The notes beneath the pieces are model-generated. The model did no database searches and had not been told where the DNA came from. It was given only the letters and a program-made list of their open reading frames with translations. Of a stretch of 64,000 nt of DNA, positions 1 to 64,000 are shown piece by piece. The translations under genes and the position numbers were made by a program. Numbering within the stretch: the stretch's first letter is position 1; every line of letters starts with the position of its first letter. The stretch is taken from NCBI GenBank assembly GCA_010356995.1, contig ML996708.1, positions 372,001 to 436,000 of the forward strand. Direction: 5' to 3'. Origin of the DNA: Trichodelitschia bisporula (Eukaryota).

Positions 1-899
1 GCCCGCCCCGCCATCCGCCCCGCCCCGCGCCGCCTCGTCCCCATGCGCTTCTCTAGCACCGAGGCGACGTCATATGAATTCCTGAAGCTGTCGACGCCGA
101 AGGAGGGCGTAGCACTCGGTACCGCCCTCCCCTCTCCCCTCTCCAAATTCCTAAGCTAACCCCCGCAGTAACCCTCCACCGCCCCAAAGCCCTCAACGCC
201 CTCTGCACTCCCCTCTTCAAAGAACTCCACACCGCGCTCGCCTCCCTGGACGCAGACCGGTCCATCGGCGCCATCGTCATCACCGGCTCGGAACGCGCCT
301 TCGCCGCCGGCGCCGACATCAAAGAAATGAAAGACCTAACCTTCAGCGCCGCCTACAGCGGGGACTTCATCGAGCTATGGAGCGCAGCCGTGGCGCAGGT
401 TAAGAAGCCGATCATCACAGCCGTGAACGGGTACGCTCTGGGTGGCGGGTGTGAGCTGGCCATGATGGGTGATATCTTGTATTGCTCGGCGGGGGCTACC
501 TTCGGGCAGCCGGAGATTAAGTTAGGGACTATTCCCGGCGCCGGGGGGAGTCAACGGCTCACCCGCGCGATTGGGAAGAGTAGAGCCATGGAGGTGATTT
601 TGACAGGGGAAAACTTCAGTGGGAAGCAAGCTGGGGAATGGGGACTTGCGGCAAAGGTTTTTGAAACCCCGGAGGAGTGTGTGGAGGGCGCGTTGGGAAC
701 GGCGGAGAAGATTGCGCGCTTGTCGAGGGTGGCGGTGAAGGCGGCGAAGGAGGTGGTGAATAAGAGTCAGGATCTTGGGTTGAGGGAGGGGGTGGAGTTT
801 GAGAGGAGGGTTTTTCATGGGTTGTTTGGGTCGAGAGATCAGAAGATTGGGATGGGGGCTTTTGCGAAGAAGGAAAAGCCGGAATGGAGTCATGAGTAG
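1..899 (+). CDS. ECHS1: Mitochondrial short-chain enoyl-CoA hydratase (crotonase family), 5'-truncated by the window edge; intron 119-168
   Basis: Frame 1 reads an Arg-rich presequence (ARPAIRPAPRRLVPMRFSS), then across a GT..CTAAC..CAG intron VTLHRPKALNAL, AFAAGADIKEM, AVNGYALGGGCELAM and FGQPEIKLGTIPGAGGSQRL; stop TAG at 897-899. Confidence 0.95.
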
Positions 900-1156
900 G
901 GGATATAAAATGGAGGCGGAGGTTGGAGGGAAGGCTGAGATGGTCGTGATACGGTGATGTTGAATGTCACTCATGCTGCTTGGATATGGGATCAAGGCAA
1001 TGCTTGATTGACTACATCCCACAGAAATGCCCACGCCGGCTTGTCTTCATGTGTCTCTAGGCTTCATTATCAACCTGAGTCTCATGTTCAACATATCCAA
1101 TTCGCATACACATCCCACAACCATCCACTCCCCAGCATCATTCCTACTCCTCCACT

Positions 1157-2754
1157 TCAACCTTCCTCACGAAAAAAGATCCCAATAACAGCCTCCACCG
1201 CGGCCCCTACCCCCCCCTCCGCCACTAGACCACGAAACGTCTCCCCCAGCCTCTCCAGCCCCTTCCTGCTATCAGCCGCATGCCACCCCGGCGGCACCCT
1301 GGCCTCAGCGTCCAGCTCGCTCCTAACGTCGCCCACCCAATCGCAGTACAACACCCAGCTAATCGCGACCTGCACCGCGCCCCGCGCGAGCACGAGCCGC
1401 TGCTGCCCGAGATGCGGCGCGAGTGTCCGGGCCGCGTAATCGCGAAAAACGCGCACGTTGGAGTCGGACTCGGGGCCGGGGGGGGACGGGGGGACGACGA
1501 GCGCTGGGTGGTTGGTGGTTATGGTTGACCAAACGGCCGCGCGCCGCAGGGATATGTCCCACCAGCGGCCTAGGGCGTGGACGAGTACGTTGATGTCGCG
1601 TGCTTTTGCGCGTGCGGAGAGGAAGGGGGATATGCCGACCCAGCGGGGGAGGGGGGGGAGGGTTAGGGTGGTGAGGGTGGGGGTTTGGGGGGTTGGGTGG
1701 GTTATGAGGAGGGTTAAAGTGGTTGTGAAAAGGGAGGCGGGGGATATGAGGGTTATGGTGTGCGTTTGGGAGGTCCCTTCGGGCGGGTGCGGGGTGCTGG
1801 TTATCGTGAAGGGGGTGAAGGCGCGGAGGTCGGCTAATGAAGGGGAGAGGGGGGAGTTGGAGGGGATCGGATCGGACATAGTTGGTGGGGGAGACGGAGC
1901 GGGGAGGGAGAAGGGGAGGAAGGAGGTTAGGAGGGTGGAGAGGGGGGGTTGTGTAGGTTGAGGGGGGGCGTCGGCGTTGATGAGCTTGCTGGGCGGGGGT
2001 TTAGTGGTATCACACGAGCGGAGGAGGGAGCTTACATGTAATCCTCGAGCCACATCGGGACCTCGTCGTCCGGCATTGATAGTAGCTCCTCATACTCGGC
2101 CACTTCGGCCTCCAGCGCTGCCCGCTCCTTGCGCAGTTTATCACGCTCGGCTTCCTTCTCCTTAACCGCGGGGTCGGGCTCGGCCGGCTTCTCTGCCTGG
2201 ATCGGGGCCACTGCGTCGTTCGCCCCCGCATTCGCATCCGGCAGCTCCTCGTCCTCGGGCTCGGGCGTGGGCTCGTCCCGCATAACCGCCTTCCCTTTGC
2301 CTTTCTGCCGCTGTGAGGGTGAGGCGTAGTACACACCCCGCGGCGGGGGATCCTGCATGTCCATCTGGCGGCGCAGCTTCTCAGGCGTCTCGGGCAAATC
2401 ATCGTCAGGCTCGAGATCGGGAACGTCCTCCATATCCTCGTCCGCGTTTCGGCCGCGCTCCACCGTATCTCCCTCTCGCTCAGCTCGTCCCATAACATAC
2501 TCCAGCGCATCGCGCCCGCGCTTTCGTGCCGGGTCTCGCAAATAGGCACCTGCATCGGAGGGCCGTGCCTCCATTCCGGGTAGATTTGACGTTGGTCGTG
2601 AAATGCGCCGCGGTGATTGCGCGGCAAAGATATCAGGGTGGCCGCGCGCGAGGCTGGCGCGTGTGGGCGAGAGGTATGAGGCGCGGGTTGGTGTTTGTGC
2701 GGGTGGGAGGGGAGGTGTTCGGCGGAGACGTTTGGGGGTTGGTGGTTGAGACAT
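1157..2754 (-). CDS. Probable inner-kinetochore protein, CENP-P/Ctf19/Fta2-like (disordered N-terminus, coiled coil, tandem RWD-like C-terminus); exons 2754-2036 and 1988-1157
   Basis: A 47-nt phase-2 GTAAGC..CAG intron (2035-1989) joins ORF 2032..2805 to ORF 1157..2053 in frame. Coiled coil AVKEKEAERDKLRKERAALEAEVAEYEELL. The C-terminus resembles my recollection of the human CENP-P C-terminus. The gene model is firmer than the identity. Confidence 0.7.
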
Positions 2755-2778
2755 TATGCACTTGAGGCGTGATAAGGC

Positions 2779-2938
2779 CGCGAAAATCAGAATCGTTGTC
2801 GTCAATTGTTACCGCAAGGTGGTCGCGATAGTTTGCTTGGTGTTCTGCATGGGTTCGGGGGACGCGTCGCGGCGCTTAAGCCGGGGCAGTCTGTGCGCGA
2901 TGACGTTAACGGTTGGATTTGCGATTTGCGGTCACGTG
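2779..2938. promoter_or_regulatory. Divergent promoter with SCB-like CGCGAAA (2779-2785), MCB ACGCGT (2862-2867) and Cbf1-type E-box GTCACGTG (2931-2938)
   Basis: Exact motif matches within about 200 bp upstream of the CENP-P-like ATG. Short motifs, so function is inferred only. Confidence 0.4.
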
Positions 2939-3183
2939 CTGGCGGCGGCGGCGGGGTGGACAAAATGATGAGATAGCCGGATATCTCGACTTTCTTACGA
3001 CAATTGCTCTATCAGACCTACTTTCTCTCTGCCGACCGCATACCCAATACTCGCGGTCAATCTACTCACCCCATCCTTCTCGGCCCGCAATCCACAGCGG
3101 CTCTCGGCACCCGATCCCGAATCGACCCGTTTTTCCCCTCTTCCACACTCCAATCCGCTCTACCTCATCACCACAACGTCACC

Positions 3184-3927
3184 ATGGAGCCCTTCCTCTT
3201 CGCCCGCCCCGTGCGGTTATCCCAACGTCTCTGCACCGCCTGCCTGCGCCGCTTCCACTCCACTACTCCCCGACCGCGCGCACACATCGCGAAGCCCGGC
3301 GAGCAAGCCGTGCCGCTCAAGGGATACTACGCCGAAATCCTCTCACATGCGCCGCAGCGGGCAGCGCATCCAGCCGGAACACCATACATCCGGCCAGCAT
3401 CCGTAACCTCGCAAACCCCCGCCGCGGCACTGACACCGCCGCTCCCGCCACCGACCACGCCCCCGATCAACGAAGTCCCGAACCAAGTGCGCGAGAACGC
3501 GATCGCGCGGGCCAAGATCGTGTTCGGCAGCCGCTTAACAGGCCCGGAGCGGTATCGTGAGCTCGAGGCCAAATCGACGCTGATTGCGGGGGTGCTGGTG
3601 CCGCCGCGGCCGACGGAGCCAGATAATTGTTGTATGAGTGGGTGTGTGAATTGTGTTTGGGATCAGTATCGGGATGAGGTTGAGGAGTGGGCGGCGAAGA
3701 GTACGGAGGCGAGGAGGAGGGAGGCGGAGATGAGGGTTAGGACTTCAGGGAGTGCTCCGAGTATGGATGATGATGGCGGGGGGAGTGAGACGAATTGGGG
3801 TGAGAGTGGGGGGGAGGTTGGTGAGGGGGGGGATTTGTTTGGGGGGATTCCCGTCGGGATTCGCGAGTTTATGAAGACGGAGAAGAGGTTGAAGGAGATG
3901 CATCAGCGGGAGGGGACGAGGGGATAG
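3184..3927 (+). CDS. OXLD1: Mitochondrial oxidoreductase-like domain protein (UPF0651 / YPL107W family)
   Basis: Diagnostic PPRPTEPDNCCMSGCVNCVWDQY motif; C-terminal IPVGIREFMKTEKRLK; presequence-like N-terminus; ATG in ACCATGG context at 3184. Confidence 0.88.
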   Translation: MEPFLFARPVRLSQRLCTACLRRFHSTTPRPRAHIAKPGEQAVPLKGYYAEILSHAPQRAAHPAGTPYIRPASVTSQTPAAALTPPLPPPTTPPINEVPNQVRENAIARAKIVFGSRLTGPERYRELEAKSTLIAGVLVPPRPTEPDNCCMSGCVNCVWDQYRDEVEEWAAKSTEARRREAEMRVRTSGSAPSMDDDGGGSETNWGESGGEVGEGGDLFGGIPVGIREFMKTEKRLKEMHQREGTRG

Positions 3928-4417
3928 GGCGGTTGAGCAGCGGTGAGCTGTGACATCTGGAAGCCGGCCATGACGGGGAGGTATTGACTCCTTCCGCTTA
4001 TAGATTCTGATATCCCGTCAACCAGATCTAGAGAAGCGGTTTATAATAAGACTTCATCATTAACGTCCTCCATTATTTACCGTCCCGGAATCCGCTCCGT
4101 AAATTCCTCAATACCCTCTCAGAAGGCTGAACATCACGTGCTCATTCCAGTCTCACATCGCCGGAACAGGCAATGGCACCTGGCGATCAGCGCGAACAGG
4201 CGCCTGTCACGCACGCCTGCCGCCTACGTCATTGTCAACCATGGCATTGTCTCCGTCATTGCCCTGGACCTGCATATATCATCCCACAATTCCCATCCCC
4301 ACACTTCACACTCTCATCCACTCCACCTAATCTGCACCATCAATCAGCATCCTCAAACCAACCCCACAGAAGCCTCAGATCAACCTTACAAAACCTCTAT
4401 CCACACAAACACTTACA

Positions 4418-4774
4418 ATGGCTCTCACATCCGCAGTCTCGAACTTCGCTCAGTCGATCTACGAGCTCTTCGCCTCGTTCTTCGGCACCATCCTCCACCT
4501 CGTTGAGCTCACCGTCTCCACTGTCTGGGGTGTCTTCGCCTCCGTGCTGCACCTCTTCGGTGATTTCGGTCAGGGCATCGCCGACATCATCGGTGGCTTT
4601 GGTCGTTTCCTGCTTGGTGAGTTTCCTGCATTTGTGTCTCCTTTGAACGATATCCTAACAAGCTCAGCCAATGCCGCACTCATCCTCGTCGGTGCAGCCG
4701 CCGGCTACGGCTACCTCGTCTACCAGCAGCGCCAGGGCCACGCCGTCGTTGTGCAAGGCAAGAAGCTGAACTAG
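4418..4774 (+). CDS. Small conserved-type fungal membrane/amphipathic protein (~101 aa); intron 4617-4667
   Basis: ACAATGG start, C-ending codon bias, GTGAGT..CTAAC..CAG intron, hydrophobic C-terminal segment followed by YQQRQGHAVVVQGKKLN. Confidence 0.8.
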   Translation: MALTSAVSNFAQSIYELFASFFGTILHLVELTVSTVWGVFASVLHLFGDFGQGIADIIGGFGRFLLGEFPAFVSPLNDILTSSANAALILVGAAAGYGYLVYQQRQGHAVVVQGKKLN

Positions 4775-5024
4775 ATCATCACGGTAGCTTCTACGACGAC
4801 GTCATGGTTTACGACTAGGTGGGGAGTTAAGGCGCTCACGGGACAAAGGACGGAACCTGGAACAATGGAATAAGGGCGGCGGGTTTCAGGCTGGTTCATG
4901 CTTTGCTTGCTTCCCACGAACTTGGGTGTTGTAGTCTGCTAGTCGGCTCTTCCTAAATCGATATTGTTCTGCCCCTTGCGCACTCGGTGTGAAGCCGCTC
5001 TTGCCATACAGCCACGTCTGATGC

Positions 5025-5285
5025 TCAGTCCCGCCTATCCTTCCTCTCTCCCTTCCTCTTCACCACCGGCAAGCCCAGCCACCGCATGTCCTCGTCTCGC
5101 ACACAAGCAGGACAACGCCCTTTCATTGTGAACGCGTAGTCGACGAAATCGGGCCCTGTGCATGCATACCCGCTCTCCCGCGCCGCTGGGCAGAGTGTCA
5201 CGTATTGCAGGCCGCTTTTGGTGGTTAGGCGCCCGTCGGTGTCGGGGTGCCCGCAGGCGTGGAGGAAGCGGCCGCGGAAGCACAT
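5025..5285 (-). CDS. Small Cys-rich hypothetical protein (MC..CGH..C..C..CPxC pattern, putative zinc binding)
   Basis: 86-aa ORF MCFRGRFLHACGHP...CPAARESGYAC...RCPAC; a motif spacing I recognise from Pezizomycotina small proteins; GCAATG start. Confidence 0.6.
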   Translation of the reverse strand: MCFRGRFLHACGHPDTDGRLTTKSGLQYVTLCPAARESGYACTGPDFVDYAFTMKGRCPACVRDEDMRWLGLPVVKRKGERKDRRD

Positions 5286-5731
5286 TGCTGGGGCTTGTAG
5301 GGTCGATTGACGGGGATTTGGGTGGATGGTGAGTGTTGAGCGTGTTCTGGTGGCTGTTTATCCAGCGAGCGAATGGAAGAGGTCATATCTGCGTCTAGGT
5401 GCCTGGAGGTAGCTTCTGGGAGCTTGACGGCATTGGGCAGGAGGAGCTTCGAGGGTAGGATAATGGCCGATTGCCTTCTTAATTGCAGCGCTTCCAGGCA
5501 ATGCTCTCCTTGTAGAGTTACCCGTTTAGCGGAATCTCTTCATCGGTGCCGTAAAGGGGACAACTGTGTTAGAGCGGTGAGGGATATCCAAGGTCTTCAA
5601 CTCTCACCAGTCAGCCAGCATGCCACTCACAATGATTACTTATTATCCGAGCATAAGGCTACGCAGGCCATCCAAGCCTTCCATCCGCCTCCGAAACGCC
5701 AACCATGTAGTACGCCTCCCACATCCCTAGT

Positions 5732-6129
5732 TTAGTCCACCTCCACACCCTTCGCCCGGAGCTCCTTCTGCGCCTGCTGGATCTCGGCCATAAGCTCCTT
5801 ATGCGCCTCGGGGACATCGTTGAACGTGAAGACTCCCCATCCGAGCTTGAAGAGCAGATATGCGCCCAGGGTAACGAGGGACCAGAAGGGAAGCTATGTT
5901 GCGTTCGTTAGCCAGGCTCTCTTGTATTTAGGCATTCGCCAGCCGCGCGGGGTCCACGTACCACCGGCACAATCTCGTCCTGCACCTTCGCCGGCACGGG
6001 GATATACCCAAGGAACAGCGCGATGTACACCTGCGTCGAGCGTTAGTTGATAATTCCGCGCCGGCCGCCGGGGATGCGCACCGAAGCCACGAGGGCGAAG
6101 ATGGAGAGGGTTTGTTGGGCGCGTGTCAT
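5732..6129 (-). CDS. DPM3: Dolichol-phosphate mannosyltransferase subunit 3; exons 6129-6082, 6030-5962, 5893-5732 (92 aa)
   Basis: Spliced product MTRAQQTLSIFALVAS-VYIALFLGYIPVPAKVQDEIVPV-LPFWSLVTLGAYLLFKLGWGVFTFNDVPEAHKELMAEIQQAQKELRAKGVEVD*. Both introns are phase-0 GT-AG with CTAAC. Absent from the ORF track. Confidence 0.95.
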
Positions 6130-6372
6130 GGTTAAGGAGGGAGGAGTTTCGAGGGAGGGGTTTGAGGATAGAGAGTGTAGACTCGGGTAATGGGGACGCG
6201 ATGCAACGGCGCGACTGTCGATGTGGCCTGAAGTTCAGGCTGCGTGCCAAGCGACGCCGCACTCCCCTGAACACCCCTCGATGGATGAGGCTAGCGTGGT
6301 GATCTGTGGCGGTGCGTCAGTATGTCAAGCTCACGACAACTTCAACTCCGTCTTTCAATCAACACGTACGGC

Positions 6373-8695
6373 ATGGCGGGCGAAGTCTTTTTTGAGGAGC
6401 TCCGTTGCTTCTTGGATAATCATGGACCCGACGATCGTGATGAACTTAAGACCTTGTCGCAGAAGTTTACCCCGGATGTCAAGGCTATCAAGCTACTAGC
6501 AGATAATATAGCACAGAAAATGTCTCTCTCTGAGTGTAAACGGCTCCGTCAAATTTGTATACAACATGCATATGCTAACGTTTCCAGGCTGGAGGGATGC
6601 GCTTGGGGAAGTGGGTTTTCTGTCTATAGTTGCCAGTAACCTCTCTTCAGACACCGACAAGGATTTGGCTATGCAGATGCTGAGGTTTATAGGGAATTGC
6701 TGCTACTACCACGGTATGTGCGACTGCTTTCGTCTTGTCGTGTTCTTATTTGTGCCAGGGGCAAATCGCGAACGTCTCGCACCGCATTTCCAGCGCGTCG
6801 TGCAATGTCTTGACCGCGAGGAGCTGCGGGGGCTAAGCCTTTCCGTAATTAACAATTTCTTGGACGCCAACTCGGAGGCGAAGAGCGAGTACGAGGACGA
6901 GGACGAGGACGAAGGTAAAGACGAGACGGAAAATGATGCCGAGAAGGCAGAGAGCGAATACCACGCAGACAGCATCGCACTACCGACTGCCTTCTCATGC
7001 GGTCTTCAAGACGCCCTTGCAAAGCTCATTCTCAGCCAGAAGCTTGCTCCCACATCTGACGACTACTCATGCGCCACGGGTGTGCTTCATGATATGTGCG
7101 GATTTTTCGATGGAACAGGAGAGTTCCCGCTCGATGAGGATGATATCGAAAAGTCAGAAAAGCTGCTCAGCACGCAGTCCGACTTCTTCTTGGAGAGCCT
7201 TCTCTCCTTAATCCCCACGCTCGAGTGGTGGTGGACGGCGGAGGCATTGCTGAAGAGCCCAGTGGTCCGCGCTCGCATCGCCCACTCGCCGAGCCTGGTC
7301 AACGCAGTGCTGCAGTTCTTCGAAAACTACACCCGCATTCGTAACGCCGAAGCTGTGGCTGCAAAGCCCAGCTTTGATCTTGATGACTTCAAGGACGGAT
7401 TCATAGAAGCCATGGCTGACATCGCCGGGCAGATTCCCACCCCCGACCCCGCCGTCCTAAGCACCAACCACGTCGTCAGTGTCACACTCCTCTGGCTCCA
7501 GCCGCAGCTCTCGTCCCTCCAGCACACATGCGCCAGTCTCATGCTCGGCAACATCGCGACCTCCAACGCCGTCACCTCTGCGCTAGTCGTGGACCTCAAG
7601 GCACACATCCCCGCCATAAAACTTCTAGACCACTACAGAGCGTTGGGCCGAATCGAGGAGTCTACAGACACAATTCACGCCATCCTCGGCCTACTTTGTA
7701 ATCTCGCCCTCCCGGTCGGCAACAAACACTCCCTCTTTGGCTCCCAACTTCTATTGGCCGCCAACCTTCCAAACTTTCCCCTCCCCCTCCTCACCGCAAC
7801 CATCAAGCTTATACGACGACTAGTCCACTCCTTTGAGAACCCCACCCTAGTCGCCGGCCTCCTTAACCAAGACCCCTTGCTCTGGAACAAGGACAACCTT
7901 ACACTCACCCACCTACTCCAACACACCCGTGAGCACGCCTCCAATCCGCAGCTCAAAAAGGATCTCGGGCTCCTCGCCGCGCAATTCATCCGCGCCGCCT
8001 TCGATGCGAGCAGTCCCAATAGAACCATCCTCGCTAACATCATCTATCACAACGACATGATGATGGAAGCGCTGCTGCGTGACGCGGCGGATATGCCTCC
8101 CACACGCGTGGGGAATCCGTCACTCATGGCGCTGGCGCTGGCGACACGGGAACGAACTGGGGCGCATGCGGTCTTACGCAACTGCCGCAGGTTGTGGGGA
8201 TCGCGGAATAAGTCCGGGATCATGTTGTGGAATGATGTGGACGACGCCGAGGACGGGTCGCCTTGGTTCGAGGACGAAGAGGAGGAGGAGGAAGACGAGG
8301 ATGAGGAGGACGAGGAGGACAGGGATGAGAGGCCCCCGCGCGAGAAAAAAGTATGCTCGCTCAGCGATCTGCTAGGGTGGTCGCCGGGGCTGAAGGAGCC
8401 GTGGAGTGCGGATCGCCAACATCGGCTTATAATTGCAGCCCAGATTGCGGCGCTGCCGAAAAAGGGTTTGAAAAATCGTGATAGGGAGTGGCTGGAGAAC
8501 TATGTGCGGGATGAGGAGAAGGCCAGGGAGAGCCATGAGGCGGATATGAAGAGGAGGAAGAGGCAGAAGGCAGAGTCAGAGAGCGGGACGGAAGACGACG
8601 ACGAGGAAGACGAGGAAGAGGAAGACTACGAGGCATTTGCCAAGGACGAGGACGAGGACCTTGGGATGGACTGGCAGAAAAGGTTGATGAGTTGA
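6373..8695 (+). CDS. Armadillo-repeat protein, SmgGDS/RAP1GDS1-like, with acidic C-terminal tail; introns ~6536-6587 and ~6714-6758
   Basis: WRDALGEVGFL, QMLRFIGNCC, CASLMLGNIATSN and HAILGLLCNLALPVGNK motifs typical of fungal SmgGDS-like ARM proteins; 709-codon ORF plus an upstream exon. Confidence 0.72.
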
Positions 8696-9109
8696 TAGAC
8701 GGGGCTTGCTGGCTGCGATTTCGGGTGGGAGGACGGTAGTGATTTCCGCACTGTGGGTCATGAGTTGTTGATATAGAAAGATTTGCTTCACGATAGATAA
8801 TGTAATGGAGGTTCAGCCTCGAGCATCTAGCATTCCTCAGTGGTGAGGCCTCTGACACTCTGTCAGCATGGTCCCGCCGTAACACCCGCTTATGTACGGC
8901 ATGCCGCGGCTTACACAACCACCCTACCCGCACCCATCCCCGCGGCACCGATCCCCATTCAAACCCGAAGTCCGATCTCCGCAATAACGACACTCCGTCC
9001 TATCCCAAACCCCCTCAACTTTGCCCAAGCTAACATTCCCGGAATACAAGCCGCTCCAAACACTCCGTGCCCCAATCCTCAACCCCACACACCCCGCGCT
9101 TCTAGCACC

Positions 9110-9117
9110 TGACGTCA
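9110..9117. promoter_or_regulatory. Palindromic CRE/ATF (AtfA-type bZIP) site TGACGTCA upstream of the metallo-hydrolase gene
   Basis: Perfect 8-bp CRE about 120 bp upstream of the ATG at 9230. Confidence 0.3.
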
Positions 9118-9229
9118 CCACAACTCGGCTCCCAGCCTGAAGCCCTAGCCGCCAACCCACATTAATTGCCCACCGCTTCTATTAAACTTCCAGCCCTACG
9201 GCCCACGGCCCGCGCCCTATCACCCAAAT

Positions 9230-10374
9230 ATGCCGGTCGAGGCATACGCTCCCGCCCAGACGCCAGATCTGCACATCCCGCCCTCGGACGCGACGGTGCG
9301 CGTCGCGATTATCGACACGTACGTCCGCAGCCCCCAATCCTCCATCGCCGTCCCTTATCAGTTCATGCGTCTAACGTAGCTAGAACCTCGAGTATTGTGC
9401 TGCCCTCCACAGGTCTGCTCTCCCCGCTCATACCCTGTGCGCCAACTCTGAGTCTACCGGCGTACGCTTTCCTCGTCACGCATCCAACGAAGGGATGCCT
9501 ACTCTTCGATCTCGGCATCCGGCCCGATTGGTCCTCAGCGCTGCCGCCGGTGCTTGGGCATAGGATTAAGAGTCTCGGGTGGGACATCAGCGCGGAGAAG
9601 GATCTGGCCACGATCTTAACCGAACATGCCGTCCCGCTTACTGATATCAAGGCCGTGGTCTGGTCCCACCCGCACTTCGACCACACCGGAAACCCAGCGC
9701 TGTTTACCGCTTCCACGGCGCTGGTTGTAGGCCCGGGGTTCAAAGAAGCATTTTTGCCTGGGTATCCGGCTGACTTGACGGGGACGATGCCGGAGGAGGT
9801 GTGGGCGGGGAGGGAGTTGGTTGAGGTTGAATTTCCCGAGACGGGGCTGCGAATTGGACGCTTCAGGGCGTGTGATTGGTTTGGAGACGGGAGTTTTTAT
9901 CTGCTGAGCAGCCCGGGACACGCAGTGGGCCATATGTGCGGCCTGGCGCGCACGACGGCCGATAGCTTCATCCTCATGGGCGGCGATGCAGCGCATCACG
10001 CGGGGATGTTCCGGCCCAGCGCGTATATCCCTCTTCCGGAATCGATCATGCTCGATCCGCCGGTGCCGGGGTTCCCGAATCCGTGTTCTAGGGAGGCGTT
10101 GCTGCGGATTCATCCCGAGGGGCGGGCGGATAGGCCGTTTTATCGATCGCGGGAGGGGTTTAATCTCGATGACGAGGAGGCGAGGAGTTCGACGGAGGGA
10201 CTGGCAGAGTTTGATGCTGACCCAAGGGTGCTCGTATTCGTGGCGCATGATAAGGCGTTGAGGGATGTTGTCAGTTTTTTGCCGGAGAGAGTGAACGAGT
10301 GGAAGGAAAAAGGCTGGGGGAATGCCAGATGGCGATTTTTGGGGGATTTTGCTGCCGGTATGCAGGAGGTGTGA
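9230..10374 (+). CDS. Metallo-beta-lactamase superfamily hydrolase (AHL-lactonase/lactamase-like); intron 9319-9383
   Basis: LLFDLGIRPDW, WSHPHFDHTG (HxHxDH), SPGHAVGH, MGGDAAHH and VAHD motifs. Exon 1 (MPVEAY..VRVAIIDT) splices in phase 2. Confidence 0.92.
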
Positions 10375-10447
10375 TGGGTGTATGTGGTGGGAATCCGGCT
10401 TCCGCGACTGCCGTTCGTGTTGGTGCTGTGGGGCTTGCTCCGCTTCT

Positions 10448-10532
10448 GCTTCCTCATCCTGCTCTTTGTCCTGCTCCTCGTCCTGCTCCTCGTCATGTTC
10501 TCAGGCCTGCTCTCCGTCCTGCTCCTCATTCT
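10448..10532. repeat. Degenerate 12-bp tandem repeat (CTGCTCCTCGTC)n, about 7 units, between convergent genes
   Basis: Directly visible periodic sequence. Confidence 0.7.
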
Positions 10533-10570
10533 GCACCCGCTGCCATGCATTAATTATCCCCGACACCATC

Positions 10571-11965
10571 TCACGGTAGACCCTCCCTCCTCTCATCCTC
10601 TGTAACAACTGTCACCGGCTTCTGCCCCCTCGGCAAATCCCTCGCCTTACTCCGTGGCGGAATGGGAAACTCGGGAATAGGCGGCCACTCATCGCTCTCG
10701 GGACGCGGGTATCCGTTCCTTGGACTGCCGTTCCTCAAACTACTACTCCTGCTCTTCGTAGGCACCATCTCCGTGCTTTCGTAGTGGCTGCGCAGCGGCT
10801 GGTGCTTGCTGCTCTGCGATGGCCCCTTCTCGCTGCCGTACATTTCTCGCTGCCGCTCGTCGGCCGCCGTGGTGGTCATTTTGCGGAGGAAGGTGCGGTA
10901 GAGGGGGCGCAGGGTCGCGAGGCAGCCGGCGATTATGCCGAGGCCGGGCTCGATGGTGGACCAGACTGCGATGTCGGTTGCGTCGGCTGGAGGGGTTAGT
11001 AATTATTATTTTTTGGAGAGGGGGGGAGGGGAACATACCGAAGAATTCAAGGGAGGCGGAGGTTAGGCGCGGAATGTATTTAAAGCGGATCATCGAGGCG
11101 ATGCCGCCGCTGGGAGGGTTAGCGGTGTATTCATAAAAGGGAGGGCACGTACACTGCGCCCATGATGAGAATCAAGCCCACGGTCCACTTCTCGCGGCTG
11201 GTCATGTTGGAGCTTTTGAGCATGGCCACCGGCAGGATGGCGAAGATGAGGTCCGTCAGTGTGGTGATGAGGGCATGCGTATAGCCCATGCCCAGATTTT
11301 GCGCTGTCGAGATGCACTTGTCGTTGAGCTTGCGGATGAAGAAGACCATTGCATTTTTGGGGTAGCCGCATTGGAAGATGGCGAAGAGGCAGTAGGCGAG
11401 CCCGAAGAGGGTGGAGCATGCTACCGCGCCGTAGACGGTGTTTCTTTGCCATGGCTTGACCATGATGCGGAGGAAGAAGATGGAGAGGGAGATCTTGAGG
11501 GTTACCATGGTCACGATATAGAAGACCTCGGCTGTTATTAGGTACTTCGGGTGTCAGCCTTTCTGTAGATTCACGGCTTGACAGCCAGATCTGCTTACGT
11601 TGATGGCCGTGTCAATGTCGCTAAAGAAGAGGTAGTTCCGATGGCTCACCACCGACGATGTCTTGAGTACAGCACTGCAGTAAACTGTAAAGGAAACCTG
11701 GAAGCGTCAGCCTTAAGCCTGCGCTTTAGGTGTCCCTCAATACCATTGCAATTCCCATTGTCGAGTCGTCCCATCCCAGCGAGCGGACAATCAGCGCCCG
11801 CGTCGCGAGCCGCAGCAAAACGATAACCCATGAGATACCCAGGAAAATGATAACAGTCAGTCTGATCGGAGTGCCATCCGGGGTCATCTCAATGGGAATA
11901 GAGCCCGGCGGTGCATTCGGATTCACCGGCAGCTTGGCTATGAGGGAGGCCAAACTCGGTGCCAT
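10571..11965 (-). CDS. PTH11-like integral membrane protein (fungal rhodopsin-like 7TM domain, no CFEM); 5 exons
   Basis: VLLRLATRALIVRSLGWDD, LKISLSIFFLRI, AIFQCG, TDLIFAILP, and spliced IAVWSTIEPGLGIIAGCLATLRPL; four canonical introns. Confidence 0.9.
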
Positions 11966-13604
11966 GGTGAGTTTGGCTGACGAGGAAAGAAGTCTGAAAA
12001 GCACATCCGGATTTGGGGACTCGAGGTAGACATATCCGCAGGGCAGTGCCGCAGTGGGGGGTGTGGCGTACACCAGATTAATGACATATTAAAGCCGGCT
12101 GTACCCAACCCACATGCCAGACCCCAACTTTCCGGGGATATGGGAGGCGAGCTATGCATGGCGAACGGACGTGCCGAGAAGCTTACAAAAGACGTGAGCC
12201 GCGACGATTATGATTCATGACTATTCCACAAGGCTGCAAGACAGCCGATCCCACGATGGAGACGCGATACAGCCCGATGCGGCGACGCTAACGGAGAGCC
12301 GACACCACCTCCGCCGAGGCGGCAAGGCTGGGCAAGCTGTTTGAAATGTTATTTCCGTCTCGGCTGTTGACCACAGACCCAGCTTAGTAGGCATTCTGTT
12401 ACCGGGAACGTGAATCGCCAATTAGCAGGAGCGAATATCGCCGTGCTCGAAAGATGCTAGTCTCAGTGGGGGAAGACCAATGACGATGCAGCATTTCGAT
12501 AAAGTAACGGCATTAATGTTCGGGAGCCCAAGAGGCCAGGAAGGCCATCTTGGGCCGTCTTTTACACCATCCTCGGTCCAGGCGGAGAGCCACTCTACTT
12601 TACTTCTGCAGGTGTATGCCGGTTGCGGGAGCGGCTCGGCTGACGGATATGTTGTGCGTCTTTTCATGAACGACCGAATTCCCCTTTTCCCTGCTAGAGT
12701 AGAGATGTGAGATTCGGACTCCAGCCACGCTTCCGGAAGGAGTCGGCAGTCCGGGGTTTTACGAGCTTTAAATCCATACGGGAGCCCTCGTTTGGCAGGC
12801 GATTCCGAGTCAATGCGAGCCCTAAGGAGCTGTAACGACAAGGTATCCGCTTCCTTGTACTCCATCACGACTGGGTGAAGCGAGTTGAGCGACGACAGCG
12901 GCGAGCAGAAGGTACCGTAATGCAAAGAGCCTTATGTAAAGATCTGGGATGGCAGACTGCTGTGGTAAGCTTCGACTGGCTACTGGAGATGTGGGGAAGT
13001 CGTCACGGATAAAGAGGCTATCGCGAGTCACGGGGTGTTGCGGTAGGAGGAACGCCAAGTTGAACGACAAGTGATGGATATTGAACGGCAAAACGTTCAG
13101 CCGCCATCCGTGGGAGCCGCACGGAGGAATGCCAGCGTTGTGCGCGGCCGCCCAAGGCATCAACTTCGTCATCGGACTTGGGTCAGAGTCACTGGACGTC
13201 GCGCGCGCAGCTGAGAGAGTCACGAGAGTGTCGCGTGTTCACCGTCGGCTGGAAGGGAAAACGCTCGGAGACAAGCGCATCTCTCTTTTTATCTTTGGTG
13301 CTGAGACGACACGACATTACTGCTGCTTACTATTCTCTTCTTACCCCTCCGTCCGTCGTTGTGGTTCCGTGCTCTCCTATACGTTGACGGAGGAATGGCT
13401 CATGATGCCCGTATCCCTTTCTTCCAAGCTCCCGATCTCCGCTCCCGCTAGTGGTCCAGCTCACACCTCTGAATGTTGCTCACACCCCGCACCTTTGAAC
13501 TCGCGCAATATCCTGACAAAGGATCCTCCCGGTTAAACAGTCCGTTTATCAAATGCGCCCCGTCCTGGCATGAACAGCGCGCCGCCCGGAAGCACGCGGA
13601 AAAG

Positions 13605-16600
13605 ATGCTGCTCCTCCACCAGACTGGCGTCGTCAAGGTTGGCGATGTTGTCCGGTAAGCGCATGAGACTGCGCGCAGTGAGAATCACTATCGCAAGCAC
13701 CGGCTAACTCTGCCGCTAGCTATACCTTGACATACGATTCGTCCTCTGACCGCATCCTCCCATCTCCGACTCACTTGCATGTCCGCATCAAGAACTCCTC
13801 CGCAATCGCATTCCGCGCCGCATATCTGCATGGCCCATACACACTGCATGTCGCCATATACCCTTCCTGGTTTAACCCGAATGAGAAGTTGCGCAACCCC
13901 AAAAAGTATGGTGCTCCTCAATTCGAAGCGAACGTCAAGGCCGGCGCCTACTTCTCGGGGAAGATACCTGTGCCGGAGGAGATTCGGGTCACCGGCCAAA
14001 ATCCGCCTTCCACTGGAGCACCCAAAACGCTCACCTGGATAGTGGAGATCACGTCGCAGATCATATTCTCCTCCTCGGCCTCCATCAACTTTGAATTTCT
14101 TGCCAGCCGCGATGAGAAGTCACTGGATTACGGCTTCACTGCCGTGTCTCACAGTGGACAGGGAGAACCCGGTCGCGTGCATGACCACCAGCAAGGGAAG
14201 CACAAAAGTCCGCGCCATGCAGGTCACGGCACTGGTGTATACTCGAAAGCGATCACGCTGCATGTTGAAGACACATTGAGCCTCTGGAACAAGCCGGCCC
14301 TTCCGGAGAAAGATGGACCGAAACCGCGGAGATCCCTCAGCATGAGGCGCAAGTCTTCGGGCAGCATACACCACAAAGCAGCGCCAGAACCGGCTAAGAA
14401 ACCGAAGAAGAAAAAGAAGAAGAAGATCCATCTCGTGATACTAACACATGGCTTGCACAGCAACTTGAGCGCCGATATGCTTTACCTTAAGGAGAGCATA
14501 GATGCGACGGTCAAAGAAGCACGTATGAAGCGAAGGCGAGAAAAGGCAGGCCTCAGTACCGACCCGGAAGTACACGCGGCGACGGCAGTTCTCTCCGGAG
14601 GTCAAGAGGATCTCCCCGAGGACGACTCTGATGACGATGAGGAAGTCATTGTGCGCGGGTTCACGGGAAATGCCGTCAGGACCGAAAATGGAATCCAATA
14701 TCTCGGAAAGCGGCTCGCCAAGTTCATATTGGACTTTACGTATCCGGACCAGCCATACAAGCCGCTTCGGAAATCGATGAGCAAGAAGCTGTCCGATGTC
14801 ATGACCAACAAGTCATCATCCCAGGATAGCGAAGGCACACCAGCCCACAACGGGAGCAGTATACGGCAAGACGAGCAGGATCACGAGCTCCCGTACACCT
14901 TTACCAGCATCAGCTTCGTTGGCCACTCGCTCGGTGGGCTCATTCAGGTCTACGCCATTGGTTACATCCACAAGCATGCGCCCCATTTCTTTGAACAAAT
15001 CAAGCCCGTAAACTTCATCTGCATGGCATCACCAATGCTCGGCCTCAGCAACGAGAACCCAATATATGTCAAGTTCGCGCTCGACTTTGGTCTAGTAGGG
15101 CGTACCGGACAGGACTTGGGACTGGCGTGGCGGCCGCCCGCTCTCGCACGTAGCGGCTGGAGCGCGGTGATGAGTGGCCTGGGCCAAAAGGACCCGGAGC
15201 CAACCCCCGAGTCAAAGCCGCTCCTGCGTGTTCTGCCGACTGGCCCTGCTCACAAGGTTTTGAAGATGTTCAGGAATAGAACTGTCTACTCGAATGTGGT
15301 CAATGACGGCATTGTTCCTCTGCGTACAAGCTGCCTCTTATTCTTGGACTGGAGAGGCCTGGGGAAGGTCGAGAAAGCGCGCCGAGAGAACGGCTTGATC
15401 GGGACCGTTGCGGGCTGGGGTTGGGCCGAGATTACGGGCCAGAGCACGACGCGCACGGAGGAACCCGCTCGTGTGGAACCCGCGCGCATGGATGGAGCAG
15501 GAAGCGACGCGGAAGACGAGAGCGGCGACAATGAGGGAGATAAGAGTACTGTTCCGCAACCTTGGGCAAATGCCGGTAACGAAGATGACGAGGTGCTGCA
15601 AGCGGTACATACCTCTCAACGCCGCAGCATGGAAGGTACGGCCGAGGAGAGGAACACCAAGCCGCCGAGTCCGAGCGCTTTAATGACGTTCTTCAACTAC
15701 TTCCGGATTCCCGCCAAAAACTCCAAGAAGGACGTCAAGATGTTCAAGCGGAGCCAAACCATCAAGATGGACGAAGAAGGAACCGAATCCCCTGCACCAT
15801 CTGAAGATCCCTCCGGTGTCGATCAGGCGGAGAGCAGCCGACCCCGCGTAACACGGGGTGATTCCCTCTCAAGCAATGCCGCCAGCGACATTGCGCCGCC
15901 CAAAACAACAATCTTCGAGTCCGCAGGCGACATTCTTAACCCCCCCATCCCACCCACATCCTGGATCATCGACCCAACAACCCGCACCCGCACCATCTTC
16001 CACGACCGCATCTACCACCCCGACGACATCCCACCTCCCCCACCTAGCCGCAAATCCACCAGAGCCCCCCCGCGCTCCAGCTCCGGCGAAGCCAGTTCAC
16101 CAAGCCCCGCACCCGACTCCATCCCCGCCCCGCAGCCTAAACCCGCCAGCGAAGGTGGCGGCATGCGCGTCGAAGAAAAAATCGCCCGCGCGTACCACCG
16201 CGATCTCAGTTGGCGCAAGGTGCTTGTGCGCCTCGAGCCTGATGCGCATAATAACATGATTGTGCGGAGAATGTTTGCTAATGCTTACGGCTGGCCTGTT
16301 GTTAAGCATCTGTGCGACACGCACTTTGGTGACACGTATGCGGCGGAGACGGCGGATGAGTTGGAGCCCGCAATCGAGCGTGCGAAACCGATTGACCAGC
16401 CGGTCGGTGAGCATGGAGAGCATGTCCTCGGCCAGGAGAGCCGGGCCCCGCCGGCGGTGCTGTCGCGGAGTAGCACAAAAGGGGAGGAGGGCGATGGACT
16501 TGCGCCGCTGGGTAGCCACGCGCGCTCACTTTCAAGGGAAGAGAGGCCCAGCACGGCGTGCACGGGCATCACAAGCGTGGGGAGCAGTTGGGATGAAGCC

Positions 16601-16954
16601 TATTTCCGAGACACAACCTCAGATGACGACGAAGATTTACGGGGCCCACTGGGCCGGTTTCTGAGTCCCCAGGCCATCAGGGGCGCGGGCGGACATAGTC
16701 GGACTGGCTCGGCGGTTAAGAGCGAGGCGAGTGCCGGCACGAGTGAGGCGGAGATTGCGGACTTTTTGAGTGCGAGTCCGCCGCCGATGGAGGCGCATCG
16801 CGGGTTGAAGCCTGCGCCCGTGCGTCGCAGTGTTACTGAAGTCGGGCTGGGGATGCCGGCGGCGGAGGCGGTGAGGAAGGTTATGAGTGAGGGGGAGGAA
16901 GGGGGTACTGGGGTTGTGGAGGAAGTGGTTAGGGCGTCGCAGTCGAGGGATTAG
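13605..16954 (+). CDS. ROG1: DUF676 serine esterase/lipase, ROG1/YDL109C family; intron 13655-13719
   Basis: Spliced N-terminus MLLLHQTGVVKVGDVVR-YTLTY; HLVILTHGLHSN; nucleophile motif ISFVGHSLGG; NDGIVPLRTS; WRKVLVRLEPDAHNNMIVRRMFANAYGWPVVKHL. Confidence 0.9.
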
Positions 16955-17274
16955 ATGAGGGGTTAGGATCTGGTCGTTCGTTACGTTTCTTGGGCATTGA
17001 TGGCGAGGAACGGGTGGGATTGGGGTTTGAGGCTGGGATTAGATGTGGATGGGCATTTGTGGTGTTTGCGCGGATACCGGCTAGGTCCTAATTGAGATTT
17101 CTGACGGGTGCTTGAATTGATATCACGGCTGCTGGTGATATTAGTTGAGTCGATATGTCTATTGTGCTACTTGCCATATCTCGTCAAATCAGGCATCAAG
17201 GCACCAACTGTCTCAGACGTCACCTCGACTTCAACCTCAACCTCAACCCCCCCATCACAACTCCACCCACCACC

Positions 17275-17661
17275 ATGCCGACCGACCATACACACTCTTC
17301 CCGCCGTGAGCACCGGCACCGCTCCCGCTCCCGCTCTCCTCGCCATCACAAAACACACTCTCGCTCGCGCTCGCGCTCCCCGCACAAGCACCGCTCCTCC
17401 CACCACCACTCCTCCTCCCACCACAGAACCCGCTCCCCTCCCCACCTCCCCTCAAACGCGCAGCCCCTAACAAAACACTCCTACACCCCCTACAAACCCC
17501 TCTTCGCCTCCTACCTCGACCTGCAGAAAAACATCGACCTGGAGTCTCTCCCCGAGCGCGAAGCCCGCGGCCGCTGGAAGAGCTTTGTTAATAAATGGAA
17601 CGGCGGCGAATTAGCACGCGAATGGTACGATCCTGTGGTGAGGGAGAGGGCGGATGCAGCC

Positions 17662-17692
<31 letters not shown>

Positions 17693-18291
17693 GGGCTGGT
17701 GGGTTGCCGAGCCGTGGGGCGGAGGAGGGTGCTGGTGGACCCGCGCCCGAGGCGGAGTCGGATGATGAGTTTGGTCCCGCGCTGCCGGGGCGCGGAGGGG
17801 GTGGGGGAAGATTTGGCCCCGTAATCCCAACGACACAGGACCTAGCCCTACGCGACGAGCTCCTTGCCGAAGACCTTACCCTCGCCCGCGCCGACGCATC
17901 CTGGGACTACAAACAGTCACGCAAAGCCGCCAAAGAAGCACTGGACGAACTCGCCCCGCGCGCCGACGCCGGAACACGGGAACGCCAACTCGAAAAGAAA
18001 CGCGAGGTCGCCGCCGTGCACGGTTCGTTCCGCGAAGCCAAGTCACCCGGAGCGGAAGAAGTACGCGAATCTGACTTGATGGGCGATGGGGGCGGGGTGG
18101 ACGCGTACAAGCGGGCGAAGACGGAGGCGGAGCGGAAGAAGAATGAGCGGCAGTTGAGGAAGGAGGAGATTTGGCGGGCACGGGAGGAAGAGCGGGAGGT
18201 GAAGATGGCGGCGAGGAGGGAGAAGGAGGAGGCTACTATGAGCATGTTTAGGACGATTGCGGCGCAGAGGTTTGGGGGTGGTGGGGGGTGA
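17275..18291 (+). CDS. Conserved nuclear RS/His-rich protein with a style-cell-cycle-inhibitor-1 (SCI1)-like domain
   Basis: RS/H-rich N-terminus; YKPLFASYLDLQK..EARGRWKSFVNKWNGGELAREWYDP; LDELAPRADAGTRERQLEKK; charged coiled-coil tail; intronless. Confidence 0.78.
17662..17691 (+). repeat. (GCG)10 microsatellite within a 12-Ala tract
   Basis: Pure trinucleotide run inside the CDS. Confidence 0.9.
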
Positions 18292-18591
18292 TTTTGGAGG
18301 GTGTTCCAGTAGCTGGTACGTATCACGAAGACTTTCAGGCTCGGTAATGATCGCTCAAATTAGTTGTAGACTGCTAAGTTCCTATTCCCACCAAGAATGC
18401 ACACGACGCGCAACACCCAAAAGATAGGGATCAGCCCAGTAGAGCCAAACCCTGAACAATTTGCAAAAAAAATCCAACCTCGGCCACTGTCCCAAAAAGT
18501 ACCAGTCCACAAACATCCCATACAAACCAAGCCCATCCGCTACCATTAGCACATGCCACAGCCACGCAATTAGCGCGGGCATCAGTACCAC

Positions 18592-21500
18592 CTAGCATCG
18601 GCGACACAAGCGCTCTCCGTCAGGAGACTGCTCTCCCTCACGAAACGGCTCTCCCTCACGAAGCGGGTGTCCATCAAGAAGCCGCTGTCGGTTCCTCTGC
18701 CGACCTCTGCCCGCATCCGCAGGCTCAACGTCCGCACCCCCACGCCCCGTCTTCCCAGGCGGCCAATCCACCGTCATCCGCACCAGGGCCTCGGCTATGG
18801 CATCAGCCCCGGTCTTCCATGCCGGTATGTAGTCAATCGACGCCTCGAACACGGGCCCATCCGCCGGCTTGCCCGGCTCCGCAGGTATCGGTATCGGGAT
18901 CGCGGCGCAGTACTCCTGCTCCTCGAGCCTGTGCGCCAGCATAGCTAGCACGCGCGTCCGCGCCTCCATCTGACGCCCCTGCCGCACCAGCGTGAATTGG
19001 CGGGCGCTAATGTCACGTATCGCGGCGTGCATCTCGCCTAGCTTTTGCGCGTGCTCGACCAGCTTCTGCCTGTCGTCGCCCATCATCTGCGTGACCTCGC
19101 TCATCATCTGCGTGTGCTCGACCAGCATCTGCTTGAGCTCGTCCAGATCCTGTATAACCTCGCACAGACGCTCCTGGACCGGCACGCGCAGTGGGCTGGG
19201 GTCGAGTTCGAAGTTGTCGCACTCGTCGTAGAAGCGGGGCCACAGGGTGCTGGCGGTGTCGAGGAACAGGGCGCCGTACCATAACGCCCTATTGGGTACG
19301 AATGCTAGCCTCAGCAGGCCGAGCACGATTTCCGATGCGCTGCTCCACATGGCGGCCATTGCCATGGCCATGCTCCGAATGCAGACGTCGACGCCTGATA
19401 AAGTGACCTGAGGCTGGGGACATTCGCCGCGCTTCATGTCGATTCTGGCGTGCTCCCCGTCGTCGTCGCTCACTAACAGGCCCTCGGACTTCGGCGACTC
19501 TTTAGGCTTGCGCAGGAATTCGGCAGGCAGCTCCTCGCTGTCGACGCGCTGCGCTTCGCTTCCGGCATGCTCGCCCTCCTCATCTTGCACTTGCGTGTCC
19601 AGCGTCCAGCTCCGCTCTTTCAACGTGGGCTGGACCATAAACTCCGCGTAAGGTCGACGTCCGCCCCCATACCCACTCTCCCTATCATCTGCGCCCCCAC
19701 GGCCCGTCTGCCCAACCTGCGGATCCACCGCTTTCTCTGCCACCGCCTTCTCTGCCACCGTCTTCTGTGCCGCCGCCTTCTCTGCCACCGCCTTCTCTGC
19801 CACCGCCTTCTCTGCCACCGCCTTCTCTGCCGCCACCTTCTCTGCCGCCGCCTTCTGTGCCGNNNNNNNNNNNNNNNNNNNNNNNNNNNNNNNNNNNNNN
19901 NNNNNNNNNNNNCGCCTTCTGTGCTGCCGCCTTCTTTGCCGCCACCTTCTCTGCCACCGCCTTCTCTGCCACCGCCTTCTCTGCCACCGCGTTCTCTGCC
20001 AACGCCTCGGCCTCGGATATCTGCTTCTCTAGCTCCTGCACCTGTAAAACCAGCTCATTCTCCCGCTCCTCCGCTGCGAGTTGTCGAGCTTCAAACTTGT
20101 TTAGTGCCTCGCCCCGCTCCAGCTCGATCTGGCCCTGCTCCACCTTGATCTCGTTCAGCTTCACGTTGACCCCATTCCGCTTCATCTGGAGCTCGATAAG
20201 GTGCTTCTTAGCGCGCCAGCTCCTGCCGTTGGGGTGCTCTATCTCATTTCTGGCGCGCTTCACCTGCCCGCGAGCGCGCTTGGACTGCTGCCGAGGGGCC
20301 GACTGTGAGCCGTTATCATTCGACTGTGGGCTTGGTTGTGCTTGTCGATTCGGTTGTGCTTGCCGATCCGGTTGTGCTTTTTTTGGGCGCGGCCTCTCGA
20401 GTAGCACTTGCGGCCCAGGGCGACGACGCTTGCTTGATTCCACCCTGCCGTCAATGCCCTGGCCATTCTCGCGTTTCTGGCCTTGGACCGGCGTGTCCGC
20501 CGTCCTTCTCTGCTCCTCAAGCCTGTGCTGGACCCCAAGCTCCTCCTCAATCAGCCGCCCAACACGCTCCACATCCACTGTGCGCATCGCGAAACGTACA
20601 TTGGTAACCAGATCCACGAACCTCTTGGATCCGCCTTTCTGCTTCAGCTCCTTCATCCAAGTCCACGGCTTTACGCCATCGGGGTCCCGCTGCTGGAACG
20701 CGCGGCTCAGCCGCTGCACCATCGCCAGATCATCGACTCCCTCGTCCCAACAACCGCCCCGTAGCACTCGCCGCCCGCGGCGCAGCGCGCTCGCCCCGTC
20801 GTCTGATGCGCGCTGGCGCAGGCGCTTAGAGGAGCCACCAGGTTGGGGCTCGTGGGCTTCGCGCGAGGGGCTGGGCGTACTGGAGCGGGAGGCGCGCGGC
20901 GTGGCCGGCCCGACATCGCCCGGGTCCGAGTCGGAGGGTGAAATCAGGACGATAGTCGGGTTGTCGGCAACCGCGCTAGAGGATGGAGGTGGGGCCGGCC
21001 CGATGTAGTCTGGATCCGGGTCGGTGGGGTGGTCTGGTAAAACGACTAGATTGTTGTCGCCGGGGGTCAATGAGAAGAGATGCGGCGCGTCGCTCGTGGT
21101 CAAGGTGACGGCAGGCCGGGGAGAAGTCGGGGGCACCGGAGGCTGGTAGTCTGGGTCCGGGTCGGTGGGGTGAACCGGGTCGAAAGCTGGGTTGTCGGCA
21201 TTCGCGCTAGAGGAAGGAGATGGGGCCGGCCCGACATTGCCCGAGTCCGAGTCGGAGGGTGGAACCAGGACGATAGTCGGGATGTCGGAAACCGCGCTAG
21301 AGGACGGAGGTGGGACCGGCCCGATGTGGACTGGAACCGATTCGGTGGGGTGGCTTGGGACGGTGACTAGATTGTCGTCGTCAGGGCTCCATGAGCGGGA
21401 ACGCGGCTCGTTGCTCGTGGTCGAGGTGGCGACGGGCCGGGGAGAAGTGGGGGGCGTAGGGGGCTGGGCCTGGGTGTCGATGGGGTTCGGGGTATAGTCG

Positions 21501-24377
21501 ATCCAACTGGGGCCGGTGGAGGTGACTGAGGAAGACGGGGGGCTGCTCGGTTCGGGCTTCTGGCTGCTCGGCTCGGGCTTTTGGCTGTCCGACTCGGGAT
21601 TTTCGCCGCTCGGCTGGAACTGGGTTGGGGCAACGAAGGGGTTGGTACTGTAGTTAATCCAACCGCGACTATCGGGAGTAATCTCGGAAGTGAGTGCGTT
21701 ACTCGGCTGGGGCTGCTGGCTTCTTAGCTCGGGGGGGTTCGGAAGCAGCGGGTGCTGAGTTTCGGCACTGAGGGGGTTGGGGAAAATTAGGGAAGGAGGG
21801 CGATTCCTCAGCTGGGGCTTTTGGCTGCTCAACTCGGGCTTTTGGCTGCTCAACTCGGGCTTCTGGCTGCTCGACTGGGGCTGCTGGCTACTCGGTTGGG
21901 GCTGCTGGCTACTCGAATGAGGCGTCTGGCTGCTCGGCTCGGGGTTCTGGCTCCTCGGCTGGGGGTTCTGGCTACTCGGCTCGGTATTTTCGCTGCTCGG
22001 CTCGGGCTTTTGGCTGCTCGACCGGGGCTGCCGGTTCCTCATCCGGGGCTGCCGACTGCTGGGCTCGGATCGTGGGGTGTCGAACCGAGTGGGCTGTCTG
22101 CCAGACTCTCTAACTGGCGTTGGCCGATGCTGGGCGATTCCAGAAAGAGTATCAAGTTCCCGGGGTTCGCGGGGAGTCCCTCTCGGCGGGTGATCGTGAC
22201 GATCGGGCCGATCGCGCTGCCTGTCTACCCGGCTATACCGCGGGGGCTGTACTGAGGGCCACGCGGGGCTATTCTCATCCTGGGGCTGGAGGGGGGTTCC
22301 TCCTAGAGGGGGGTCGGAGGGCCCGGGTTGGAGGGGGGCCCCTCCTGGAAGGAAATCGGAGGGCCCGGGTTCCTGGACGCTCGTGTGGGGCCTTTGTCTA
22401 CTCGATGGGGGGAGCAGTGGGAGGGGGCTCCATCCTGGGACGATGATGGGGGTTTGTTGGTTACTCGACTGGTGCTGCTCGTTTAGTGTATCTTGAAGGC
22501 GCCACTCGGGGGGTTGGTAGGACCCCTGTGTGGGGGGTAGAATGGCGAGTCCGGTGGGCTCGTGGACGGACCAGCTAGAAGCTCCGCTGTTATTCTCGCT
22601 AGGCGACCCGCTGTGGGATTGTTGAATGCTCGGGGGAGTCCGAAGTCCCTGCACGAGGGCCCCGTAGTTCGACTGGCTAGGGGGCTGGTTGGTCCGTCCT
22701 GGGGGGTGGGATGGCGGGGGGACGAAGACGACGGGGCTGCGTTGCGAGACGGAGACGTCGGGGTTGCGTTGGGGAACGGAGACGTCGGGGTTGCTTTGGG
22801 GGACAGAGGAGTCGGGGTTGAGTTTGGGAACGGAGACGTCGGGGTTGTGTTGGGGGACGGAAACGTCGAAGTCGCGTTGTTGAGGGCGCTCGAGCAAGTC
22901 AAGGAGAGTATCCTGGGGGGGGGCGGAGCGGGGGGGGCCGTCGAGCGTCGGGGGTACTTCGCCGCTCGACTGGGGCTCTTGGTTGCCCACCGGGAGTTGT
23001 TGAGCACCGGGCGGAGTAGGCTGGTTTCCCGGCTGGTTTCCCGGTAGGTTGCCTGGCAGGCTGCCCAGCGGGCCACCTTGCCAGTACTCCCATTGGGCGG
23101 GCTGGTTGCCCGACTGGTCGGCCGGCCGATTGCCCATGTTGTGCAACGGGAGCGTCTCCGGGCGCGTGTCGGGGGGAATTGGGTAGGTGAAGGTGCGGGC
23201 AGCCTCCTTCGCATGGTTCCAAACACGGCGAGCCCGGCTGGCGGGTCGGGTGCCCGGCTGGCTGGTCGGCTGATTATCGAGCTCGATGCTCGACTGGGAT
23301 TGTGGAGTGCCGGTCTGGGTGGGCAGACTACTCGGCTGGCTATGCCTGTTACCCCTGGGGTGCATATACAGACGCGTCCCTGTGTAGACTTTATCGAGGT
23401 ACCGCCTGACGGTCCGCTTCACCCGCCGCAAGACGTGGGTAGCCCAGTGGACAGGTCCGGCCAAGGGGGTTTCCGTCTCAACGGTCTCGTTATCCGGCCG
23501 GTTTCCCGGCTCGTTGCCCGTCTGTGCGGACTGGTTACTCAACTGGTTGCCTGGCTGGGGCTGCTGGCTGCTCAGCTGAGGTTGTTGACTGCTCGCCAGG
23601 GGTTGCTGAGTGTCGGTCCGGAAGGGCTGGGTGCCTGTCGGAGCGGACCGGTTGCCCGTTTGGTTGGCCGGCTCTTTGCCCGGCTGGTCACCCGTCCGGT
23701 CACCCGTCTGACCACCCGTTTCCAATATGGGGCTCGTCTCCGACTCCAACCGATTGGGGTTTGCCCAGAAGCACCCACCGCTGCACCACGCGCGGAAGTG
23801 GTGCCAGTTCCTGTAAATGAGCCATAGGATGAAAATAAATATTGGAACAGCGGACCCTGCGGCCCCGGCTTGAAGACCTATTATGAAATCCGAATGACTG
23901 ATTGACTAGGGGTTATGGGCGAGAGATATAGAGAGGGGAGAGGAGGAGACGCACCTTGCCAGAGGGCTTATGGCCCGTGTCAACGGTTCCGTTGTTTGGC
24001 TGGGTGGGAGTTGGTGTAGGCCATACGGGTGTGAGGGTTACTGTGTGTGTGGGTGCACAGGAACCTGTGTGTATGTCCGAGCACGAGGACGGTCGTGAAA
24101 ATGTACGGGTAGTGGTGGTGGTGCCATCTGTGGTGCATAAGCAAGTATGTACTATGATGAGCGGGTTTAGATACGTACCTGTGTGCGGCCGGAAGAGCGT
24201 ACGGCACTGCAGTAGGACGCTGTCGGACTCGCAGTCATCGTCGCCGTAATCGCCCTTGTAGCGAGAGTGAAGCTCCCGGTCAATATGGCCGACGGCAGAC
24301 AGCCCGCGTGGTAGGTGGTTGAATGTGCGAGCATATGTTGATGGCGGGTAAGTGATGTTCGAACGTGTGACTGACAT
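18592..24377 (-). CDS. Very large (~1,900 aa) repeat-rich putative membrane protein of unknown family; exon 24377-23955, intron 23954-23906, exon 23905-18592 across a 50-N gap
   Basis: About 4 kb of stop-free frame before the gap and 1.27 kb after it, both carrying the same KAVAE repeat. A phase-0 GTGCGT..TAG intron links ORF 23913..24377 to an upstream extension of ORF 19685..23749 that contains IIGLQAGAAGSAVPIFIFILWLIYRNW. The 5' end and continuity through the gap are uncertain. Confidence 0.55.
19728..20005 (-). repeat. 15-bp tandem repeat (CCGCCTTCTCTGCCA on +) encoding (KAVAE)n, interrupted by an assembly gap
   Basis: About 9 units left and about 6 right of the N run. Confidence 0.92.
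19863..19912. other. Assembly gap (50 N)
   Basis: Run of N inside the 15-bp repeat array; true length unknown. Confidence 0.99.
21805..22070 (-). repeat. 21-bp tandem repeat encoding SSQKPEP/SSQQPQP heptads
   Basis: About 12 degenerate units (CTGGCTGCTCGGCTCGGGCTT-like on +); further copies near 21540-21600. Confidence 0.85.
22735..22880 (-). repeat. 27-bp tandem repeat encoding DVSVPQxNP, 5 units
   Basis: GGGAACGGAGACGTCGGGGTTG-like units at 27-bp period. Confidence 0.85.
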
Positions 24378-24648
24378 AGCGATAGCGACGTTGGGGGTAA
24401 TAGGTAGCAGAAAACAAAGTGATGGGAGTTGTGGTAGATGGGGAACACGAAGCGATGGGAGTTCAGGAAATGGGACGGTAAGGACAGAAGATATGGGCTT
24501 TATTTACCCCCAGATGCTAGGCCGCCTCGTGCTTGCTCGTTGATACCACACTCTACTGAGCAGTCTCATATCTGCTCGTTCGTTGATGCTGCACCGATGG
24601 GACATGCTTGCCGTTGGCAACGATGCGGGAAGTGAGGAAGGCGGGCAT

Positions 24649-24780
24649 GATGACTTCTTTGCGAGAGCAATTGGCGGCCGTGATGCCTTCTTCGTGGGAT
24701 CCATTGCCGGTGGTGACGGCCTCTTCGCGAGATGTACTGGTGATTGTGATGACTTCTTCACGAGAGACGTGGGAGTCGCC
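24649..24780. repeat. Degenerate 33-bp tandem repeat, 4 units
   Basis: Units start at 24649, 24682, 24715 and 24748 (GATGACTTCTTYRCGAGA-like core). Confidence 0.75.
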
Positions 24781-25475
24781 GCTGTCAATGATGATGTCGG
24801 GGTAGGAATGGCCGGTGCAGAAAGTGAAGCGACGGCCGGGAAGCAGGGGCAGCAAGGCAGGTGGTACGGCTCAGGGGGTCGATTTCGGAGTGCCCTATCT
24901 GCGAGGCGTCGGACGTCCTCGCGTGGAATCCAGATTAATGTGCATAGTAGGCTGAAAGCTGATTACTTAACGGTCTATCCTTACAGGGTGTTGTAACTCC
25001 TCGCATGACATCCAGAAAATCCCCGACGAACGATGCCTCCGGGCTGCATAAGGCCAGGTGCGGGAAATGGAAGCGGAGCCCTGGCAGTAGACTTACTACG
25101 GAACAAAACGTAGATGAGACTGAGAGTTGAATTCCCAGAGATTTATCCTCGAAGAGCGCATAACAAGGCTGAATGCGTCGATTCTCAACACTCTACCCCG
25201 TGAAAGACGTCGTATGTCCTCGCATACAGTCCCGATACCTCACCACGACATCGTCCATCCAACCTTTGCGGAATCCGTTGGTGGTGACCGCTGCCGACGA
25301 AGATGTCTGCGGACCGGGAAAGTCGAGCGCGGAACGTAAACGGCGGCCAGGCAGCGAGTGCGGTAATACGCGTAACAAGGTTGAGGGTATCCATTATCGG
25401 TGGTCTATCCGCCGGTGTCGTCCGTCCTCACACATAATTCCGTACCCCCTCATCATGATCTCGATCACTCCTCCA

Positions 25476-27317
25476 TCAAAACACCCCGCCTATATCCCCC
25501 CACTCCCACCAAGCACCATGCTCCTTGCCTCCCCTTCCTCGACTTCTATACCCACACCCTCTCCCATCATGTTCCCTCCTCCAAGCATTAACAACCCCCT
25601 CCTCGCCCACAATCCCACCATCCCCGGCGCCCTCATCCGGTTTGAGCCAATACTCAACCCCACTCCCCAAAACGCCAACATAATCACCCAACTTCGCCTC
25701 CCTCTCCCTCCCCTCCGTATCCGTAATAACGATCCTCACCGACCCCGGCCTCCTCCTAGCGTCATCGTGCCTCTTCCACGCGGCCCTCCGCGCCTTACCC
25801 AATACTCCCGCGCCCCACCCATCCATGTTACCACCCCACCCGCCCCCCCACGAGCTCCCATCCCCCGGCCGACAAACCCCCTGCAACGCCCCATCATCCC
25901 TAATCACCCTCAGTCTCCTTAGCGCCGGCAACCCCCCGCCCTTAATCGCCTTCACAAGCAGCGCATTCGCGCCGCCCCTTCCGACCGACAGCGGAGATCC
26001 CACGTCCCAATGCAAAAACGCAAGCCGGTCGTGCCGATACACCGGCCTGTTTGGGACTTCCGCCCCAAGCGGAAGCACCGGCGGCGCCTCCTGCACAAGC
26101 ACCAGCCTCTCCAAATTCGGCGCGGAGGCTAGCAGTGCTGCCAGCGTGGTGGCAGGGACGTCGAGCTCGATGAGTACGAGAGATGTGAGCTCGCCCAGCA
26201 GGTCTAAGCTCGCAATGCGAGAGAGGCCCGCAGGCGTGACGCCGGGAAGGTGCGCGAGGCGCAGGGAGGTTAGACCCTGCGGTAGAGCATGGATTATCTC
26301 ATCGTGCACGTGTGAAGCGGGGAGGTGCGCGAGACTGAGTTTCCGTAGACCGGAGAGAGACCTGAGGAGGGTCCAGAGTGCTCTGGGTGGGAGGGCGGGG
26401 GCGTCTGGCGCGACGGGGCCGGTTAGGAGAAGGGTGTGCAGGGCGGGCCAGGTTGGGAGCGTGGCTGGGCAGGAAAGGGCGGAGGCGGTCCATAGGATCG
26501 AAGTGAGCTGGGGTCGAGAGAGTAGGGCGGCGGTGAGGAGGTCGGAGGAGAAGGCTAGGTGTAGCCCGCTGAAGTGCTGGAGGGAGGAGAGGAGGGGTAT
26601 GATCGGGATTAGGGCGGAGAGGAGTCTTGTGCGAGTAGCGGGAGGGGAGATGGCGTATAGGGCGTGCAGGCCTGGGAGGTGGAGTTCGGTGACGTGCGCT
26701 GCGAGGCTCGGGGAGCTGGATAGGGTGCGGTGCAGGAGGAACAGCCGGCGAAGAGTGTGCTGCGCGGCTTTTGCGGGGTTGACCGGCGGCGGGAGGATAA
26801 GGATAGTATATAGTACTTCCTGCGCGACGCGCCGGAAGGGACGCGAGACAAGAGCGAGAGTGCTCAGGGCGTTGGCGTGGCAGGCGGGGCAGATGGAGCG
26901 GCCGCGCGGCACGAGCGCGGTGGCTATGCCGGTGTATATCGCGGGGGGGAGGTCGCGGAAGATGCGCGCTGGGAGGAGCTTTGGCTGCGGTTTGCTGCGC
27001 CGGCGCGAGCCGTCTCGTTCCCAGGGCGTGCGGATGAGGATCGGGATGGGCGAGAGCGGGGTTGCGGGCCGTGGAGTTGGAGTCAGGGCGGGGTGTTTCG
27101 GGTTCGGGGAGAGGAGGGTTAAGAGGCGGAGGCGTAGGGTTGGGGAGTCGGGAGCATGGCTGTGGTTGTGGTTAGATATGTGAGGCTCTGGGGGAGATCG
27201 TGAAGGCATTATAGGGGATGCGATGGGAGAACGGGTAACTTACCTCTCGTCATCCTCCTCGCCTTTCTCATTGAGCTCGACAGAGGCCGCCCGTTCTCCA
27301 AAGCAGCAGCACGACAT
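25476..27317 (-). CDS. F-box-like / RNI-type leucine-rich repeat protein; exons 27317-27244 and 27159-25476
   Basis: IFRDLPPAIYTGI..CPAC..LSTLALVSRPFRRVAQEVLY (F-box-like) followed by LxxLxL repeats. An 84-nt GTAAGT..CTAAC..CAG phase-2 intron joins exon MSCCCFGERAASVELNEKGEEDDE in frame. Confidence 0.75.
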
Positions 27318-29448
27318 GTCGTCCGACGATCCACAGCAGACACAGCGGGGGTCCACGATCTACAACATAAACAGCGGGCGCAAAACACAGATTCACACCA
27401 CAACGTCCAAAGCAGGCCAGCGCCTGGCATAAGTCTTACTGTAAGCCACCCTTCTTCCAGGCACCGCCAGCCCCTCAAAATAAAAGCCTCTCTTCGCTCC
27501 CGTGCGACGATCTGGGCGCCATGCCAGCGCTCCACAACGCCATCGTCGCCTATGGTCCAATCCCGCCGCGTTACCTGCCTTCCGGAAAGATATGTCCCAA
27601 GCCTGGACCTCAGCTCGAGCGCCCGACACGTCGGTGGCGCGGGACTTTCGCGAAGTCGATGCTCCGCGACATTGATACGCCTAGCGCGATGATGACGATA
27701 GTGGGGTGTCTAGGTTTAGCTGGCCGGCAAATCCATGCCCCCCGCATCGTCACAACGTCAAAAGACCAAACACTCCGGGCAGCATTGCATTGTTGTTGTC
27801 TGCAGTCGTCGTATGCTAAAAGGGGCACTCAGCGCAATGCGCCTCCCATTGCGGAGGTTTATTGGCCAGCTGGAAGGTTCTGGGGTTCAGTACCGGTGCC
27901 CGCTTCGGGATATCTCGATAAGCCACCCGCTTGGGTTTAGAACGGTGGCGTGCATGGCGTTTATTTTGACGACGGACGATTGCGCCACACGCATGACGCG
28001 AATGTCAATGTCAGTGAGGCTATTGAGACGGAAGACTTTTTGTGTCGATGTGGTTTGGTTGGCATTTGTTGGAGGAAGGTATCGATGCTGAGATTTGACC
28101 CGTTTCTGCAGAGTAATCTTCGTTGTTGTTGTTATCGCTTGCCTTGCTGTCGTCTCCACCGTAATGAGATACGATCGTCAGTGGCGTCAGAGACGCTAAT
28201 TCTCAGCCCGAATCGCATCGTCGGGTCTCGGCAGCGGAGAGAATGTCGATAGCCGCGCCCCGTAAACTCAACCACGTAAAGGTCTCCGATTTCCACTTCT
28301 CACAATCCTTTGTCTCCACCATCTCAACGGATGATTCTGGCCGTAGACTTGTATCCCAAGCTCTGAGTCTTTCTTCGAGGGCCCTCCACAGCCTATCGTC
28401 GCGTCTACTGTACCGGTACATCGCTTCATCGTGCCCCATTGGTGCGTACGCCGACCGTGGCTGGCTGCGACAACGCCGGTCCGCACGCTCAGACTGCACC
28501 CAAGATCTGAGACCAAGGCGGACGTGGACCCGATGCGGTAGAAGGCCGTGTTGATCGCGGGGAATTTGAGATGTTGGATGATCTGTTCGCTATGTGTGGG
28601 GGAAATGACGTGGGAGAGAAATACCGGCGGATGGTCTGCCGGCGCCGTCTCCGGTTTACCTCCAACATCCAAGTGCTGGGAACTGCTGTTATGGCTGTCT
28701 TCGAATCCGCGAAGCTGGTGTCAAGTCATTCACGTGCAGAGAATTTTGAAGCCGAGATCTCACCAGATACAGTATCTTCATTCCGGAGTCGAAGTTGGTG
28801 TCCATTACCCATAGGGCCCCATCAGACCCGTCCTTCGTACATCGGAAGGCGCAACCGCAGCGATGAATCGTCAACGAAGCGGCGGCGAGATGAGGCATTG
28901 CAGAGCCTTAACATACCAATTGATCTAGCGACACAATAACAGACAATGAGGTGCATCGAATTGTTCAACACCCACTCCCGCCCAAGAGGACAGAGCCAGC
29001 AGTCCCTTCTTACCATCGTTCCTTCCTGTATCCAAACGCCGTGATGATCACATCCCACAATTTCATATGAAAGGTACTGCCCGACCCCCCAAAAACCCCC
29101 ACGACGTCACCACAAGCATCACAAGCCTACTCGGCAAGTTCTTAAATGACCCATCAGCCCTACCCAAACAACCCATCCTCCTCGGCGCAAGGGAAACTCG
29201 CGTCCCCGCGTGCCCTTAATATGCCCTATAGTACCCCCGCGTCAGGCCACGGCTGAGCTGCGCCGAAAGTGCCATATACGAAGCGCGGAGCTGGGGCGGT
29301 ATATAGCGCGTGGGCCGCTGGGGGAGTCATTGCTAGCCACCCAGTTACCTCCATCTACCAAACTCGCTCATACTGCTACTGCTTCAGAAACGCTTCCCTC
29401 GTTCCCTCCGTTGCCTTTAAGGCCCTCAACAGCTTAACAGCTGCCACC

Positions 29449-29823
29449 ATGTTCCGCCCCCTCGCCAAACCCCTCCTGCACGCGCACCCACGGCCAGTGG
29501 CACACCCGCACACACGCACCCTCTGGAACGGGCTCACCTCGCCGTCCAGCTCCCACACCGCGCCACCAACGGTCGAGGCGCCAAAGACGGATCCAACACA
29601 AGATACAGCACAGAATCTGCTCACACAGCTGTTGACCGCGCGGCTGAACGATTCGGCGATGCAAAGCGAGCAGACGCTGGTGCAGCTTGCAACGGGAGAA
29701 AGGCTAGAGGCGCGGAGGGCAGTGGTTGTTAAGGTTATTGGGGGACGGGGCGAGGAGAGGGGGTTTGTTGTTGCGGTTGATGGGGAGGGAGGGAAGGGGG
29801 TTATGCGGACGAAGAGGTATTAA
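29449..29823 (+). CDS. Hypothetical protein (124 aa) with a mitochondrial-presequence-like N-terminus
   Basis: Strong GCCACCATG context, upstream TATATA near 29300, MFRPLAKPLLHAHPRP..RTLW N-terminus, C-to-G skew like neighbouring genes. Confidence 0.6.
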   Translation: MFRPLAKPLLHAHPRPVAHPHTRTLWNGLTSPSSSHTAPPTVEAPKTDPTQDTAQNLLTQLLTARLNDSAMQSEQTLVQLATGERLEARRAVVVKVIGGRGEERGFVVAVDGEGGKGVMRTKRY

Positions 29824-30203
29824 GGTATTGGGGAGGTGCTGAGGAGAGGGGGATAGGAAGGGGGATATGAAGCAAGGGATGGAGTTGGTGGAGTGAAGTA
29901 TCAGATATCCGCACTCAGTGATCAGATGTCGAATTCAATCGCGTAAATTGGAGAGGGCTGCCTCTCCTATGCTCATGCTGTACCGACCGTCACAACGGTA
30001 TTCCTCGAACGCCGACCCAAGTCATCGTGATATACACATGCTCCCAAGAGCGTATTTAGCCAGGCCAAAAACACCCTCGCCGGGCCGGGGGAGTCCATTT
30101 GGTCCTCTCAGTACGTGGTGCAGATGCAGTAAGTGCCCTAGACCACGTCCTGGGAATATCCGCTGGACCTTTCCCCAACGAGGGGTTTTCTTGCCCGGTA
30201 CAC

Positions 30204-31412
30204 TCAGATCAGAGCCAACCCATCCAAGTCCTGCAGCAAACGGCGTTCCTTTTCCGATATTGCAGGCCTGCCACTCGCCTCTGTCTCTGCCGCCTTCTCC
30301 TCTTTCACCTCTGGCAGTCCAAGCTCTTTCCGGAAATGCGTCTGAGCGAAGTCCAGCACAAACATAGCATCATCGTTGCGGCCCTCACTCAGCAAGCGAT
30401 GGGCGAGCCGAAGACACAGGGAAGTGTGAAGGTGCCACCGCCGCTGGGTATTCCTCGGCACACCAAATGCCTTGAGATATGCAAGGGACGGGTCGGATGA
30501 GGGTTTAGTGGGGTGGTAGAGCGACAGGACAGCTCGTCCCACACTCTTGAGTGGCAGTCGCGACTCCACTGCCTTGACAGCCGAATTGTAGAGATTCTCA
30601 GGCAGTGCGGCGGGTGGTGGGTTGAGGAGCAGGCGGTGGAGCAGGGGACTTGTGACCTTCTTGAGATCCTCTGGCAGACAGTCACGGACTGAGGCCTCAT
30701 GGAGAGTGGCCAGCATCCGTTCCAGTCCCCGGTCAAGGCTGTTCTCTGCCAGCAGAAAATATTCCAGCAGCCTCCCACGGCTCTGCTTGAACTCGAATAC
30801 GTTCGTCTCCGCAGTCTTTAACCAGTTCCAGATCAAGTCCCGCGAGTCTTCAGCAACGAGGCAGGTCATAAGCTGCCTCGCAAGTTTTTGTCCCCCCGGC
30901 AGTGGGAGTGTATCGCCAAGCCATTTGAGCATCTGTGTCGTAGGCTTCTTCTCTTTCCGCTCCTCTTCGCTCATGTTGCCGAGCTGGATATGCTTTGCGA
31001 ACAGATAGACCGTTTGCTCCGTGACCTTCCCGGTAACCAATTGCTCTGAAAACCATTGTAGCGGGCTCTCCCTGAGCAAACGCAGGCCGTCTACGGTGCT
31101 GGATTCCTGGGAGGGCGAGAGGGTTCTTGGCTTGTGTGCAAGCAGTGGATTTGAGAGCAGCGAGTTGAAGTGGTTGAGAGCGGACGCCTGCGAGCTGACA
31201 TGGAGTGGAGGCGGTGCAGAGCGCGATGTTCGTCTTGAAGCCTTCACATGGTCTTCGAGCGGAGCACCGATGGGATGGTGGCGATCCAATTGCTGTTGAA
31301 ATGAGGAGGTCAGCACCCCCAAGAGCTTCTGTGATTCGCGAGGATCGAGTGGCAATTGGAGGTGGATCTTGGAGGTGAGGGCGCGAAGGGCGGAGGATTT
31401 GGAGGACTGCAT
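30204..31412 (-). CDS. Conserved-type Pezizomycotina hypothetical protein, probably mitochondrial and alpha-helical (402 aa)
   Basis: Long intronless ORF; N-terminal LTSKIHLQLPLDPRESQKLLGVLTSSFQQQLDRHHP pattern recalled from fungal hypotheticals; ATCATG start. Confidence 0.75.
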   Translation of the reverse strand: MQSSKSSALRALTSKIHLQLPLDPRESQKLLGVLTSSFQQQLDRHHPIGAPLEDHVKASRRTSRSAPPPLHVSSQASALNHFNSLLSNPLLAHKPRTLSPSQESSTVDGLRLLRESPLQWFSEQLVTGKVTEQTVYLFAKHIQLGNMSEEERKEKKPTTQMLKWLGDTLPLPGGQKLARQLMTCLVAEDSRDLIWNWLKTAETNVFEFKQSRGRLLEYFLLAENSLDRGLERMLATLHEASVRDCLPEDLKKVTSPLLHRLLLNPPPAALPENLYNSAVKAVESRLPLKSVGRAVLSLYHPTKPSSDPSLAYLKAFGVPRNTQRRWHLHTSLCLRLAHRLLSEGRNDDAMFVLDFAQTHFRKELGLPEVKEEKAAETEASGRPAISEKERRLLQDLDGLALI

Positions 31413-32254
31413 GATAGAGGCTGGGAGGCAAGGGAGGAGTTGGAGGAAATTTTGGGCGTGAATGCAGTTGCCAGCGGCCAAGAGTACCTCCCGCGCTGTA
31501 CTGTGGTGATGGTACGTACTCTTCGTTGAGTGAATGAAATGGTGATGTCGTGAGTGAGTGGTTGGATGAACAAGCGTCTGGTGGTGAGAGGGGCATCGGA
31601 CGTGACTCGGGTCACATGCTTGGGTGCAGAAACGGAAAATAAGGCAACGAGGCAAAATATGCCTGCATAAATCACGTGAATATCCAAGTGAGGCTGGAGA
31701 TGTGGAAGATCTAGTGTCGCCAAGCAAAACTTGACTCGCTAAACCAAGAGCGGACGGAGGAGGCCAAGAGAATGAGGCGCAGACTTGGTCCTTCCCGCAG
31801 TCATGGACCAGTCAGCGAGGGGGGGAGAGTCTGTGAGTGGGCAAGTCAGTCAAGTGTCCGTCTGTGTTCCACCGCCAGGCCACCGTGACCGTGAACCGTG
31901 CCACCCTCCCCCGTTGTTCCCACCCACACAACCTCTTCCTCCTCCCTTCCCCCAACTTCTCCAAACCACCTTACAGCTTCTTCGCCTAACCTCCCTCCCA
32001 CTCCATCGTCAACTTTCGGCTTCATTGCACCGGCATTGACAGCCTGTCAACTCGTCGCTTTTCCCCGAAGAGTTTGCCCGTCTTGGCCGCTGGAGAACAA
32101 GCCCCCCAGTAAAAAGCACCCAACCTCTCTCGCGCACCCTTAGCAGCTTGTTCGTGTGAGACACCGCTCTTCATCTTGTCTTCACACAACCTTCCTCAAT
32201 TATCTCATCCTTCTCCTTTGCCGGGAGACTCCATCAACACACACATCTTCAGAC

Positions 32255-35146
32255 ATGTCAGAAGTCACAGCTAGACCGGCTGCGGCGCGTGGCAGAGGTG
32301 GACCTCGTGGAGGACGCGGAGGGATGCGCGGCGGCACTCGTGGCCGAGACAGACACTACAATGGCGACTTCAAGGAAACAGCTCCCGTCGAGGATCTTAG
32401 TGATCAAGGCGAAATCGGCGAGATGAAGAAGCAGTTTGCAGCTCAATTGCCAGTACTCAAGGAGCTCTTCGAGCAATGGACCGAGGTCGACCTTCTTTTC
32501 GCTCTGCAGGAGACGGACGGCGATCTTGACAGCACCATCGAACGCATCACTGAAGGTAATATTTTCGCACGATTGTTCTTTCATGAGGTTCTGCTGACCG
32601 AATGACGCGTAGGTCACATTGCCCAGTTTTCCGACGTCAAGAAAGCAGGAGGCCGCGCTCGCCCTAAGGCCAAGGATCACGCAGAACCCCCTCGTCCGCC
32701 TCGCACCAGCCGCACCAACACTGACAGCGCTCGTGGAGGACGCGGACGTGGCGGTGCCCAGATTCGTGGCGGTGCTCGTCCTGGTCGCGGCGGAGTGCAC
32801 ACGGGAACAAATGGTGTCCGCGCTCCTGCGAGTGCCTCTTCATTCCCAGAGCCTTCTGCTTGGGGTGCTTCTGCAGAACCAGCGGAGCCTGCTGGTGCCG
32901 ATAATAGTGCTCCATCGGCTGCCGCTCCTGTTGCGAAGCCCGAGGTTAAAGCTCCTGCTGCTGCTCCTCCAGCTGGCCCGCCGAAGAAGACGTGGGCGAG
33001 CATCGCGAAGCCAGCAGCGCCTCCGGTCATCCCCCAGGCACCTCCTAAGCCTCCGGTAGAGGCTCCGGCGCCGGTTGTCTCGGAACCCACAGCTAGCGAC
33101 ATATCGTCAGGCTATGTGGAAGTGTCGCACTCGGATGCGGACATTGAAGACGTCGCTGCTACGCTCGTGACTGACGATGAACCCGTCACAGAGCCACCAG
33201 ATGTCTCGACCACTACGGAGTCGGCTGCGGAGGAACCTACCATCGAGTTGTCGCCGCCAACGGATCAATTGACGAAAGAGAATGTGGAACATCTTCCTGA
33301 TTCTGCCGGACCAGCTCCCCTCGGAACGGCCGCGAGCACTGTCGACAGCTCAACTCCTTCTGCCCAAGGTCCCCAGACTCAACAAACTCCGGCACGTCCC
33401 GCTCTAGGTGGATTTGCGACTTCTGCTCACAAGGCCGCTGGGACTCCTAGCCGTAATCCTACGTTCCAGCGTCGGCTGCTGGAGCAACAAGAGGCTGTGG
33501 TGATGCCTGGCAACCACGGCCTCGATCGCGCTACCATTCAGTTCGGCAACATGGGCTTGAATGGAGATTCGGACTCGCTTGACGTTGATGAAGATAGGGA
33601 AGAGGCCGAGACGCGGACGCAGCCTCCCCAACACTCGCCGGTCGCCCAGCCACGTGCTTCGCTGCCGCCCGCTCCCCGCCAACCATCCGCAGCTGCACCG
33701 CCTGCGGAAGCTCCCGTCCCGGAGACCAAACCTGCTCCTGGATTGCCGCCTGCTCCTCAGCAAGCTCAACCACTCCCCCAACAATCGCCGCCCTCCACGC
33801 TCGCGTCACAAATCATGGCACAGCAGGGTTCGCAAGGCGCGTATGGACAGTTCAGCCGTTTCGGTCAAGCAAACTTGCCTTCGGAAACGGCTGCGCAGAA
33901 GCCGTTTGCCGATCCGTTTGCCCCGCAAACTACCCAGCAAGCTCCGTTCGACAGCTACCAAGCACCCACGGCTCCCGGCCAGCCGCAGCCCGGGCAGTCG
34001 ACTATTGGTGCTTTCTCATCAGTGGCCAACGATTATTCGTCCTACTACACGGCCGATCAGCGTCAGGCTTACCAGAACTTGTACAACAGCTATGGTCAGC
34101 AGCAGGGAGCGTCGGCTCAACAGGACGCTGGTGCTGCTCAGCAGCGTGCTGGTAGTGCTTTCGGTAATGCCTCGACTGAGAGCAGCTTCCCTACGGGGCA
34201 AGCTCAACAGGTTGGTTTTGACGAGTACGATTTTCGTTTGTCCACTCCTGACAGTTCGCAGCCGCGGTACGCCGAGGCTCAGCAGAGCGGGCACAACACA
34301 CCGAACCAGGCGATTGCCACTCAACACCCGACCACGCAATCGCAACAGGCGCAGCACCTGCACCAACCTCATGGCCAGCAGTACCCGTACACCCACAACC
34401 CGTACTACAACCCTTCATACTACAGCGCGTACATGAACCAGTACCAGCCGTACGGACAACAGAACTTCGGCACTCCATTCAACAAGGGCATGTACAACCA
34501 ACCGCACCACGGCTACGGTATGACATCGCAATCCTCCTACGACCAGCATTCATCATCTCCGGCGGGCGTCGGCAGTTTCGGCCAGTCCTCCATCCACAAC
34601 CGCGACGCCGGCCTCGGCGCCGGTCTCGGCGACTACTCCCGCACGGGCGCTGCCCAACCCTCGCAGGGACAGCATAACTCGGGGAGCAACGCCTTCGGCG
34701 GCTCCGTCCCCGACGTGTTTGCGCGCAACCAGGCCAACTTCCAAGGCCAGGCCCAGCCGTACTCCCAGCAGCAGTCCGGGCAGCAGGCCGGTAACGAGGA
34801 CAGCCTGAAGCCGTTTGGCGAGGGGAAGGCGGGGACTGGACCGAGCCCGAGTGCGCTGGGTCAGCCTGGTCGACCGGGGAGCGCGAATCCGCAGCAGGCG
34901 GCGCAGAGTGGGTTGCCGACGCCGCAGTCTCATCAGCCGGGTGGGTTCGGCGCGTATCCGAATCATCTGGGGCAGATGCAGAGTGGGCAGGCGAGTCAAT
35001 TCGGCTTGGGCGGTCTGGGGCATCAGACGGGGCAGCAGAGCCATCAAGGGGGTGGGTATGGCGGATACACGGGTGGTGGCGGCTTCGGCACCTATGGATC
35101 TTACGGACGGGGTGGTGGCGGGTGGGGTGGGAATTACACCCACTAG
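32255..35146 (+). CDS. DEF1: RNA polymerase II degradation factor 1 (CUE domain, RGG and Gln-rich regions); introns 32556-32612 and ~34211-34261
   Basis: RGG-rich start; CUE-like LKELFEQWTEVDLLFALQETDGDLDSTIERITEG; KKTWASIAK; EQQEAVVMPGNH..QFG; Q/G/Y-rich prion-like tail ending WGGNYTH. Confidence 0.9.
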
Positions 35147-35518
35147 CGAACGAGCGGTTATGCGAGACGAGGTCTAATTTGAGAGACCTTTTGCGGGTTG
35201 TTGCGTGTCATGGATGATTGGGACTTTGTTCGGTGATTGTGTGAGGGGGATTACTACTGGTGTCTTTTTCTCTCTCTGTGTGGGGTGTCATAATCGAGGG
35301 GCACGTCAACCGGGTCACTGTGTGTTCTGTCTTGGGGCCATGGGCGCATTCTGGGCGATGGGAGGGCGGGGTGTGAAATGTACTATGAATTGGGGCCGCG
35401 GGGCTGGGTTTTTTTGCTCCATTTTTGTGCCATTTTGATTTCGTGACTGGTGATACTTTCTGTCAGAGGGCTTCGAAAGCATCTCCCAAATGCTGCGGAG
35501 ATGGACTCGAAGGCCATA

Positions 35519-35607
35519 AGTTGGACTTCACGGGACGAAGTTGGACTTCACGGGACAGAGTTGGACTTCACGGGACAGAGTTGGACTTCACGGGACAAAG
35601 TTGGACT
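35519..35607. repeat. Intergenic 20-bp minisatellite (AGTTGGACTTCACGGGACRR), about 4.5 copies
   Basis: Near-perfect head-to-tail copies differing only at two purine positions. Confidence 0.95.
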
Positions 35608-35849
35608 ACTTTGCGTGGCGCTGGTGATGGAATGGTGGACTTTGTGACTCAGCAGGTAAAATGGGCCGTTATGCAGAGATGGGAATGTTGGTAGTGGTGT
35701 TTCCGCCCGTCCACTCCATGGCGTCGGTGGCTGACGCGCAGCGGCCCCTCCCGCGCCAGGCACAACCTCAACCGGGCGCCCCTGAACAAACTTCTATCAC
35801 AACAAATTCATCCCCAACTCCACCACCACCACACCGCACCACCAACTCA

Positions 35850-36944
35850 ATGCCCCCCAAACACCGTCCCCCAAAGGGCGCAAAAGCCCCCAAACACCAA
35901 GCCCCCCTCCCCGCCCCCTTCGTCCCCGCCCCCACCCACCTCACGCCCTTCCTCAGCACCCTCACCCCAAACACCACCATCCACATCACGCACCTCGACA
36001 CGCACCCAGTCCCCCTCAAACAACGCGCCTTTGCCATCCCCGCCATCCTCAACACCACCCTCATCGCCGCCCTTTTCTACAGAGCCTACACCCGCGCCCC
36101 CTTCTACACCGCCCTCGTCCTGTACGCGCTGCGCCGGCCCACGGCGCCCATCCAAGCGCCCCCCTCCGCCACGGGGCGCGAAATAGCCTGGCTGATAGCG
36201 GTAAGGCTGGGCGCGTTTGCGGTCGATTATATCCTGTTTGCGCTGTTGGCGGCGTGGCCGAGGACGTTTTTTCTTGATCCTGCGAGTCCTTTGCGCTGGC
36301 GTGGGGCGGTGGGGTTTGCAGATAGGGAGCTTGTTGTCCGCAGTAGCACTGGGTTTGATTGTGCGGACCTAGCTCGGGAACTTGGGGAGAGGCCCGATGG
36401 GAGTGGGGAGTGTTTTGGGTGGGTTAGGGATGCGGTTGAGCCTAGGTTGATGGCGCGCACGGGGCTGGCGCAGGTGGGCCCGAGGTGGAGGTTGAATGTG
36501 CCGGCTATGGTGGAGGCGGTTGCGGGGGAGGGGGAGTGGACGGCTGAGGATGTGCATGGGAAGGTGTGGGCGTTTTTTCCTGCGGGCGAGAACGGCGGGA
36601 AGTGGGGGGTTTGGGATGTTGCGCCTATGATTGGGGCTGTGGTTGCGGCGCCTGTGAGGAAGGATGAGGATAAGGAGGCGCAGAGGGAGCGGTTGCTGAG
36701 CGAGGCTGAGAATCCAGCTGGCCGGGCACGGATCTTTGCGATTCAGGATAAGTTGATGGGGATGGGAAAGGAGGAGTTGTTCTACAAGTGGGTGGAGCTT
36801 ATTCAGTATGAGAGTACGAGGCCCGGTGGTTTCGGGGTGGAGGCGCAGGAGAGGGCGGGGGAGAGGGTTAGGGAGTTGTTTGGGAGTTATGGGGTTGATT
36901 TTGAGGGGTTTGAGAGGGAGGTTAACGGGGGGATTGGGGGGTAA
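35850..36944 (+). CDS. Conserved-type fungal hypothetical membrane protein with two predicted TM segments
   Basis: Intronless ORF; IHITHLDTHP..KQRAFAIPAILN, SPLRWRGAVGFADRELVVR and MGKEELFYKWVELIQYES blocks; two hydrophobic stretches. Confidence 0.78.
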   Translation: MPPKHRPPKGAKAPKHQAPLPAPFVPAPTHLTPFLSTLTPNTTIHITHLDTHPVPLKQRAFAIPAILNTTLIAALFYRAYTRAPFYTALVLYALRRPTAPIQAPPSATGREIAWLIAVRLGAFAVDYILFALLAAWPRTFFLDPASPLRWRGAVGFADRELVVRSSTGFDCADLARELGERPDGSGECFGWVRDAVEPRLMARTGLAQVGPRWRLNVPAMVEAVAGEGEWTAEDVHGKVWAFFPAGENGGKWGVWDVAPMIGAVVAAPVRKDEDKEAQRERLLSEAENPAGRARIFAIQDKLMGMGKEELFYKWVELIQYESTRPGGFGVEAQERAGERVRELFGSYGVDFEGFEREVNGGIGG

Positions 36945-37146
36945 TAGAGGGCTCTGATAATAAGGCCAGAGGGATGCGTCTAATACATCATCATCGTCAT
37001 CATGTGTAAGCAACGAGTAAACACATGCTCGAATTCGCGAAGCCGGAATGCTTCAGGAATATCACATCTACCTGAATCCACTCTTCCACCCTCCCCAACC
37101 GTCTTTTCCCACCAAAAACACCCCTCACCACCCTCATCCCACCCTC

Positions 37147-37757
37147 TCAGTACGGCGGCTGTCCCGCCGCCTGCACCACCGTCGGCACACACGCCGGATC
37201 CACCCCATTCCACGTAATCTGCCCCACACATTAGCACTATCTCCCCCTCACATATCAAAACCACTCACCACCGGCACCCCCAGCTGCCCCGGACACAACC
37301 CCCACCCCACGCTCCCCTCCCCCTCCACCCCCAACGCATAACCATCCATAAGACTCAACCCGCCATCCCCCTGCCCCACCCCGTCCAGCGCCGCCCGTAC
37401 TCCATCCGCTCGTTCAAACCTTAGCTGTGCGTTCTGTTCCCCGGCTTGGATGGGCACGGATGCGTAGTCGTAGCTTCCTTGCCCGAAGGCGTCCGGGGCC
37501 GTGGTGTGCAGGGTGCCGTTGGTGAGGGTGAAGAGGGGGAGGGAGAGGTACCCGGGCCCGATTTGGCGGAGGGTGTAGGTGGGGTTGTGGATGGGGGAGA
37601 AGAGGGATGTCGCGTTTGTGGAGTCGGGGGGGGAGGGGCATGAAGGATCTGGAGCGGTAATCAGGTAGAAAGTATCTGGGATGGGGGGGCAGGGGTCGAG
37701 GGGTAAGGAGAGGGTAGGGCGGAAGAGGAGGGGGAGGAGAGTGAGAAGATATAGCAT
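37147..37757 (-). CDS. Small secreted protein (186 aa, 4 Cys); exons 37757-37269 and 37218-37147
   Basis: Signal-peptide-like MLYLLTLLPLLFRPTLSLP; GTGAGT..CTAAT..CAG intron adds ITWNGVDPACVPTVVQAAGQPPY*; TATA-like TTTATAA about 95 bp upstream. Confidence 0.8.
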
Positions 37758-38456
37758 CGTGGGTCCTTTTGGCGGAGTCGAGGCTGAGAGGATGAGGTCG
37801 TGATATCGCCGAGCGCAAGATGCAAGGCTGATCACCCGGCCATCCCGCCTTATAAACATCAGCGCAACAAACAGATCGCCGCAGTCGTCACCTCCCGCCT
37901 AACCATACCCCGGACTATAATGACCGCACATCGCACTCTCTCACCAATTGAAAGGGCTGTCGACAGCCCTTACCTGCCGCCCTTTATTACCCGCCCTATC
38001 GAATCACCCAGCACCCTCCCCGCGTTGGCGCAGGAACGCCCGTTGCAACCCCACAATACCGGCGTGGCCGAATGACACCCACCCTGCGTGGACAGCCTTG
38101 CTGCATGCCCGCTCGAGTCCGGTACCACGTGGGACGGCGTGGGACGGGTGTTACCGATGCAGCGTGTACCTTAGTTGTGATTCTTCATGGTCCCGATATT
38201 ATTGCTCAGCCATTACTTCCCAGCGCGCAACACCGGGGGTATCATCGCGCGGCAACCCGGCTGCACGAAGCCGGAGTATGCGCGACCGCGCTGACCGCCG
38301 TTGCGGAAGCCACGATGGGGATCGGAGATCGCGAACACGCGGAACACTAGGACGACGAGAACCTCACCCCCATATCATCGTTACCCGCCCTCTATGTACC
38401 AGTATACCGTAGTCATACACCTCCCCTCCCCTCCCTCTCACTTCTCCTCACAGCAT

Positions 38457-40133
38457 CTACAAAAAACTAATCCCCACCCCAAAACTAACCCCCTTCCTCG
38501 CCTCCTCCCCCCGTCTAACCGCAACCGGCAGTGAAAAATTGACCTCAAACCTCGCCAACGGATGCGCATACACAATCCCCACCCCCGCCGCCCAACTCGG
38601 CATCCCGTCCCCAAGCCTATGAACCGTGTCCCGCATCCCGCGCGCCACAGCCGCGCTGTCCATTTCCTCGCCCTTGCGGCCGCGGAGACCGAGAAGCCGG
38701 CCGCCGTTTGCGAAGAGTTGGAGACGGAGAGGGGTATCTTTGCCCGTGCGCGGGAAGGGGAGGAGGAGCGAGGCGCCGCCGGCGGCGTAGACGTCGCCGC
38801 CGAGGGCGTCGCCTGCCTCGTGCGGCCCCAGCCCGGAGAGGTGGAAGCCGCGCACGTCGGTTGGGCCGCCGAGTTGGAAGCGGTCGTTGATGCGGCTGGG
38901 CTGCGGGCGCGATGCGGACCCGATGGCAAGTGGGTAGAGCATACCCGCACGGAAGCCTGCGGTGAGTGACACGCCCGAGTCCAAGCCAAAGCCAGGCACC
39001 GGCACCGGGACCGCGGCCGCTGACTCGAGCTCCACCTTCGCAAAGCCGACATCGCCGCCCAGGGGCCCAAAACCCGCGAGCTCAGACACCGTCTTCAGCA
39101 AATAACCGCGGCTCGGCAGGAGTGGATAATCGCGTCTTTCCGCAATCCACGTATGCGCAATCGCCGACTTAAACGTATCGCCCGCATCAAGGCGCACACT
39201 CGGCGCTGCATTCTTCGCCACACCTGTAATCTGCCGCCACACGCCGGAGTACCCAATCTCATGCCTATGCCCACCAGGCGAAAGCCAGCGCAGCTTCGTG
39301 CTGCCCCCAGAAAGGCGCTCCTCGTGACTGGCCCAGGGCTTAAGCGTCGAGCTTACGAGCCCGCCGGCTTCGAAGCGCAGGTCTGGGTTGCTGAGGACGG
39401 GGGAGTCGAAGAAGGCGGAGTAGGCGCTTTTGGTGCGGGTACCGAGGGAGGCGTGGGCGTTAAGCGATTCGGCGCCGCCGAAGAGGTTGCGCAGTTGCAC
39501 GTCGGCGTAGGCAGACCCTTCGGAGTGGCCGGCTTCGGTGCCGGTTTTAACGGTGTATTTGCCCCGCTCTTGGGCGGAGAAGTAGACGGTTAGGTCGGTG
39601 GGGGAGGTGGAGGGCTTGGTGGGGTCGGCGACGTCGACGTAGGCGGAGATTGGTGACTTGTAGATTCCTGTGCTCTGGTTAGGGGACTTCGCGACTGCGG
39701 GCGAGCGTCGTACCGAGCTTCTCCAGTGACGTAGCGACTCTCTGGATTTCCTGCCGCGCCTCAAGTAGTGTAATGGGCTCATCGCCGTCGGCCTTGATCA
39801 ACGGCTTGCATATCCTCTCCAGGAACGTCCGACGAGTAGTGCTCGCGTGCAGCACACGCACTTCTGATATCGTGACTGGAAGTGTGTTGTTGTCGGCAAG
39901 CTGCTGTTGTTAGCGGCATCCGACCATCGTAAAGCATACGCACAATCGACGCTTCCCTCTGCTGCTGGTTCACATACTGCGCGTGAAGGCGGCTGACGAG
40001 TTCCTGGTCCTGCTTCGCCTGCTCCGAGGCTTGCGCCGTCTTCTTCAGCGAGTCGAAGATCTGAGAATGGCCAATTAGCAATGCCCAGAGCAGAAAAGGC
40101 CACGCTCACGTCGTCCTCTAGAGGAGAAGCCAT
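38457..40133 (-). CDS. SAM50: Mitochondrial outer-membrane SAM complex core subunit (Omp85 family); 4 exons
   Basis: POTRA region; RNLFGGAESL; DRFQLGGPTDVRGF; DALGGD; C-terminal beta-signal GVSFGVGISFL; three canonical introns. Confidence 0.96.
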
Positions 40134-40620
40134 TGCAAGGGCGGTTTACAGCTCCTGGAGCTGCAGCGGCGTGGGATGTGTGGGTGTTTGTGCCTCCAAA
40201 TCTCTTGAAGCCGGAGAAAAACGCCGCAGGCCGGGAATGACATCGGAGCCCAGCGAGCTGGCCAGGTACGGGTACGTGTTGCCAAGGCCTGGCGCGACGA
40301 CCTCACCTCTCGCCTCGTCTGGTCTCGACTCTTCCCCCCTTCTCTACCGGTATCTCCTTCAAGCATCTCAGCCACATCATCATGAGTGCACAAAGATACA
40401 CTGAATCTGCCTTGGACCCTCCAATTAATCATCATGTACGGATGTATCGCGAGGGAGACATGTTCCTCCTTGCGCCAATCATCGCCCTACATGATATTTG
40501 TACCACCTCTGGCGCTGAGGCTGAGCCGCGCCATGTCCTTCCTCCCGTAGCTACATAACTATGGCAATACACGCTGAACTCCTCTGGAGTTCGGCTTCCT
40601 GAACTTTACACTCTCTTTCA

Positions 40621-42490
40621 CTGGACCCTCTCTCAATCACCGCCAGCATCGTCGCCTTAACGGGGACCTGCCTGCGGAGCGCGCAATTCCTAACCAAGCT
40701 CCGCAACCTGTACAAAGATGCCGAACTCACGATTACCGCCATGAGCACCGAGTGCACCGTCATCAGTGCCTCGTTGTCTCACGTCCAGTCCTTGGTGCTC
40801 AAAATCCCAAAAGACCGCTCCGCGAAGCTGCAAGCGCTGCATTCGACGCTCGAGACGGCGTTGGCGGGATGCATGGTCGCTGTTACCGTGCTGGAGCAGG
40901 AGCTTGAGAAGCTGGTGCCAGCAGATGAGGTCAACTGGCTCGCGCGTGCGAAACTGGCATGGCAGGACGAGAAGATGAAGGAGTTACTCGCGCAGCTGCA
41001 TGGCCAGCAAAGCAGCCTCACATTGCTAACTCAGTTGCTCAGCTTGTGGGTGATTCCCTATGTAACAGAATGCCTTACTAACACACCAAAGGGAGTCGCT
41101 AGCAGCAGTCGAGGAAGGCGTAAAAGACACAGCGAACATAGTCGCCGAAATGAGGAGCCGGACTGCCCAAATCAGAATCTCAAATCCTGACGTCCGCGCC
41201 CCCGGATCCATCTTCGAAGTGGATTCCGATGTGCGGACCATTACACGAGCCAGGAATCGGGCGAGCTTCGCCCAAAATTCAGTGATCGGATCATCGATAT
41301 TCGAGTTTGACGACGAAGTGGTCGATCCCTTAGTCTATCGCAAGGCTCTCATGGCCGCGCGCCAACAGCCGCAGTCAGAGCACAACCTCCTAAAGAGCGA
41401 ACTCCGACAGCCAGTGTCGACTACAAAGTCGCGCCGGCGCCAGCAGCCAGAACTGGGTGCCAAGCTCAGGGGAATCGCAGAAAGCGGGACTACCTTCATA
41501 GATCTATTTCGCGAACGCACTGCTCCCAAGGATCGCCCCTCTCCTAAATCGAAACGCCTATTTGTATTCCAGGACAAAGCCCCGCCAGATCCGTCTCGGG
41601 ACGAACGGCTGAAGAAACTTCTGAGCGAATCGAAAAGGATCGCCGATATAGCCGTTGCCAGGAGAGATTTGATCTACAAGATTCAGGAGCATGCAAAGGG
41701 GGACCGCCCGTACGTCATTCAAGTGCTTATGCAGGATCCACAGGCAAAAGAAATTCTTGATATCAACTCCCCCGACATCCCCTACGACAAGGATATCATC
41801 GAGCGTGGCGGTACGATGCTACACCAAGCCATCTGGATGAGTGACTTCGACCTCGTAGACACTCTTTTGACGTGCGGTGCTGACCCCTTCCGGCGGGATG
41901 CGGACGGCAATCTGCCAACGGCTATGGCGACTGACGAAGAGCGCGTCATATACTGGGAATCAGCGTGTTGCAATGCAGCGGCAGCCATAGGACCTGTGAT
42001 GCACAAGTTGCTTGAGCACATGTATCGTTGCGCTCAAGGACATCCCCCGATGATAAGTTTTGCAGGCTACATGTACAGGCGAACCGGTGGTGGGGAATTT
42101 GAGGAGGAATGGATTGATCTGCAGCGGGATGTTCTGAGTGCATATCCTTCAGCAGGTAGGTGGCCGTATTTAATCTCGCAGGGGCTGCTGACATTGCCAG
42201 AATCCGCAGGTCTGATACGCTGCGGAAGGGTTGACATGGTGAACGTAATCGATGTCAGACTCGACGACAACGAATCCCCCTCTATCCTTACCATAAAGAT
42301 GGCTGTCATCGGCAAGACACCATGTGATCACCTGGATTGGAGCACTTTAGAAGGCCGAAGACGAATATCTCGCCGACTGTGGAGCAGTTGGGAGGGAGAA
42401 ACAACAAATGTGACGTCAAATCTACGGATCATCACGTGCCAATGCCCCGACACCCGACGCCGAAATAGAAGGCTTAATAAGCGGCCGTAG
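40621..42490 (+). CDS. HeLo-like (fungal STAND N-terminal) domain fused to an ankyrin repeat and PH-like region; begins with CTG (non-AUG start or decaying gene); introns 41046-41091 and 42156-42200
   Basis: CTG-DPLSITASIVALTGTCLRSAQFL..YKDAELTITAMSTECTVISASL..RAKLAWQDEKMKELLAQLHGQQSSLTLL. A phase-2 intron joins ORF 41150..42490, which has FEFDDEVVDPLVYRKAL and ankyrin GGTMLHQAI..LLTCGADPFRRDADGNLP. Confidence 0.75.
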
Positions 42491-42746
42491 CAGCCACGTT
42501 GATTGGCAGATCGGGGTCCGATACTCGTGTCACCTTGTCCGCTCCCACGCCCCAACTCCCAAACGTCCCCCATCATCCCCTCCAGCCGCCTCAATCCTCA
42601 ACTTCGTTTCTTCACCGTCGGCGTCGCACCGTCCCAAACGCCCTCCATCAGGGTTCCGAATCCCGCGCCTCACACTCCTTCAACCCTCGCTCCTCCACAA
42701 TCAAACAACCACTTCATCTCCATCTCCCTCATCATCAGCCTCCCCA

Positions 42747-43580
42747 ATGGCCACCCCCACCGCAACAAAGCGCCTCACCCGCGAATACAGCGCCATAACC
42801 GCAAACCCCCCCCCCTTCATCACAGCCCACCCCTCCGAAAACAACATCCTCGAATGGCACTACATCCTCACCGGCCCCCCGGACACCCCCTACGACGGCG
42901 GCCAGTACTGGGGCACCCTCACCTTCCCCCCGAACTACCCCTACGCCCCGCCCGCCATCCGCATGCACACCCCCAGCGGGCGCTTTCAACCGAGTACGCG
43001 GCTCTGCCTCAGCATTTCGGATTTTCATCCTAAGAGCTTTAATCCCGCGTGGGGTATTAGCACGATCTTGAATGGCTTGTTAAGCTTCATGACGAGCGAC
43101 GAGATGACCACGGGCTCCGTCCGCGCCTCGTCCCAGGAGCGCAAGATCTTCGCCGCGCGGACGCGGTGGTGGAATAGCACCGGTGGTGGGTCCGCCGACC
43201 GTGCGCCCGCCCCGCTGGACGCAAATAACCGTGGTGTCGGCGCGATTCGGAACGGAGACGGGGGCGCGCGGTTCAGGGCCGAGTGGCCGGAGGTGGATGG
43301 CGAGAATTGGGAGTATATGGCGAAGCGCGGGATTGATCCGGCGACGGGAAATGTGGTCCCGCGGCAGCCGGGTAGTGTGTCGTGTACGCCGGCTGCGAAT
43401 GCGTTGAGGCGGCGGCCGACGAATAGTGGGGGTGGGGCGGGGGGGGTGGTTGGCGGGGCGCAGGTTGCGCGGGATGCGGGGGAGGGGTGGATGAGGCGGC
43501 ACAAGTATTTTGTGGGACTCGGGGCGCTGTTTGTGTATGTGCTGCTTACGAGGCTGTTTGCTGAGGGGAGAGTGAGTTGA
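42747..43580 (+). CDS. UBC6: ER tail-anchored ubiquitin-conjugating enzyme E2 (UBE2J2 type)
   Basis: ATKRLTREY, NILEWHY, TPSGRFQPSTRLCLSISDFHPKSFNPAW; C-terminal TM segment. Confidence 0.96.
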   Translation: MATPTATKRLTREYSAITANPPPFITAHPSENNILEWHYILTGPPDTPYDGGQYWGTLTFPPNYPYAPPAIRMHTPSGRFQPSTRLCLSISDFHPKSFNPAWGISTILNGLLSFMTSDEMTTGSVRASSQERKIFAARTRWWNSTGGGSADRAPAPLDANNRGVGAIRNGDGGARFRAEWPEVDGENWEYMAKRGIDPATGNVVPRQPGSVSCTPAANALRRRPTNSGGGAGGVVGGAQVARDAGEGWMRRHKYFVGLGALFVYVLLTRLFAEGRVS

Positions 43581-44169
43581 GCGTAAGGGTGGACTGGAGG
43601 GAGCGAGGGAGGGTTGTCAGGCTCTACGCCAGTGTTATGGGTGCGGCGTCGGTCTCGGTTCTTTGCTGCAATGCGTGCTAGATAGGGCATTTGCGGTGCG
43701 GCCTTAGATGGCTCAAGAATGCTGTTGAGGTGTCATCTACTCATCTCTACCAAACTTTGTGGCACTCATACCGCTTGTGATTACGTCATATGCTGTGGAA
43801 GCGATACCGTAAAACGAGGCTCAACTGGTACTGCTCGAGTCACTCCGGGTCAGGGGGGTGTGAGGAAGCTGCAAGCTTGCTAGAGTATCAGGAGGTTATC
43901 TACTGTTTCCGAAGACGAAGGGGAATCTAGCGGCCCAGATATGGCCTTGAACATATACGACTCCATGCCGTACCCGATATGCCCCCAGAAGACACCTCCA
44001 ACTAAGTAACGCCTACAATTACTGCCGCGCTAGCTCCCCCAATCCCCCGCCCATCATCATGACACATTTCCAGCACCAGCGCAACATCCCCAGCCCTCTC
44101 ACGGCCTCGAATATCCCGCCTTGCCATCCTCTCAGCCAAAAAATCAAACTCCCACCTTCCATCACCCCT

Positions 44170-45168
44170 TCATCCCGTCGCCGTCTTAACCTGCAACCCC
44201 GCACTCCCCCTACTACTAAAAATTGCCATAAGCCCAAAGCCTACATAAAACAGCGCGAGGGGATACGCAACCAGCAACCTCATACTCGTCATCCGTCCCA
44301 CAGCGCAAAACATAGCAGAGCTGCTATACGTGCACCACGCGATCGCCGCCACCGTGAGCAAGTACCCGAACACCGTGTCCATAGGCAGCACTATGCCCAC
44401 CAGACTCGTGATCACGAGGGGGAGGAGGCAGTACCCGAGCACGGAGGCGGAGCGCGCGATGGTGAGCGTGGAGCTGAAATGGCCGGATCCGATCGGGCGG
44501 TGCGGGTGCGCGTCGGCGGCGGCGCTCGATTCGGCGGGCGAGAGGGGCGGGGCCATGAGGGAGAGGATTGTGTGCAGGCCTGTGGAGCCGAGGAGCGCGA
44601 GGCCGTAGATGTAGCCGAAGTGGAGCTTGCCGGACTAGCCTGTTAGCGGTGACGGGCCCGGGACGGGGCGACTTACGAATAAGAGGAAGAAGCCGAAGAG
44701 GAGGAAGAAGAGCACCGGCCCTGCTAGGTCCGAGTCGTCCATGATGTGCTGGTCGATGCGCGCGAGGGGGTTGAGGACGGTGAGGGTCTGGGTGGGGGGT
44801 TAGCTTGCGACTATGAGGGATGGAGTTTGGGGGGGTGGGGGGGGGTATACTTTGAGCTTGATATGCGCAAAGTTCACACCCAACTCCTCCAAAAGCGGCG
44901 GCTCGCCATCATACCCCTCGGTTCCAAACGCGGCCAGCCACCCCGTTCTCAAACCGCCTTGCTCGCCCATGCGTCCCGCGACGCCGGGCTGGCCCGCGAA
45001 GCCCGACCCGAAGCCTGAGCTGCCATAGGCGTTTGTCGAGGAGCTGCTGTAGGCTTGGAAGGGCGTGGAGTGGCCGGAGACGGGTTGGGTGGGATATTGG
45101 CTGGGGTAGAATTGGAGGTTTTGCGCGGCGCCGTAGGGGGGTTGGTTGGGGTAGCCGTATTGTGCCAT
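44170..45168 (-). CDS. YIP1: Yip1/YIPF5 ER-Golgi trafficking protein; 3 exons
   Basis: GWLAAFGTEGYDGEPPLLEELGVNF; spliced TLTVLNP..IMDDSDLAGP; SGKLHFGYIYG; SVLGYCLLPLV; LVAYPLALFY. Confidence 0.96.
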
Positions 45169-45509
45169 GGTGGGTGGTGAGGGAGTGTACCCAGCGGAGA
45201 GAGGAGGTGGGATTCGAGCTGTAAGGGGTTGTAGACAGTGGTGGTGATGGCAATATCGTTGTGTTGTATGTGCCGTTACTCTAGGGAGACACGCCCAAGC
45301 AATGATGCATATGTGTATACCGAAGTTCGCCGCTGCCTTACTCGTCAGGCTTTCAGGGCTTGGCGGAATTTCTACATCTTGCCTCGCCCCATCGCCGCAT
45401 TCCCCCGCAAACCTCTTCTCTCACCTGTTTCCTTCGGCCTTCCTCACCACATCGCCCAAAGGTCCCAATCACTAGCACACTGTTTTAAGGCTCTATCGTC
45501 TTACTCATA

Positions 45510-46513
45510 ATGGGCTGGTTCTGGGCCGATCCCGCCCCCGCGCCTCCCCGCGCCCCCAATCCCATCCCCACCCCTCATGCCTCCCCACCAGTACGCCCCC
45601 CAAAGCACCCACGATAAGTCTCAACTAACACCACCAGCCCGGCTGCCCAATGCATGCGCCCGGCGCCGCAGCGCCCGCAACTACAGCACCCCCCTCAGGG
45701 CCACCACCAACAAGCGCCTGCCCCTACGTCCCCCCCGACAGCACCCCAACGGGCCGCCCCAGCACCCTCTCCAAACTCAACCCCCTAAACTACATGCCAA
45801 CCCACATCCCCAACACCAAATCCCCGCACCAATCCGTAACCCTCCCCCTGTCGCGGGAGCCCAGCACCATCCCTAAGGGCGACGGGTCAGGCACATGGGA
45901 GTACCCCAGCCCGCAGCAGATGTACAACGCCATGCTAAGGAAGGGGTACACAGACACGCCGGCCGATGCCGTGGAGGCTATGGTCGCGGTGCATAATTTC
46001 CTGAACGAAGGGGCGTGGGCCGAGATCGTGGAGTGGGAACGACGGTTTCACCGGGGTATGCTCGAGGGCGTGAAGCGCTGCGTGCACGGCGAAGAAGGCT
46101 CCGTCAGCGGCGCGGACATCGGGTCCGACTGGCCCGACGAAGACACGGCCCCCCCGCGGCTCACGCGCTTCATGGGCCGGCCCGGCGACCTCACGCCCAA
46201 AGCGCGCATTCTCCAGGCACTGGGCTCTGTGTGGCCGGCACGGTTCGGCGGCGAGGCGCCCTTCGACCGACATGATTGGTTTGTGAGAAGGAGTCTCCCC
46301 GGGGGCGGGGAGACGGAGGTGCGGTATGTTATTGATTATTACTCGGGGCCGCCGGAGGAGAGCGGTGAGCCGGTTTTCTTTCTTGATGTGCGCCCCGCGG
46401 TAGATACGCCGAGTGCGGCGTTGGCGAGGGTTGCGCGGTGGGGAGGGGATGTTTGGTGGAGGGGGACAGGGGGGGCGGTGAGGGCGGGGGAGAAGGGAGG
46501 GGTGGAGAATTGA
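45510..46513 (+). CDS. CYC3: Cytochrome c heme lyase (holocytochrome c synthase); intron 45591-45637
   Basis: Exon 1 MGWFWAD (the Cyc3 / N. crassa CYT-2 N-terminus); CPM and CPY heme-regulatory motifs; WEYPSPQQMYNAMLRKG, VHNFLNEGAW, PFDRHDW, RYVIDYY, LDVRPA. Confidence 0.95.
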
Positions 46514-46892
46514 GGCACGACGGTTGGTGGGGTGCGGGTTGTATATATAGATCTCTCTTCTCGGGTGTGTTAAGTGTGGATATCTCATCTTCCGTCTCTT
46601 CGTAGGGCTGAAGGCGTCGAGGGCACTTTATGGATAACGCGATGAGTTATGAACAATTCATTCCTGCTATTCGTGATCTTCCAGTCTGGCTGCCAGATTG
46701 AAGTTACATCTCTCCTGCCTCTTCGTGGTCTTCATAATCGCCTCTCAGCCCGGGGTAAGATATCAGACTAGATATCCAACATCGCCTTCACGTTTCAAAC
46801 CCCTTCCCCTCATAAAGACATACGCCATCGCCAACCAATCCTCAAACGCTCAAACGCACACAAAAAAACCAACACCCCATCTCTTCCATCCC

Positions 46893-48727
46893 CTATCTCC
46901 TCCTCCGATGCTGTGTCGCCTCCCCATTACTCCTCGAACTGACAGGCCTCCTCTTACTCCGCTCCCCACTCGGACTCCCCCCATCTCCCCCCATAAGCTC
47001 CGCAAGATCATTCTCCGCATTCCGCCTCGTCCTCGCCCGTCTCCGTCTCCGTCTCGCAGCCTCATCCCCTAACGTCAACGCCTCGGCCTCAGCCCCCGTA
47101 ACCTCCGCCCCAATCTCCATAGCCTGGACCTGCCGCGCCAGGGCCTCGTCATCCCGTTGCGCCGCCGCGGGGTCAGGCGCATTCGCAGCACCCATCTGCG
47201 CCCACCGCGCCCTTGGCCGGAGCATTTCGAACGGGCGCCATATATCCGGTACATCAAGCGGGCCCAGCGGCGCGCCCGGCGCACGCTCGCGCTGCGGCCG
47301 AGGCGGGGCCGGAGGCGCCGGTGGTGCAGGCTGCGGGCCGCCATTATCACCCTCGTTGTCCTCGGGTAGGTTGAACCAAGGACAATCGCAGCTCTTCCAC
47401 TGCAGGCCGCAGAGCATGCAGAACTCGGCCGCGCAGCGGCATTTCATGTGGTTGCATCCCTCAGCGAGTTGGACTAGGGCCTTGCAGTTGTAGCAGCGCT
47501 GCCAGCCGTGTTCCCGGCCTATCTCGAGGACGCGCAGGGTGGCAGGGTCGGCGGTGCAGTCGCGCGCGCCATGCCATTTCTGGCCACACGGTTTACACAC
47601 GTCTCTCCGGCATTTGGGGCATGTGCCGCGGCCGCGGCGGGTAGCCCGGTCATGGGAGATGTGTTTCGGCTTGATCCACTCGCCGCAGTGCTTCGTTGGA
47701 CAGTAGAGCCTGTTCTTGGTGGTGTACTCTGCGAACTTTTTGTTCCAGGTGCGCTTGAAGGGGGTGTCGAAGAGGCGGTCAACGTGCTTGAGGGGGATGG
47801 GGGAGTCGGAACAGCACTTTGGGGGCATGAGTTGTGGGTCTGTGACGCTGAGTTTGAAGACGCGCTTGAGGCAGTCGTGGCAGATCCGGTGGGTGCAGTC
47901 GAGTTTGGCGGATTTGCGCACGGGGACGTCGTCGGCGAGGCAGGTTATGCATTCGACTCTGTGAGGGTTAGTTTGCGGTGCGATAAGGTGGGGATGGGGA
48001 TGACAGACTTGACTGGCGCGCGGGGTGGGACGGGTGCTGGCGCGAAGAGCGCAAAGGGGCCTGACGACTTCTTCTTGTCCTTCTCCTTGTCCTTTTCTCT
48101 CTCCTTCTCTCTCTCCTTGTGCGCATCCGCAGTCGGCGGCCTCTTCGCGCTCTTCTCAGGCTCAGTGGTCGTCGTCGCCGACCTGCTCCTCACCTTCACC
48201 ACCTCACCCGTCGACTTACGTCGCGGCCGCACCAGCGCCGACGACCTCGTCTGTCTCGGCAAAAAGAGCGCCTCAAGCACACTGTATCCATCAGTATGGG
48301 GCATATCGACATTGACAGATTATTCCGCGCGCGCGGCGCAAACGCACCTGGTCCTTTGAATATGAACCCTCCGCCCCCGAGATTGGGTCGTGTCAGCGCG
48401 CGGCGTCGACGCATCGCCGCTCGCCACGCAGCCGACCCATGTGTCACGGCCGGGGTGCTGCGCGGGCGGGGCCAACGAGTGCAGGACGGCGGAATAGGCT
48501 GCGGACGTGGAGGGGGAGCAAGGCTGCGATGACGAGCCTGACGAGGGTTCGTTTTCGCCCTCTGATTCAGAGCTTGAGGGTTCCGAGGTGCTTCCATCGT
48601 AGTCGGTGGGCGGCTCTTCTGCGCCCCAGCTGTTTGTCAGCGCTTCGAGCGTGCGTGTGTACGCTGTGCTCGTTTGTGGTGCGGCGGCACTGCTGGTACT
48701 GCGCGAAAGCGGCCACCACTGCGCCAT
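46893..48727 (-). CDS. RBR (RING1-IBR-RING2) E3 ubiquitin ligase; 3 exons
   Basis: Spliced VECITCLADD..CTHRICHDC..PPKCC; IBR RLYCP..CGEWI..CPKC..CKPC..WH; RING2 WQRCYNC..GCNHMKCRCAAEFCMLCG..W. The 5' end is less certain. Confidence 0.9.
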
Positions 48728-49606
48728 TATATGTAGCTAGAGGCCGCTGGAAGGGGGTGTGTTCGTTGCAGCGTTCCTCAGGCCAAAAGCATCACTTGCA
48801 GGCGGTTCCGCGGGGGAAGACGGCGGGCGGCGACCATTTGCGTTGCTGGCGGGTTGCTGGCAAGCTGGCAATCGGGCGTCAAGGGCACAAGGCAGGCAGG
48901 AAGGCAGGCAGGTCAGTCGCGCGACGCGGGCATGGTGCAGATGGCGACGGTTGGATGGTGGGTCCCGGAGGACGAGGTATCGGAAGTGTGACGCTGGCCG
49001 GTTGGGCTGGGAGGGAAAAAATTGCAGGGCGGAGAGTTCAGCACGCGACTTCTCAGGCGACGAATGGGGCCGAGGCTTGGAGGGACGAAGGTAAGGCAGG
49101 CTGAGTTGTTGCTTTGCTTGGTCAAATGCAGTGGGGATGTCAAGGTTGAGGGATAGATCGCATGGCTGCATAAGGGGGACCGGGAGGGTTGGTGTTGTTG
49201 GCCGAATCATCGAGCGGTTTGGCTTACTGGAGTGCTGGCAAACTCCTTATCCCGTTCCGTGCCGGCTCGCCGGTCAACGCTCCATGCTTCAGCCTTCAAC
49301 CATCACTTCATTCTTCAGCCGCTGGCGTCCTCCAGGCTGTAAGGATGGGCCTTTCCTTCATGCTCTGAAGAGCTGTCACAGCGAGTTGTAGTCTCTCGGG
49401 CTGGTCCTCTACCTCCGTACTAGAATCCCTGAACATCTCGTTTTCAGATTGATGAACTCCGGAATATCTCCTGTCGACTCCAAAGACGACAAGCATCGAC
49501 ATGTATTTTAGCATATTGCTCAACTCGCACCTCGCACCTCGAGCTAGTAACAATGGATCGTCCGTCTTCTCGTTTCTAATCGCTCTCTTGGTCTCCTCTC
49601 TCGCAA

Positions 49607-51120
49607 ATGCTTTCTCTCCGGTCATTACTGTTCAGCATCTTCGTCTTCAGCTTCCTGGTGGCCATCTGCCATGGAGAGATATGTACAGTTACTCCGGGCC
49701 CCAAAGGAAAGGATGACGCTCCTGCCATCGTCAACGCGTTCAGGCGTTGCGGTCAAAATGGAAAGGTCATATTCCTCAATAAAACCTACCACATAAATTC
49801 GGTGATGAACACGACAGCGCTACGAAATTGCGAGATTGACCTCCAGGGAACCTTGCTGGTTTGCTCCATAGCAGCCAAAGCTCTCAGCCTAACCAGAGCA
49901 GTGGAGCAATGACATCGACTACTGGCTAAAACATTCCATGTCCATCGGCTACCAGAACCAGAGCACGGTGTGGTTCCTGGGCGGAGATAACATCACCTTC
50001 CATGGTGGAGGAGTCGGAACCTTTGACGGTAACGTGGGTGACTGCCATGATGGGCTAGCTTGAATGCTTACCCGGCATAGGGTCAGGCGTGGTATGAATT
50101 CGTCAAAGGCGTCTCAAACTATCCCCGTAAGTGCTGTGACTTTGCAATCAGAAGACTGATTTGGGAGGACGACCAATGGGCCTGACCATCTGGCGCGCGA
50201 GAAACTCTGTCTTCAAGGGGCTCCGCTTTATCAAGAGCCAGATGTGGTATGCACCCTTTTCCTCGTAGATGCTTGCCTGATCACCAAGGACCATGACCAT
50301 CATTCATTCCAAATCCATCCTTTTGGAAGACATATATGTCAACAGCTCGTCGTCCACGCGGCGGCCGGCACGGAATACGGATGGAGCGGACACCATGTTC
50401 TCGGACGACATCACCTTTCGCCGCTGGACAGTCGTAAATGGCGACGACGGCATCTCGGTCAAAGCCAATACCACCAACACGCTCATCGAAGACAGCGTCT
50501 TCTACGGCCTCGGATTCGCCATAGGAAGTATCGGCCAGTACGCAGGCGTATTTGAAACTATCCAGAATATCACATTCCGGAATAGCGTCTACAAAGGACG
50601 CTCGCAGGCGGCGTACATCAAGACCTGGACCGGTAAATCGAAGGGCTATCCGCCGAACGGCGGTGGAGGCGGTCTGGGCTGTAAGTGAACTGCGTTACGT
50701 ACCAGTTGTACGCTAACGTTAGACTCCAGTTATACACAACATCAGTACGCTCTCCAAAACTGCAAGGAGGTTCATCGGTCACTGACTGGAGTAGCGGTCA
50801 CAAACATCACCATAGCCAATGGCACGGCAGTCTTTGGCATCAACCGATGCACGCACTTTACCAACGGCGGCGAAGCGGGTGACTGTGGAACCTCCCAATT
50901 CCAAATCCACGACGTCAGCATCTCCCACATCCGCGGAAATATATCCAAGGACGTGATAGCAGATCTCAGGTGTAGTGCTGCAGCGCCGTGTTCGAGAATC
51001 GGTTTTGATGACGTCCACGTCTTCAATTCTGCAACCGGGAATAGGTCCACAAGGTACAAGTGTGACAGCGTGGTCGACCCGAAAGGTACCATATGTGCAA
51101 GGAAGAAGTCACAGACTTAG
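49607..51120 (+). CDS. Secreted glycoside hydrolase family 28 (exo-acting, rgxB/alpha-L-rhamnosidase-like); 7 exons including a 15-nt microexon at 50730-50744
   Basis: Signal peptide; DDAPAI; YQNQSTVW; FDGNGQAWY; NTDG; NGDD; AIGSIGQY; YIKTWTG; GYPPNGGGGGLG. All six introns restore frame; stop TAG at 51118-51120. Confidence 0.9.
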
Positions 51121-52254
51121 TCAGTGTCCAGAAGCCAAGTTGAGAGACCTACAAGTGCATGAATAAATTCCTCGAGACGGTATACCTCCCCTCTATCGAT
51201 AGGCAACGGTTCTGTTAAAGCGGGCTGAAGTGAAGGAGTGGTACGCGTGAACGTGACGAGAATGCGGCTGCTGTCAGCACGGAATTGCGGGGGATGACGC
51301 CCCTCATCCAGCCCTACCGAGCCCGTGCTACGTCATACAAATATTCGCAACGGTCGTTGCTCCGTAGAGTAGCTTGTGTATGAAGAGCTGGAGGTGGGAG
51401 GATGGGTACCAGCATCAACTCATATGCACAGCCGTTAGGGAAGTACAGCAGACTCCCCACTGCTGTTTCTTGGATTAGGCGTACAGACGTTGCATGGCAC
51501 GTAAGGATGAGGGGCCCTGCCAAGCCCGCCCTGAACCAAACGCATGCTGCGTAGAGAGATTTTGCCTGTGACTGTGCGTTTTGAACTTGGCGGGTAGAGT
51601 TTAGGTATCACTATCACTAGCTACATATCCAATCCAAAGATCTTCGGGAACGATCTCAACGATGAGCTCAGATATCTCGGTATGTCGGTCAAGATTTCGC
51701 CTTTCGGGTTTCCGGCGAGTCGGAGCGGTCATCGGTCCCCTTTCTCGCCATATTCACCATATTCCAGACCCACGATAACTCGTAAACGGAACGGCTTCGT
51801 CCCAACTTTTATGAGCCAACAAATCTCGCGGGGCAAGAAGGCAGCAGCATCTAGACTTGTTAACACGATGGAGGCGCAGAGTAGAAAAAGAAACAATTGC
51901 TCCAACCTTCTGAACCTACAATCACAACTTCGTGGCTACTGTGTACGGGTATAGAGAGGTGTTGTATCGGCTTGTCGGTCGTTGTTTCCGTTTTGTTTTC
52001 ACCCACCTTTCGCTAACTAAGCGGTCCGTGCCCTGTGTCCGCTCCACGCCATCCTCTGCACCGCCAGGTCGAAGGCAGTTTATTCGATCCCACACATTGC
52101 TATCCTCCACCACTTTTGCCTTTGTAGAAGGGCTTTGGATTCTTGCTGTGTGCAAAACACTCTCGACCTGGGCCTCTCTTAGCAGTTGTCCTTCAATAAC
52201 CAACTCGAGTAGTCTGGTCTCTGTACAGGTACACAACAGTCGATTACTGCGACA

Positions 52255-55200
52255 ATGGCTGGGAACCTGCGCGAGCGGATCGCCGCGACTCTGGACCCCA
52301 ATCCCGAGGCTCGCCAGCAAGCTGAACATGACCTGAAATATGTACTTACTTTCTCGCCTACTGCATACCGTAGACTGACTTGCACAGGCTGAAGTGCAAC
52401 CTGGGTTCCCGAATGCGTTGCTCGATATCCTCGAGATAGAGACTGACAACAGCATCCGTCTTTCCAGTATGCCTACGCCCACGATACATATCTGCATAGA
52501 CTCTAACGCTACTAGCTGCCATTTACCTCAAGAATCGCACGACCAAGGGATGGGCCCCGGACGAGGAGTTCTCCCAGGCAACGCCGATCCCCGAAAACGA
52601 GAAACCTGCTTTCAGGCAGCGTCTTATCCCCGTTCTTGCGAACTCAACTCACCAAGTGCGCGCACAGCTCATCCCAACCCTCCAAAAAATCCTATCTTTC
52701 GACTTCCCCGCCAAGTGGCCCGACTTCCTAGATATCACGGTGCAATTACTGGGGGCGAATGACGCGAACTCCGTATTCGCTGGCGTTCAATGTCTGCTCG
52801 CCATATGCAGGGTGTACCGGTTCAAGGCCGACAACACCCGCGATGAGTTTGAGAAGGTTGTTGCGATAACGTTTCCGCTATTGCTGAACATTGGCAATCG
52901 CATAGTTGGCGAGCAAAGCCTTGAGGCGGGCGAGATTCTACGCACCGTCATGAAGACGTACAAGCACGCTATCTATGTAAGTGGCATACATATAGGTCCA
53001 CGAACACTTTATACTGATGTGATATAGTTCGAGCTTCCGGTTCATCTCCGTAGCCACGAAAGCATGGTCGGCTGGTGTACGCTGTTCCTCACTTTGGTTG
53101 CTAAGGAACCTCCAGCATGCTCGCTACCAGAGGATCTTGAGGAGCGGGAGACGAACCACTGGTGGAAGTCGAAGAAATGGGCGTACGCGAATCTGAACCG
53201 GCTGTTCGTGCGATATGGAAACCCTACGACCCTGAACAAGAGCAGCGAGAAGGACTATAGCGAAGTGGCGAAAAACTTCATCAATAATTTTGCGCCAGAG
53301 ATTCTCAAGGTTTACCTCCAACAGATCGAAAAGTGGGTGGCGAAGACGACCTGGCTCAGCAAGGGGTGCCTTTCCTACACACTCGCTTATCTTGATGAGT
53401 GCATCAAGCCAAAGTCGATGTGGTCTCTCCTGAAGCCTCACATGGAAACTCTCATTACCCACCTGCTCTTCCCGGTCTTGTGTCAATCGGATGAGGACAT
53501 TGAACTGTTCCGGGATGACCCTTCGGAGTATCTCCATCGTAAGCTCAATTTCTATGAGGAGGTGTCAGCTCCGGATGTTGCCGCCACCAACTTCCTGGTG
53601 ACGCTGACCAAGAGCCGGCGCAAGCAGACCTTCACGGTGTTGCACTTTGTTAATAACATCGTCAACCGCTACGAGGAGGCTCCGGAGGCCCAGAGGAATC
53701 CGCGTGAGAAGGAAGGAGCTCTGCGCATGATCGGAACCCTAGCTCCAGTCATTCTTGGGAAGCGGAGTCCTATTGCTGATCAGGTTGAGTTGTTTTTCGT
53801 TCGCCATGTGTTTCCAGAGTTCCGGAGCCCTCACGGGTTTCTTCGTGCCCGTGCCTGCGACACGCTCGAAAAGTTCGAGCGTCTGGAGTTCAAAGATCCG
53901 CAGAATCTTGTGGTCATCTACCGCAATATTCTGGATGCGATGAACGACCCGGAGCTTCCCGTCCGTGTCGAGGCTGCTCTCGCTCTTCAGCCGCTCATTC
54001 GACACGATGTGATCCGCAACGCCATGCAGCAGAACATCCCGCAGATCATGCAGCAGCTCTTGAAGCTTGCGAACGAGGTGGATGTTGATGCGCTAGCCAA
54101 CGTTATGGAGGACTTTGTCGAAGTGTTTGCCCAGGAACTCACTCCGTTTGCGGTGGCGTTGAGCGAGCAGCTTCGGGACACGTATCTTCGGATTGTTCGC
54201 GAGCTGATCGAGCGCAATCAGCAAAAGGGTGACGAGTCGGAATACGGCGATTACCTCGACGACAAGAGCATTACTGCTTTGGGTGTGCTGCAGACCATCG
54301 GAACGCTCATCCTCACGCTTGAGAGCACTCCTGATGTCTTGCTGCACCTCGAGACAATCCTCACACCCGTCATCACCATCACTCTCGAGAACAAGCTTTA
54401 CGATCTGTACAACGAAGTCTTCGAAATCATCGACAGCTGCACCTTTGCCGCCAAGTCGATTTCGCCGACCATGTGGTATGCCTTTGAGTTGATCCACAAA
54501 ACGTTCAAGGCTGGCGCCGAACTGTACCTGGAGGACATGCTTCCGGCACTGGAGAACTTTGTCACGTATGGCTCGCAGATGCTCATCCAGAACACCGCCT
54601 ACCTCGACGCTGTGGTTGACATGATTCGTGTCATCTTCAAGGAAGACAAAGTTGGTGGCGTTGATAGGATCTGCGGTTGCAAGCTGGCCGAAATTGTCAT
54701 GCTGAATCTTCGGGACCATATCGACCCTTACGTTCCCGAGTTCATCCACCTCGCCATGATCTACCTGAAGAGCGACGAGACCCGGCTCAAGTCTTACAAG
54801 GTGCACATGATGGAGATGGTCATCAACGCCATCTACTACAACCCGCGTCTCGCGATGCATGTTCTTGAGCAGAATGGCTGGACCAACGATTTCTTCAGCC
54901 TGTGGTTTGCCAACATTGACAGTTTCACTCGTGTTCATGACAAGAAGCTGTCTATTGCCGCGATCACGTCCCTCCTGACCCTGCAGGCTCACGAGATTCC
55001 TCCAACCATTCAGCGGGGCTGGCCTCGCCTGCTCCAGGGACTGGTCCGATTGTTCCAGACTCTTCCTGCGGCCATAAAAAGTAAGTACTCGCCTATTCGT
55101 ACGTGTCATCGGATGTGAGAACTGACTTATCACTTCAGATCGTGAAGAGGCGACCAAGGAAGAAAACTTCGACCTCAGCACGGATTACGAGGAAGAAGAT

Positions 55201-55665
55201 GATGAGGAGTGGGACCATCCGGGTGAATGGGAGAACGAAAATGACGAGACCGAGGATGTCAAGGACGAGAGCACTGCGTATCTCGAGTTCCTCAATGAAG
55301 AGGTATGTCTTTGGCAGTGGTAATGTCGGCATCGCTAACAACGGACACAGGCCCAGAAGTTCCAAAATCTCCAGGATGACGACGGACAAGAACTGGAGGA
55401 AGAAAGTCTTCTTGAAACCCCACTTGACAAGGTGGAGCCCTACGGCCTGCTCAAGACGGTCTTGCTGCGTATGTATTTATCCGCCGTGCGTCTTCCAGTG
55501 CTTACCATCGCAGATCTCCAACATGAGCAGCCGCAGCTCTACGACAATATAACCAAGCCCCTCAGCGTCGAAGAGAAGCAAGTCCTTGAGGCTGCCGTCA
55601 ACCAAGCCGACGTCATTGCTCAGCAAGCGACAGCGGCCTTGGCCAACGGGCATGCAACAACATAA
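52255..55665 (+). CDS. NMD5: Importin-7/8-like karyopherin; 7 exons
   Basis: IBN_N start (LRERIAATLDPNPEARQQAEHDLKY..AIYLKN); DFPAKWP; WWKSKKWAYANLNRLFVRYG; REKEGALRMIG; RVHDKKLSI; acidic C-terminus; six canonical introns. Confidence 0.95.
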
Positions 55666-57743
55666 GCTTCAGGCTATAGCACGTTGTACATAGCACTCTC
55701 TTGCCACCACCCCACTTCCGGATTAGCATTTCTGCCCCGTGATCCTCACGTCATACATCCCGTTTGCACTTTGGAGGTCAGGGCGTCGCAATTTGTCGGG
55801 TTGTAACCTTGACTTGGGCGTTGGGAGGACATGTTGAGCGTGCCGAGCGATCGGTATGCGTGGCTGAGGTCATCATTGTGGCGAAACGAAAGAGTAGGTT
55901 AACCTTGGGGGTCGGATCTGTGATGTTTCACGCGATGATAATGATGTGAGGTGAACGGTTATCGGTACATGGCGACTACGACGGGGTAAGGCCAACTGTT
56001 GATACCAATCGCGTTCGCTTTGCAGCCAGGTGAGAAGGAACTGTTACACCCACTCCTTTGGTCGAAGGTTGTTGCTTGCTTGTTTGCCGGTCAGAAAAAC
56101 TGTCGAATGAGATCTAGCACTCTGGTATAATACATTCCCAATGATGTGCTCCCGGTGTCTATCTGTTGCTTAACCTGCCTTTGGGCTCAGCTCGTCCGTT
56201 ATGTTGTTAGGGTCCTTCCACGCTTGCGCGATATACCTAGCCGTTACTCAGCAACAGCCCAATGGGCGAGGCGGGGGCGACTAACTTGGTATGACTTCCG
56301 CGAGCGAAGACGTCGCCATTGGCGTTCATGAACTTGATAGAGGTGAAGGCAAGCGTTTTGCCGACTACATTCTGTCAGTACTGTGCAAAGACGAGGCGAA
56401 AGATCATCCACACATTTATCACAGCTTACTTCCTGCACTAAGTCAGTTCCACCTCCCTATACATGGAACACCCAACTCACCGCGAGAATCTTATCGCCAA
56501 CCTTACCCCCAGAGCTGAGATACGTCACTCCAACCCATCAGCCTAGCCCCATCCAAAGAGTCACAAGTAAACACACCATTCAAATCCGTAGACACCCCCG
56601 TGGAAAACAGTCCCTTGGAAGCCACGGCCAACGAGCCTCCCAAATCCACTACGCCAATCAGTCGAGTCCATGCATTTGGAAGCAGGGATTGGGCCCACCC
56701 ATGCTGGCGATAGTTCCACCGTGGAGGATCTGAAGCCGGTTCTGTGGACGGAGTTAGTTGGGGCTGATCTGATCGACGGTCACAGGGCTTCGCGTCATAC
56801 CGTGTGCTCTTGCTTGATGTCTAGCTCGAATTTCACGCGTCCGGGGACGGCGTGGGTGACGCGGAGCTGGGATCGTCAGTCGGGCACTGATGGTCCAGTT
56901 ACCGTGCTGGGACGTACGCCATCAAGGAGCCTAGATAGAATTCATCAGTTCAAGTTTCATCATTCTTAGATTGGTTCATACGTGGGCTCAAGACCAGATT
57001 TCGCCCGGAACGATTCCCAGACCGAGTAGAGGTTAGATGTCGAAGGGTACTTCGCTGGTGAGTGGGCTCACCGTGCGGACGAATTTGAGAGCTGGCATTT
57101 TGGTCAATTGCTGCCTAATTTCGCGATTTCGGGTTACGCTAATAGGGGATACTTTGGGATGTCACGATGATCGGTTGCATCCTGCTTATTCCTTGATTCG
57201 GAGTTAGAGATCTTGGCCTGAGGCATTTATGAAGTTTATATGGACCGGGGTGCCAACATCATTCGAACCGCGCGTGCCGAACACAACGCATTGTTCTGCA
57301 GGATCCACAGTTCGGCAAACCGAACAAAGGCCTTCTCGTATATGAGTCCTCCTTGGCTGCATTGAGGTGCATCTGGGATCCGATGCCGATATTCCGAGAA
57401 CCTATCATCTGCATTCTCCACCCCACTGCAGTTCAGCGAAAAGTCACGATGCATCGAAGCATCACTGAGTCGACAAATGGATTTCTAATTCAACGGAGAT
57501 TGCGGGCAGCATGGCTTCCCCTCATTAAGCTGACTAAGTGGGCAAATGACTGTTATAACGCTGACGTCTCGACTACGTGACGTTCTGGGTCCATTACGCG
57601 TACGCCCTTTGACGGTACCGCGTTTGGGGTCGGGAGTGACGATCCAGAACCATCATAGCTGCTTCTGCCTGCATGATGTCACATGCACACGCGATGTACC
57701 ACTGCTGCACAACACACCGTCTGGTAGGCTCTTGCTGTCAATT

Positions 57744-57758
57744 GCGGGGTCTTATAAA
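57744..57758 (+). promoter_or_regulatory. CreA/Mig1-type site GCGGGG next to a TATAAA box upstream of the hexose transporter
   Basis: SYGGRG match at 57744-57749 and TATAAA at 57753-57758, about 120 bp before the ATG. Confidence 0.35.
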
Positions 57759-57877
57759 GGACTGTCCGGAGCTTTCTCTGCTTCTTATTCAGCACTTGCC
57801 AACTCCCACTCCGTTACTAAACACCTTTGACTAGACATTTTTGGCATAGAACAGTAACCGGTTCATCCTATTCTAGT

Positions 57878-59658
57878 ATGGGGATGTTCGGAAAGCTTAG
57901 ACGCGGTTCTCGCGCACTAGAGCCCATAGCGTCCAGTGAGGAGGTTGTTTCCGAAGGGGAACGGCTCGAAGAGAAGGATATCGTCGATGGCCCGGTTAAG
58001 TACCTCACGTTCCGTGTCTTCGTCATGGGCATAGTAGTATCTTTTGGAGGTGAGTGATTGATTGAAACTTCGGATGCAGCCGCTGACCTTTAGGAATGAT
58101 ATTCGGCTTTGACACTGGCCAAATATCCGGCTTTTTGGAGATGTCAGACTTCTTGAACAGATTTGGCGACAAGCAAGGCCCAAATGGTCGTAAGGCGTTT
58201 AGTAATGCTCGGTCAGGGACCATTGTGGCACTGGTAAGGTTCAACCAGTACCGACGATGACCATGTCTTAGTTCTAATGTGTATAGCTCTCCATCGGCGC
58301 TCTACTGGGTGCAATCATCGCCGCTCCTATCGCTGACCGCATGGGCCGCCGCTTCTCAATCTTCCTCGCGGCAATCATCTTCTGTGCCGGACTCATCGTC
58401 CAGATCACCACCATCAGCCACTGGTATCAAATTGCCATTGGAAGATGGGTGGCCGGATTCGGCGTCGGAGCCCTCAGCGTTCTCGTCCCCATGTATCAGT
58501 CAGAAACAGCACCGAAGCAAGTTCGCGGTGCTCTCGTCTCCTGCTATCAGCTATTCATTACCCTCGGTATCCTGACAGCCTACTGTATCAACTTCGGAAC
58601 GCATAACATCGAGAACGCTAGCTCGTGGCGGATCACCATGGGCATCGCCTTCATCTCGCCGGCCATCATCGCTTTCGGTATCCTCTTCCTGCCAGAGTCA
58701 CCTCGCTGGGAAGTCCGCAAGGGAAATCTGACCCGTGCCAGGACCGCCATTTCCAAATCGTACGGTGTGCCCGAGAACCACCGCGTGGTCGAGGAAGAAG
58801 TCTGGGAGATAAGAGACAAACTCGCTGCCGAAACGCAGGGCACGAAGATGGAGAAGCTGAAGGACATTGTCAAGGGCCCGCGGATGCTGTACCGTCTCGT
58901 TCTCGGCATGTCCATGCAGGCGCTGCAGCAGCTCAGCGGTGTAAACTTCTTCTTCTACTACGGCACATCGATATTCTCCTCCGTCGGCCTTACGAATCCG
59001 TATGCGACAAGCATCATCCTCGGTGGAGTCAACTTTGGCTCCTCTTTTCTCGGGTATGGTCTCACCCTTCCCTCTGGGAATCATTAACTAATTCCGTAGT
59101 CTTTACATCGTCGAGCACTTCGGCCGCCGCAAATGCCTCATCTACGGCGCCCTCTGGATGTTCATGTGCTTCATGATCTTCGCCAGCGTCGGGCACTTCG
59201 CCCTCGACATGACCACCCCCTCCAACACCCCCGGCTCGGGCATTGCCATGATCGTCTTCGCATGCTTCTTCATCGCCGCCTTCGCCATGACCTGGGGTCC
59301 CATAACCTGGGCCGTCGTCGGCGAATTATACCCCTCACGCAGCCGCGCCATCTGCATGGGTGTCGCGACGGCGAGTAACTGGACCTCGAATTTCTTGATT
59401 GCGTTTTTCACGCCCTTTGTTACGGCGAGGATTGATTTCGCGTATGGGTATGTGTTTGCGGGGTTCTGTGCTGCGGCGGCGGTGGTGGTGTGGTGTTTCC
59501 TGTGTGAGAGTCAGGGGAGGAGTTTGGAGGAGATTGATACGATGTATGTGGAGAGGGTGGTGCCGTGGAAGAGTGCGAAATGGCAGGCGCCTAGGCCGGT
59601 GGTGGTGAGGGGGGAGAGGAAGGCTGAGGAGGGTGGTTTGAAGGATGGGGAGTTGTAG
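57878..59658 (+). CDS. MFS sugar porter (HXT-like hexose transporter); 4 exons
   Basis: FGGMIFGFDTGQISGF; DRMGRR; VPMYQSETAP; PESPRW; LQQLSGVNFFFYYG; WGPITW; ESQGRSLEEID; three canonical introns. Confidence 0.95.
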
Positions 59659-59808
59659 TTCTGGACTTTTGAACACATTGCTAGGCGTTGGGTCTGCACA
59701 AGGAGTTTAGGGAGCGTATGGAGCTAAAGGAATCCGTAGAAAAATTCTATACTATCATGCTACAAAGGGTATTCTATCATCCTTGAACTCCAGTTATGCT
59801 TGAAGCGC

Positions 59809-62800
59809 TCATTCCGAGTCGCTATCGATGACGAACCCTCCGCGCACCTTCCTCGGGGCAGGGCGCGACGGGAGCGCCTCCTCGATGGTGTCGTCATCGT
59901 CATCCTCAACGTCTACCAGGTCTAACATCTCGATATCGGCAGGCTTCTCCTTACTCGCTGCCTTGCCCGATGCTGTCTGCGGACGGGATGACAGCGGCGT
60001 GTCTGTAGTCTCCGCATCGACCTCCATCCGCGCAGGCTCCTCTGCTTCCTCCTCGGACTCGCTATCGCTGCTCAATACCACCGGGGTTGCCCTTTTCCGC
60101 CCCACCGTCCGATCCGTCTCATCCTCATCCTCACTGCTCAACACCACTGGCGTAGCATTTTTCCTCCGCCCCGTCCCATCAGTCTCATCCTCACTACTCA
60201 ACACAACCGTCTCCTTCTCCGCCCCCGCCACAGCATCATCATCATCATCATCAGGCCCACTAATCGCCCTCTTCTTCCTACTGCCCCCCTTACTCTGCGC
60301 CTTCCTCTTCTTCCTCGTCCCCCCCACCATCCCCTCCACCGCCAGCCCCGCCGCAAGCGCCGCATGCCTCCCCGCCGTCCTATTCCTCATCGCCTCCTCC
60401 CTTTCAAAAAACTCCTTATCCCGCTCCTCATCACTCCCCTCATCCGAATCACGCACATACAACGCGGACTTAATCCTACCCTTCCGCTCCTCCTCCGCCT
60501 TCCTCCTCGCCTCCCGCCGCGCATCCACCACCGCGTCATCCGGTTCCCCTTCCTTGCTCTTCCGCTTCCGGATCGTTTTCTTCTTATTTGGTTCCCCGTC
60601 CGCTTTCCGCGCCGTCGGGCCCCCGTCGGGGAATAAGTCCCCCTCCGAGCCCGATTCCTCGTCTGTGGAGAGCTCGGAGGGACGCCGGCGCCGGGGCGCG
60701 GGCTTGCGCCGAAGGTAGGAGGCGAGGCTGGCTTCGGCCAAATCGCCCGGTCCTTGGGCTAGGGCGGTGGTGAGAGATTCGAGGGTGGAGGTTAGGGTTG
60801 CGGGGTCGAGGGCGGCGGGGATGAACCACTTGCTGTCTTCGATGTAGGCGGAGTCACGGTCGAGGCCGAGGAGGGTGAGGAGGAGGTGCAGTTTTGTGTC
60901 GGTTTGGAGGGCGGTGGGGGGGAGGGAGGTTGAGGAGGGGGGGGTGGGGAGGTAGATTGGTGGGAATGGGGGGGTGGGTTCGGCAGCGGGTTGAGCGGCG
61001 GGTTGAGCGGGTTCGGTGGATGCTTCTGCGCCGGGTTCTGCGTTGGGGTCTGCACCGGGCTCCGCGCCAGGTTCGGCACCGGGTTCGGTGGTGGGGACGG
61101 CGTCTGGATCCGCGGAAGGGATTGCGGCGGCTGCGACGGCTTTGCGCGCCACTTCGGCGGCTTGCCAGGCTTCGCGCTCTTCCTTTGCCTTTTCCAGCTC
61201 TGCCTTGAGCCAGGTGACCATATCCGTTTTCTGCTCCTCAGCGAGGAGGCCGACAATAACGGCAAACTGCTGCTTACGATCAAGGCCAGGCTTAAAATCC
61301 ATCGGAGCCGGTTGGCGAGGCGTGCGCTCGGGATGGACCTTGTCGAAGCCGTTCTCGAGGTAGAACATCGTATTCGGGATCTTACTGAAGAGCATCTCGA
61401 CCATGAGCCCCGGCGTGTCCTGCAGCTTCTTAATCAGCCGCCGGAAGAGCTGCTTGGTCAATTCCTCCCACTCCCTGAATGCCGGTGACTCGCGATCTAG
61501 GGGCTCTGGTCCCTTGATCATCTTCTGGAAGAGCTGGATGATGTCGACACGGTAGAGGAGTACGCAGAGTTCGTTTTTGAAGGCGACGCGGTAGAAGAAG
61601 CGATGTGCTCGCTTGAGCTGCTCTTTGCTTAGGTCGTTGTAGTACCGCGTAAAGGCAACGAATGTGTCGACTGAAGCCTGCGTCGTGAACCGCGCGGCGA
61701 AGCGCGTGAAATCGAACTTGCGTTCCCGCGATGTGCGCTCTGCTGCCTCGCGGTCGCCGGCCTCGTCATTCCCCTCCTCGGTGCTGGGGTTATCCTTCTT
61801 CGCAGCCTTGCGCGTGCGGCGCTTAGACCGGATCTGCAGGTCGGCGTTCTGCTTAGAGTAGTTCTCAAGCATGCGGATGAAGACGTGCGCGAGCTCGGTG
61901 CAGGCGTCAAGGTAGCCGTAGCCTTGCGCCTTGTAGGAGCGCAGAATGCCGATTACCCGGTCATGTGTGACTTCTTCGTAGAAGATGCGGTTCTGGAAGT
62001 TCTCTGCGATTTCTTGGTCCTCGTCCAGGGGTGATTCGGCCATTTCTTGGACTGTGAGCAGAATCTGCGTGAAGCAGCGCATGCCTGCGGCGAGAGGTTT
62101 CCAGGACTTGTCGTCTTGGTACCGCTGCATGAAGCGGTTCAGTAGAACGAAGGTCTCCTGGTTGAGGACCGTAGCGACTAGGCCAAAGCTCTCGTCCATG
62201 GCATTGGCGAGGTCGGCTCCGCTCTTGCGCTTCGCTTCGCGGCTCTGCTTTATGCGGGCGCGGCGTGCGTGTTCAGCACGGAGGAACCAGGCAATAAGGT
62301 AGAAGTACTGCATGGGATGGGTTTCCAAAAGCACTCGGTCGTCTTCTCGCTCCAAGGTTTTTCTCAGGTGCGTGAAGAGAGGATTGAAGGAGGAATCGAG
62401 GAATTCCTCCACGAACCGCCGAAGATGGCGCCGAGCCGATGAGTCCAGCGTAGTAGCCTTGTCAAACTCAAGGGCCTCCTTCTCCACCACAATCTTGCCA
62501 CGGTTTTGCGGTTTGTTCCACTTTTTGCTCTTGTCCATCTGCTCGTAGCCCTGTTCCGGTCCAGCAAGTGCTGCTTGCCCGCTGACGGATGCCATTTGCC
62601 CGTCGCCCTTCTTGATCCACATCATTGTACCGAATCGGTTGTGCCTTGTAGGGGCATGGCGAGACTGGCTGGCAAGCATGGCTTTCTCCTTCTGCATCAG
62701 CTCGCGGAGCTCGTTTGAGCGATGGTTGACGAGGGTCTGTTCCTCCATGAATAGCTTTTCTGGATCGACACCCTTGACGAGATGGAAGAGGATCTCCAGG

Positions 62801-63617
62801 ACGGTCACATCCTGAATGGAAAATTCGTCACCCATGCTGGAGGACATGGCAAGGAGCAGTTGGAAGATGTCCTGGGAGTGAAAAGCCTCGACGACAACGG
62901 AGCGCGCAATTTCCGACTCCTCTCCATTACTCGGTAAGTCCTTGGGCTGCTCTATCATTGTGGCGTTTCGGAGGAAGAAGAGGAGCAGGCGTATGATGCC
63001 GTCGTCACGGTCGCTCCGCTCGTTGCGGGGTACCGCCATGGACGGCAAGGCGATTCTAGCAGCAGTCCGCAGTATTTTGGCAGTATCATGGTGTAGGATT
63101 GCTCTCTTGTATTCGACTTGAGCGAGTTTGAGGTACGGGAGATGGCGATGGTGGTTCGTCTTCATTTGGTCGTCCTCGATTTCGAAGGGCCAGGTGAGAG
63201 GCACCATAAGTTCCACTTCGACAGTCAGTATCCTCGCCTTTGTGTACCTGGATCCACCTACAGCAAGCCAGCGCAATCTTGGACTTCAATCTGTCCTCCG
63301 TCTTAGCCTCCGGCCACCCCGCTAGTATCTCCAGCAAGTCGCCCTTGAGTAGGTTGGACTCCGCGAGCACCCGCTGCACGTCGAGCCGGTTGAGCTTCTG
63401 GTCATAAAATCTGATCCATCTTCGCAAGTCTTTCAAACAGGCCAAGGCGTCGTCACCGAGAACATATCGGCCATGCTCCTCGATACTAGTTCCACCGAGC
63501 TGCGGGGATCAGCAAACGTCTAGGAATGAGAGCAAAACGTACAGCAGTGACCAGGCTGGTGACATAAGCTCGCACCTCTGGGTCTACGACCTGAGGAGTA
63601 AGCTCATCAAGATCCAT
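59809..63617 (-). CDS. TOF1: Replication fork protection complex subunit Tof1/Swi1/Timeless; 3 exons
   Basis: Exon 1 MDLDELTPQVVDPEVRAYVTSLVTA, then LGG..YVLGDDALACLKDLRRWIRFYD; ELMVPLTWP; PTRHNRFGT; FLDSSFNPLF; IKSALYV. Confidence 0.95.
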
Positions 63618-63707
63618 GATGACTCAGTGTAAATTCGTCGCAGCGTCGAACTCAATCCATCGTCAACGGGCCTGCGATATTGGTTTTCCAAGACACGAAA
63701 CGCGCAG

Positions 63708-63738
63708 ACGCGTGTTCCCTGTCCGCGCGCCAACGCGT
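63708..63738. promoter_or_regulatory. Paired MCB elements (ACGCGT at 63708-63713 and 63733-63738) in the TOF1 promoter
   Basis: Two perfect MluI boxes 90-120 bp upstream of the TOF1 ATG with extra CGCG cores nearby; yeast TOF1 is a G1/S MBF target. Confidence 0.6.
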
Positions 63739-63918
63739 CTCGGCTTGCGCCGGGCTTCGGTGGCATCCCTGCATCCGAGCAAACCCCGCTCGGGCCGAAC
63801 CTCCTTCAGATGTGATCGTCATTGCCGGCTTCCACTGCATTTCGCGTTCGTCCGAATACTAAGGTAGCCACTCCTTCTGAATCCCCGCCCTTTCTTGTTG
63901 CCCTTAATTCGCCCCAAA

Positions 63919-64000
63919 ATGTCCTTCTCACGTTCCTCCAGCCGCCTCGCCGGCCAATGCTTGCGTCAGCAATGCCGCCAGTTCAGCGCAACTCCCGGTG
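63919..64000 (+). CDS. Start of a probable mitochondrial protein (presequence only; truncated by the window end)
   Basis: AAAATG start; MSFSRSSSRLAGQCLRQQCRQFSATPG is Arg/Ser-rich, lacks acidic residues and has an RxFS cleavage-like motif. Confidence 0.6.
   Translation, partial: MSFSRSSSRLAGQCLRQQCRQFSATPG

Follow-up and report, generated by a model that had tools for sequence, protein, structure and literature searches.

A transcribed and spliced gene of Trichodelitschia bisporula joins a putative HeLo-like domain to an ankyrin segment homologous to Osh1

After removal of two short introns, the gene of the dung fungus Trichodelitschia bisporula at positions 40621-42490 (+ strand) of the window, by which we mean the whole 64,000-nucleotide stretch of contig ML996708.1 that was analyzed, reads as a single frame of 592 codons (public model EJ06DRAFT_524959). 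The reading we favor, with a probability of about 0.6, is that the gene is expressed and belongs to a small, lineage-restricted family of fungal chimeras, of which the T. bisporula copy has drifted strongly. A four-helix PF17111-type domain and a middle extension would have been joined, probably in a single capture event, to part of an Osh1 gene that had been duplicated; this fusion would have been made at the DNA level, with the Osh1 intron included, and the captured fragment would have comprised the central helix, the C-terminal ankyrin (ANK) lobe, the linker and the PH domain, without the first ANK lobe, the FFAT region and the ORD. The preliminary description of this locus had proposed a HeLo-like executor domain fused to an Osh1-derived ankyrin-PH module acting as a sensor or decoy. 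Its Osh1-derived ankyrin part and its spliced chimera stood, its PH and HeLo-like domains did so weakly, and its sensor or decoy role gained no support. The features of the gene are collected in Table 1.

Table 1. Features of the chimeric gene, in positions of the window
Feature	Position	Strand	Remarks
Transcribed 5' leader	40326-40620	+	One RNA contig continuous from 40326 to 41045; extent is the reach of the contig
CTG in place of the putative ancestral start codon	40621-40623	+	Aligns with PF17111 profile position 1
Exon 1, N-terminal helical domain, residues 1-141	40621-41045	+	Plausibly PF17111 / HeLo-like type, below threshold
First in-frame ATG, residue 41	40741-40743	+	Start of the public gene model
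Intron 1	41046-41091	+	46 nt, GTGGGT...CTAAC...AG; joint 41045 to 41092 in both runs
Conserved middle region, residues 143-236	41093-41374	+	Motif SIFEFDDEVVDPLVYRKAL
Basic, proline-rich linker, residues 237-301	41375-41569	+	Covered by no alignment
Segment of apparent Osh1 origin, residues 302-455	41570-42031	+	phmmer, tblastn, AF2, fold searches
Sole ankyrin repeat seen by Pfam (GGTMLHQA...GADPFRRD)	41807-41899	+	PF00023, E 0.018, 15.8 bits
Putative PH-like remnant, residues 456-540	42032-42331	+	Aligns with Osh1 PH strands b1-b5; split by intron 2
Intron 2	42156-42200	+	45 nt, phase 1, GTAGGT...CTGAC...AG; joint in RNA contigs, GT..AG with cut +3
Basic C-terminal tail, residues 541-592, and TAG stop	42332-42490	+	No relatives found

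Transcription and splicing were read from RNA-derived contigs of two runs from one sample; the runs are labeled 'RNA?', and the contigs lack five introns. Both short introns of the gene are absent from these contigs, as the spliced reading requires, with no differing letters, and the two halves of the gene therefore lie on one spliced transcript. The 45-nt intron predicted earlier, with its GT..AG ends, is thus real, and the splicing together of the two halves, on which the chimera had been staked, came out in its favor; the peptide strings quoted for the gene are all present in + strand frames of 40621-42490. The joined frame contains no stops, whereas the other two contain 31 and 17, and it was kept open in none of 2000 base shuffles of the 592-codon sequence. 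Intron 1 is also used by public model P0001. Both ends of the public model EJ06DRAFT_524959 are incorrect. The last intron of that model (188 nt, 42022-42209) left no joint in the RNA contigs; contigs lose rare forms, and a minor isoform with that intron may exist. An Omp85-family (SAM50-type) gene and a UQ_con (UBC6-type) gene flank the chimera, as had been read from the sequence, and GC3 of the neighboring genes is 0.75-0.78. Neither NACHT nor NB-ARC was matched by Pfam at E up to 1 or up to 10, in agreement with the earlier reading, and the locus showed neither an NLR nor an amyloid motif nor a partner gene. A word-based homology search using the 465-aa C-part as a query returned a sole match, the gene's own public model.

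Judged by sequence comparison, the Osh1 origin of residues 302-455 holds. This segment, which runs from the end of the first ANK lobe through the central helix and the C-terminal ANK lobe to the linker helix, scored 63 bits by phmmer, a value equaled by 0 of 300 shuffles. Osh1-type proteins gave single colinear alignments of 59-68 bits to residues 302-536 (i-E about 1e-13 to 1e-14 at library size Z 1.8e9), which correspond to Osh1 residues ~214-447; the shared stretch spans LDINSPD, GGTLLHEA..GADPFRRD, the linker and PH strands b1-b5, at an identity of about 25-30%. The homology is specific and runs colinearly through ANK, linker and PH, which is the pattern of descent from Osh1. Conversely, the Osh1 protein P0023 as a tblastn query matched 41558-41992 with an E of 1.6e-15. 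Thirteen few-stretch matches were picked from the 150 listed, and nine of them carried Ank and PH, one also with Oxysterol_BP. In a sequence search of the PDB, Osh1 ANK chains scored 30 bits in one stretch versus 10-12 bits per DARPin repeat.

It is very improbable that the gene simply encodes an ordinary ankyrin-repeat protein, with a likeness to Osh1 that arose by chance or convergence and with 'halves' that are an artifact of gene prediction. Multi-repeat ankyrin proteins do head the raw match lists, Pfam does see only one repeat, with PF00023 scoring 15.8 bits against a cut-off of 21.1 and every Ank model falling under the Pfam cut-offs in the T. bisporula gene, and in VIA generic ankyrins differ from the Osh1 chains by no more than about 1 Z. 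However, the high totals of generic ankyrins arise because they are sums of 10-12-bit repeats, whereas Osh1-type proteins align over ~235 residues in one stretch, and the preferential likeness to Osh1 on which the original proposal depended is thereby borne out. In addition, an intron position and its phase are shared with Osh1 genes, the intermediates P0278 and P0003 exist, and the exons are joined in RNA contigs. The colinear alignments, the intron site and the splicing already contradict this reading.

The predicted structure, called for in the preliminary description, points the same way. Solved ankyrin proteins were matched by phmmer while Pfam Ank remained below its cut-off, and AF2 modeled residues 302-455 as an ankyrin-type lobe at high confidence (pLDDT 89-97). 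For this model, Osh1 ANK structures ranked first in both Foldseek and VIA (in the latter 5h2a_A, with Z 12.2, rmsd 2.5, 113 aligned, chain 152-274), and it is the C-terminal lobe of the Osh1 ANK that the predicted fold matches most closely on superposition. In the model, then, the lobe still looks foldable. The complete bi-lobed ANK is absent: homology starts from Osh1 residue ~183-214 and covers the C-terminal lobe only (chain ranges 152-274, 164-253). Manik et al. are said to have reported in 2017 that Nvj1 binding requires the bi-lobed ANK of Osh1. The Osh1 ANK domain is described as bi-lobed and Nvj1-binding in passages of a further source (PMC6363164).

Osh1/Swh1 (ANK-PH-FFAT-ORD; ANK structures 5h28, 5h2a and 5h2c; example P0023, 1251 aa) is among the nearest known systems. 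The T. bisporula protein differs from it in having no ORD (PF01237), no FFAT region and no first ANK lobe, in the degeneracy of its PH part, and in bearing a foreign N-terminal domain and middle region. It runs for 56 residues beyond residue 536, where the Osh1 alignment stops, and Oxysterol_BP (PF01237) gave no Pfam match at E up to 1 or up to 10.

The other half of the supposed Osh1 module is far less clear. On its own, the PH-like part scored 4.8-6.3 bits to Osh1-type PH, which was reached by 2 of 300 shuffles, and 5.6 bits to an Osh1-PH HMM, which was reached by 0 of 2000. The Pfam PH model (PF00169) found no match in the T. bisporula protein, including a search up to E 10, Pfam matched no family on exon 3, and a PDB sequence search with the last 185 aa returned no PH and three chance-level matches only. 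AF2 gave a pLDDT below 50 over the PH-like part, in a model whose sequence included 15 residues encoded by an intron, possibly to its harm, and Atlas offered a weak lead to PH-type clusters (score 0.81; recognition 2066, mark 2300). GC3 is at the non-coding level across the last 137 codons, being 0.51 in the PH-like part and 0.50 in the tail. Acidic residues occupy positions where Osh1 has basic b1-b2 residues, and phosphoinositide binding has therefore probably been lost. The tail itself has no relatives (-0.2 bits, with 119 of 300 shuffles as high) and matches no Pfam family.

Intron 2 ties this region to Osh1, as its codon position and phase match those of an intron in many fungal Osh1 genes. 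In 28 of the 60 scorable Osh1 loci, GGT directly follows ..YYKHQ, and 24 of these resolve to a phase-1 intron of 45-85 nt; an intron at the same codon and phase lends support to the earlier idea of a captured piece. Residues 456-540 might best be called a degenerate PH remnant, a label to which their position, the intron shared with Osh1 genes and the clear PH start of two relatives weakly point, while ~5 bits, the lack of a Pfam match and the low pLDDT speak against the PH domain as first proposed.

Those relatives show that the gene is not unique to this genome. P0278 (environmental, a cluster of four sequences, 346 aa, a JGI 'ankyrin repeat protein') and P0003 (environmental, 334 aa, JGI) carry the middle region, which leads into an ANK lobe and a PH start of Osh1 type, colinear with the T. 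bisporula gene. Their ANK-PH part is far clearer as Osh1-type than that of the T. bisporula copy; P0278 reaches 25.8 bits for Pfam PH against a cut-off of 25.1, and 21.1 bits for Ank. P0278 matches the window in one HSP over 41090-42160 (E 1e-38). The models of both proteins begin at the position of intron 1, hence they are known only downstream of the N-domain exon, and cease to be meaningful where intron 2 lies. Conversely, a Lasiosphaeria protein (P0279), on which Pfam matched no family, has the N-domain and middle region together, without ANK-PH; exon 1 matches its residues 343-463 by BLASTP (E 1e-12). The middle region is common to all three proteins and scores 74 bits to P0278 and 61 bits to P0003. 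Homology searches and alignments found no relatives of linker residues 237-301, and a metagenome scan with the middle-region alignment gave 598 pattern matches, 0 of which were confirmed. The middle motif SIFEFDDEVV, acidic and aromatic in character, was considered as a candidate FFAT-like VAP-binding motif; the FFAT consensus is EFFDAxE, only ~3/7 positions appear to fit, and the idea was dropped.

In a quick tree, P0003 and P0278 formed a clade (SH-aLRT 99) nested among Osh1 sequences; the T. bisporula copy was unplaceable on a saturated branch of length 10, and the label 'HeLoANKPH' required 2 changes. Because of this saturation, the ANK-PH part does not itself show one origin with P0003 and P0278; the T. 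bisporula ANK part scores no higher to either of them than to true Osh1s.

The label HeLo-like for the N-terminal domain is plausible on profile and feature comparisons. The domain matched PF17111, of which 'PigL_N' is the current Pfam name, with 25.3 bits (E 1.2e-5, profile positions 2-127 of 209), and the gathering cut-off of 27.2 was not reached. Residues upstream of Met41 contribute 17.5 of the 25.3 bits, and residues 41-141 alone (40741-41044, and public model P0001) gave no PF17111 match. In Atlas, 26 of the 30 nearest clusters belong to the PF17111 set (score 0.97), and the features of the domain provide a lead to PF17111 and SesA clusters. A single-sequence AF2 model predicted four long helices at pLDDT 71; among the matches listed for this model by Foldseek and VIA there were only generic helical bundles, and no HeLo or MLKL structure. 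The HeLo-like domain of the first description thus gains from Atlas and from the four predicted helices, and is weakened by a sub-threshold score that hangs on pre-Met41 residues.

Of the known PF17111 proteins, Monascus pigment-cluster protein L (MpigL) has a PF17111-type N-domain followed by ankyrin-type repeats. The T. bisporula gene resembles PF17111 (HeLo-like / PigL_N) proteins in its N-terminal helical domain, with the DPLSITASIVAL.. consensus start and four predicted helices, and in the ankyrin-type repeats that follow. It differs in its score under the cut-off, in the CTG that replaces the start ATG, in showing no NACHT/NB-ARC and no C-terminal amyloid motif, and in having an ankyrin part that is specifically Osh1-derived, followed by a PH remnant. 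The N-domain is possibly of the same broad fold class as the four-helix-bundle executioner domains of HET-S, HELLP and MLKL, from which it differs in that no ATG precedes its first helix; fungal NLR / STAND proteins differ in possessing the nucleotide-binding domain (NACHT or NB-ARC) for which this protein gave no Pfam match. In excerpts of PMC9815663, Helo_like_N matches are related to the MLKL executioner bundle, with stress on the role of the first helix, and the HeLo-like domain class is described as pore-forming in fungal NLR systems.

How the protein is begun is an awkward feature of the gene. The PF17111 match opens at profile position 2, on the residue directly after the CTG codon, and this codon was confirmed by RNA contigs having no base difference there; the '(M)' that had been placed before DPLSIT is therefore CTG and not ATG, and the first ATG in frame is residue 41. 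A protein initiated at Met41 would be without the first helix of the N-domain. Seven upstream ATGs (40382-40561) lie in the leader, the one at 40561 beginning an in-frame uORF of 13 codons, and an in-frame TGA (40600-40602) stands 7 codons 5' of the CTG. Nevertheless, the segment upstream of Met41 retains the family consensus, and its GC3 of 0.78 (0.77-0.78 for exon 1) is coding-type and comparable to that of the neighbors.

These observations bear on whether the locus is now a transcribed relic, that is, a once-functional chimera in decay that has made a useless protein since ATG became CTG, its RNA being leftover transcription between housekeeping genes. We regard this as possible at perhaps one chance in four. 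The lost start with its upstream TGA and ATGs, the unrecognizable PH part with GC3 at the non-coding level, the saturated branch, and an RNA contig that extends beyond the gene into that for UBC6 all fit decay. However, 592 codons without a stop or frameshift, which no shuffle reproduced, two introns that keep canonical signals and are removed, an ANK lobe predicted at high pLDDT, and the conserved, coding-type segment before Met41 speak against a relic. Divergence so deep without any stop implies that the gene was translated for most of its history, and any loss would have to be recent.

Even less probable, and in our view doubtful, is that the gene acts as an integrated decoy or sensor, in which the Osh1-like module would mimic Osh1, or sense a lipid or small GTPase, such that its disturbance frees the HeLo-like domain and membranes are permeabilized without a NOD module. 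A domain of a class termed pore-forming in part of one source (PMC9815663) is indeed linked to part of a conserved host protein, and the relatives retain a much better Osh1-like ANK-PH. No evidence supports sensing or cell-death activity, however: the T. bisporula copy has a degenerate PH part and a first N-domain helix without an ATG, it has no ORD and retains just half of the Osh1 ANK, the locus offers no NLR, amyloid motif or partner gene, and PF17111 is also found in ordinary, non-immune architectures. A broader version would make the family (the T. bisporula gene, P0278 and P0003) a NOD-less surveillance or targeting device: the pore-forming-type HeLo-like domain would be tethered to an Osh1 address module (ANK lobe and PH) and so be parked at, or mimic, the membrane-contact-site and Golgi PI4P locations of Osh1, firing or being regulated on perturbation, with the CUG start and leader uORFs deliberately throttling the T. 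bisporula copy. This too is speculative, and we would give it little weight.

Under the favored reading of a drifted member of a chimeric family, the Osh1 piece may originally have directed the N-domain protein to a membrane or organelle through its PH and offered a surface for protein binding in its ANK lobe. The T. bisporula copy would have drifted far from this, with an ANK lobe that could still fold, a degenerate PH that probably no longer binds phosphoinositides, and CTG where the canonical ATG would have been. Its likely product is either a low-level, full-length protein initiated at CUG or a Met41-started protein without the first helix; either way, it would probably be a weakly expressed adaptor or regulatory protein and not a primed cell-death executor.

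The literature that was searched contained no publication combining HeLo-like with oxysterol-binding, nor one combining HeLo-like, ankyrin and PH domains in fungi. The public gene model is corrected here at both ends, and the conserved start without an ATG would allow either CUG initiation or recent gene death to be examined in a filamentous fungus. Should the family prove functional, it would offer a tangible and testable example of a domain captured through duplication at the DNA level, with the parental intron retained. Fungal HeLo-like domains would then be known to couple, beyond NLR and amyloid signaling, directly to a copied module of a conserved lipid-transfer protein.

The peptide strings quoted in the preliminary description are present on the + strand between 40621 and 42490, and the frame that carries them runs from 40621 for 592 codons with no stop, whereas stops number 31 and 17 in the two remaining frames; none of 2000 shuffles remained open. 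A database search identified the gene as the source of the NCBI protein EJ06DRAFT_524959 (P0001, 419 amino acids), which is 100% identical across the shared part; the dung saprobes listed in PMC7082219 include T. bisporula. The public model differs at both ends from that of the preliminary description: it starts at an internal ATG at 40741 (MSTECTV...), and its last intron of 188 nt (42022-42209) shifts the frame, the protein ending ...LEHMSDTLRKG, i.e., in seven frame-shifted residues rather than the 140 further codons read with the 45-nt intron. The public model (window 40741-42230) is probably wrong at both ends.

Transcripts were assessed using contigs of two public runs, both from one sample, of which 5.7 kb was compared with the window without a single base difference. 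Five short GT..AG or CT..AC intervals, three of them in the SAM50-type gene on the minus strand and the other two in the studied gene, are missing from these contigs, which therefore derive from RNA. A single RNA contig is unbroken from 40326 to 43427, across both exon joints of the studied gene, and the 188-nt intron was seen in no RNA contig of the two runs from this sample. Because both introns of the studied gene are skipped in the RNA contigs, the spliced reading is supported, and the 45-nt intron and the joining of the two halves by splicing, as originally proposed, hold.

Features of the studied gene and its upstream neighbor, with RNA evidence
Feature	Position	Strand	Observation
Intron 1	41046-41091, 46 nt	+	Skipped in RNA contigs
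Intron 2	42156-42200, 45 nt	+	Skipped in RNA contigs; GT..AG with the cut placed +3
SAM50-type (Omp85) gene	38633-40135	-	Introns 39667-39712, 39901-39943, and 40061-40109 confirmed by RNA contigs

In run X1, the SAM50-type transcript contig is continuous with that of the studied gene, and the divergent 5' regions of the two genes thus overlap or abut. The RNA contigs are also gapless from the stop codon (42490) into the UBC6-type gene, which has an ATG near 42747 (window 42491-43427); this reflects either overlapping UTRs or read-through. A contig over two genes is no proof of a single transcript.

The initiator methionine previously placed ahead of the N-domain is not there: DPLSIT is preceded by CTG (40621-40623), the frame is closed upstream by a TGA at 40600-40602, and the ATG that comes first in the open frame encodes only residue 41. 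The leader, which is covered by RNA, contains seven upstream ATGs, including that of an in-frame 13-codon uORF; another of the seven opens a 58-codon upstream ORF (MSAQRYTESALDPP...) that occupies 40382-40558. The first 40 codons are translated now, or were until recently, because their GC3 of 0.78 matches the rest of exon 1 (0.77) and the housekeeping neighbors (0.75 and 0.78), unlike the leader and introns, which have GC contents of 0.51 and 0.49. Filamentous fungi are known to initiate translation at CUG (PMC5487733), but for the studied gene this is only a possibility; the CTG has T at -3 and G at +4.

The missing ATG bears on the "executor" label because the match to PF17111, the HeLo-like/PigL_N family, vanishes without the first 40 residues. 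These alone supply 17.5 bits of a Pfam match (E 1.2e-5, profile positions 2-127 of 209), and neither residues 41-141 nor P0001 matched PF17111. The HeLo-like label is plausible, but 25.3 bits is below the cut-off of 27.2, and the match depends on a non-AUG start. In PMC9815663, "HeLo-like" is equated with PF17111, effector domains of both the HeLo and the HeLo-like type are described as pore-forming, and the importance of the bundle's first helix is emphasized. An Atlas features search placed the N-domain adjoining PF17111 and SesA clusters (26 of 30 matches, score 0.97), which is a lead only; the single-sequence AlphaFold model has four long helices (pLDDT 71), for which the matches listed by Foldseek and VIA-align were all generic helical bundles. 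BLASTP found the N-domain in a Lasiosphaeria miniovina protein (P0279, residues 343-463, E 1e-12), followed by the same middle region; Pfam detected no family in this protein, neither ankyrin nor PH. The two regions (residues 343-560 of 695) stand behind about 340 unrelated residues, and P0279 may represent either a fusion made by gene prediction or another architecture of the module.

The proposed Osh1 origin of the ankyrin part was upheld. Scanning 1.84 billion representatives with HMMER yielded 586 matches at E up to 0.001; the 150 listed matches that were examined are mostly multi-repeat ankyrin proteins, whose totals are summed from many small matches. Thirteen listed matches, chosen for comprising few stretches of which the best is long, were checked against Pfam: nine have Ank plus PH, among them P0023 (1251 amino acids), which also has Oxysterol_BP, three are short Ank-only fragments, and one (P0003) has no family, while both multi-repeat controls are ankyrin arrays and nothing else. 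The spliced protein aligns with Osh1-type proteins in a single stretch (residues 302-536 on Osh1 ~214-447; 59-68 bits, i-E ~1e-13 to 1e-14 for a library of 1.8e9), and residues 302-455 alone reach 63 bits, which none of 300 shuffles did. Among PDB sequences, the Osh1 ANK chains 5h28 and 5h2c scored 30 bits in one stretch (chain 164-253), DARPins 10-12 bits per repeat. The ankyrin lobe is predicted confidently (AlphaFold, 43-row alignment, pLDDT 89-97), and its best superpositions are on Osh1 ANK, at Foldseek ranks 1-3 and 5 (E 1.5e-3 to 3.7e-3) and in VIA on 5h2a_A (Z 12.2, rmsd 2.5 over 113 aligned residues, chain 152-274). This predicted structure agrees with an Osh1 origin but falls short of proof, because generic ankyrins lie within about 1 Z of the Osh1 chains and the model's input alignment was Osh1-rich. 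Osh1 ANK is bi-lobed and binds Nvj1 (PMC6363164); the studied gene keeps only half of this domain.

Eighty fungal Osh1 loci (L001-L080) were taken from metagenome contigs, 60 with the PH strand b3 motif ..L[SN][YF]Y[KR][HNS]Q and 20 unmatched by the pattern. GGT lies right behind the Q codon in 28 of the 60 scorable loci, and in 24 of these a phase-1 GT..AG intron of 45-85 nt restores [DE]D[AT]G[ST]ACRG; the other 32 are continuous at that site. Intron 2 of the studied gene (GCA G|gt...ag|AA TCC) is at the aligned codon and in the same phase, which is good evidence that the segment derives from an Osh1 gene through duplication at the DNA level. Metagenome fungal Osh1 genes are polymorphic for this intron following ..YYKHQ (28 with, 32 without), which explains why protein databases contain many Osh1 predictions that are fragments stopping inside the PH.

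The shared intron indicates that the sequence after it descends from a PH domain, though barely recognizable now, and the PH claim stands for a remnant only. Residues 456-592 gave 4.8 bits (2 of 300 shuffles were as high), an HMM of 55 distinct Osh1 PH segments gave 5.6 bits, where the best of 2000 shuffles reached 5.5, and the last 52 residues gave no signal. From the PH start onward, pLDDT is below 50 in a model whose input carried 15 intron-coded residues. Osh1 has ..KGYLKKW...LRWF.. where the studied gene has ..AGYMYRR...EEEWI.., and the b2 basic residue, part of the PH phosphoinositide-binding signature, is missing. GC3 is 0.78 at the 5' end of the gene and declines to 0.50 by the 3' end.

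Two environmental relatives from JGI, P0003 (334 amino acids) and the P0278 cluster (four sequences, 346 amino acids), also contain the middle region (61 and 74 bits), after which come an ankyrin lobe and PH start far nearer to Osh1 than those of the studied gene. P0278 is above the Pfam PH cut-off (25.8 versus 25.1 bits) and matches the window in one HSP (41090-42160, E 1e-38). In a quick tree, P0003 and P0278 form a clade (SH-aLRT 99) inside a group of Osh1 sequences, a Cryomyces fragment among them; the studied gene is on a saturated branch that permits no placement. Both models open at the position of intron 1 and lose sense at that of intron 2, which suggests that they are truncated predictions on intron-bearing genes; the metagenome collection scanned did not contain the DNA of either. 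The strongest family motif, the acidic-aromatic S[IV]F[ED]FDD[EQ]VV..x.YRKAL (window 41300-41345, residues ~212-226), also occurs in P0003, P0278, and P0279; its likeness to the FFAT consensus we take to be superficial only.

The evidence best supports a chimeric family of which the studied gene is the strongly drifted T. bisporula copy: a PF17111-type N-domain and middle extension would have been fused to three parts of Osh1, namely its central helix, the C-terminal lobe of its ANK domain, and its PH. That the gene died long ago is made unlikely by its intact long frame, spliced introns, and confidently predicted ANK lobe; the lost ATG, uORFs, and degenerate 3' part argue for a weak or waning function. 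No observation bears on sensing, decoy action, or cell death, and the suggested decoy or executor mechanism is unsupported. Proteins that combine a PF17111 N-domain and a repeat or targeting module are a known kind, of which the studied gene is a variant.
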